In this document: positions 1 through 29,593 of the stretch, piece after piece
Layout of the letters: each line of letters begins with the position of its first letter
Numbering within the stretch: position 1 is the stretch's first letter
DNA from: Candidatus Sericytochromatia bacterium
GTDB taxonomy: Bacteria; Cyanobacteriota; Sericytochromatia; UBA7694; JACMQJ01
Direction: 5' to 3'
Assembly (NCBI GenBank): GCA_014377055.1
Contig: JACMQJ010000183.1
Location: 1-29,593 of the forward strand
Length of the DNA: 29,593 nucleotides
The notes under the pieces: model-generated
Database searches by the model: none
What the model saw: the letters and a program-made list of their open reading frames with translations, nothing else
Told to the model about the DNA's origin: nothing
Program-made: the position numbers and the translations under genes

Positions 1-702
1 AAAATTTATTTTTCTGTTCTTAAATTCAAGAGCTTTTTTTGATTTTGGTAAGTATTTTACGATAGGATCATTTAGATTAAGCTCTTTATTTAAGGACATA
101 TCAGCTAGGACTATATTTGTAAAAACTTTGCTAATAGATCCTATTTCAAAAATAGTTTGATTATCAATTAATGTTTTTTTATCTTTGTCATTTTTACCAT
201 AGACAAGATTTTTTTGATCATTATTATCAATAATTCCTACAGCTAAACCAACATTAGATTTTTCATCCATATAAGGTTTGATAATATCATTGATACTTGT
301 ATCTTTATTTATTTTTGGATAAACCAAAGAATCTAAAGGTTTAAATAAAATACCTGCTAATTTATTTTGTGGATCAAATTTTAGAACTAAGTTTATCTTT
401 CCATTTTCCAGATCAACCAAAAAAGAGTATGTATTTTCAGAAATAAATTTTGGCTCACTCAAATTTTGTATTTGACCAAATTGAGATTGTAAGCCCTCAA
501 TAACTGCTTTTATTTGATTTTCACTCAGGTTATTTGAAAGTTTAGCATTAAAGTCATTGGCAAATTTTTTGGCATCATTGATGTTATATGAACTCATAAT
601 ATTTTTGGAAATAGCTTTATAATTATCGACATTATTAGTTTCAGCAAGAGAATTTAAGCTTAATGAAGCCATAATTGACAGAGTTAAAATATATTTTTTC
701 AA
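1..702 (-). CDS. Serine hydrolase, beta-lactamase class C/PBP-like, with signal peptide and N-terminal extra domain (3'-truncated by the window edge)
   Basis: Not in the ORF track because it has no stop in the window. My translation from TTG at 702 (AAAGGT RBS 8 nt upstream) gives MKKYILTLSIMASLSLNSLAET... (signal peptide), then ...VGLAVGII...TIFEIGSISKVFT (SxxK catalytic motif) ...LNLNDPIVKYLP, open to position 1. Confidence 0.85.
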   Translation of the reverse strand, partial: MKKYILTLSIMASLSLNSLAETNNVDNYKAISKNIMSSYNINDAKKFANDFNAKLSNNLSENQIKAVIEGLQSQFGQIQNLSEPKFISENTYSFLVDLENGKINLVLKFDPQNKLAGILFKPLDSLVYPKINKDTSINDIIKPYMDEKSNVGLAVGIIDNNDQKNLVYGKNDKDKKTLIDNQTIFEIGSISKVFTNIVLADMSLNKELNLNDPIVKYLPKSKKALEFKNRKINF

Positions 703-943
703 ATTATCATACCTTTTTAAATATTGTTCTTAATAATACATTCAAATATTAAATTATCATACATTATTTATTTTATGTAACTGTAGTTGCATTAAAATTT
801 TATTGAAGAGTTTAAAAGCATCCTTTTAATGAAAAATTATAAATCTGAAGAATATTAATAAACTAACTCTAGCTTTTGTATATTATATCTGCACAACTTT
901 TCGGGTATACTCAAGTATTAATAATTTTGGATAAATAAAGAAT

Positions 944-2863
944 ATGGATATAAAAGAAGATTTAGAAAAAGTTCTGAAATTATTAAAGATAGAGCAAGAC
1001 GAAGAAATAAATCAATATAGATTAAAAGTTTTAGAAACACCATTATCCATAAGAAAAAAACAGGGTATTACTTGGTACCCAATATTAATTACTGATACTC
1101 AATTAAATTCAAATCAAAAAATATTAATAGAAGTTGAAAAAACAAATACGTCTGAGTCTTCCAATAATTTTCAACAAGGAAAAGTCATCGCTCTCTTTAG
1201 TAACTCTGAGCATAATAAAAATGACTTACCTTTTATCACAGGAATAATTACCTATTCAAAAAATAATAATTTAAAAATATCAATGAATACAGATGAATTA
1301 CCTGAATGGGTTGAAGATGGTAAGTTAGGGCTAGATTTATTTTATGATGAAAGAAGTTATAGAGAGATGAACTTTGCTGTAAATAAGGTAATTAGTTCAG
1401 AAAATAAACACATAGTAAGGCTAAAAGAGGTTTTATTAGGCTACCGTCAAGCCGAATTTGTTGATCAAGATGAAAAAATATTTTTTCCTGATTTAAATGA
1501 CTCACAAAATAATGCTATAAAAAAAATTGCCTCTGCTGTTGATTTAGCAATTATTCACGGTCCTCCAGGAACAGGTAAAACAACAACTTTGGTAAAAGCA
1601 ATCGAATATACTTTAAGAACTGAAAAGCAAGTCTTAGTTTCTGCACCTAGTAATACAGCTGTCGATTTATTAACTCAAAAAATTTCTGAGAATGGTATTA
1701 GAGTTATTAGGATAGGTCATCCTGCCAGAGTTTCAACACAATTACAAAAATATAGTTTGGACGAACAAATAATTAATCATGCTCATTATAAAGAATTAGT
1801 AAAGCTAAAAAAACAAGCAAATGAATTAAGAAATAAAGCAATTAAATTTAAAAGAAGTTTTGGTAGAGAAGAAAGAGAAAATAGAAAATCAATGCTACTT
1901 GAAGTTAAAGCGATGCTGGTGGATGTAAAAAAAATGGAAAAAAGTATTATAGATGATTTGTTTGATAAGGCTCAAGTTATTACTTGTACTCTTGTGGGAG
2001 CTTCTAGCAATGCTCTCAGGGACAAAATTTTTAGTACTGTCTTCATTGATGAAGCAGGACAAGCACTCGAAGCTAGTTGTTGGATTCCAATTATAAGGTC
2101 AAATAGAGTTATTCTTGCTGGTGATCACTTACAACTACCACCAACAATTAAATCTTATGAGGCAAGTAATCAAGGTATGAATATTACTTTATTTGAAAAA
2201 TGTATAAAAAAACAAAATGTCCATACTTTACTCCAAACACAATACAGAATGAATGACGAGATTATGAATTTTTCTAGTCAAAAATTTTATGATAGTCAGC
2301 TTAGATCAGATATAAGTGTTAAAGATCAGCTGTTATCTGATGATATTAATGATGAATTACTAGTTACTCCTGTTAATTTTATTGATACCGCAGGCTGTGG
2401 CTATACAGAAGAAATTAATAAGGAAACATTGAGCTTGTATAATACTGAGGAGGCATTTTTACTTTATAGACATCTAAATATACTTATTCAGCAATTAAGA
2501 GATCAAAAAGTAAGTATTGGTATTATTTCACCTTATAAAGATCAAGTAACTTTATTAAAAAAACTTTTAAATCATCAAATTATTCTTCCTGATAACATTA
2601 AGTTAGTGATAAATACTATTGATGGATTTCAAGGACAAGAAAAAGATATTATTTATATTAGTCTTGTTCGTAGCAATGATGAATCAAATATTGGCTTTTT
2701 ATCTGATATTAGACGAATGAATGTTGCCATGACTAGAGCTAAAAAAAAGTTAATAATAATAGGTGATAGCTCAACTATTGCTTCTGACAAATTTTATAAA
2801 GATTTTTTGGATTATATTGATTCGATAAATTCCTATAGTAGTGCTTGGGAATATATGGAATAA
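944..2863 (+). CDS. IGHMBP2/SMUBP-2 (DNA2/NAM7, Upf1-like) superfamily 1 helicase
   Basis: Walker A HGPPGTGKT, motif Ia APSNTAVD, Walker B IDEAGQ, GDHLQLPP, QYRM, TIDGFQGQEK, RRMNVAMTRAK. Confidence 0.92.
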   Translation: MDIKEDLEKVLKLLKIEQDEEINQYRLKVLETPLSIRKKQGITWYPILITDTQLNSNQKILIEVEKTNTSESSNNFQQGKVIALFSNSEHNKNDLPFITGIITYSKNNNLKISMNTDELPEWVEDGKLGLDLFYDERSYREMNFAVNKVISSENKHIVRLKEVLLGYRQAEFVDQDEKIFFPDLNDSQNNAIKKIASAVDLAIIHGPPGTGKTTTLVKAIEYTLRTEKQVLVSAPSNTAVDLLTQKISENGIRVIRIGHPARVSTQLQKYSLDEQIINHAHYKELVKLKKQANELRNKAIKFKRSFGREERENRKSMLLEVKAMLVDVKKMEKSIIDDLFDKAQVITCTLVGASSNALRDKIFSTVFIDEAGQALEASCWIPIIRSNRVILAGDHLQLPPTIKSYEASNQGMNITLFEKCIKKQNVHTLLQTQYRMNDEIMNFSSQKFYDSQLRSDISVKDQLLSDDINDELLVTPVNFIDTAGCGYTEEINKETLSLYNTEEAFLLYRHLNILIQQLRDQKVSIGIISPYKDQVTLLKKLLNHQIILPDNIKLVINTIDGFQGQEKDIIYISLVRSNDESNIGFLSDIRRMNVAMTRAKKKLIIIGDSSTIASDKFYKDFLDYIDSINSYSSAWEYME

Positions 2864-2920
2864 AAAGTAGTTAAGAAATATATGTAAATACAACACATAC
2901 TTAATGGTCTGTTGATTAAT

Positions 2921-2946
2921 AAAAAGAGGGTGAAGCTCCTCTTTTT
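2921..2946. terminator. Probable bidirectional intrinsic terminator between convergent genes
   Basis: aaaaagagg(g)-tgaagc-(t)cctcttttt hairpin with A and T tracts on both sides, between the helicase stop (2863) and the convergent ORF end (2956). Confidence 0.7.
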
Positions 2947-2955
2947 TTATTTTTG

Positions 2956-3789
2956 TTAGCTAAATTTGGTATTTAACTTATAGCCACAGTTACAATCAGC
3001 CACTATTTCATCTTTTGAATTAATAAGATACTCTAATGAACTAATACAGTTTGGGCATGTAATGTCATGACCTTTTCTTATTTTATGAACTAATTGAACT
3101 TCTTCCATTAAACTTAATCTTTTTATTGAGCTTACAGGAGCTAAAACAGCTCTTTTTACCATAACTGGTGACTTATTAGCATAAGCAAGTTTAGTTTTTC
3201 TTATCTTTTCTTTAAACAAATCTTTGGATTGCTTTTCTTTTTTGGTTACAGATTTAACATCAATATTACTTTCTCTATTTTGCTTAATTCTATCTCTATT
3301 TTGTTGATACCATTCTTTTTTGTAAGTTTTTATCTTATCTTTATTAGAATCAACATATTTTTTTACTTGTTCTCTAATTTTATCTTTATTTTTTTGATAA
3401 TACTTCCTTTTTTGATCTCTTAGTTTAGGTTTATTAGTTTCATAATAATCTTTTCTTTGCTCTCTAATCTTACCTTTATTTACTTCGTAGTAAGCTTTAC
3501 TTCTTTCTCTATTTTTGTCTTTATTAATTTGATACTGTGTTTTTTTGTAGTCCCTAATTTTATCTTTATTAGAATCTCTATAATCCTTCATATAATCTTT
3601 TATTTTATCTTTATTAGAATCACGGTACTTTTTTCTTTGTTCCTTGATCAAATCTTTATTCATTTCGCGATATTGCTTCATATAATCTTTTATTTTACTT
3701 TTGTTGACTACACGATATTCTTTAGCTTTTTCGCGTTTTTGAGTTTCTTCATAGTCATCAACTATAACAGTTTCTGTCAAATTATTCAT
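2956..3789 (-). CDS. Hypothetical protein: ~10 tandem 15-aa Lys/Tyr-rich helical repeats plus C-terminal Cys4 zinc ribbon
   Basis: Repeats NKDKIxxxxKxYxxx from residue 29 to about 168; C-terminal CPNC-x17-CNC; purine-rich agggtgg upstream of the ATG. Confidence 0.75.
   Translation of the reverse strand: MNNLTETVIVDDYEETQKREKAKEYRVVNKSKIKDYMKQYREMNKDLIKEQRKKYRDSNKDKIKDYMKDYRDSNKDKIRDYKKTQYQINKDKNRERSKAYYEVNKGKIREQRKDYYETNKPKLRDQKRKYYQKNKDKIREQVKKYVDSNKDKIKTYKKEWYQQNRDRIKQNRESNIDVKSVTKKEKQSKDLFKEKIRKTKLAYANKSPVMVKRAVLAPVSSIKRLSLMEEVQLVHKIRKGHDITCPNCISSLEYLINSKDEIVADCNCGYKLNTKFS
3285..3705 (-). repeat. Coding tandem repeat, 45-bp period, degenerate
   Basis: tttatctttattagaatc occurs exactly at 3559 and 3604 (45 bp apart); the protein shows nine consecutive 15-aa units beginning with NK, plus a tenth partial unit. 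Confidence 0.85.
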
Positions 3790-4060
3790 AGAGCCACCCT
3801 TTTTTGTTACTAAATATTAATAAATGTTAAGATAAAATTTACATATTTATCTATATTAACATATTTATTTTTGACATAATACAATTTACTAAGTTTCTTA
3901 ATTTAAAATTAACTATTTATAATTATATTTTTAATTTTACTTAATATCTAATTTAGATAAAAAGTGTATAATAATTAATCATAGTAATACTTAAAACCCA
4001 ACTTTACTATCTGTTATATATTAACAAATTATTATTATTTAATTTAAACTTAACATAAAA

Positions 4061-5134
4061 ATGACTAGATTTGAAATCATGAATAAGCTGCTTGATCAGA
4101 GTTTATTTTTTAAGCTTGTTTGTGGTGCAGGCAATGAAGACATAGAAGAAGTTAAAAAGCTAAGTATGCTTTATACTCTTGCAGGTGCAAAAGGTATGGA
4201 TGTTTCAGCAAATCCTAAAGTAGTTAATGCTTGTGTCCAAGGTATCGATCTTGCAATAAGTATGGAAGCTCAATTTAATATAAAAATTAGCGTTAGACCA
4301 TTTATAACTGTAAGCATTGGTATGCCAGGTGACCATCATGTCAGAAAAGCTGAGATAATGCTTGAAAATTGTATAAAGTGTAATTTATGTATACCAGTTT
4401 GCCCTACTGATGCAATACCAACTAATTTAATTGTTATAGAGTCAAAATGTATAGGATGTGGTAATTGTAGTGCTGTATGTCCTGTCAATGTAATTGATTA
4501 CTATCACAATGAAAAGAATTTATTACAAATTTTACCTGAATGCCTAAAAGCAGGAGCAGAACAAATTGAATTACACGCTGCAATTAAAGAAGATGAATAT
4601 ATTATGAAGGAATGGGAAATAGTTAATTCTATTAATCCAAATGCTCATGTTTCAATGTGTCTTGATCGATTACATCTATCTGATTTTGCACTTGAATCAA
4701 GGATTAAAAAAGCTAAAGAGATTTCAGGTGATAGATTAATTATTCAAGCTGACGGTTATCCAATGAGTGGTGGTGAAGATGATTTTAATACTACCTTGCA
4801 AGCAATATCTACCACTGATGTCATTAACAAAAGATTCAATAAAAAACTCAATAGAAAAACAGGGAAAAGTAATTACAAGAAAATTAATCATATAAACATT
4901 TTGATGTCTGGTGGTACTAACTCTCTGTCAACTAATTTAGCAAAACAAAATGATGTCAGATTTCAAGGCGTTTCGATTGGTACTTTTGCTCGTAAAATAA
5001 TCAAAGAATACATTGAGATAGAAGATTTTTATAATAATATTGATAACATAAAAAAAGCTTATTTAATAGCCCGACAATTAGTTATAGATAATGTTGGAGA
5101 TGTTAATCTAGTGACAAAGGACTTTTTAAATTAA
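4061..5134 (+). CDS. ldpA: LdpA-like iron-sulfur protein (two 4Fe-4S ferredoxin motifs plus LdpA C-terminal TIM-barrel-like domain)
   Basis: N-terminal FKLVCGAG...LYTLAGA...DVSA as recalled for cyanobacterial LdpA; CIKCNLCIPVCP and CIGCGNCSAVCP; IELH, QADGYPMSG, SGGTN in the C-terminal part. Confidence 0.8.
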   Translation: MTRFEIMNKLLDQSLFFKLVCGAGNEDIEEVKKLSMLYTLAGAKGMDVSANPKVVNACVQGIDLAISMEAQFNIKISVRPFITVSIGMPGDHHVRKAEIMLENCIKCNLCIPVCPTDAIPTNLIVIESKCIGCGNCSAVCPVNVIDYYHNEKNLLQILPECLKAGAEQIELHAAIKEDEYIMKEWEIVNSINPNAHVSMCLDRLHLSDFALESRIKKAKEISGDRLIIQADGYPMSGGEDDFNTTLQAISTTDVINKRFNKKLNRKTGKSNYKKINHINILMSGGTNSLSTNLAKQNDVRFQGVSIGTFARKIIKEYIEIEDFYNNIDNIKKAYLIARQLVIDNVGDVNLVTKDFLN

Positions 5135-5145
5135 TCTAATATTAC

Positions 5146-6333
5146 CTAGATATTAATATTTAAAAAATCCTTCTCGTTGATTCCCAATAAATAAAAGATA
5201 GAGTTTAAAGGTCTACTTGATAAATGAGAATCAGCTATTTCTTTTAGTTTTTGTTTTGCATTAAATGCCACTCCTAAGCCTGCTTTTTCAATCATAGGTA
5301 AATCATTAGCCCCATCACCAACCGCTATGGTTTGGTCTAGAGATATATTTTCTTTTTTGGCAATTTCTTCCAATAAATCAGCTTTTCTTTGAGCATTAAC
5401 AATATTTCCTGTAACATGACCCGTTACTTTACCATCAATTATTTCTAAATTATTAGCATAAGCATAATCAAGATTAAGATGATCCTTTATTTTATTGGTA
5501 AAATAGGTGAATCCACCACTAATAACAGCTATTTTATAACCTAAATGTTTTGAAACTCTGATTAGGTCTTCTGCTCCTTCTGTAAAAATTATTTTTTTAT
5601 ATACTTCTTCTAAAGCGGATTCAGGCAAACCTTTTAATAATGAAACTCTTTCAATAAGAGCTGTATTAAAATCTATTTCACCATTCATTGCTTTTTCTGT
5701 TATCTTTACTACTTTTTCTTCTACACCAGCCATTATTGCTAATTGATCAATGACCTCCATTTGAATTAAGGTCATATCCATATCAAGTACCAAAAGTCTT
5801 TTTGATTTACGATAAAGATTCTCTTTTTGAAAAGCTATATCAATTTTATATTTTTTACCCATCGAAAGCAAAACGGTTTTTAAACCTTTTATATCTATGT
5901 CCTCTGTGGCATAAACAATTAATTCAAAACAATTAATTATGCCTTCATTCAATTTTTTTATTCTTTCAATATTGACATTAAATTTGGCAAGAGTTGTTGA
6001 TAAATTTAAAATAATCTCAGCAGATATTTCTTCACCAAGACAAGTAACAGCATAAGTATATCTTGAAGATCTATTAATAATTAAAGTTTCATTGATAACT
6101 TGAAAATCGAGATTTATACCTATTTCTTTTGCTTTAAAAAGTAAATCTTTTAGAACATTATTATCTGTATCATTTAATTCGATAATAATAGATAAGCTTA
6201 AAATATCATGTATTACTACTTGTTCAATATCAATTATTTTTGTATTATTTTCTGCAAGTATTTTTGTTAGAGTAGATGTGATACCAGGTTGATCCTTACC
6301 TGTTATTGATAGTAAAACGGTATTTTTGAACAT
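5146..6333 (-). CDS. serB: Phosphoserine phosphatase SerB with N-terminal ACT domains
   Basis: ACT-like start ITGKDQPGITS; HAD motif I LDMDMTLIQMEVID, motif II ISGGF, motif IV GDGANDLPM. Confidence 0.93.
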   Translation of the reverse strand: MFKNTVLLSITGKDQPGITSTLTKILAENNTKIIDIEQVVIHDILSLSIIIELNDTDNNVLKDLLFKAKEIGINLDFQVINETLIINRSSRYTYAVTCLGEEISAEIILNLSTTLAKFNVNIERIKKLNEGIINCFELIVYATEDIDIKGLKTVLLSMGKKYKIDIAFQKENLYRKSKRLLVLDMDMTLIQMEVIDQLAIMAGVEEKVVKITEKAMNGEIDFNTALIERVSLLKGLPESALEEVYKKIIFTEGAEDLIRVSKHLGYKIAVISGGFTYFTNKIKDHLNLDYAYANNLEIIDGKVTGHVTGNIVNAQRKADLLEEIAKKENISLDQTIAVGDGANDLPMIEKAGLGVAFNAKQKLKEIADSHLSSRPLNSIFYLLGINEKDFLNINI

Positions 6334-6481
6334 TAATGAAAATCCTTAATTATCTATTTTTGTTAACATTGAAATATTATTTATTTTTAGATAATTGTAA
6401 AACATATTTTATTTTGTTAGTTTAACAAGTATTATTAACTAAGGTTAAAATTTTAGTAATTATTTATCTAAGGGTTAATTA

Positions 6482-7297
6482 ATGTTCGTTAAATGTGGCA
6501 ATGTCTCAATAGAAGGCGTATCAAGAAGTACAATCGAAACTTATTTTTATATTAAAGAATTAAAACTTACTTTTGATATAGGTAAATGTCCTTTTCATTT
6601 AACTCCTGTTCCTAACGTTTTTTTATCGCACATGCACGGTGATCATGCTATGGGTATATATTACTATCTTTCACATCGAAATTTAGCAAAAATGGTACCT
6701 GGTAAAATATATTTGCCAGAGGAAGCCTTAAAAGATACAGAAAGAGTCATTGATTCTTTTTCGTCATTAGAGTTTGTCAAAAGAAATTATGAGCTTATAC
6801 CATTAGCTGTTGGAGATAAAATTGAATATGATAGAGATCATGTAATAGAAACTTTTGCCACAGATCATCGTATACCTTCATTGGGCTTTTTGATCAAGAA
6901 AAAAAAGACAAAATTAAAACTAGAATTCATCAATAAATCGCAACAAGAAATTATTGAAATGAAGAAAAAAGGTATAGAGATTACCGATACAACTTTTGAG
7001 CCTTATATAACTTATGTTGGTGACTCAACTATCAAGCCTGTAGATGAATATGACTTTATCAAACAAAGTGAAATATTAATCATAGAATGCACTTTTTTAA
7101 CTCCAGAACATTTTGATCAGGCTGAACAAAGAAAGCATATACATCTCAAAAATATCATAGATAGAGCTGAACAGTTTAAGAATAAGTATATTTTATTAAC
7201 TCATTTTAGTATGAGATATAGTGATGATATGATTAGAGAATATATATTTAATCATATTCCCGAATCTCTAAAAGATAGAGTTATTGCATTTTTCTAA
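6482..7297 (+). CDS. Ribonuclease Z (short, TM-type) / MBL-fold metallohydrolase
   Basis: HxHxDH motif SHMHGDH, TDHRIPSLG, YVGDS, IIECTF, KHIH, LTHFSMRY. Confidence 0.82.
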   Translation: MFVKCGNVSIEGVSRSTIETYFYIKELKLTFDIGKCPFHLTPVPNVFLSHMHGDHAMGIYYYLSHRNLAKMVPGKIYLPEEALKDTERVIDSFSSLEFVKRNYELIPLAVGDKIEYDRDHVIETFATDHRIPSLGFLIKKKKTKLKLEFINKSQQEIIEMKKKGIEITDTTFEPYITYVGDSTIKPVDEYDFIKQSEILIIECTFLTPEHFDQAEQRKHIHLKNIIDRAEQFKNKYILLTHFSMRYSDDMIREYIFNHIPESLKDRVIAFF

Positions 7298-7467
7298 AAA
7301 ATAACTGGAAATAGTCTAAAAATATAATTATTAGATTAAGTAAAGATAATAAGAAATTTAATATTAAATTAAGAACAGATATACTATAATATATCTAACA
7401 AAATTAATTTTTTTTATTAACTTTTATAGTAGATTTTTGCTATATGTTAGTACAAGGTATAAAAATC

Positions 7468-8760
7468 ATGAAAAAATTGCATGCTTCTTCTTTAATAATC
7501 TCTGCTGTTTTAGCCTTGACTAGCTGTCAAAACTCAACTAATACTAGCTCTTATCAAAATGACCCATCAAATAACTCTGTGAATATAAGCTCTAATACAA
7601 ATCTAGCAACTAAAATATCTGTCACTAGTGATTCAAATGTGGTTAATACAGTCACTGATGACAAATATTGGAGTAAAATAGAACTAATAAGAACAACTGA
7701 TCCAAAAATAGCAGATGAAAAAATGCTTCCGAAAGGTCGTCAAAGAGATGCCGAAATTGTCAAATGTTTTGGTACAGATACGCCATCATCAAAAGATTTT
7801 TGTTTGCATGATGCAGGTGCTCCAGATAAATTAAAATATCCAACTCCTATTTTATTAGTTCATGGTGCTAATACAAATGCAACCAGATCATGGGCTGATC
7901 CCGATGGCGATGGTTCAAAGACAGGATTGATGCAATATCTCAAAGGTCAAGGTTATCATGTTTTTGCAATTACTTATGCTAACAAGCATGGAGATAACTA
8001 TATTTGGGCAAGTCATATTCATAGAGCTATTTCGAGAATAAAACAGATAACTAATGTTGATAAAGTTGACACACTTGGTCATAGTAAAGGTGGCTTTGCC
8101 CTTAGACTGTATGTTTCAAACGTAAATGATGGAACTTTTAGTTATGCTAATGATGTTAGAAAGGCGATTTTTGTTGCTTCACCACATAGAGGAATAGATT
8201 TATCATTTAGACATCCATCACTTCAATGGTTTTTGTATCCCGATAAAGATAACCCTTTAACTTATGCACCTATGGTTTGGACAAAAATATTATGGCAAGG
8301 TACATTTCAAGATTCAAAAGATTTAAGCTTTTCTGGTGAATACTTTCCTGGTCAATCTCAGTTAGTTGCTAGATTTGACAAAATACATGCGTTATCTCCT
8401 GTAGAGCCTGATTGGTATACAAGCTACAATGGAGGTCAGGGTCTTGTTAGCTATAGCCCTGGTATTGACGCTGTTATTAAACAAGGTGGAAATCTTGTTG
8501 ATAAAGTTATCAAATCACCTGTAGTTTCTACTGTTAAGGTTGCAGTACTTGCTGGTAATAATCCAAATGTACCAGGAATTGCCAATGAGTTAACAGGACC
8601 TAGTGATGGTATTGTTTTTGTAGCTAGTGCTAAAGCTACTGGTGATTTGACCGCTGGTGGAGCGACATTACTTGCTGAAAAATTAATGCCTCTAAATCAT
8701 TTATCATTAGTTTCAGATCCTACTTCCATGAAGTGGATTTCCGATCAATTAGCTAAATAA
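7468..8760 (+). CDS. Lipoprotein alpha/beta-hydrolase (lipase/esterase-like)
   Basis: The track ORF starts at 7444; ATG 7468 has an aaggt RBS and gives MKKLHAS...LALTSC (lipobox). Oxyanion LLVHG, nucleophile GHSKG, ASPHRG, SDGIV (Asp), LNHLSL (His). Confidence 0.82.
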   Translation: MKKLHASSLIISAVLALTSCQNSTNTSSYQNDPSNNSVNISSNTNLATKISVTSDSNVVNTVTDDKYWSKIELIRTTDPKIADEKMLPKGRQRDAEIVKCFGTDTPSSKDFCLHDAGAPDKLKYPTPILLVHGANTNATRSWADPDGDGSKTGLMQYLKGQGYHVFAITYANKHGDNYIWASHIHRAISRIKQITNVDKVDTLGHSKGGFALRLYVSNVNDGTFSYANDVRKAIFVASPHRGIDLSFRHPSLQWFLYPDKDNPLTYAPMVWTKILWQGTFQDSKDLSFSGEYFPGQSQLVARFDKIHALSPVEPDWYTSYNGGQGLVSYSPGIDAVIKQGGNLVDKVIKSPVVSTVKVAVLAGNNPNVPGIANELTGPSDGIVFVASAKATGDLTAGGATLLAEKLMPLNHLSLVSDPTSMKWISDQLAK

Positions 8761-8761
8761 A

Positions 8762-8790
8762 TCCCCTAACCCCCTTTGCAAAGGGGGGGA
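8762..8790. repeat. GC-rich palindromic (REP-like) hairpin between convergent genes, probably also a terminator
   Basis: tcccctaac-cccctttgcaaaggggggga; perfect 18-bp palindrome ccccctttgcaaaggggg at 8770-8787 in an otherwise very AT-rich background. Confidence 0.65.
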
Positions 8791-8812
8791 CAGGATGATG
8801 AAGTAGATATAT

Positions 8813-10105
8813 TTATTTTTTCTCAGTATATTTTCTTAGAAACTCAATAATAGCTGCTGATTCACTTTTAGTGATAAGCTTTCTAGTTTTATACCTTGAT
8901 ACAATAGGTTCCCATTCATCGCCTGTATGAACATCTGGACTGATCAATATATGACATTTTGAACAATTATTGATATATAAAGTTCTTCCCTTATCAACAG
9001 TGTTCAAAGTTTCATTTTTTTCTAAGTCCTCAGCATCTATTTTTTTTAATAATAGCAAACTAAATATTTTTGGATATTCAAAATTACCCTTATAGGTTAG
9101 ACCTGCTTGTATCCCATAATAATTATCTATATTATTTCCTAAAATTGGTTTGTCAAACGCAAGATTAACATCAAAATTAGAAAATTTATATCCTAAATTT
9201 GGTCTAACAGATAAATAATTAGAGCTTTGAGCATTTCCATCATTAACAGTTGAATATCCATATAAGCTAATATCAAAATCAAACATAACTTTATATGAAA
9301 AAAGCTTTAAATTGAGTGGTTCAAGGATGTTGTTCTTACCCAAATCAAAAATATAATTTATTTGAGAAGAAAAGTTAGTATTAGTAATTGTTTTATCTGC
9401 ATTTGCAGTACTTAAAGAAAATCTATATTTGTAACCGATACCAGCTTGAGCATACAAAGAATCAAAATTATAAAGCTCAAATGGTTTGGTAGCTAGTAAC
9501 ATAATTCCTAAATCGGGTTGATTCTCTCCTACTGTAGATATTTTTAAAGTATCAGCTATAATTGAGCCAGGTGCTTTAGCATCAATTTGAACTGACAAAA
9601 TTACAGGTTTATCAATAATCTTAAATTTAAAATCAAACCATGGATTGGGTATGCTTGCAGGCTGACCAAAATTATATCTATAGGGGATATTAGCAAAAAA
9701 AGAAAGATTATCAATTATTCCCCATCCAAAACTTAAGTTAGGTTGGATAAATGAATAATTATGTTCATTAACTACTAGTAAACCATTACTATCAAAACTG
9801 CCATAAGCAAAATCTGTACTAAGTCCCAATCTAGCAAAAACTTCATTTCCCTTGAGGGTTGCCGCACCAGTAAATAAATTTGATGAGCCTCCTTGTTGAA
9901 TTTTTGGATAGTAGTTAAGATTATAAGCATCTTCTCTTGCTTTAGTTTCAATTACCTTTGTTTTTTTATTGAATTCTATTTCATCATCTGTTAAATCGTC
10001 AGCAAGCGAGGGATTATAATTTGAGCTAGATAATAAAAAAAATATTAGCATCGCTATACTCGTATTTTGATACTTTTTATTCTTATATCTTTTCTTTTTT
10101 GTCAA
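8813..10105 (-). CDS. Putative outer-membrane beta-barrel protein with C-terminal c-type cytochrome domain
   Basis: Signal-peptide-like N-terminus ending SLA-DD; many alternating amphipathic aromatic strands (FGWGIIDNLSFFANIPY, YAQAGIGYKYRF, VRPNLGYKF, YGIQAGLTY); C-terminal GRTLYINNCSKCH...P...EW heme motif at 8951-8965. Confidence 0.65.
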   Translation of the reverse strand: MTKKKRYKNKKYQNTSIAMLIFFLLSSSNYNPSLADDLTDDEIEFNKKTKVIETKAREDAYNLNYYPKIQQGGSSNLFTGAATLKGNEVFARLGLSTDFAYGSFDSNGLLVVNEHNYSFIQPNLSFGWGIIDNLSFFANIPYRYNFGQPASIPNPWFDFKFKIIDKPVILSVQIDAKAPGSIIADTLKISTVGENQPDLGIMLLATKPFELYNFDSLYAQAGIGYKYRFSLSTANADKTITNTNFSSQINYIFDLGKNNILEPLNLKLFSYKVMFDFDISLYGYSTVNDGNAQSSNYLSVRPNLGYKFSNFDVNLAFDKPILGNNIDNYYGIQAGLTYKGNFEYPKIFSLLLLKKIDAEDLEKNETLNTVDKGRTLYINNCSKCHILISPDVHTGDEWEPIVSRYKTRKLITKSESAAIIEFLRKYTEKK

Positions 10106-10272
10106 AATTATTTCTCCAAAATAAAACTACCATAATGTAATTCAACTTAATTTTAAATTATCTTTGCCTTAAAGCACAGCCCATAATGATTAAATAATTT
10201 TTAGTTATCAAAAATATTAAAGTTTAAATGTATAATTGTATAGAAAAATATTAAAAACCTAAAAAAATAAAT

Positions 10273-11364
10273 ATGGCTACAACATCAAGATTAAATATGA
10301 ACAAATTTATCAAAGATAGATCTGCTAAGAATGGATTAGCTCCTGGATCTCTAGTTCATATTGGAGCAAAAAAAATTGATCATGTTGAAATAGATTTGAT
10401 TGATTATAGTGAAAATCATTTTGAAGAAAAAAAGATTAGTTCTGTTAGAGATAGCTTACATCTAAAAGATAACCCAACTGTAACATGGGTAAATATTGAA
10501 GGTCTTGAAGATACTGATACTATAAAAGCGATAGGTGAGTATTTTGGTTCAAATCTTCTGATTCTTGAAGACATGCTTAATACAGATCAACGACCAAAAA
10601 TAGAGATATTTGATGATTATATTTTTATAGTTTTTAAAATGCTTTCATACAATGATAATCTTGATCAAATAAATACAGAACAAGTAAGTATTGTTTTTGG
10701 TAAAGATTATTTAATCTCACTACAAGAAGGAATTGAAGGTGATGTTTTTGAACCTGTTCGTAATCGACTTAGAAAAGGAAGTAACTATATTAGAAAAAAA
10801 GGAGCGGACTTTTTGGCTTATACGTTATTGGATGTAGTTATTGATAATTATTTTGATGTTCTCGAAAAAATTGGCGAAAAGATGGAGACTCTTGATGAGC
10901 AATTAATTAATAATCCAAGACCTGAAGTTTTACAAGAAATATATAATTTAAAAAGAGAAATTATTTTTATGCGTAAATCTATTTGGCCGATGCGTGAAAT
11001 AGTTAATCGCTTTGAACAAGTTGAATCCGAAATTGTCTGTCAAACAACAAGAGCCTATCTTAGAGATATATATGATCATATTATTCAGGTCATTGATACA
11101 GAAGAAACTTTTAGAGATATTATTTCAGGAATGATGGATTTGTATCTTTCAAGTATCAGTAATAGAATGAATGAGATAATGAAATTTTTATCAATTGTTG
11201 GAACTATTTTTATCCCTTTAACTTTTATTGTCGGTCTTTATGGTATGAATTTTGAATATATGCCAGAGCTAAAATCAAAGTATGGTTATCCAACTGTTGT
11301 TATTATTATGGTGTTAGTTGCTACATCAATGGTTGCATTTTTTAAAAAGAAAAAATGGCTTTAA
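10273..11364 (+). CDS. corA: Magnesium/cobalt transporter CorA
   Basis: GLAPGSLVHIG start, DQRPKIE, YLRDIYDH, NRMNEIMKFL, signature YGMNF, two C-terminal transmembrane helices, KKKKWL end. Confidence 0.95.
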   Translation: MATTSRLNMNKFIKDRSAKNGLAPGSLVHIGAKKIDHVEIDLIDYSENHFEEKKISSVRDSLHLKDNPTVTWVNIEGLEDTDTIKAIGEYFGSNLLILEDMLNTDQRPKIEIFDDYIFIVFKMLSYNDNLDQINTEQVSIVFGKDYLISLQEGIEGDVFEPVRNRLRKGSNYIRKKGADFLAYTLLDVVIDNYFDVLEKIGEKMETLDEQLINNPRPEVLQEIYNLKREIIFMRKSIWPMREIVNRFEQVESEIVCQTTRAYLRDIYDHIIQVIDTEETFRDIISGMMDLYLSSISNRMNEIMKFLSIVGTIFIPLTFIVGLYGMNFEYMPELKSKYGYPTVVIIMVLVATSMVAFFKKKKWL

Positions 11365-12710
11365 ATTTTTTGAAATTCAATTTTCTTTTCATTGAAGTTG
11401 ATTCCATAATTTGCTAACTCATCAAGGATAGGAGCATATATATCTTTTGTTAATGGAATAATTATTCCTGTCTTATTAATTATTCCATTTAATATATGTT
11501 TTGTGGCTATAGCAACTGGTAAACCTACTGTTTTTGCCATTGCTGTATAAGTTTGATTGTCACCAATAACAACCATAGATGATTGTATCTGCTTATGTTG
11601 ACCTAGTTCCATATAATCAAACTTATGCCACATAATTACCATGTCTTTATCTTCTGGCTCCAAAGTCCATTTTTTTTCTAGTATATGCTGTAAAATTTGA
11701 GCTGGAGTAGCATTTTTCAATCCTATTTTAATATTTTTGAATAAATCCAACCACTCTAATTTTTCCATTAGATCAGAGTCTTGATCAATATTAAGATAAT
11801 GCTGAACTTTTAGCTCAACAGAATCTATAATATCATAAGCCAAAAATAAGTTAATAAAGTCTCTATATGTCATATTTTCTGAGTTATCAAGTATATAACT
11901 ATCATCTGTCATTCCAAGCTGAACGAACATATCCCATGCTCTACAAAAACCTAATCTCCTAAGTGTACCTCTAAAAAATGTTTTAACATCTTTTAGTCCA
12001 TACACATCACAATAAGTTAATGAATCCCTATTGGCATATCCTTGAAACTTGCCATATCCTTCTATCTCAATAACTTCTGTACGTCTAAAAATTTTATGAT
12101 AAGGAATATATTTATATTTGCCAGCTTGAATAAATTTGGCTGCAGATCCCTGTGCTGCTATCACTACATTTCTAGGATTCCAAGTAAATTTGTATTTCCA
12201 AGGATTATCTTTTTCATATTCAGGAGCAACAAGACCACCACAAAAAGATTCAAAGCCTATCATTTCTGATCCTGTTTCTTTGATCTGATCAATAACTTTC
12301 ATAGCCGATAAGTGATCAAGACCTGGATCTAAGCCTATCTCATTTAAAAAAATCAATCCAGCATTTTTAACTTCTTGTTCCATTGCTTTTAATTCTGGTG
12401 AAACATAAGAAGCTGTGACAAGATTTTTTTTGAGTTTTAAGCAATCTTTGGCAACGATAATATGAAATCTAGCAGGTAAAAGAGAAATGACTATATCTGA
12501 ATTTATTATCTCACTTTCTCTTTGTTTTTGATTAAAAACATCAAATTTAATAGCTTTAATTGACGAATTATCTTTTATATGTTCATTAAGATGCTCTATA
12601 AAAATATCGGCAACAGTTGTTGACCAGTTTTCTTGTTCAGCATTGTCCATTAAATATTTTATTAGTGAGGATGAAGATTTACCTGCACCAATCAGTAATA
12701 TTTTTCTCAT
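11361..12710 (-). CDS. Saccharopine dehydrogenase family oxidoreductase
   Basis: Rossmann ILLIGAGKS, TASYVS, NEIGLDPGLDH, FESFCGGL, YKFTWNPRNV, YANRDSL, RGTLR, AMAKTVGLP. Confidence 0.9.
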   Translation of the reverse strand: MRKILLIGAGKSSSSLIKYLMDNAEQENWSTTVADIFIEHLNEHIKDNSSIKAIKFDVFNQKQRESEIINSDIVISLLPARFHIIVAKDCLKLKKNLVTASYVSPELKAMEQEVKNAGLIFLNEIGLDPGLDHLSAMKVIDQIKETGSEMIGFESFCGGLVAPEYEKDNPWKYKFTWNPRNVVIAAQGSAAKFIQAGKYKYIPYHKIFRRTEVIEIEGYGKFQGYANRDSLTYCDVYGLKDVKTFFRGTLRRLGFCRAWDMFVQLGMTDDSYILDNSENMTYRDFINLFLAYDIIDSVELKVQHYLNIDQDSDLMEKLEWLDLFKNIKIGLKNATPAQILQHILEKKWTLEPEDKDMVIMWHKFDYMELGQHKQIQSSMVVIGDNQTYTAMAKTVGLPVAIATKHILNGIINKTGIIIPLTKDIYAPILDELANYGINFNEKKIEFQKI

Positions 12711-12941
12711 TTAAGTTACTTTCTTTAAATTAATATATAATAATTGTATAGAAGAAACTCACAAATAACCCATATCTTTACAAAAAGAGGGGAATAAGAA
12801 TTCCTTTATAAACTTTGGGTTACTTTTTTAGGAGAAATCAAAAGTCTAAAAAACGGTTTATAAATAGTGAAATATCTTTTACTATAGCCTTAAAATATAG
12901 ATTATAGCAATATATATATAAACAGCAAAGTTAGTTAAATA

Positions 12942-13736
12942 ATGGAAAACGACGATAATAAAGTTGATAATTTAGAAAATTCTTTTTTAATTTATAATCA
13001 CGAATCTCAAACGCTTAAAGGTTTTGATTATTTTATCGCTTGGATCAAAAACTTTCCTATAACAGCATTATGTATTTTTATTTCGATTGTTTTGTATATA
13101 TTAGTCAGTTATTCTACTTATTTTGAATTTAAAAGTTATCCTCAAGAAAATGCCAGAGAATATTTAGCATATATTAAGTATGGTGCTGTACTAGGTGGTC
13201 CATCTCAAGAATTACTATCACAGGGACAATTATGGCGATTACTAGTAAATGTCTTTCATCACGGTGGATTTATACATATTTTCTTTAATCTAACTGCCAT
13301 GTATGTTATTGGTGCTTACGCAGAAAAATATATGGGTAGCATAGCTTACTTAATTTTTATTTTACTTTGTGGTATGGGTCAAGAAATTGCTTGCCAACTA
13401 ACTATAGAGCAAGGAGCAATAGGTATATCAGGAGTTGCATTTGGTATTTTTGGTATTTTGATGATTATCAAAAACCAAGATGCAAATATCAAAAAATTTA
13501 TGACAAAAGAGTTAATCAGGTCAATGATTTTTCAATTAATTTTATTCATGTTTTTAACTTATTTTAATATTCTTAATATTGCTAATGTTGGACATATTTT
13601 TGGCTTATTTTATGGTTTCTTTTTTGCTTTCACATTTTATAAGTCACCGAGTTTAATAAAAAAAATATTTTTTGTGCTAGTAAATTTATCAATTATTCCA
13701 GGATTATATTATATTTACAATAATGTTATAAATTAA
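12942..13736 (+). CDS. Rhomboid family intramembrane serine protease
   Basis: GQLWRL (WR motif), HIFFN, catalytic GISG, ANVGHIFG (catalytic His), multiple transmembrane segments. Confidence 0.9.
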   Translation: MENDDNKVDNLENSFLIYNHESQTLKGFDYFIAWIKNFPITALCIFISIVLYILVSYSTYFEFKSYPQENAREYLAYIKYGAVLGGPSQELLSQGQLWRLLVNVFHHGGFIHIFFNLTAMYVIGAYAEKYMGSIAYLIFILLCGMGQEIACQLTIEQGAIGISGVAFGIFGILMIIKNQDANIKKFMTKELIRSMIFQLILFMFLTYFNILNIANVGHIFGLFYGFFFAFTFYKSPSLIKKIFFVLVNLSIIPGLYYIYNNVIN

Positions 13737-14029
13737 TCTATCAGTTTTAAAACGTCTGCAATGTTGTCGTAATCATAAATATTATCTCTCGCATTATCTA
13801 TTTTTTCTATATCATTACAGTTATCTATTTTATTCTCAATATCACTATTTATTTTACCAAATTTCTTGGTTAATAGATTTTTAAGTCTTTGTTTTACATT
13901 CTCTAACGTTATTTTATCTGCTTCAATTTTTCCTTCAAGCTTGCCCTCAATTTTTCCTTCAAGCTTGCCTTCAATTTTACCTTTATTTACTAGCTCTTCT
14001 TTCTCTTTTCGGATAGCAGTTAAAAACAT
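13733..14029 (-). CDS. Predicted internally initiated small C-terminal Rpn product (RpnS-type intragenic antitoxin), 98 aa
   Basis: In-frame ATG at 14029 (MFLTAIRK...) preceded by GAGGT (14041-14037) with a 7-nt spacer; the product contains the 4-aa repeat helix. Confidence 0.55.
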   Translation of the reverse strand: MFLTAIRKEKEELVNKGKIEGKLEGKIEGKLEGKIEADKITLENVKQRLKNLLTKKFGKINSDIENKIDNCNDIEKIDNARDNIYDYDNIADVLKLID

Positions 14030-14758
14030 TGAGTTAACCTCTTCTTTGGTCTTATATAATTTTTCAAGTTCCTTATAATCAATTATATCAACTTTTTCAT
14101 TTATTGACATTTGCTTAAAATAATTCAGAAATAACTTTAAAGGTGTTGTTATTCCTTGATTGTCTAATATTTTTTGCACTTCTTGATGAATTATTCCTAG
14201 CTCATAATCTACTTCCATTATAAAAAGTGTTGAAACTATATTTCCTATTTTTAATAATTCCTGTAATGAATATGTGTTTTCTTTAAGTAAAAAAATATCA
14301 AAGTTAATACCATAATTTGCTAGTATATGATTATTTTTTATAAAATCAGATACTTTATTAGAATGATTCCATTTATCATCTCCATTGTACAAAACTAATG
14401 GAAAAATAGGAGGAAGTGAAATATCAGTTCCTTTTTCTTTGATCAAATCTAAATACATATTTGTTATATAATTTAAGCATCTGACAGGCATAAATTTATC
14501 TACAGATGATTGAAATTCTAATAAAATATAAATATATATCTCTGTATCATCAACTAATTTAACTTTATAGATTACATCTGACTCTGTCTTTTCATACTTA
14601 TCTGAAATAAAAGTTTTATCGACTCTCTCTGATTTACTAAAATCGATATTTTGCACCCAATCCAATTTTACAAAAGATTGTATCAGTTCTCTAAATATTT
14701 CATGATTAGAAAATAGCTGCTTGTAAGCCCTGTCATATATTTGGTATATCTTATCCAC
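13733..14758 (-). CDS. Rpn family recombination-promoting nuclease / putative transposase (PD-(D/E)XK), long form
   Basis: YDRAYKQLFS start region, ESDVIY and YILLEFQSSVD nuclease motifs, PLVLYNG, EGKI/EGKL 4-aa repeats, LTKKFG C-terminal domain. The track start at 14815 overlaps the upstream gene; GTG at 14758 is more likely. Confidence 0.88.
   Translation of the reverse strand: MDKIYQIYDRAYKQLFSNHEIFRELIQSFVKLDWVQNIDFSKSERVDKTFISDKYEKTESDVIYKVKLVDDTEIYIYILLEFQSSVDKFMPVRCLNYITNMYLDLIKEKGTDISLPPIFPLVLYNGDDKWNHSNKVSDFIKNNHILANYGINFDIFLLKENTYSLQELLKIGNIVSTLFIMEVDYELGIIHQEVQKILDNQGITTPLKLFLNYFKQMSINEKVDIIDYKELEKLYKTKEEVNSMFLTAIRKEKEELVNKGKIEGKLEGKIEGKLEGKIEADKITLENVKQRLKNLLTKKFGKINSDIENKIDNCNDIEKIDNARDNIYDYDNIADVLKLID
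13923..13983. repeat. 24-bp tandem repeat x2.5 encoding EGKLEGKI units in Rpn
   Basis: tcaatttttccttcaagcttgcc(c/t) at 13923 and 13947, partial third copy at 13971. Confidence 0.9.
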
Positions 14759-14781
14759 TTGATTTATTTCAACTTTTATAA

Positions 14782-17700
14782 TTATTTTCGTTCTATAGGT
14801 AATTGATATTGCCAAACAACTTCTGAGTTTTTATTAACTTCAATAATTTGCTTATTTGAGCTATGAACAATTACAGTATTGCCGTTGTCAAGCCTAGTTA
14901 CATTACTAGGGCTACTAAGTTGTCTAGCAGAATTACCCACTTTATAATTCATAAATTCCCAAATAATACGATTAGCATCATTAATCTCAATAACACGATT
15001 ATTTCGAGCATCAGCTATTAAAGTTGTATTATCAGAGGTTCTAGTTGCTTTTTCTGGATACATAAGCTGATTTGATTTATTACCTGATGAGCGATCTGTT
15101 CCATATTTCCAAAGTATATTTCCTTGCATATCAACTTCAATAACAGTATGATTACTCCAATCAGTTATAAGAGTATTATTATTAATAAGTCTTTCTGCAT
15201 AATAAGGAGCATTAAGAAGATTATTACCACCTTCCCAGCCACCATAAGTCCAAAGTATTTCTTTTTGTAGATTTACCTCAATCACCCTAGAACTGTATTG
15301 ATCAGTGATTAAAACATTATTATCTGGAGTTTGAACTGCTGACCTTGGATGTCCTAACTGATTATTGCCACTACCCATTGCTCCACTAATACCGTAAGTC
15401 CAAACAATTTCTTTAGTTGGTCTATATATTTTAATTACCCTATGATTGTCAGTATCAGCAACATAGACATATTCATCTTTAATTAGCTCTACATATTGAG
15501 GTCTTTCAAGATAATTTTCACTACTTTCTGACGACTCACCAAAACGCCATATAATATTTTTATAGCGATTAACAATCGAAATTTTGTGATTAGCTCGATC
15601 AACCAGAGCAACTTCAATTTCAGTTAAATTACTCATATTTTTTACATAATTACTAGTTGCTTGTCTTGCCTTTTCATGAGTCTTAGTTGTCATTCTATCA
15701 TTAATTATTTTATCTTCTTCTTGTGATATAGTTTCTTCTTTAAATTCTGGAGATTTGGCTAAGTATTCTATTTGTCTGATATATATTAGTTGTCCTTGTG
15801 CTCCTACCTCTATAACCTGCTCAGGACTTATAATTACAGTATGACCTGTTTTTAATCTATAAGCTTTGAGGGCATTAATATTTATTGGACAACCTTGATC
15901 CATACTTGTGGCAAAATGCCATGTAACTTGCTTATCCTGATTTACTTCGATAATTCTGTTATTACCAGTATCAACAACCAAAGTATTACCATTGTCTAAC
16001 TTATAAGCAAACATTGGTGAATTAAGCTGATCTTTGGCTGAACCGTAGCCACTACCAAGCCTATTTTTACTATTACCATATTGCCAAAATATTTCATCAT
16101 TTTCATCAATTTCTATAATTCGATGATTATCTGTATCTGTAATTAAGGTATGACCATTACTTAGTCTTTGTATATAACTAGGGCTATAAAGTTTTTTATC
16201 TGTCGCTCCAACTGTTGCTGTTGTACCGTATTGCCAAACTATTTTATCAAGATGATTTACTTCAAATACTCGATGATTACCTTGATCGGCAATTAATGTA
16301 TTACCATTAAGTAAACGTATTGCTTGCACAGGTCTTCTTAAGAATAAATCTCTAAATCCTTCTCTATTTTTTAGTTCCCAATATATACGACCTGACTTGG
16401 TAAACTCAATAATTCGATCTCCCTCAGAATCAGATATTAAGGTTGTTCCACTTCTTAAACGCATTGCACTGTATGGATGTATCAAATCATTGTTGTTTTT
16501 ATTGGCTATTTGCCAAACAATTTGACCACCCTCATTTGTTTCTAAGACACGATTACCCAATGTATCAGGTATCAATAAATGTCCTTCATTAAGATTAGCC
16601 AAAGGGCTTGGAGAAGCTGGAGATCTGACATCCTCATTCTGAGATTTGTGATCATTTTCTCTTGAACATTTAGAACAGATCTCAATCTCTGCTGGAATGC
16701 TTACACCACATTTTTCACAAATTGATTCGGTTGACTTTTCTTTTACAGGCTCATCATCAACAGGAGGAGCATTATATACTTGCTGATTATTGTTAGCTGG
16801 GGCTGATACATTAGTTTGAGTTTGTTTTTTTTGAGCTATTTCGCTTAATGTTTTTAACATAACGACTAATTTTTCTTGATTAACAACTATTTCTAAGGAA
16901 AAATCGCCGACAAGATTTTCAATTTTAATAAAAGCATAGTCTTTGTCTAATATCTCATCTTTAGCTCTGGTAATTAAAGAGTGATATTTAAAAATATCTG
17001 CTCTTGGTACTTCTATGCCCCAAATACTATGAAAATCTTCAACGCAAATAGCCATAATAGCTTCTTCTAGCATAGTTGGATCAAGTGTTTTAAGTTTTTC
17101 TCTAACTGCTTGCCTAACATCCGATGGAATATTAGCAGACATATTTGGTGGTAACTCTGTTCTTGCTCTAGGTACATTGACAGGTAAGGCTTTCAGCTCT
17201 GCCTTATTTGTATGTTTTACCATTTCTTTATTTTCTGGTTTAGCCAAATTTTGAGCTTGAACTTGCTCTTTATGATGTTGACTTAAATCTTGTTGATTTT
17301 GTTCTGATTCGCTTTGTCTAGATATAATTGAGTCATATTTTTCTTTGATCACTTTATAAAATTCTTTCATAAAACGATTAAATTCAGCCATAGTAAAATC
17401 CACTAATACCACATCAAGATCAGGAAACTTTTGCTCTATTATTTCTTTAAGCTTCTTTTTATTGGCAGGATTAGCTATGGCTAAAGTTAATTTACCATCA
17501 ATTTTATTAATCGGTAAAAAGGCAAAATATCTCATCTGGTCTTCTTTAAAAGCGAGTAATAAAGAGGGATCTAGCTCAAATTGATATAATATAGGATATT
17601 TTTGTGCTGATGTCAAAGTTTGCTCTTCATCATCATCCATTTCTTTTTCTAGTAAACCAAAGCCTTCTTCATTTTCTAAAGGTTCTTGAATTATATTTTG

Positions 17701-18939
17701 TACTTCTGGAATATAATCATCTTGAATACCATTTATTTTGTCCAAAGCTGCCAAAACATGTTCTTCATTGATATAACCTAATTCGATTAAAATATCAATT
17801 AAACCAGATTTTAATTTAACTAGTTCTTCTGGCTTTTGCATGGCAAAAGATATATAGGTAGGTTTACCTGTATCATTCAAAAATATTTGATCCACTAATT
17901 GAAAAGAATTTAGATCTATGACGTTAACAATAGGTGTGAATAATGCAGGATAATTGACAAATGTCATAACCAATAAATATTTACCAGATGGAGATAGTAC
18001 CATTAAATCAGTAGGATCATCTATTTTACTAAACAATTCTCCTTTAAGTTGAATATTAGCCCTTAAAATTAAATTTTGGGTATCCAAAACTAACAATTCA
18101 GGAGGATTATTACCTTTATCTACCAAAATATATAACCATTGATCGTCAGATATAAGATTACAAAGATTACCATAAGATAGAGGTTGTTTTTTTATTTTAA
18201 GCGTTTTAGCTTCAATAATAAACATACCTGGAGTTTCATTGTCAGTAACAAATATTTTTTTACCATCATTGGTTGATGATACGTTAAGAGTTCTTTTGTT
18301 ACCAGCAGGTCTTAAATGTACTGCACCAGACAATTTATTGGTTTCTGTGTCAAAAATATATAATATGCCAGCACCACGATCTACAAAATAAAGATTCTTT
18401 TTATTATTGGTAACAGTTAAATCAATTGGAAGTGTAACAATAGCTTCTGATGGTGTTGATTCATAATGTAGTTTGGAGAGTACAGGAAAATAAAAACTAT
18501 CATCTGTACTTTTCATTTGCAAATAACTAAAATTCTTTCCAATAGTCAATCCTATTTGATCATTAGGATTCCAATTTAATTCTCCTACTTCTTGGCAATC
18601 ATCATTAGAAAAAATAGCAACACTGTTAACAGCAATAGGAAACCAGTCTGTAGAATTAAACTCAGGTTTATTTTTTTTCCTAATAGGAAAGCTAACTTCG
18701 GTTATTAATTCATCTGTTATAGGATTTTTGATATATAAACAATAATTTTTTTGATCAACATAATAAGATAAAAGTTCAAGCTTTTGTTTGCCTTCTGAAA
18801 TATATTTTTTTTGTATTTCTATTGCTTTTTGTATATGTTCGGGTCTTATTACACCATTTTCAAGTAAAACCTGTTGTATTAATTCTTGTTGGAAATGAAT
18901 ACTGATATTTTTTTGCTGCACGTTTGTATTATAACTCAT
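14782..18939 (-). CDS. Large multidomain cytoplasmic protein: MshEN-like motif, YncE-like beta-propeller, GspE/PilB N-terminal (T2SSE_N) domain, zinc ribbon, two 6-bladed NHL-like beta-propellers
   Basis: QQVLLENGVIRPEHIQKAIEIQ and LIDILIELGYINEEHVLAAL motifs; FLPINKIDGKLTLAIANP (GspE-N-like); CEKC-x10-CSKC; 12 repeats of GxTLIxDxxNxRVIEVxxxxxIxW. No signal peptide or Walker A motif seen. Confidence 0.75.
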   Translation of the reverse strand: MSYNTNVQQKNISIHFQQELIQQVLLENGVIRPEHIQKAIEIQKKYISEGKQKLELLSYYVDQKNYCLYIKNPITDELITEVSFPIRKKNKPEFNSTDWFPIAVNSVAIFSNDDCQEVGELNWNPNDQIGLTIGKNFSYLQMKSTDDSFYFPVLSKLHYESTPSEAIVTLPIDLTVTNNKKNLYFVDRGAGILYIFDTETNKLSGAVHLRPAGNKRTLNVSSTNDGKKIFVTDNETPGMFIIEAKTLKIKKQPLSYGNLCNLISDDQWLYILVDKGNNPPELLVLDTQNLILRANIQLKGELFSKIDDPTDLMVLSPSGKYLLVMTFVNYPALFTPIVNVIDLNSFQLVDQIFLNDTGKPTYISFAMQKPEELVKLKSGLIDILIELGYINEEHVLAALDKINGIQDDYIPEVQNIIQEPLENEEGFGLLEKEMDDDEEQTLTSAQKYPILYQFELDPSLLLAFKEDQMRYFAFLPINKIDGKLTLAIANPANKKKLKEIIEQKFPDLDVVLVDFTMAEFNRFMKEFYKVIKEKYDSIISRQSESEQNQQDLSQHHKEQVQAQNLAKPENKEMVKHTNKAELKALPVNVPRARTELPPNMSANIPSDVRQAVREKLKTLDPTMLEEAIMAICVEDFHSIWGIEVPRADIFKYHSLITRAKDEILDKDYAFIKIENLVGDFSLEIVVNQEKLVVMLKTLSEIAQKKQTQTNVSAPANNNQQVYNAPPVDDEPVKEKSTESICEKCGVSIPAEIEICSKCSRENDHKSQNEDVRSPASPSPLANLNEGHLLIPDTLGNRVLETNEGGQIVWQIANKNNNDLIHPYSAMRLRSGTTLISDSEGDRIIEFTKSGRIYWELKNREGFRDLFLRRPVQAIRLLNGNTLIADQGNHRVFEVNHLDKIVWQYGTTATVGATDKKLYSPSYIQRLSNGHTLITDTDNHRIIEIDENDEIFWQYGNSKNRLGSGYGSAKDQLNSPMFAYKLDNGNTLVVDTGNNRIIEVNQDKQVTWHFATSMDQGCPININALKAYRLKTGHTVIISPEQVIEVGAQGQLIYIRQIEYLAKSPEFKEETISQEEDKIINDRMTTKTHEKARQATSNYVKNMSNLTEIEVALVDRANHKISIVNRYKNIIWRFGESSESSENYLERPQYVELIKDEYVYVADTDNHRVIKIYRPTKEIVWTYGISGAMGSGNNQLGHPRSAVQTPDNNVLITDQYSSRVIEVNLQKEILWTYGGWEGGNNLLNAPYYAERLINNNTLITDWSNHTVIEVDMQGNILWKYGTDRSSGNKSNQLMYPEKATRTSDNTTLIADARNNRVIEINDANRIIWEFMNYKVGNSARQLSSPSNVTRLDNGNTVIVHSSNKQIIEVNKNSEVVWQYQLPIERK

Positions 18940-19112
18940 ATAAAAATTCTTACACCTAAATACTTTATTGAATTATAACTTATCTGAAATTTTTATTGAA
19001 ATATAATTGTTAAACCTAGTATTTTCTAGCTTTTATTTTTTATTATTTCATCTATTTTAGACGCTAAGAATAGACTATATCTCAAATTAATTTCTATTGC
19101 TTAGTTGAAAGA

Positions 19113-20711
19113 TTAAGTTATTTTATCTGTTTTATTGTTGCCATAAGTAATGTGTGGATCTTCAGTGCTAAACCTTAATACTTGTGAACCCGTACTATTG
19201 GTTGGTATGACTGTTTCAACCTTAATATTATTTTTACCAGATGGTAGCGATAATCGTTTTAATAAATTTGGCGAATCAACTCTTTGGTTAACAACATTTA
19301 CATAAATTGGCTCTTGGTTATTAACTGAGATTTTGACAGTTCCTGTAAAGCTAGTACTTGGAAAACTGCCAGATTTTGACTTAACGGGGGTATAAGCTCT
19401 ACTATCAGTTTTAGTATCTTGACTTGGAGTTCCTAAAGATATACAAAAATCTTGTTTAGAAGAAGTTGTATTATTAACCACAGTATTAACAACATATTTT
19501 GTATTATAATTTCCATAAGCTACATTGTTAACATTAGCTTCTTTACCATCTCTAACCAATGTAGCCTGTACATTTACAGCATCAGAATGTTTATTAAAAG
19601 AATAACTTTGAGCAAATTTATTTCCATCCAGAGTTATTTCAGGGATAGAAGATTCTATTTCACTTTTTTCTTTAATAGAGTTAACACGACCCAATGCTAG
19701 TTGTCCATCTGGCTGAACGCCACTTTTTGCTCTTTCACCTATTACAAAGCTATGATTTTTTAAAAAAGGAACAGAATTGTAGGCACTATTATTAAAACCA
19801 ATAACTCCATTGCTAGTTGTTGGTTGATTAGTAAGATTATTCATATCGCTTTCTTTTAATATTGCAGCTTCTAGTTTTAAGCCCTTATCCTTAAAGTCAG
19901 GGTTGTCATTTCCAGATACAACTTTAAAATTGTATTCAGATCTTGCATTGGTTTGATCTGGCTTAGCCTCAAGTTTTGTATAAACCATTGCAGACTCACC
20001 AGGTTTTATGGTTATTGTCTTATTAATTAAGTTATTATTACTTACACTATCTGATGCTAGTTTCATATCAGCAACTCTTGTACTTTCATAATATCCTTTA
20101 GCATTTTTAAATTCGGGCTGATTATCGATCCAAGCCTTATCTTTTTTATCAAACTTATTAGCTATTTGTTGAGAATTATTGTATCCTGAACCTTTAATTT
20201 CAACTTCTATAGGCTTATTACTAGGATTAGTTATAATAACTGATTGGTATATGGGCTTGTTATAACCTTGATTGCTCTTAATTTTTTTGACATCTGAATA
20301 AGAATAAAATTTAAATTCTGTATTTTTGTCAACTCCAAGTTTAGGTTTTTCGGTAAAGCTACCTTTTTCTTTGAGATTATCTGTACTAAAAAGTAATCCA
20401 TTAGATTGTGGTTGCTCAGGATCATCAACTTCTATTGAGATACTACCTTTATGCTTTAGATTAGGTAAATCTTCTATTGTATCAGAAGATACATTGTTAC
20501 TTATGATATTATTCTCATGAAAATTTAAAGGTAATGTTGGTAAGATACTTTTGCTACTTATTTTTGCACTACTGTTATTTTTGTAAATATCTTTAGAAGG
20601 TGCAACAACCTTTTCTTCTGTTAAAATTAAGCTTTTATATAGTCCTTTTTTAGGCTCAGGTTTATCAATACTGCTTAAAACAAGAGATTTATGGCTAGAA
20701 GTAGGATCCAT
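19113..20711 (-). CDS. DUF3370-like protein with low-complexity N-terminal extension
   Basis: DDPEQPQSNGLLFST and AYGNYNTKY...N...TP...FTGTVKI...VVNQR...IPTNSTGSQVLRFST resemble motifs I recall for cyanobacterial DUF3370 (NSPE...GILLST; AHGNYGVxY; FRGTVR; QxRG; YPPDATPPQVLT). The track start is 20762; ATG 20711 is preferred. Confidence 0.6.
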   Translation of the reverse strand: MDPTSSHKSLVLSSIDKPEPKKGLYKSLILTEEKVVAPSKDIYKNNSSAKISSKSILPTLPLNFHENNIISNNVSSDTIEDLPNLKHKGSISIEVDDPEQPQSNGLLFSTDNLKEKGSFTEKPKLGVDKNTEFKFYSYSDVKKIKSNQGYNKPIYQSVIITNPSNKPIEVEIKGSGYNNSQQIANKFDKKDKAWIDNQPEFKNAKGYYESTRVADMKLASDSVSNNNLINKTITIKPGESAMVYTKLEAKPDQTNARSEYNFKVVSGNDNPDFKDKGLKLEAAILKESDMNNLTNQPTTSNGVIGFNNSAYNSVPFLKNHSFVIGERAKSGVQPDGQLALGRVNSIKEKSEIESSIPEITLDGNKFAQSYSFNKHSDAVNVQATLVRDGKEANVNNVAYGNYNTKYVVNTVVNNTTSSKQDFCISLGTPSQDTKTDSRAYTPVKSKSGSFPSTSFTGTVKISVNNQEPIYVNVVNQRVDSPNLLKRLSLPSGKNNIKVETVIPTNSTGSQVLRFSTEDPHITYGNNKTDKIT

Positions 20712-20883
20712 TAAATATACCAAACTAATATAATTAAAATTATTATATGATAAACCTATCAAATCTTGTCTAATTATTTAAATAAATTATATAACAGTAC
20801 TTAATTCTTTTAATTCTCTCTTTCTAATTCATAGGGTAAAATGTAAGTATATAAATTAAAAATTATTGATTAAGGAGTATATT

Positions 20884-21210
20884 ATGGCTGGAAGCGTTAT
20901 AGATGTTACTGACCTAAGTTTTGCAACTGAAGTTGAAAAAGCTACATCACCTGTATTTGTTGATTTTTGGGCACCTTGGTGTGGTCCATGTAGAATGGTT
21001 GGCCCTATGGTTGAAAAATTGGCAGAAAAGTATGATGGCAAAGTAAAGTTTGTAAAAGTAAATATTGATGATAGCCCTGGAGTTGCTGAAAAATTCCATA
21101 TTAGTGGTATACCAGCCTTATTTTTATTTAAAAATGGTGTAGTAGCTGATAATGTAGTTGGAGCTGTTCCAATAGCTAATTTAGAAAATATGATTTCTAA
21201 ACATATCTAA
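20884..21210 (+). CDS. trxA: Thioredoxin
   Basis: VDFWAPWCGPCRMVGP, ISGIP; AAGGAG RBS upstream of ATG 20884 (track start 20866). Confidence 0.95.
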   Translation: MAGSVIDVTDLSFATEVEKATSPVFVDFWAPWCGPCRMVGPMVEKLAEKYDGKVKFVKVNIDDSPGVAEKFHISGIPALFLFKNGVVADNVVGAVPIANLENMISKHI

Positions 21211-21220
21211 ATTTTCAATA

Positions 21221-21255
21221 AAAAGACGCAATATTTTTAAGTTAGCGTCTTTTTT
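21221..21255 (+). terminator. Probable intrinsic terminator after trxA
   Basis: aaaagacgc ... gcgtctttt inverted repeat followed by a T run, 10 bp after the trxA stop; the loop is long (15 nt). Confidence 0.6.
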
Positions 21256-21293
21256 GTTTATATATATTTTAAAATAATAAATTAAGGTCTTAA

Positions 21294-21860
21294 ATGAAAA
21301 GAATAACAAAAATATTATTATCCACAGCTATTTTAGCTTCAACACTAGTTGTTTCAAAACCTTCTTTTGCTCTTAAAGATTTTGAATCAAAAAAAGGTCT
21401 TGCGATTGGTAATAAAATACCATCTTTTGATTTAGAAAATGACACAGGTACAACTATAAAATTTGACGATAATTACAAAGGAAAAGTTTTGTTATTAACT
21501 GTTGCTAATTATTGTAATAAGGACTTAGCTGGTGTATGGACAATCAACTCTTATTATAAATTTTATAAGAATAAAAATTTTGCTTTCCCTTTTATCTTTA
21601 GTCGTCGATGTGTCCCAGGTTATGTACCAAATTTCTTTGTTTCACAATCAGCACATAGCACCTCTAGTCAAGTAAAAATACCATATTTTTTAATGGATTG
21701 GGATGAAGAAATTACCAAAACATTTAAAGGAAGTAAAGAGTTTCCTATAGTTTATGTAGTTGATAAGACAGGCACTATAAGATATAAAGAAGTTTTGAAT
21801 ACACCATTTCTTAGCCATGAAAAAATTGATAAAACATTAGCCTCGCTACTTCAAGAGTAA
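21294..21860 (+). CDS. Exported thioredoxin-fold (redoxin/YtfJ-like) protein lacking CxxC
   Basis: Signal peptide ending SFA-LK; IGNKIPSFDLEN...YKGKVLLL; LMDWDEEITKTF; VYVVDKTGTIRY. Confidence 0.6.
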   Translation: MKRITKILLSTAILASTLVVSKPSFALKDFESKKGLAIGNKIPSFDLENDTGTTIKFDDNYKGKVLLLTVANYCNKDLAGVWTINSYYKFYKNKNFAFPFIFSRRCVPGYVPNFFVSQSAHSTSSQVKIPYFLMDWDEEITKTFKGSKEFPIVYVVDKTGTIRYKEVLNTPFLSHEKIDKTLASLLQE

Positions 21861-21906
21861 TTAAAATTAGTAAATTAAAACCTATCGAAGATGTATTTTT
21901 ATGCTT

Positions 21907-22608
21907 TTAATTTACTAATTTTGCTATATTTAATATTTTATCTTCACTAGATTGATAAAAAGTATTATTATTTAAGACTATTTCTACTTTTTCAATCATT
22001 CCTTGTGACTTTCCCATTAAAGTAGTAACTATTTGTATATCATTACTAATTTCTATCTTAATTGCAGCTTGATTATAGATACGTGCAACTGAGATACGAG
22101 CTTCATTAACAAGATAATTAAAAACAATATCTTCTGTATGAGTTTCAGAATGAGGTAATATGTGCAAATTAACAAAATCTAACATATTTGGTATAGCTAT
22201 AACATAATCATCTTTACCAGCAAAAAAAGTATGGTAGCCAAGATATATTGAACCTGCACTAGTACCCGCTTTGATAGGAATTACTTTAAAAAGATCTTTG
22301 TATTGAGTCAGTACTGTATGCTTATAAGGACTTCCACCAAGAAAATAAACAATATCTGTATCTCTTAACTTTTCAGCAATATTATCATTTGGGTCATCAA
22401 TAATATCAAATTGGCAATTGTATTTAGCAAAAATATTTGAGATATTAGCCTTATAATTTTCGTGCCAATCTGTACCTACAGAAGCTGTGGCGAATAAAAC
22501 TAATTTTGGTTTTTCTTTATTAGTTTCTTTAAGCATATCAAGATGTATTTTATCTGTATCTCTCGCAGGATCTATATTACCCGATAATAAATAAAAATAT
22601 TTATTCAT
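21907..22608 (-). CDS. Peptidase S51 (dipeptidase E-like, class I glutamine amidotransferase-like fold)
   Basis: LFATAS, DIVYFLGGS, nucleophile GTSAGS, ILPH. Confidence 0.75.
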   Translation of the reverse strand: MNKYFYLLSGNIDPARDTDKIHLDMLKETNKEKPKLVLFATASVGTDWHENYKANISNIFAKYNCQFDIIDDPNDNIAEKLRDTDIVYFLGGSPYKHTVLTQYKDLFKVIPIKAGTSAGSIYLGYHTFFAGKDDYVIAIPNMLDFVNLHILPHSETHTEDIVFNYLVNEARISVARIYNQAAIKIEISNDIQIVTTLMGKSQGMIEKVEIVLNNNTFYQSSEDKILNIAKLVN

Positions 22609-22610
22609 CT

Positions 22611-23486
22611 TTATAAGCCAAAACTACTCAAGGAAATTGACTTGTAACCCATGATATTTAATGAGTCTAATTTTATGCCTTCATCCACTTTAAAAACAAA
22701 ATTAATAGTATCTCTTGAATCTTTTTTGGACAGCTCAAAATAATCTCCAACTTGCAAAGCTTCAGTTTTTTTAGAAGCGTTATTACCGCCATATTGAAAT
22801 TTAAAAGTACTCATCGCATACAATCTATAAGATTTATTCTTTTTGTCCAAAACTGTAATCTGGTCTGAGTTAGTATTAATAATAATACCTTTTTTATAAT
22901 GTATCTTACACGTTATGATAACAAAGTTAGTTGATTTTGTAGATTTTTCAGATACCTCTGTTAAATCTACTGAATTTTTTGGAATTAATCTGATAGTTTT
23001 ACCTTTTTTTACATCAACAACTTTAACAGAAGTCCAACCATCAAAAACTGAAATTAAAACCGGTTTTGGCTTAATAATTGGTATAGTTTTTGCTGATTTT
23101 GGTTTTATTGAAGCCTTAGGTTTTGGTGAAGGTACAATTTTGTTAGGTTTTGGGCTTGTTTTGACGGCGAAAATAACAGAAGGAGTAGCAGATGGCATTG
23201 ATGAAGCTTTGTTCTTTTTTAAATTATCATAAATACTATATGATTTCATGGATTTTTCAACTTCAAATAAAGCCTCATAACTCTTACCAAGCCATTTATA
23301 AGCTTCTATGTCACTAGGATTTATTTCAGTTTCTTCATTTAATATTTTTACAGCCTTTTTATAATCTTCTGACTCATAAGCTTTGATAGCATCATCAAGA
23401 TTATTTGCAGAAGCTTGATTTAGAGGATACCAAAAGGATAAGAATAAGATTAAAACTAAAGCTAATGATTTATCTCGTACTTGCAT
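22611..23486 (-). CDS. Exported TPR-containing protein with Pro/Lys-rich linker and C-terminal beta-rich domain
   Basis: Signal peptide ending ASA-NN; TPR-like AIKAYESEDYKKAVKIL...NPSDIEAYKWLGKSYEAL; SPKPNKIVPSPKPK linker. Confidence 0.7.
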   Translation of the reverse strand: MQVRDKSLALVLILFLSFWYPLNQASANNLDDAIKAYESEDYKKAVKILNEETEINPSDIEAYKWLGKSYEALFEVEKSMKSYSIYDNLKKNKASSMPSATPSVIFAVKTSPKPNKIVPSPKPKASIKPKSAKTIPIIKPKPVLISVFDGWTSVKVVDVKKGKTIRLIPKNSVDLTEVSEKSTKSTNFVIITCKIHYKKGIIINTNSDQITVLDKKNKSYRLYAMSTFKFQYGGNNASKKTEALQVGDYFELSKKDSRDTINFVFKVDEGIKLDSLNIMGYKSISLSSFGL

Positions 23487-24438
23487 AATAAGGCTCTTTT
23501 GTCATATTAATTGGATTATATCCATCTGCGTCCATCACCCAAACATCAAAAGTTCCATCCCTATCAGATGTAAAAGCGATTTTACCATTTTTTAGAACAA
23601 CTGGATTGGCATCTACTCCAGGTACTTTAGTTAAATTTCTAAGGTCAGTACCATCAATATTAATACGATATATTTCCATATCCCCAGTTTTGTCTCTAGC
23701 AGTAAAAACAGCTTTAGAAACAAAATTATTATTTAATCTTGAATTTCTCAAATTAACAAAATTATCATTAATTCCAGATATTCTTGAAGAAATATCTCTT
23801 ACATAGCTTGGCATTGCAGCCAATGATAACGGCTTGGAAACAGAAGTAGTAATTTTCTTTTTGTTTGAACCATCAGCATTCATTTTCCATATTTCCCATT
23901 TGCTACCTTCATTTGAAAGGTACAAAATAGTTCCGTCATCAAGAGGTGAAGGATAATCATAATAATTATCAGCATCTGTTAGTTTGGTAACGTTTTCACC
24001 ATCGGGATCAATAGAATATATTTTTGGTTTAACTTCTCTATCCGAAACAATGAGAATGCTACCATCAATAGTTAGAGCTGGTCTATAATTATTAAAGCCT
24101 TTATCTTTTGTTATAGCCTTTAGTCCAGAACCATCATTATTAATAACATAAACTTGCCATGTTCCTGTTCTTTTTGATGAAAACATAACTTTACCATTAG
24201 GTAATATTGATGGATCAGCTTCCTCAAATGCATCATTAGTTAGTTGTACTCTATTTTTTCCAGATATATCCGAAACAAATAAATCAACTTTATTGCCTAT
24301 TTTTGTAATATATGGTATCAAAATATTTCTATTTTGTGCTATTTCTTTTTCATCTTTCATTTGCCTCAAATTAACACACGATGTAAGTGATGTAAATACT
24401 AAAGCAGACATGAAGACAGTTCTAATTATTTTTTTCAT
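23470..24438 (-). CDS. TolB-like lipoprotein with PD40/WD40-like propeller repeats
   Basis: Lipobox SLTSC; repeated P..DG.I.F.S.R.G..QVY.INxDGS...LT units. Confidence 0.78.
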   Translation of the reverse strand: MKKIIRTVFMSALVFTSLTSCVNLRQMKDEKEIAQNRNILIPYITKIGNKVDLFVSDISGKNRVQLTNDAFEEADPSILPNGKVMFSSKRTGTWQVYVINNDGSGLKAITKDKGFNNYRPALTIDGSILIVSDREVKPKIYSIDPDGENVTKLTDADNYYDYPSPLDDGTILYLSNEGSKWEIWKMNADGSNKKKITTSVSKPLSLAAMPSYVRDISSRISGINDNFVNLRNSRLNNNFVSKAVFTARDKTGDMEIYRINIDGTDLRNLTKVPGVDANPVVLKNGKIAFTSDRDGTFDVWVMDADGYNPINMTKEPYYASTR

Positions 24439-24589
24439 TGTAGTTAATCAGACTCGTAATTGTTAAAATATTTTAATAAACTAGGGTTTACAGTTATATT
24501 ATATCACTTCTTAATTTTCAGTCTACAAGCAAAAGAAATCTCTAACTTCCAATCAATATTTTTACTACACTCTAAATCTTTTATAAAGA

Positions 24590-24708
24590 AAGATTTTTTA
24601 ACCACAGATTACACAGATAAACACAAATTAAGAGGATAATTCTTTGATATTTTTTCTTATTAGTTTATTTATTCGTCTTCATTAGCGTAATTCGTGGCAA
24701 AAAATCTT
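24590..24708. repeat. ~119-bp imperfect inverted-repeat element (MITE/REP-like) with internal ACACAGAT-type short repeats
   Basis: Left arm aagattttttaaccacagattacacagataaacacaaatt (from 24590); right arm attcgtcttcattagcgtaattcgtggcaaaaaatctt (to 24708); the outermost 10 bp are perfectly complementary. Confidence 0.6.
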
Positions 24709-24760
24709 ATATTGTAAAAAATAAATATGTTAGATGTTTAGAGTGTAAGCTAAGTAAACA

Positions 24761-25267
24761 TTATAATACAGTAAATCTTTTTATCATTGCATAATAAACA
24801 GGATCAGGCAAAAATGATTTTATAACGGTTTGCCATCCCTCTGGTCCAACTAACCCTTTAACAAAACTTGAGCTTATCTCTGACATCCCTCTTGGTGGCA
24901 TCAAAAAAACAGTAGATATTTCTGAGTTAAGGTCGCCATTAACATTTCTCATAGTCCTCTCAAACTCATAATCAGACTCACTTCTTATTCCTCTAATTAT
25001 GTATTTACATTGTTTTTCTTCGGCATATTTTACCAAAAATCTATTTTCAAAAGTTTCGACAACAATATTATTTAAATGTTTGGTTGACTCTTTAATTAAA
25101 TCTACTCTCTCATCAATGTCAAACGTATAACTTTTACCTGGATTAATACCTATTGCTATGATTAATTGATCAAAAAGCTTAGAACCCTCTGTTATCATAT
25201 ACATGTGTCCTTGAGTTAATGGATCAAAGCTTCCAGCATATACGCCTCTAATAAAATGATTATTCAT
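24761..25267 (-). CDS. coaD: Pantetheine-phosphate adenylyltransferase
   Basis: GVYAGSFDPLTQGH (HxGH-like), IIRGIRSESDYEFE, ISSSFVK. ATG 25267 is preferred to the track start at 25288. Confidence 0.93.
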   Translation of the reverse strand: MNNHFIRGVYAGSFDPLTQGHMYMITEGSKLFDQLIIAIGINPGKSYTFDIDERVDLIKESTKHLNNIVVETFENRFLVKYAEEKQCKYIIRGIRSESDYEFERTMRNVNGDLNSEISTVFLMPPRGMSEISSSFVKGLVGPEGWQTVIKSFLPDPVYYAMIKRFTVL

Positions 25268-25350
25268 ATTCTTCCAACATATCATCATAATTTAAAAATT
25301 AATTATACATTATTAAATTTATCTTCTGTAAATCATGAAAAATATTAACA

Positions 25351-25392
25351 AAAAAGCATTTTAAAAGTTAAATTACTTTTAAAATGCTTTTT
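25351..25392. terminator. 18-bp perfect inverted repeat downstream of citrate synthase, probable terminator
   Basis: aaaaagcattttaaaagt-taaatt-acttttaaaatgcttttt, starting 8 bp after the citrate synthase stop on the minus strand. Confidence 0.75.
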
Positions 25393-25400
25393 ATGAAAAT

Positions 25401-26564
25401 CTATCTTTTAGGGCCAGAATAAAGATATTTAGGTCTGATAATAGGTGTACCTTTTCCACCTCTTGCATCTCTTCTTTCATAGATGATTTGAGCTGCAATA
25501 CCTACACAACGTGACATACCAAAAAGTACTGTATAATAATTTTCATCAGTTAGACCAACAGAGGTTAATAATGATCCAGATACTGCATCAACATTAGGGT
25601 ATGGACTTGATACTTTTGGTTGCTTTTTAAGAAATTCTGTACCAAGTTTTCTCATAGCAACAGCCATTCTAAATATTTTGTTATCAGGAGCTATTTTTTC
25701 ACCAAGATCATACTGTACTGTTGCTCTTGGGTCTTCTACTCTTAAAACTGCATGTCCAAAACCAAATAACTTTTTACCTTGAGCAAATAAATCATCAATA
25801 TATTTATTAACTTCATCATCATTAGTTGGGTCGTTAACTGTTTCTAAAGCTGTTTTTAAGAATCTAAGACATTCTTGATTTGCCATACCATGTAAAGGTC
25901 CAGCTAGTGCCGCCATTGCTCCCATGAGAGAACCATACATATCTTCTAAACCAGAAGCTACTGCTTTCCCAACAAAAGTCGAAAGATTACCACCACTATG
26001 ATCGTAATGTAAAACATTGAATACTTTCATCAAAAGTAATAAATCTTTGGTGGCATTAGGAGGATTAAGCATTGCTACAAAATTTTCGATATATCCAAGC
26101 TCTGGATTGGAAGCAATAGTATCACCCCAACCTGAACGAATTCTGTAAATTGCCGCTACCAATTCTGGTAGTTGTGCAACAACATTCATCCCATCTTTAA
26201 CATAATCATCTTCACCGCTGTACATACCCATAAGATTTAATCCATGAAGAAACCATTTCATTGGATGTCCTTCTTTTGGAAGAGTTTTAAGATTTGCTAT
26301 AACTCCAGGATGCAATTTTGAGTGAGCAATCAACTGTTTTTTGAAATCTGCAAGTTGTTCAGGATTTGGCATTTCACCATTAAATAATAAATATATTACT
26401 TCTTCTGGTTGATTATAAGCTAATTTGTCTATAGGATAGCCAGAATAAAATAAGCCTAATAAAGGATCAACATTACTTGTTGTACAATATCCTACTGGAA
26501 CACCTCTAAGACCTGTTTCAAGGTTGTCCTTTGTGATTGTAAATAAAACTTCTGAATCAGCCAT
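25401..26564 (-). CDS. gltA: Citrate synthase
   Basis: GLRGVP, HYDHSGGNLS, AALAGPLHGMANQE, GFGHAVLRVEDPR, PNVDAVSG, FGMSRCVG. Confidence 0.92.
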   Translation of the reverse strand: MADSEVLFTITKDNLETGLRGVPVGYCTTSNVDPLLGLFYSGYPIDKLAYNQPEEVIYLLFNGEMPNPEQLADFKKQLIAHSKLHPGVIANLKTLPKEGHPMKWFLHGLNLMGMYSGEDDYVKDGMNVVAQLPELVAAIYRIRSGWGDTIASNPELGYIENFVAMLNPPNATKDLLLLMKVFNVLHYDHSGGNLSTFVGKAVASGLEDMYGSLMGAMAALAGPLHGMANQECLRFLKTALETVNDPTNDDEVNKYIDDLFAQGKKLFGFGHAVLRVEDPRATVQYDLGEKIAPDNKIFRMAVAMRKLGTEFLKKQPKVSSPYPNVDAVSGSLLTSVGLTDENYYTVLFGMSRCVGIAAQIIYERRDARGGKGTPIIRPKYLYSGPKR

Positions 26565-26826
26565 AACTATTTCCTTATCTTCTAATAATTACATAAATTT
26601 ATCTAAAAAAACTCTTATATGATTTGATTAAAACAAATATATAATTTATCACCTTATAAGTGAATCACTTTATAGATCTAATGTCAATTATCACGACTGA
26701 TTATGACATGACTTTTATCATTTTTTTTAATCACAATAATTAAATTTGATTTAAAAGGGTAATACTTTACGGTTATCTCTTACTTCTTTTAAGAACTTAC
26801 TTTTTAAGATTTATTTAAGTAAAATT

Positions 26827-28029
26827 TTAGTCATCTATTATTGAAGATTTTAATCTTTTTTTAAATTCAGCCACTGGCATGCTATCTAATGTTCCAGATT
26901 GAGTATTTTGAAAATAAACATCTTTATCATCAACTTTTTGAATAACAACATAATGGAGATCCACAACTCGATCAGCGCTATAAAGAGCTATTGGTTGCTT
27001 ACCTGTATTAGCAGCTTCTTTCATTTTATCAAAAGCGTTCCAAACTTTATTTGATACACTTTTACCCATTATACTTTCAGATAATGATGTAAGTAAAACT
27101 GGATTAGCCGCAGAGTCACCACTTCTAACAGATTTACTATCGCCATTATCATTATTAACGTTATAGTCAGCTAAATCATGTATATAAGCATTGCCAAAAG
27201 CTCTGTCACCACCAATTAAAGCAACATTTCTCATTACAGCAGACTGAAAAATAATATTAAAATCTTTTCTATTTTCACTAGATCCACCAGTCATAGTACT
27301 TCCAGAATGCCAATTAAGAGAACCTGTTCCAGCTTTTAATTTTGTTCCGTCTCTCAATGTTGCCTCACCATTTTTAGCCAAGTCTTTGGTTATTCTAACT
27401 AATTCAGCAGGATCTTTACTCCACAAATGGTTTTGTAATGCCCCAGCTCCACAAGTACCATGTTGACCCTGAGTAATATTATTTCTATCATTTAAAATAC
27501 TAATAGTTTCTTCTGCTAACTGTTTTCCATTTACTCCTGGTTTGTTAGGGCCTTGTATCATATCGGAAATATTTTCCATTACTCTTCTAGGTGTAGAGTC
27601 TAGCATGGTTAGTTTTCCAGAGTTTAGCAAAGATATTAGCTCACTTTTATTACTAACATTATTAAGTAAAAAAGAAAATTTTTCTCTTAGTTGAGGATTC
27701 ATTTGATTTATTTTTTTTACAGAGTTTTCATCTCCACCATTACTTAAAACTTGCATATCAATTTCTAAGTTCTTTGTGGCATTAGCTGAGGGTTCATTAA
27801 ACTGTATAGAGATAGGGCTTTGATTGCTTGTAGAAGATTTTAGCTGAGTAACATTTGACTGATCCATTAGTCCTATCAAAAAAGCTTTTTCATCTTTACT
27901 TAGGTTATTTTTTTCAGCTGTTTTAATTAATGCTGTTAGATCTTTTGCATCTATGTTCCCATCTTTGGCTCTACTAATAGCTTCTTTAAGAAGACCTGAA
28001 CCTAGATTACCTGTATTAATATTAACCAC
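26827..28029 (-). CDS. Hypothetical protein with C-terminal papain-like cysteine protease domain
   Basis: ITQGQHGTCGAGALQ (oxyanion Gln and Cys), LHYVVI (His) and YFQN (Asn) 16 residues later. GTG 28029 has a GGAG RBS 8 nt upstream (track start 28068). Confidence 0.6.
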   Translation of the reverse strand: MVNINTGNLGSGLLKEAISRAKDGNIDAKDLTALIKTAEKNNLSKDEKAFLIGLMDQSNVTQLKSSTSNQSPISIQFNEPSANATKNLEIDMQVLSNGGDENSVKKINQMNPQLREKFSFLLNNVSNKSELISLLNSGKLTMLDSTPRRVMENISDMIQGPNKPGVNGKQLAEETISILNDRNNITQGQHGTCGAGALQNHLWSKDPAELVRITKDLAKNGEATLRDGTKLKAGTGSLNWHSGSTMTGGSSENRKDFNIIFQSAVMRNVALIGGDRAFGNAYIHDLADYNVNNDNGDSKSVRSGDSAANPVLLTSLSESIMGKSVSNKVWNAFDKMKEAANTGKQPIALYSADRVVDLHYVVIQKVDDKDVYFQNTQSGTLDSMPVAEFKKRLKSSIIDD

Positions 28030-28127
28030 TTGACAAACTCCAATCAAAAATTTAGAGATAAAAACCATAATAGTCTTATATATTTATTTTACAAAATATT
28101 TCTCAACTTAATATGTTATTAATATAA

Positions 28128-29426
28128 CTACTTATTAATTTCTATAGTCAAAAATCTTTGGTCATCATCATTAAAATATCCTAACAAGATTTTTTCGATA
28201 GTTAATTGGTGTTCTTCACTAATAGACTTTTTAGTATATTCATTAATCTGAGTAACTATTTCTTTAATATCAATCTTAATATTATTCTTTAAATCCAAAA
28301 TGTATCTGCTTATTACTTTTTCTATTTCATCTTGATAATCAATATTCCATACCTCAAATCTTTCTTTAATTAATCCTAAAAAAAATGTTGTATCTCTTTC
28401 TTGACCATCAAGATTAATTAATGCTTCTGGTGTATTGGTTATTTTTGCAACTCTTTCAGATGTCTTTTTGATTGATATTTTACTAACATAATCTTTGAGT
28501 TTGTAATATGTATAATCAAAGCTTGGATCGGTTGTAAATTCACCATAATAGTTACGGACAAATGGGTTATCTGTATTATTTTTATCCAAAAAATTATTTA
28601 TTAAATGTAAATTTTCTAAGCTAAAAAATCCATAGTCATGAAATAAGATAGTTCCTTTTTCTTTTAGGCTTTGATAAAGAAAAAACAAAGTTTCATAAGA
28701 ATTGTCTGAAATAGCAATTATTGCATCATTAGGATAAAACTGATAATAGTATTCTACTTCTTTACTAAAAATACGCCTTTTAAAGGATATATCAAAAGAT
28801 AATATTTTCCCTATTTCTGGAGTAAAAACATCAGGGAATTTGTTTTTATAATATATTTTTTTTAGTATTTTTTTCATCTGTTTTTCAATTAATAGAGGAA
28901 GTCTATTTTTTGAGTAAGCCTTGATCCAAATATCATATAGTTTATTATTATTTTTATAGACAAATCTATTGGGAATATCACCAAATAACTCATTACCATA
29001 AAACATATCTGCTGAAAGTGTTTCAATAAAGCTAGTGCTTAAAATATTGCCTATTTGCTTTTTTAAAATTACTTCTGATTCATTAATTAATTTCCATCTC
29101 GACAAATCAATATCTTTTAGATCGGTTAAAGTTATGGAGTTAAGGTATTTACTTAATTCATCAATATCCTTTTCTATTAAATCAATAATTGATCCTGTTC
29201 CAACTGCTGTTACAGTCAAATTTATTCGCCTATTAAATCTTTTACTCGTGTCAATAATAGTTTGTTTGGTAATAATAAATTGAGTTGGATTGTTAACAGC
29301 AGAATCAAGGCTGGATATATCATCAAAAGAATGATTTAGATAAAACTGTAAATTCCAATTAGCAAAGAGCCTTTTCGGGTTAAATGGTAAAAAATTTAAA
29401 TATCTTTTTTCATTGATAGACAACAA
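28128..29426 (-). CDS. Putative SAM-dependent methyltransferase, MidA/NDUFAF7-like (divergent)
   Basis: VTAVGTGS (degenerate motif I), FYGNELFGDIP (cf. xxNExxDAxP), GTILFHDYG (cf. xxxDYG), YYGEFTTDPSF (cf. DITxxVDF). Confidence 0.5.
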   Translation of the reverse strand: MLSINEKRYLNFLPFNPKRLFANWNLQFYLNHSFDDISSLDSAVNNPTQFIITKQTIIDTSKRFNRRINLTVTAVGTGSIIDLIEKDIDELSKYLNSITLTDLKDIDLSRWKLINESEVILKKQIGNILSTSFIETLSADMFYGNELFGDIPNRFVYKNNNKLYDIWIKAYSKNRLPLLIEKQMKKILKKIYYKNKFPDVFTPEIGKILSFDISFKRRIFSKEVEYYYQFYPNDAIIAISDNSYETLFFLYQSLKEKGTILFHDYGFFSLENLHLINNFLDKNNTDNPFVRNYYGEFTTDPSFDYTYYKLKDYVSKISIKKTSERVAKITNTPEALINLDGQERDTTFFLGLIKERFEVWNIDYQDEIEKVISRYILDLKNNIKIDIKEIVTQINEYTKKSISEEHQLTIEKILLGYFNDDDQRFLTIEINK

Positions 29427-29593
29427 TTAAAAATTTACTCCCAAAGAAATATTTAAGTTTTTGTTCTAATATATCATAATTTCTGCAAAAATTAAAATTT
29501 TATAAGATTTAAATTTTACTATCGAAAATTATTATGTATTTAAGTTCACATCACGACAAATATTTTAGAATATGTTGAAAGTATTGTATTAAT

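Follow-up and report, generated by a model that had tools for sequence, protein, structure and literature searches.

Introduction

In the MtrAB, PioAB and Geobacter complexes, a multihaem cytochrome is lodged in a large barrel of 20 or more strands. Periplasmic cytochromes of Neisseria are held at the outer membrane by a lipid anchor, and are not fused to a barrel. To our knowledge, fused barrel-cytochromes are represented so far by essentially Cyc2 alone, which serves as a marker for neutrophilic iron oxidation. In Cyc2, the haem domain comes first and is followed by a 16-strand OprO/P-like porin (PMC8406198). Pput2725, a COG4313 channel, is a barrel of 12 strands closed off on its periplasmic side, and its class is thought to pass hydrophobic molecules and to be poorly permeable to ions (PMC4493636). 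FapF, too, has 12 strands and is closed off on that side (PMC5557850). As for c-type haems, the same site is ligated by His-Met in canonical bacterial peroxidases and by His-Tyr in MauG, which amounts to a functional switch: from His-Met to His-Tyr there is a large potential drop, and electron transfer gives way to high-valent chemistry (PMC11892367).

We report here the analysis of one gene in a stretch of 29,593 nucleotides, called below the window (contig JACMQJ010000183.1, assembly GCA_014377055.1). The source organism, Candidatus Sericytochromatia bacterium, is an uncultured, non-photosynthetic relative of cyanobacteria, and its habitat is glacier, ice and sediment. According to the original prediction, the gene encodes an outer-membrane barrel fused to a C-terminal c-type cytochrome, possibly a reversed Cyc2, a porin-cytochrome conduit or a sensing barrel. 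The fusion is a conserved design, undescribed so far.

Results

A single gene encodes the barrel and the haem domain

The gene lies on the minus strand as a single uninterrupted ORF of 430 aa (plus stop), whose product is called P0001. Read from the sequence, it starts with a TTG codon (10103-10105, minus strand). Its features are listed below, with the evidence for each in brackets.

8813..10105, minus strand: whole gene, with signal peptide, N-terminal helix and plug, 12-strand barrel, linker and haem c domain (ORF, model, homologues)
10113..10117, minus strand: ribosome-binding site GGAGA, 7 nt upstream of the TTG (read from sequence)
10001..10105, minus strand: predicted Sec-type signal peptide, residues 1-35, predicted cleavage SLA/DD (read from sequence)
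9932..9988, minus strand: predicted N-terminal periplasmic helix, residues 40-58, fusion clade only (model, pLDDT about 89)
9845..9931, minus strand: N-terminal segment NLNYYPK...LFTGAATL, residues 59-87, predicted to plug the lumen from the periplasmic side (structural alignment, conservation)
9083..9844, minus strand: predicted 12-strand outer-membrane beta-barrel of the COG4313/FapF class, residues 88-341 (model, structural matches, PF13557 relatives)
9014..9082, minus strand: linker EYPKIFSLLLLKKIDAEDLEK, residues 342-364, short and conserved (alignments, conservation)
8816..9013, minus strand: three-helix mono-haem c-type cytochrome domain, residues 365-430, of the small DHC/Dehyd-heme_bind-like class (Pfam, structure, profile alignment)
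8951..8965, minus strand: CSKCH, residues 381-385, invariant covalent attachment site for haem c, with the proximal His (alignments)
8891..8893, minus strand: Tyr405, invariant at the axial-Met column, candidate sixth haem ligand (alignments, profile-profile comparison)

The N-terminus reads as a signal peptide, as had been noticed, and one of Sec type, with a K/R-rich n-region followed by a hydrophobic core and a putative cleavage site after residue 35. The intact ORF, the model and the homologues agree, and it is confirmed that an outer-membrane barrel and a C-terminal c-type haem domain belong to one real gene, as the original prediction had it.

Public contigs aligned to the gene were short pieces only. 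One of them, a 206-nt piece from another study, was identical over the boundary between barrel end and linker (9047-9252); since it stops short of the CxxCH, conservation across genomes was used as evidence for the join. A variant from another glacier sample, 8891 A>G, changes TAT to TAC and is synonymous at Tyr405.

The fusion was present in 4 of the 5 Sericytochromatia genomes of the same family (G001-G004), and in about 14 metagenomic relatives (each standing for a cluster in a set of 1.84 billion proteins) at 27-92% identity. A survey of 301 genomes of the phylum found it confined to family f1. The same architecture, CxxCH included, recurs in independent genomes and in metagenomes, which disposes of the foreseen objection that an assembly or frameshift error had created the join. 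One fusion homologue, P0014, has a duplicated barrel. The barrel phylogeny placed the fusion barrels in a single clade (99/99 support); it did not single out the donor barrel lineage, and orthology of the sister-family barrels was not demonstrable. The N-terminal haem-barrel arrangement was found in none of the 150 relatives listed. Two Bacteroidota proteins, L024 and L026, were considered as barrel and CxxCH fusions and rejected: each has two CxxCH and resembles, by eye, the soluble di-haem peroxidases.

The barrel is predicted to be of the plugged, 12-strand class

An AlphaFold2 model was built on a 52-sequence alignment (mean pLDDT 89.2, pTM 0.81). An earlier prediction on 7 sequences was not usable (pLDDT 48), and a 109-sequence alignment mixing barrel-only and cytochrome-only proteins, in which the modules were misaligned, was set aside. 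Twelve beta-strands are found in the model between residues 88 and 341, that is a barrel of about 254 aa and not the ~300 aa initially proposed. It ends on an internal beta-signal-like sequence, ...GLTYKGNF, where barrel-only relatives stop with a C-terminal Phe.

The top structural match was 4rl8_A (Pput2725), with Z 23.1 and an rmsd of 2.7 A over 240 residues; the alignment covers chain residues 2-268 and starts at model residue 71 versus chain residue 2. FapF (5o65_A) gave Z 21.7, with a match starting at model residue 54 versus FapF residue 88, in the plug region. According to the model, the barrel is of the plugged COG4313/FapF class, and not of the 16-strand porin class. With 12 strands and an N-terminal segment aligned with the lumen-occluding segments of Pput2725 and FapF, the protein does not fit the reversed Cyc2 or porin-cytochrome conduit first envisaged. 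The Mtr-type reading fails because such conduits need a multihaem wire, and P0001, with 12 strands, has one haem, unlike the MtrAB, PioAB and Geobacter complexes; nor did P0001 match MtrB_PioB in Pfam at E<=10, a relationship that had been suggested for checking.

PF13557, also suggested, gave a mixed answer. It was matched by 8 of the 52 aligned relatives, all eight barrel-only (best E 1.3e-13), and the best solved structure is a COG4313 protein; P0001 itself had no Pfam match to it at E<=10 and, being below threshold, is a distant superfamily member at most. Like the COG4313/PF13557 channels (Pput2725 4rl8, SphA, TcpY), P0001 is predicted to have 12 strands, and its N-terminal segment may likewise lie in the lumen, but it has in addition a helix at the N-terminus and a haem domain at the C-terminus, and no aromatic or lipid catabolic genes are near it. 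The likeness to FapF lies in a predicted plugged 12-strand barrel that follows a periplasmic helix, FapF having a periplasmic coiled coil at the place matching helix 40-58 (PMC5557850). FapF differs in having no cytochrome, and no fap operon (FapA-E, C39 peptidase FapD) was found in the window.

The haem domain carries Tyr at the position of the axial Met

The C-terminal domain superimposes on cytochromes c of ~86 aa with a TM of 0.68-0.74. It has the features of a class I-like small cytochrome, namely a CxxCH with the proximal His in the N-terminal helix, and a three-helix fold. P0001 scored below the Pfam threshold for every cytochrome family, PF09626 (18.3 bits, cutoff 22.2) and PF13442 (17.1, cutoff 27) included, and a profile search of the PDB with the haem domain gave weak matches only, the best being 3u99 (E 1.8e-4). 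The CxxCH is at 8951-8965, as claimed, and its Cys, Cys and His are invariant across every homologue with a haem domain, far above chance. DSSP assigns residues 355 and 388 of the model as bridge residues, and the model suggests packing of the KID part of the linker against the haem domain.

At the column seven residues past the conserved Trp, Tyr was found in 16 of 16 fusion-clade domains and Met in 143 of 163 other related domains, in agreement with the proposal that Tyr stands in place of the distal Met. When Tyr-type and Met-type domains were compared profile to profile (hhalign, 99.8% probability, E 4.7e-29), Tyr405 fell on the Met column. The sole invariant residues in 23 Tyr-type domains are Cys, Cys, His and Tyr. 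Judging from these alignments, the haem most likely has Tyr405, and not Met, as its sixth ligand. Alternatively, the haem could be five-coordinate, with Tyr405 in its second sphere. The extra His that had been pointed out in the DVH motif, His393, is present, but only in P0001 and its 92% relative, so that it is no conserved ligand candidate. The di-haem enzymes MauG, BthA and MbnH, with two haems, belong to another fold and family, and their likeness to the present domain is the ligand swap only.

The haem module descends from lipoprotein cytochromes

Small lipoprotein cytochromes (DHC/Dehyd-heme_bind-like) are homologous to the haem domain and share its three-helix fold. They are free-standing, about 100 aa long, lipid-anchored and mostly of the Met type, whereas here a barrel is the anchor and Tyr replaces Met. 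Stand-alone lipoproteins of the Tyr type have a lipobox Cys followed by FFALLMAPKI..DDL, a motif common to the fusion linker, and the linker is homologous to this segment. The barrel-like and cytochrome genes of the sister family are separate, unlinked, and on different contigs. Since the cytochrome of the sister family stands alone as a lipoprotein and has this motif after its Cys, the barrel appears to have replaced the lipid anchor in the fusion family. We conclude from these alignments that small lipoprotein cytochromes gave rise to the haem module, and that the fusion probably arose independently of Cyc2, the comparison with Cyc2 being based on its published description.

Genome context

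The genome was searched for cytochrome c maturation genes, as had been advised, and System II was found (ResB, CcsA). Also encoded are two CCP_MauG proteins, one DHOR, a subunit of a cbb3-type oxidase and further periplasmic cytochromes. The gene neighbours in the window are an alpha/beta hydrolase and CorA, and no electron-transfer genes were found among them. Neighbours vary between fusion loci, and none is conserved that would point to a substrate or partner. No barrels were seen beside stand-alone Tyr-type cytochromes at the loci examined; the genes next to related Met-type cytochromes of Flavobacteriia encode a prolyl isomerase and a fasciclin protein, and no barrel. A complex prediction for the barrel and the lipoprotein cytochrome of a sister-family genome (G006) gave a score of 0.00, which is neutral on binding.

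Discussion

Because the number of strands is even (12), both termini would be periplasmic, and the haem domain would lie under the barrel, not within or beyond it; strand parity, together with the linker length and the high pTM, is the ground for this position. In the OmpA-type architecture, as proposed here for P0001, the barrel comes first and a periplasmic domain forms the C-terminus, the domain of OmpA itself binding peptidoglycan.

On function, we infer every step. The protein would be exported by Sec, and System II (CcsBA) would load the haem onto the CxxCH on the outer side of the inner membrane. Next, a 12-strand barrel of the COG4313/FapF class, its lumen occluded by the conserved N-terminal segment, would be inserted by BAM, and a linker of about 10-20 residues would keep the haem domain directly below the barrel mouth. 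The haem module would be a captured small lipoprotein cytochrome, for which the barrel now serves instead of the lipid anchor. By analogy with MauG-type as against canonical peroxidase haems, Tyr ligation would strongly lower the potential and favour catalytic or high-valent chemistry, or ligand switching, over electron shuttling. The haem may oxidise or reduce a small substrate leaving the channel, probably hydrophobic, aromatic or a metal, or it may gate the channel. It would not form a transmembrane electron wire, because one haem cannot span the membrane. Taking alignments, model and analogy together, we judge the chances to be even that P0001 combines a channel with a periplasmic haem of its own at the mouth, probably ligated by His and Tyr and serving redox chemistry or gating.

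Alternatively, it may be that only the anchor was exchanged. The barrel could be a mere anchor, its channel unrelated or vestigial, and the cytochrome an ordinary periplasmic redox partner, for instance for di-haem peroxidases. There are lipoproteins among the stand-alone relatives, the sister family keeps its barrel-like and cytochrome genes unlinked, the genome has the two CCP_MauG proteins and the DHOR, and a conserved operon was not seen at the fusion loci, all of which would suit this scheme. Conservation within the fusion clade does not: it is highest in the plug (0.64) and linker (0.63), and lower in the barrel (0.49). The tether is very short, and the fusion has survived divergence to about 27% identity as well as the barrel duplication of P0014, which, with the conservation of plug and linker, argues that selection acts on the combination. 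We regard a simple change of anchor as unlikely.

P0001 could also work in the manner of Cyc2, as the reversed Cyc2 of the original prediction: a soluble donor or acceptor from outside the cell, for example Fe(II), would diffuse into the barrel and exchange electrons with the haem at its inner mouth, and the haem in turn with periplasmic carriers. In both proteins a single polypeptide combines a Sec signal, an outer-membrane beta-barrel and one CxxCH for haem c, and in both the periplasmic attachment of haem must precede barrel insertion. As in Cyc2 (PMC8406198), one haem is joined to a barrel, the short linker keeps the haem near the barrel, the cbb3-type oxidase subunit and periplasmic cytochromes of the genome could take electrons, and the glacier, ice and sediment habitat would be compatible. 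The domain order, however, is reversed relative to the Cyc2 of Acidithiobacillus and Zetaproteobacteria, the haem being C-terminal here (381-385 of 430), and the predicted barrel is plugged, has 12 strands and not 16, and belongs to a class thought poorly ion-permeable. Tyr replaces the Met-type ligand, and a Tyr-ligated haem is expected to be of low potential and ill suited to Fe(II) oxidation. The gene neighbourhood, moreover, is without electron-transfer genes, and a Cyc2-like enzyme seems to us quite improbable.

A gate sensing redox state or gas, close to one suggestion of the original prediction, would have the haem domain cap the mouth, a switch of the Tyr ligand (upon reduction, or with NO, CO or O2) moving the plug. 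Met would have been exchanged for a weaker, displaceable ligand, the barrel is of a plugged class in which the plug of FapF is regulated by a periplasmic N-terminal domain (PMC5557850), and in the model the fusion-specific N-terminal helix is on the same side as the haem domain and adjoins it. Such a gate is nevertheless very doubtful, as a haem-gated outer-membrane barrel has no precedent and no signalling partner is nearby. Finally, an inverse autotransporter (intimin/invasin, type Ve), whose linker would thread back through the barrel to place the cytochrome on the surface, has the right order of barrel then passenger, the 12 strands and a structural match of Z 15 to the intimin and invasin barrels, but it is scarcely credible given the far better matches to COG4313 and FapF (Z 22-23), an N-terminal segment that aligns with the segments closing the lumen in these channels, a linker of only ~23 residues that is partly within the haem domain fold, and the need for a haem-loaded domain to pass through a narrow pore.

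Coming back to a channel with a haem at its periplasmic mouth, we put forward, tentatively and as a rather improbable possibility, that it defines a new outer-membrane class of small-molecule channels, in which a tyrosinate-ligated c-haem performs oxidative chemistry (high-valent as in MauG, or peroxidatic) or reductive chemistry on molecules in transit, or gates the channel through a ligand switch driven by redox state or gas. If true, no earlier 12-strand channel would be known to be coupled to a haem, and no earlier family of small class-I-type cytochromes c to have His/Tyr ligation. The fusion is a second, probably independent barrel-cytochrome fusion, in non-photosynthetic relatives of cyanobacteria; it has another barrel class, the domains in opposite order and a haem ligand predicted to be different, and the diversity of haem-loaded outer-membrane proteins exceeds what marker-gene searches assume. 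The Tyr-for-Met subfamily, comprising lipoproteins and fusions of about 65-100 aa, may offer a tractable system for the tuning of c-haem by tyrosinate. The fusion also hints, in a testable way, that small lipoprotein cytochromes may act at outer-membrane channels, and it provides an expressible target for the little-known envelope biology of cold-environment Sericytochromatia.

A single gene for a barrel and a cytochrome

The gene under study and its surroundings are arranged as follows.

7444-8760 (+), secreted alpha/beta hydrolase, flanking gene
8813-10105 (-), fusion gene, one uninterrupted ORF of 430 codons
10103-10105 (-), TTG start codon, read from the sequence
10113-10117 (-), GGAGA, 7 nt upstream of the TTG start
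10273-11364 (+), CorA, flanking gene

Both flanking genes are on the opposite strand, so the fusion gene stands alone. The N-terminus (K/R-rich n-region, hydrophobic core, SLA|DD after residue 35) reads, from the sequence, as a Sec signal peptide. The convergent hydrolase (438 aa) has matches to Lipase_2, Palm_thioest and DUF7379, a lipoprotein-like signal (…ALTSC) and a long linker rich in Ser and Asn. No neighbour of the fusion gene was conserved across the loci examined, and the neighbours give no help in choosing between mechanisms. At one metagenomic locus (L037:43-1523 and 2812-3318), two genes for small, paralogous proteins resembling outer-membrane proteins (233 and 251 aa, both ending in ...FFSI) precede the fusion gene, and a 168-aa Peptidase_C39-like gene follows it, an arrangement not conserved at other loci. 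A C39 peptidase is also employed by FapF systems.

The G+C content of the window is ∼28%, and the source MAG comprises 753 contigs (87% complete). Near-identical DNA is present in glacier, ice and sediment metagenomes. In one glacier sequence from another study, position 8891, the third codon position of Tyr405, shows A>G; the change (TAT to TAC) is synonymous, and Tyr is therefore kept in that strain.

The original prediction of a barrel and a cytochrome fused in one gene held when relatives were surveyed. A word-indexed search gave six relatives (42-92% identity), in all of which CxKCH is invariant, and an exhaustive profile search covering 1.84 billion cluster representatives yielded about 14 full-length proteins in which the parts follow one another in this order, the most distant at about 27-30% identity. 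Whole-genome searches detected the fusion in 4 of the 5 other genomes of the family (in G001, the homologue is 44% identical); the fifth, where it was not found, is 75% complete. Among 301 genomes of the phylum, no fusion was found outside family f1, that of the source genome. In a phylogeny, barrels from the fusion proteins group together as a single clade (99/99 support). An assembly or frameshift artefact is excluded. One of the ∼14 full-length proteins, from the same family (P0014, 687 aa, L007:541-2616 (+), contig G003:C1), has two tandem barrel modules, each having a conserved N-terminal segment, and then one haem domain of the same Tyr type (see below).

The barrel resembles plugged twelve-strand channels

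AlphaFold2 run with 7 sequences gave a pLDDT of 48. With a checked 52-row alignment of fusions and barrel-only relatives as input, a model with a pLDDT of 89.2 and a pTM of 0.81 was obtained, with the following elements.

Residues 40-58, helix
Residues 59-87, conserved coil segment
Residues 88 to 341, twelve strands
Residues 346-351 and 358-363, short helices
Residues 365-384, 395-407 and 413-428, three helices

Foldseek and VIA-align agreed on the class of barrel. The closest structure is the COG4313 channel Pput2725 (4rl8_A; Z 23.1, rmsd 2.7 Å over 240 residues, model 71-340 against chain 2-268), followed by FapF (5o65_A; Z 21.7, model 54-340); autotransporter, KdgM/NanC and intimin barrels score well below these (Z 15-19). 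Pput2725 (PMC4493636) and FapF (PMC5557850) are both 12-strand barrels whose periplasmic side is occluded by a segment ahead of strand 1. The cargo of Pput2725 is thought to be hydrophobic molecules, not ions.

The protein itself (P0001) matches no Pfam barrel model above threshold. The suggestion of PF13557 (Phenol_MetA_deg) is nevertheless sound at the superfamily level, since 8 barrel-only relatives in the alignment match it (best 1.3e-13). The C-terminal Phe of the barrel-only relatives aligns exactly with the end of this barrel (...YKGNF), and the beta-signal has therefore become internal in the fusion, as it has in OmpA-like proteins. Sister-family barrel-only relatives (L008:1396-2358 (-), L010:1123-2115 (+), P0022, P0026 and P0111) form their own clade, with a conserved C-terminal tail past the last strand (...P-x-x-G-V/I-G-L-R-G...).

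A tyrosine at the position of the distal methionine

Residues 369-429 gave sub-threshold Pfam matches only (DHC, 18.3 bits; Cytochrome_CBB3, 17.1 bits), and a PDB profile search only weak ones, including the di-haem cytochrome 3u99 (E 1.8e-4). In the ESM Atlas, the domain groups with ∼86-aa cytochromes c (TM 0.68-0.74), and the haem part of the profile is matched by over 100 cytochromes, either small (about 100 aa) or tandem.

The replacement of the distal Met by Tyr, noticed originally, was borne out: seven residues past the conserved Trp, Met is found in 143 of 163 related domains and Tyr in all 16 domains of the fusion clade, as well as in about a dozen stand-alone proteins. In a profile-profile comparison of Tyr-type against Met-type domains (99.8% probability, E 4.7e-29), Tyr405 falls on the Met column, and among 23 aligned Tyr-type domains nothing is invariant but this Tyr, both Cys and the His. 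The "extra His" (DVH, His393) fared less well, being confined to this protein and the relative at 92% identity. Because Tyr occupies the Met column and the alignment has no further conserved His, Met, Lys or Cys, Tyr405 is the best candidate for the sixth haem ligand. There is direct precedent for such a difference at a homologous haem: the E haem of canonical bacterial cytochrome c peroxidases is His-Met and of high potential, whereas its counterpart in MauG-type enzymes is His-Tyr and differs in potential and chemistry (PMC11892367).

A second, unrelated fusion context was seen in P0044 (354 aa, JGI metagenome, source label CcmH/NrfG), in which a C-terminal Tyr-type haem domain follows, by eye, an N-terminal zinc-ribbon region, a hydrophobic segment and TPR-like repeats.

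The maturation check proposed originally was positive: the genome encodes ResB/CcsB and a CcsA-type protein, and can make c-type cytochromes. It also encodes a cbb3-type oxidase subunit, two CCP_MauG proteins, DHOR and a six-haem cytochrome. A 630-aa protein (L032, G000:C708:3541-5430 (+)) has six CxxCH sites and a weak MtrC/MtrF domain II/IV-like match, and a FixO-cytochrome c fusion (L033, G000:C484:5425-6336 (+)) lies 1.5 kb downstream of ResB.

Placement of the haem and possible functions

With twelve strands, both termini would lie in the periplasm. The loop pattern of the model fits this, with long loops at 105-117, 146-155, 178-197 and 229-247 and tight turns at 132-133, 165-168 and 309-310. 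The N-terminal segment aligns structurally with the segments that fill the lumen in Pput2725 and FapF, which would leave no room for a C-terminal linker to thread through. DSSP assigns isolated bridges to residues 355 and 388, a hint that the linker's KID motif belongs to the cytochrome fold; if so, the stretch between the last strand and the haem domain would be no more than about 10 residues long, hydrophobic helix 346-351 included. Conservation is highest in the plug segment (0.64) and linker (0.63), against 0.49 in the barrel. If the geometry drawn from the model is right, the haem is held directly below the channel mouth. A single periplasmic haem on a narrow, plugged 12-strand barrel cannot be an Mtr-like wire across the membrane. 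Cyc2, too, is unlike this protein, having a different number of strands, another order of domains and probably another ligand.

We give about an even chance to a channel carrying its own periplasmic, probably tyrosinate-ligated haem, whose role would be to act on a small substrate as it passes through or to gate its passage. Under this reading, the architecture is very probable and the periplasmic placement likely, while His/Tyr ligation is only slightly favoured. A pure anchor swap, in which the barrel has a function unrelated to the haem, is unlikely. Somewhat less likely again is a Cyc2-like oxidase with a diffusible, extracellular donor. A redox- or gas-sensing gate, which overlaps with the channel-borne haem, is improbable. 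Surface display in the style of inverse autotransporters is very improbable.

Origin of the fusion

Stand-alone Tyr-type proteins start with a lipoprotein-like signal peptide and a lipobox Cys, behind which lie a short run of hydrophobic residues and a P-K-(I/T)-x-x-(D/E)-x-L motif; Met-type relatives are likewise lipoprotein-like in appearance. The fusion linker IFSLLLLKKIDAEDL is that post-Cys segment without signal peptide and Cys. A stand-alone Tyr-type gene was present in every genome searched of the sister family f2, and a distantly related barrel-only gene in 9 of 13, on a different contig. Neither was found in other families of the class, where ResB is present in 38 of 41 genomes. The barrel phylogeny identified no donor lineage.

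The sister family's stand-alone cytochrome gene runs 4-20 nt into the start of a mutY-like gene (HhH-GPD plus NUDIX_4), a pairing kept in three loci (L039:2952-3275 (-), L040:2691-3041 (-), also L027:5001-5318), which suggests that a periplasmic cytochrome and a DNA glycosylase gene are co-transcribed there.

No homologue carries a name, and no Pfam or NCBIfam family covers the protein. AlphaFold DB clusters include this barrel type fused to other domains, with no cytochrome-fused protein among the 30 cluster matches listed. The fused barrel-cytochrome has an independent origin. Its simplest history is that, in the ancestor of family f1, a barrel gene captured a lipoprotein cytochrome, and the barrel would then have taken over the role of the lipid anchor.

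Follow-up and report, generated by a model that had tools for sequence, protein, structure and literature searches.

An ATPase-less MshEN protein of Sericytochromatia with a propeller-split helical domain and an orphan Hsp70 IIB-like module: a candidate docking scaffold

Few c-di-GMP receptor and motor-docking domains are as widespread as the MshEN (GSPII) domain. In the ATPases MshE, PilB, PilF and GspE, two 24-residue hairpin motifs, separated by 5 residues, make up the four-helix half of the domain (MshEN_N); an alpha/beta half (MshEN_C or N1) accompanies it, and in GspE this N1 domain is the GspL-binding module (PMC5013675). The statement of the initial annotation that MshEN normally heads such ATPases is incomplete, since fusions to REC, HD-GYP, CheA, CheX, cyclase, kinase and glycosyltransferase domains were already known (PMC5013675). 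MshEN acts in these non-ATPase proteins (for glycosyltransferases, E. coli NfrB) as a detachable regulatory module (PMC5013675; PMC8669469), as it may in the protein described below. Their c-di-GMP motif is kept, however, and no propeller partner or insertion into MshEN_N is found among those described (PMC5013675).

These systems were compared with a protein encoded on the reverse strand of a window of 29,593 nucleotides (the whole stretch of DNA that was analysed). The DNA belongs to the Sericytochromatia, non-photosynthetic relatives of cyanobacteria of which, to our knowledge, there is no cultured representative. The open reading frame starts with an ATG codon, and the same methionine is the start in orthologs. 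Scanning of the 1385-aa protein revealed neither a signal peptide nor a Walker A motif, as had been noted before, nor a transmembrane segment; the missing ATPase was also borne out by Pfam, which gave no match to the T2SSE ATPase core (PF00437). The protein is acidic overall (pI 5.4, net charge −35). Its features, from the N- to the C-terminus, are:

14782..18939 (−), whole open reading frame, 1385 aa; cytoplasmic by sequence (no signal peptide, transmembrane segment or Walker A); full-length orthologs 37–71% identical
18778..18894 (−), helix hairpin 1 (aa 16–54) with MshEN_N-type half-motif I (aa 20–43, nt 18811–18882); AF2, profile search
17836..18771 (−), YVTN/YncE-like beta-propeller of ∼7 blades (aa 57–368); AF2, Foldseek
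17716..17829 (−), helix hairpin 2 (aa 371–408) with half-motif II (aa 378–401, nt 17737–17808); alignment, AF2, chimeric profile
17611..17715 (−), acidic disordered linker (aa 409–443); pLDDT <50 over aa 406–439, length variable among orthologs
17335..17610 (−), MshEN_C/T2SSE_N1-like alpha/beta domain (aa 444–535); Pfam PF05157, own-genome search
17125..17307 (−), Q/E/N/K-rich low-complexity linker (aa 545–605) after a long helix; predicted disordered
16819..17124 (−), orphan module resembling subdomain IIB of the Hsp70/DnaK nucleotide-binding domain (aa 606–707); profile searches, hhalign, AF2
16645..16728 (−), CxxC-x10-CxxC zinc ribbon (aa 738–765), C741-x2-C744-x10-C755-x2-C758; weak Pfam Zn-ribbon matches, AF2 pLDDT 42–68
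15769..16578 (−), first six-bladed NHL propeller (aa 788–1057); Pfam, AF2, structural match
15631..15723 (−), helical inter-propeller linker (aa 1073–1103); AF2
14800..15615 (−), second six-bladed NHL propeller (aa 1109–1380); Pfam, AF2, structural match, repeated D-x-x-N-H-R-V blade motifs

For the open reading frame and each feature listed in the initial annotation the coordinates agree, and every domain named there is present. It had overlooked the Hsp70 IIB-like domain (aa 606–707), the dispensability of the zinc ribbon and the membership of a large lineage-specific paralogous family. A low-complexity linker was likewise found where a Gln/Pro-rich one had been reported, with a composition given here as Q/E/N/K-rich. 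The order of modules in the orthogroup is: split MshEN_N hairpins around a propeller, MshEN_C/N1, orphan Hsp70 IIB-like module and two NHL propellers. This architecture is so far uncharacterised, the named relatives carrying only the non-informative labels 'hypothetical' or 'PQQ-like beta-propeller repeat protein', which agrees with the earlier remark that it resembles no described system. The gene product is an ATPase-less cytoplasmic member of a Sericytochromatia-specific paralogous family.

In what we consider the best reading, at a probability of about one half, the protein is a non-enzymatic cytoplasmic docking scaffold with a split, c-di-GMP-blind MshEN bundle that clasps a propeller. 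It would catalyse no reaction itself; the MshEN and IIB modules, both borrowed, would bind cytoplasmic partners, with a PilM/PilC-type pilus platform as candidate for MshEN_C and GrpE/DnaK for IIB, and the three propeller faces would hold client proteins or ligands. The architecture is well defined and the scaffold role is a proposal. In its favour, the domains were assigned with curated HMMs, profile searches and AF2 models of high confidence, and Walker A, T2SSE, transmembrane segment and signal peptide are all lacking. Against it, conserved neighbours that would be informative, such as pilus or chaperone genes, are lacking, and propellers can be catalytic, so that a missing recognisable active site is weak evidence. 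Partners, if found, would reveal lineage-specific cell biology of the Sericytochromatia and provide a natural test case for the recycling of docking modules.

The two helix hairpins are the 24-residue halves of one MshEN_N (GSPII) four-helix domain, in which a propeller replaces the usual 5-residue spacer. AF2 predicted helices at residues 5–27 and 33–54 for hairpin 1, with a block pLDDT of 82–85 over aa 21–50. A profile of half-motif I searched against the PDB matched only c-di-GMP-binding GSPII/MshEN_N motifs, those of PilF, PilB and MshE (E-values from 2.4e-15 to 0.22); the NCBIfam c-di-GMP_motif model scored 24 bits on it, under the cut-off of 38. When the two hairpins were joined in a chimeric profile, the alignment ran contiguously along the N-termini of the GspE-like (E 3e-6) and PilB (E 4e-3) ATPases of the same genome. 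The half-motifs, annotated initially as degenerate MshEN-like sequences at 18815–18885 and 17745–17815 with a YncE-like propeller in between, were recovered at nt 18811–18882 and 17737–17808, and the propeller (aa 57–368) indeed lies between aa 20–43 and 378–401. The halves are thus 334 residues apart, and not consecutive with a spacer of ∼5 residues as in MshE, PilB, PilF and GspE. From the sequence and the usual closeness of propeller termini we infer that hairpins 1 and 2 would pack into one bundle clasping the propeller. In this family the MshEN four-helix half tolerates or exploits a 310-residue propeller insertion exactly between its two repeats.

The GspE/PilB-N-like domain that had been placed at about 17355–17580 was recognised by its HMM: PF05157 matched aa 453–528 (cut-off 23.1), scoring 25.9 bits with the full sequence and 31.6 bits with the segment cut out, and each of the 26 aligned orthologs likewise exceeded the Pfam cut-off. 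The initial annotation would have been refuted by a middle domain that is not T2SSE_N by HMM or structure; by HMM this domain is T2SSE_N/MshEN, so the annotation stands on this point. In a profile search of the own genome the sole non-self match of this MshEN_C domain was PilB (aa 68–146, E 7e-8), with which it shares the signatures 'h-x-P-h ... L-x-h-A-h-x-[DN]-P' and 'EF/DF-x-RF'. Because the profile search of the PDB gave just a weak PilB match (E 0.58), the assignment rests on Pfam and the own-genome search; a single-sequence PDB search with aa 370–620 gave no significant match. Both hairpin motifs and MshEN_C are thus recognisable by HMM or profile, with PilB as the nearest own-genome relative. 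In contrast to MshE, PilB, PilF and GspE, the Arg and Gly of the RLG motif are replaced, no N2 or ATPase domain follows, and the gene lies outside a pil/gsp operon. The initial annotation had proposed a non-catalytic scaffold or decoy docked on type IV pilus/T2SS machinery, a role for which the support is domain homology. The likeness to PilB could mean that an ATPase-less MshEN serves as decoy or adaptor at the site of the PilB N-terminus on a PilM/PilC (or GspL-like) platform, where it would regulate motor docking or tether propellers at the pilus base. The genome does encode pilB-pilT-pilC, PilM and several PilT paralogs, and the GspL-binding role of N1 in GspE points the same way (PMC5013675). 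However, among the four ortholog and three paralog loci inspected together with the window, no conserved neighbours were found, and pilus or gsp genes adjoined none of the seven loci. Moreover, MshEN is also found in many non-secretion proteins (PMC5013675), and many paralogs are without MshEN_C and keep the remainder, from which it follows that the core function of the family does not need this domain. We therefore regard such a role as possible but rather unlikely.

A broader proposal, which we put forward as speculative and doubtful, is that the family represents a new class of cytoplasmic adaptors built from docking modules of core machines (the pilus-motor N-terminus and the exchange-factor-binding lobe of Hsp70). 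Here the split, ligand-blind MshEN would compete with PilB for the pilus platform, and the IIB lobe and propellers would recruit chaperone or client proteins. If so, Sericytochromatia would be able to regulate or exploit the base of the type IV pilus without using the motor.

The scaffold reading takes MshEN_N to be blind to c-di-GMP. The loss of Arg-Leu-Gly from both copies, pointed out at the outset, was confirmed: half-motif I starts with L-I-Q (Arg to Leu20, Gly to Gln22) and half-motif II with G-L-I (Arg to Gly, Gly to Ile; a Gln is also replaced by Ile), and the RLG positions are replaced in 26 of 26 aligned orthologs. The relaxed c-di-GMP motif of Wang et al. 2016, [RKPN]-h-G at each motif start, was absent from either hairpin of every family member examined, the present protein included; the same expression does recover proteins of this genome, both PilB-type and small MshEN_N ones, and canonical RLG is kept there in PilB and several small tandem-MshEN_N proteins. 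None of the small (400–490 aa) hairpin-propeller-hairpin proteins of relatives that were inspected has a canonical RLG. In XpsE, binding is lost with G11V, R38G, G40L and Q61V, and in MshE G11I is the most damaging mutation (PMC5013675); GSPII-A of PilF does not bind owing to small deviations of the motif and an elongated helix alpha1 (PMC12002112). The equivalents of Gly11, Arg38, Gly40 and Gln61 are all substituted in the split domain, which makes four of the eight positions at which XpsE loses binding, and alpha1 is continuous in the AF2 prediction. The XpsE N-domain and GSPII-A differ from this split, ATPase-less domain in being contiguous and heading ATPases. The replacement of Arg and Gly in the two halves, the continuous alpha1 and the acidic character of the region make it probable that both half-motifs have lost c-di-GMP binding, as in XpsE and GSPII-A. 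As the family shows, MshEN can persist over long evolutionary times once its ligand-contact residues and the ATPase are gone.

The hydrophobic motif positions 2, 6, 7, 10–12, 17 and 21 are retained, so that some ligand might still be bound. The protein could accordingly still be a nucleotide or second-messenger receptor, in which a ligand (c-di-GMP or other) on the split bundle re-orients the inserted propeller. Half-motif I keeps positions 6–7, 10–12, 17, 21 and 24, among them the Leu cluster and Gln; class-2 paralogs retain 'LLG' and 'D(I/L)G'; mutation of Arg9 alone changed the affinity of MshE less than fivefold (PMC5013675); and there are 10 GGDEF genes in the genome. We consider this improbable, given that Gln22 and Ile take the place of Gly in the two halves, corresponding to G11I in MshE, that the XpsE positions are altered (PMC5013675), that hairpin 2 has a net charge of −6 and no basic patch, and that alpha1 is predicted as continuous, the form which in XpsE and GSPII-A clashes with c-di-GMP (PMC5013675, PMC12002112).

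For the YVTN/YncE-like propeller, AF2 gave a block pLDDT mostly above 90 and ∼27 strands, fitting 7 blades. The best structural matches in Foldseek were the YVTN propeller 1l0q (E 2e-15) and YncE (3vgz/7seu); the NCBIfam YncE equivalog NF052280 scored 30.1 bits, under the cut-off of 400, and the likeness to YncE is at fold level only. The NHL region (Pfam PF01436, 33.9 bits; cut-off 20) was modelled as two groups of ∼23–24 strands. The 12 NHL-like blades had been read as two six-bladed propellers, and aa 788–1057 and 1109–1380 both match the NHL domains of TRIM71/TRIM2 (TM 0.75–0.79, rmsd ∼3 Å). Foldseek matches of both models were dominated by propellers and have no bearing on the MshEN or IIB folds. 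Although the folds match those of the seven-bladed YncE and archaeal YVTN propellers and the six-bladed TRIM-NHL propellers, the present protein has no secretion signal, unlike the extracytoplasmic YncE and S-layer YVTN protein; likewise, the RING, B-box and coiled coil of TRIM-NHL proteins gave no Pfam matches, and the net charge is acidic.

The structural neighbours include a YncE-DNA complex (3vh0) and Lin41/TRIM71 NHL-RNA complexes, and relatives carry the JGI label 'DNA-binding beta-propeller fold protein YncE', which could suggest ssDNA or RNA binding by the propellers together with the zinc ribbon. This is quite improbable: the matches are at fold level, the protein is acidic, with each propeller neutral to acidic in orthologs (domain charge check), and many orthologs have lost the zinc ribbon. 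It is also highly improbable that at least one propeller is catalytic (lactonase, arylsulfotransferase, PAL or ScyF-like) with the N-terminal modules as regulators. The partial matches to Pfam Arylsulfotran_2 (E 2e-10) and NCBIfam ScyF (E 5e-19) are either far under the family cut-offs (68.7 versus 350 bits for ScyF) or single-blade repeats only (profile positions 267–299 of 301); what is conserved, D-x-x-N-H-R-V, is the motif common to NHL blades in general, and a metal or active-site constellation was not found.

The module between the linker and the zinc ribbon resembles subdomain IIB of Hsp70. Its profile matched 8d1p (chain aa 243–326, E 8e-8) and E. coli DnaK in the PDB (1dkg, aa 228–314, E 1e-5), and 15 of 26 orthologs had a Pfam HSP70 match. 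In the own genome, paralogs and DnaK were the only matches, and hhalign aligned the module with aa 225–316 of that DnaK (95%, E 3.6e-8, 18% identity). AF2 predicted a topology of helices, beta-hairpin and helix with a pLDDT of ∼90, the order found in DnaK, and the ∼88 aligned columns span the whole IIB unit. Homology was detectable at profile level only: pairwise BLAST of the segment against the own-genome DnaK was not significant, and neither was any match in a single-sequence PDB search with aa 600–780. The coverage of PF00012 was confined to profile positions ∼228–301 of 599; in contrast to Hsp70, the protein lacks subdomains IA, IB and IIA as well as a substrate-binding domain, and GGxDFD and other Hsp70-specific residues are not retained. 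The family supplies an Hsp70 IIB lobe outside any Hsp70, for which we found no described precedent. That the module imitates the lobe of DnaK to which nucleotide-exchange factors bind, and that it recruits or sequesters GrpE, might be read from the significant profile homology, from matches to DnaK in its GrpE complex (1dkg) and the HspBP1-bound Hsp70 lobe II fragment (1xqs), and from the single grpE-dnaK operon of the genome, but it is very hard to credit, since the Hsp70-specific residues are lost at 18% identity, GrpE binding to DnaK also requires lobe I contacts, and chaperone genes are not linked in the gene context.

Of the zinc ribbon, seen before at about 16668–16719, the four cysteines C741, C744, C755 and C758 were confirmed, and it is missing in about half of the aligned orthologs. 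The precomputed label of a possible third borrowed docking module (CheA P2, PF07194) on some paralogs was not reproducible, and the idea was dropped. A search for RNA evidence returned only DNA runs from glacier, ice and sediment.

Orthologs are restricted to Sericytochromatia, where the paralogous family is expanded to up to ∼13 copies per genome. The constant core of the family comprises helix hairpin, YVTN-type propeller, helix hairpin and two NHL propellers. Full-length orthologs share 37–71% identity and span two families of the class; conservation over the whole length at this distance argues for a selected function.

The target is encoded in one long frame with an ATG start (14782-18939, minus strand, 1385 aa), within a window that is AT-rich throughout (GC about 0.28), and its start methionine is common to its orthologs. 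When the coordinate ranges of the initial annotation were turned into residues, all of them landed on the features named. The domains listed there are present; an Hsp70 IIB-like domain at residues 606-707 had been overlooked. Overall, the target is a conserved, real and uncharacterised protein with an unusual architecture. Two AF2 models were used, of residues 1-600 (input of 38 orthologs, mean pLDDT 78.8) and 600-1385 (mean pLDDT 82.6).

Features of the target protein as predicted by AF2
Residues 5-27 and 33-54: helices of hairpin 1
Residues 57-368: propeller of 27 strands, block pLDDT mostly >90
Residues 371-376, 380-387 and 392-408: three helices after the propeller
Residues 406-439: acidic disordered stretch
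Residues 444-535: alpha/beta unit, continuing into a long helix
C741/C744/C755/C758: zinc ribbon, low confidence
Residues 788-1057: first NHL propeller, about 23-24 strands
Residues 1109-1380: second NHL propeller, about 23-24 strands

The first hairpin agrees at residues 20-43 with the 24-residue MshEN_N motif RLGxxLLxxGLIxxxxLxxxLxxQ, save for Arg to Leu20 and Gly to Gln22; residues 378-401 in the second hairpin agree save for Arg to Gly, Gly to Ile and the last Gln to Ile. A profile of hairpin 1 from 36 family members, searched against 177,635 PDB sequences, matched GSPII/MshEN_N motifs and nothing else: those of Thermus PilF (E 2.4e-15 with the whole chain, 9e-5 with its c-di-GMP-binding domain in isolation), PilB (8e-4) and MshE (0.22). 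The halves of MshEN_N are usually separated by a spacer of five residues. A chimeric profile, in which both hairpin alignments were concatenated, was searched against the 9,004 ORFs of the own genome and gave a contiguous alignment over both halves in four targets, comprising the N-terminus of a GspE-like ATPase (C203, E 3e-6), PilB (C124, E 4e-3) and small tandem-MshEN_N proteins. Since the alignment is contiguous, the hairpins are the two halves of one MshEN_N domain, with the propeller in place of the five-residue spacer. The helices are confidently predicted and the first and last strands of a propeller are usually adjacent, so the hairpins may still be packed as one four-helix bundle. Foldseek neighbours of the inserted propeller are the archaeal YVTN seven-blade propeller 1l0q (E 2e-15), NirN/NirF, BtuG and E. 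coli YncE.

The assignment of the middle domain to T2SSE_N stands, because Pfam MshEN (PF05157) scores above its gathering cut-off of 23.1 bits on residues 453-528 (25.9 bits for the entire protein, 31.6 bits for the segment on its own) and the own-genome match is PilB. All 26 aligned orthologs matched PF05157 (best E 1e-10), and a profile of this MshEN_C domain found in the own genome only the target itself and PilB residues 68-146 (E 7e-8).

In MshEN domains guanine is held by a Leu cluster, by Arg and by two backbone amides, those of the motif Gly and of the residue after it (Wang et al. 2016, PMC5013675). Binding is lost in XpsE with G11V, R38G, G40L, Q61V and other changes, and a continuous alpha1 helix clashes with c-di-GMP (PMC5013675); in PilF GSPII-A, minor departures from the motif and a lengthened alpha1 likewise prevent binding (PMC12002112). 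The target is altered at the equivalents of Gly11, Arg38, Gly40 and Gln61, and its alpha1 is continuous in the AF2 prediction. The net charge of hairpin 2 is −6. RLG had been described as missing from both copies, and this is borne out: Leu/Gln and Gly/Ile occupy the Arg/Gly positions, and a regex for the relaxed signature [RKPN]hG found none in either hairpin of any ortholog or paralog examined. With this regex, canonical RLG was found in PilB and several small tandem-MshEN_N proteins of the own genome. Because of these substitutions, the predicted continuous alpha1, the charge and the absence of the signature from the family members examined, c-di-GMP binding by the target has probably been lost; residual ligand binding is the less likely reading. 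A shorter paralog class retains 'LLG' and 'D(I/L)G', which suggests that the motif of a functional ancestor was eroded step by step. The own genome holds 10 GGDEF genes, so c-di-GMP signalling exists in the host, probably through other receptors. It also encodes several proteins of 80-250 aa that consist of nothing but tandem 24-residue MshEN_N motifs with canonical starts (RLG/KLG/PIG); given the GGDEF genes, they are likely stand-alone c-di-GMP receptors.

Small tandem-MshEN_N proteins in the own genome
C610:483-1046, minus strand
C13:4817-5422, plus strand
C295:1422-1661, plus strand
C133:10720-11472, minus strand

A profile of residues 608-722 from 26 orthologs was searched against the PDB and matched the nucleotide-binding domains of DnaK/Hsp70 over subdomain IIB, best in 8d1p (chain residues 243-326, E 8e-8) and also in E. 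coli DnaK 1dkg (residues 228-314, E 1e-5). Altogether the profile matched 123 different PDB sequences, and among the matches listed 60/60 were Hsp70-family. Apart from the profile, 15 of the 26 orthologous segments taken singly matched Pfam HSP70 (best E 3e-8). The profile was also run on the window's own genome. Its hits within the own genome were limited to two paralogs and DnaK (residues 227-283, E 5.6e-7); hhalign of the segment with this DnaK gave 95% probability over 88 columns, and pairwise BLAST of the two was not significant. In the AF2 model residues 606-707 form helices, a beta-hairpin and a helix (pLDDT about 90), the same order of elements as in Hsp70 IIB, and the flanking sequence shows no resemblance to lobes IA, IB or IIA. 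Profile and model thus identify residues 606-707 as an orphan IIB lobe. Mimicry of GrpE is a less likely role for the target.

The CxxC-x10-CxxC proposed in the initial annotation is real, though predicted at low confidence, and about half of the aligned orthologs lack the zinc ribbon. The two NHL propellers likewise hold up, as two strand groups joined by a helical linker, with structural matches to the NHL domains of TRIM71, Lin41 and TRIM2 (TM 0.75-0.79, rmsd about 3 Å). The motif D-x-x-N-H-R-V recurs across the blades and is the generic signature of NHL blades. Nucleic-acid binding by the target is less likely. Arylsulfotran_2 and ScyF identities were rejected as partial matches, single-blade or far under cut-offs.

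The MAGs that encode full-length orthologs (37-71% identity) bear the labels Candidatus Sericytochromatia, Blackallbacteria or Obscuribacterales, and every one of these orthologs has the annotation hypothetical or 'PQQ-like beta-propeller'. Among GTDB representatives the full-length orthologs are limited to two families of one order, with up to about 13 paralogs per genome, and the N-terminal 720 residues are matched in 44/47 genomes of the class; in the rest of the phylum 0/254 sampled genomes match at E 1e-12. A pattern search across 185,579 species genomes yielded 16 loci, 14 titled Sericytochromatia or Blackallbacteria and two with generic cyanobacterial titles (UBA7694, 'Cyanobacteriota bacterium'). 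Segment HMMs on the best 120 relatives separated three architectures.

Architecture classes
Architecture 1: full, as in the target
Architecture 2: 1130-1230 aa, MshEN_C present, IIB absent
Architecture 3: 1190-1270 aa, IIB present, MshEN_C absent

At least three more paralogs are encoded in the own genome (3.9 Mb, 87% complete). In a related genome a tandem array of three family paralogs spans about 12 kb (G045:C76:19597-31631), and two further pairs were found (G001:C581, G038:C59), which suggests family growth by local duplication. Ten loci in relatives (L025-L034; G001, G030, G035, G036, G038, G040-G042, G046) encode stand-alone proteins of 400-490 aa with a helical N-terminus, a YVTN-type propeller, a C-terminal helix hairpin and nothing else; this combination is the family's minimal unit. 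A conserved '...SKTNGVFVLNW...' tail follows the C-terminal helices in L030 and L031.

The architecture, the lineage restriction and the loss of ligand-contact residues are established for the target. The best explanation, at a probability of roughly one half, is a non-enzymatic cytoplasmic docking scaffold, in which the borrowed MshEN and IIB modules would bind partners and the three propeller faces would hold clients. In a sequence scan the Walker A motif was absent and the N-terminus was not hydrophobic, the peak 19-residue hydrophobicity window lying within a propeller strand. Catalysis is less likely. Docking on the pilus platform, as originally proposed, would be one instance of such a scaffold and is doubtful: homology is the one point in its favour, whereas gene linkage to pilus genes is lacking, MshEN is known in use outside secretion systems and there are paralogs without MshEN_C. 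On long contigs, four orthologous and three paralogous loci had no shared neighbours and no pilus, secretion or chaperone genes beside them. Candidate partners for a scaffold do exist, since pilB-pilT-pilC, PilM and grpE-dnaK are encoded elsewhere in the own genome. The pilus candidates PilM, PilN, PilC and PilB sit on contigs C124, C437 and C409, and GrpE and DnaK on C151.

Other genes in the window
19113-20762, minus strand: DUF3370 protein, 549 aa, upstream of the target on the same strand, 173 nt off
13733-14815, minus strand: Transposase_31 / Rpn (YhgA-like) gene, directly downstream
4061-5134, plus strand: LdpA-like 2x[4Fe-4S] protein, LdpA_Fe-S-bd and LdpA_C matches
8813-10105, 2956-3789 and 26827-28068, all minus strand: ORFs without Pfam match at E 1e-3 (277-430 aa)

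The window neighbours, which near the target include thioredoxin, rhomboid and CorA genes, are unrelated to it. DUF3370 is a cyanobacteria-associated family, and its adjacency is not kept beside the orthologs. The longest TTG-started frame of the Transposase_31 gene shares 34 nt with the 3' end of the target, and the gene's real start is therefore probably internal; at one orthologous locus (L021) a gene of this Rpn family lies about 4 kb away. The LdpA-like protein occurs here in a non-photosynthetic cyanobacterial relative. No RNA runs were found among the runs with the target sequence. Near-identical copies were present on contigs from several independent metagenome runs of glacier, ice and sediment, and the organism thus seems to belong to a Sericytochromatia lineage of cold environments.
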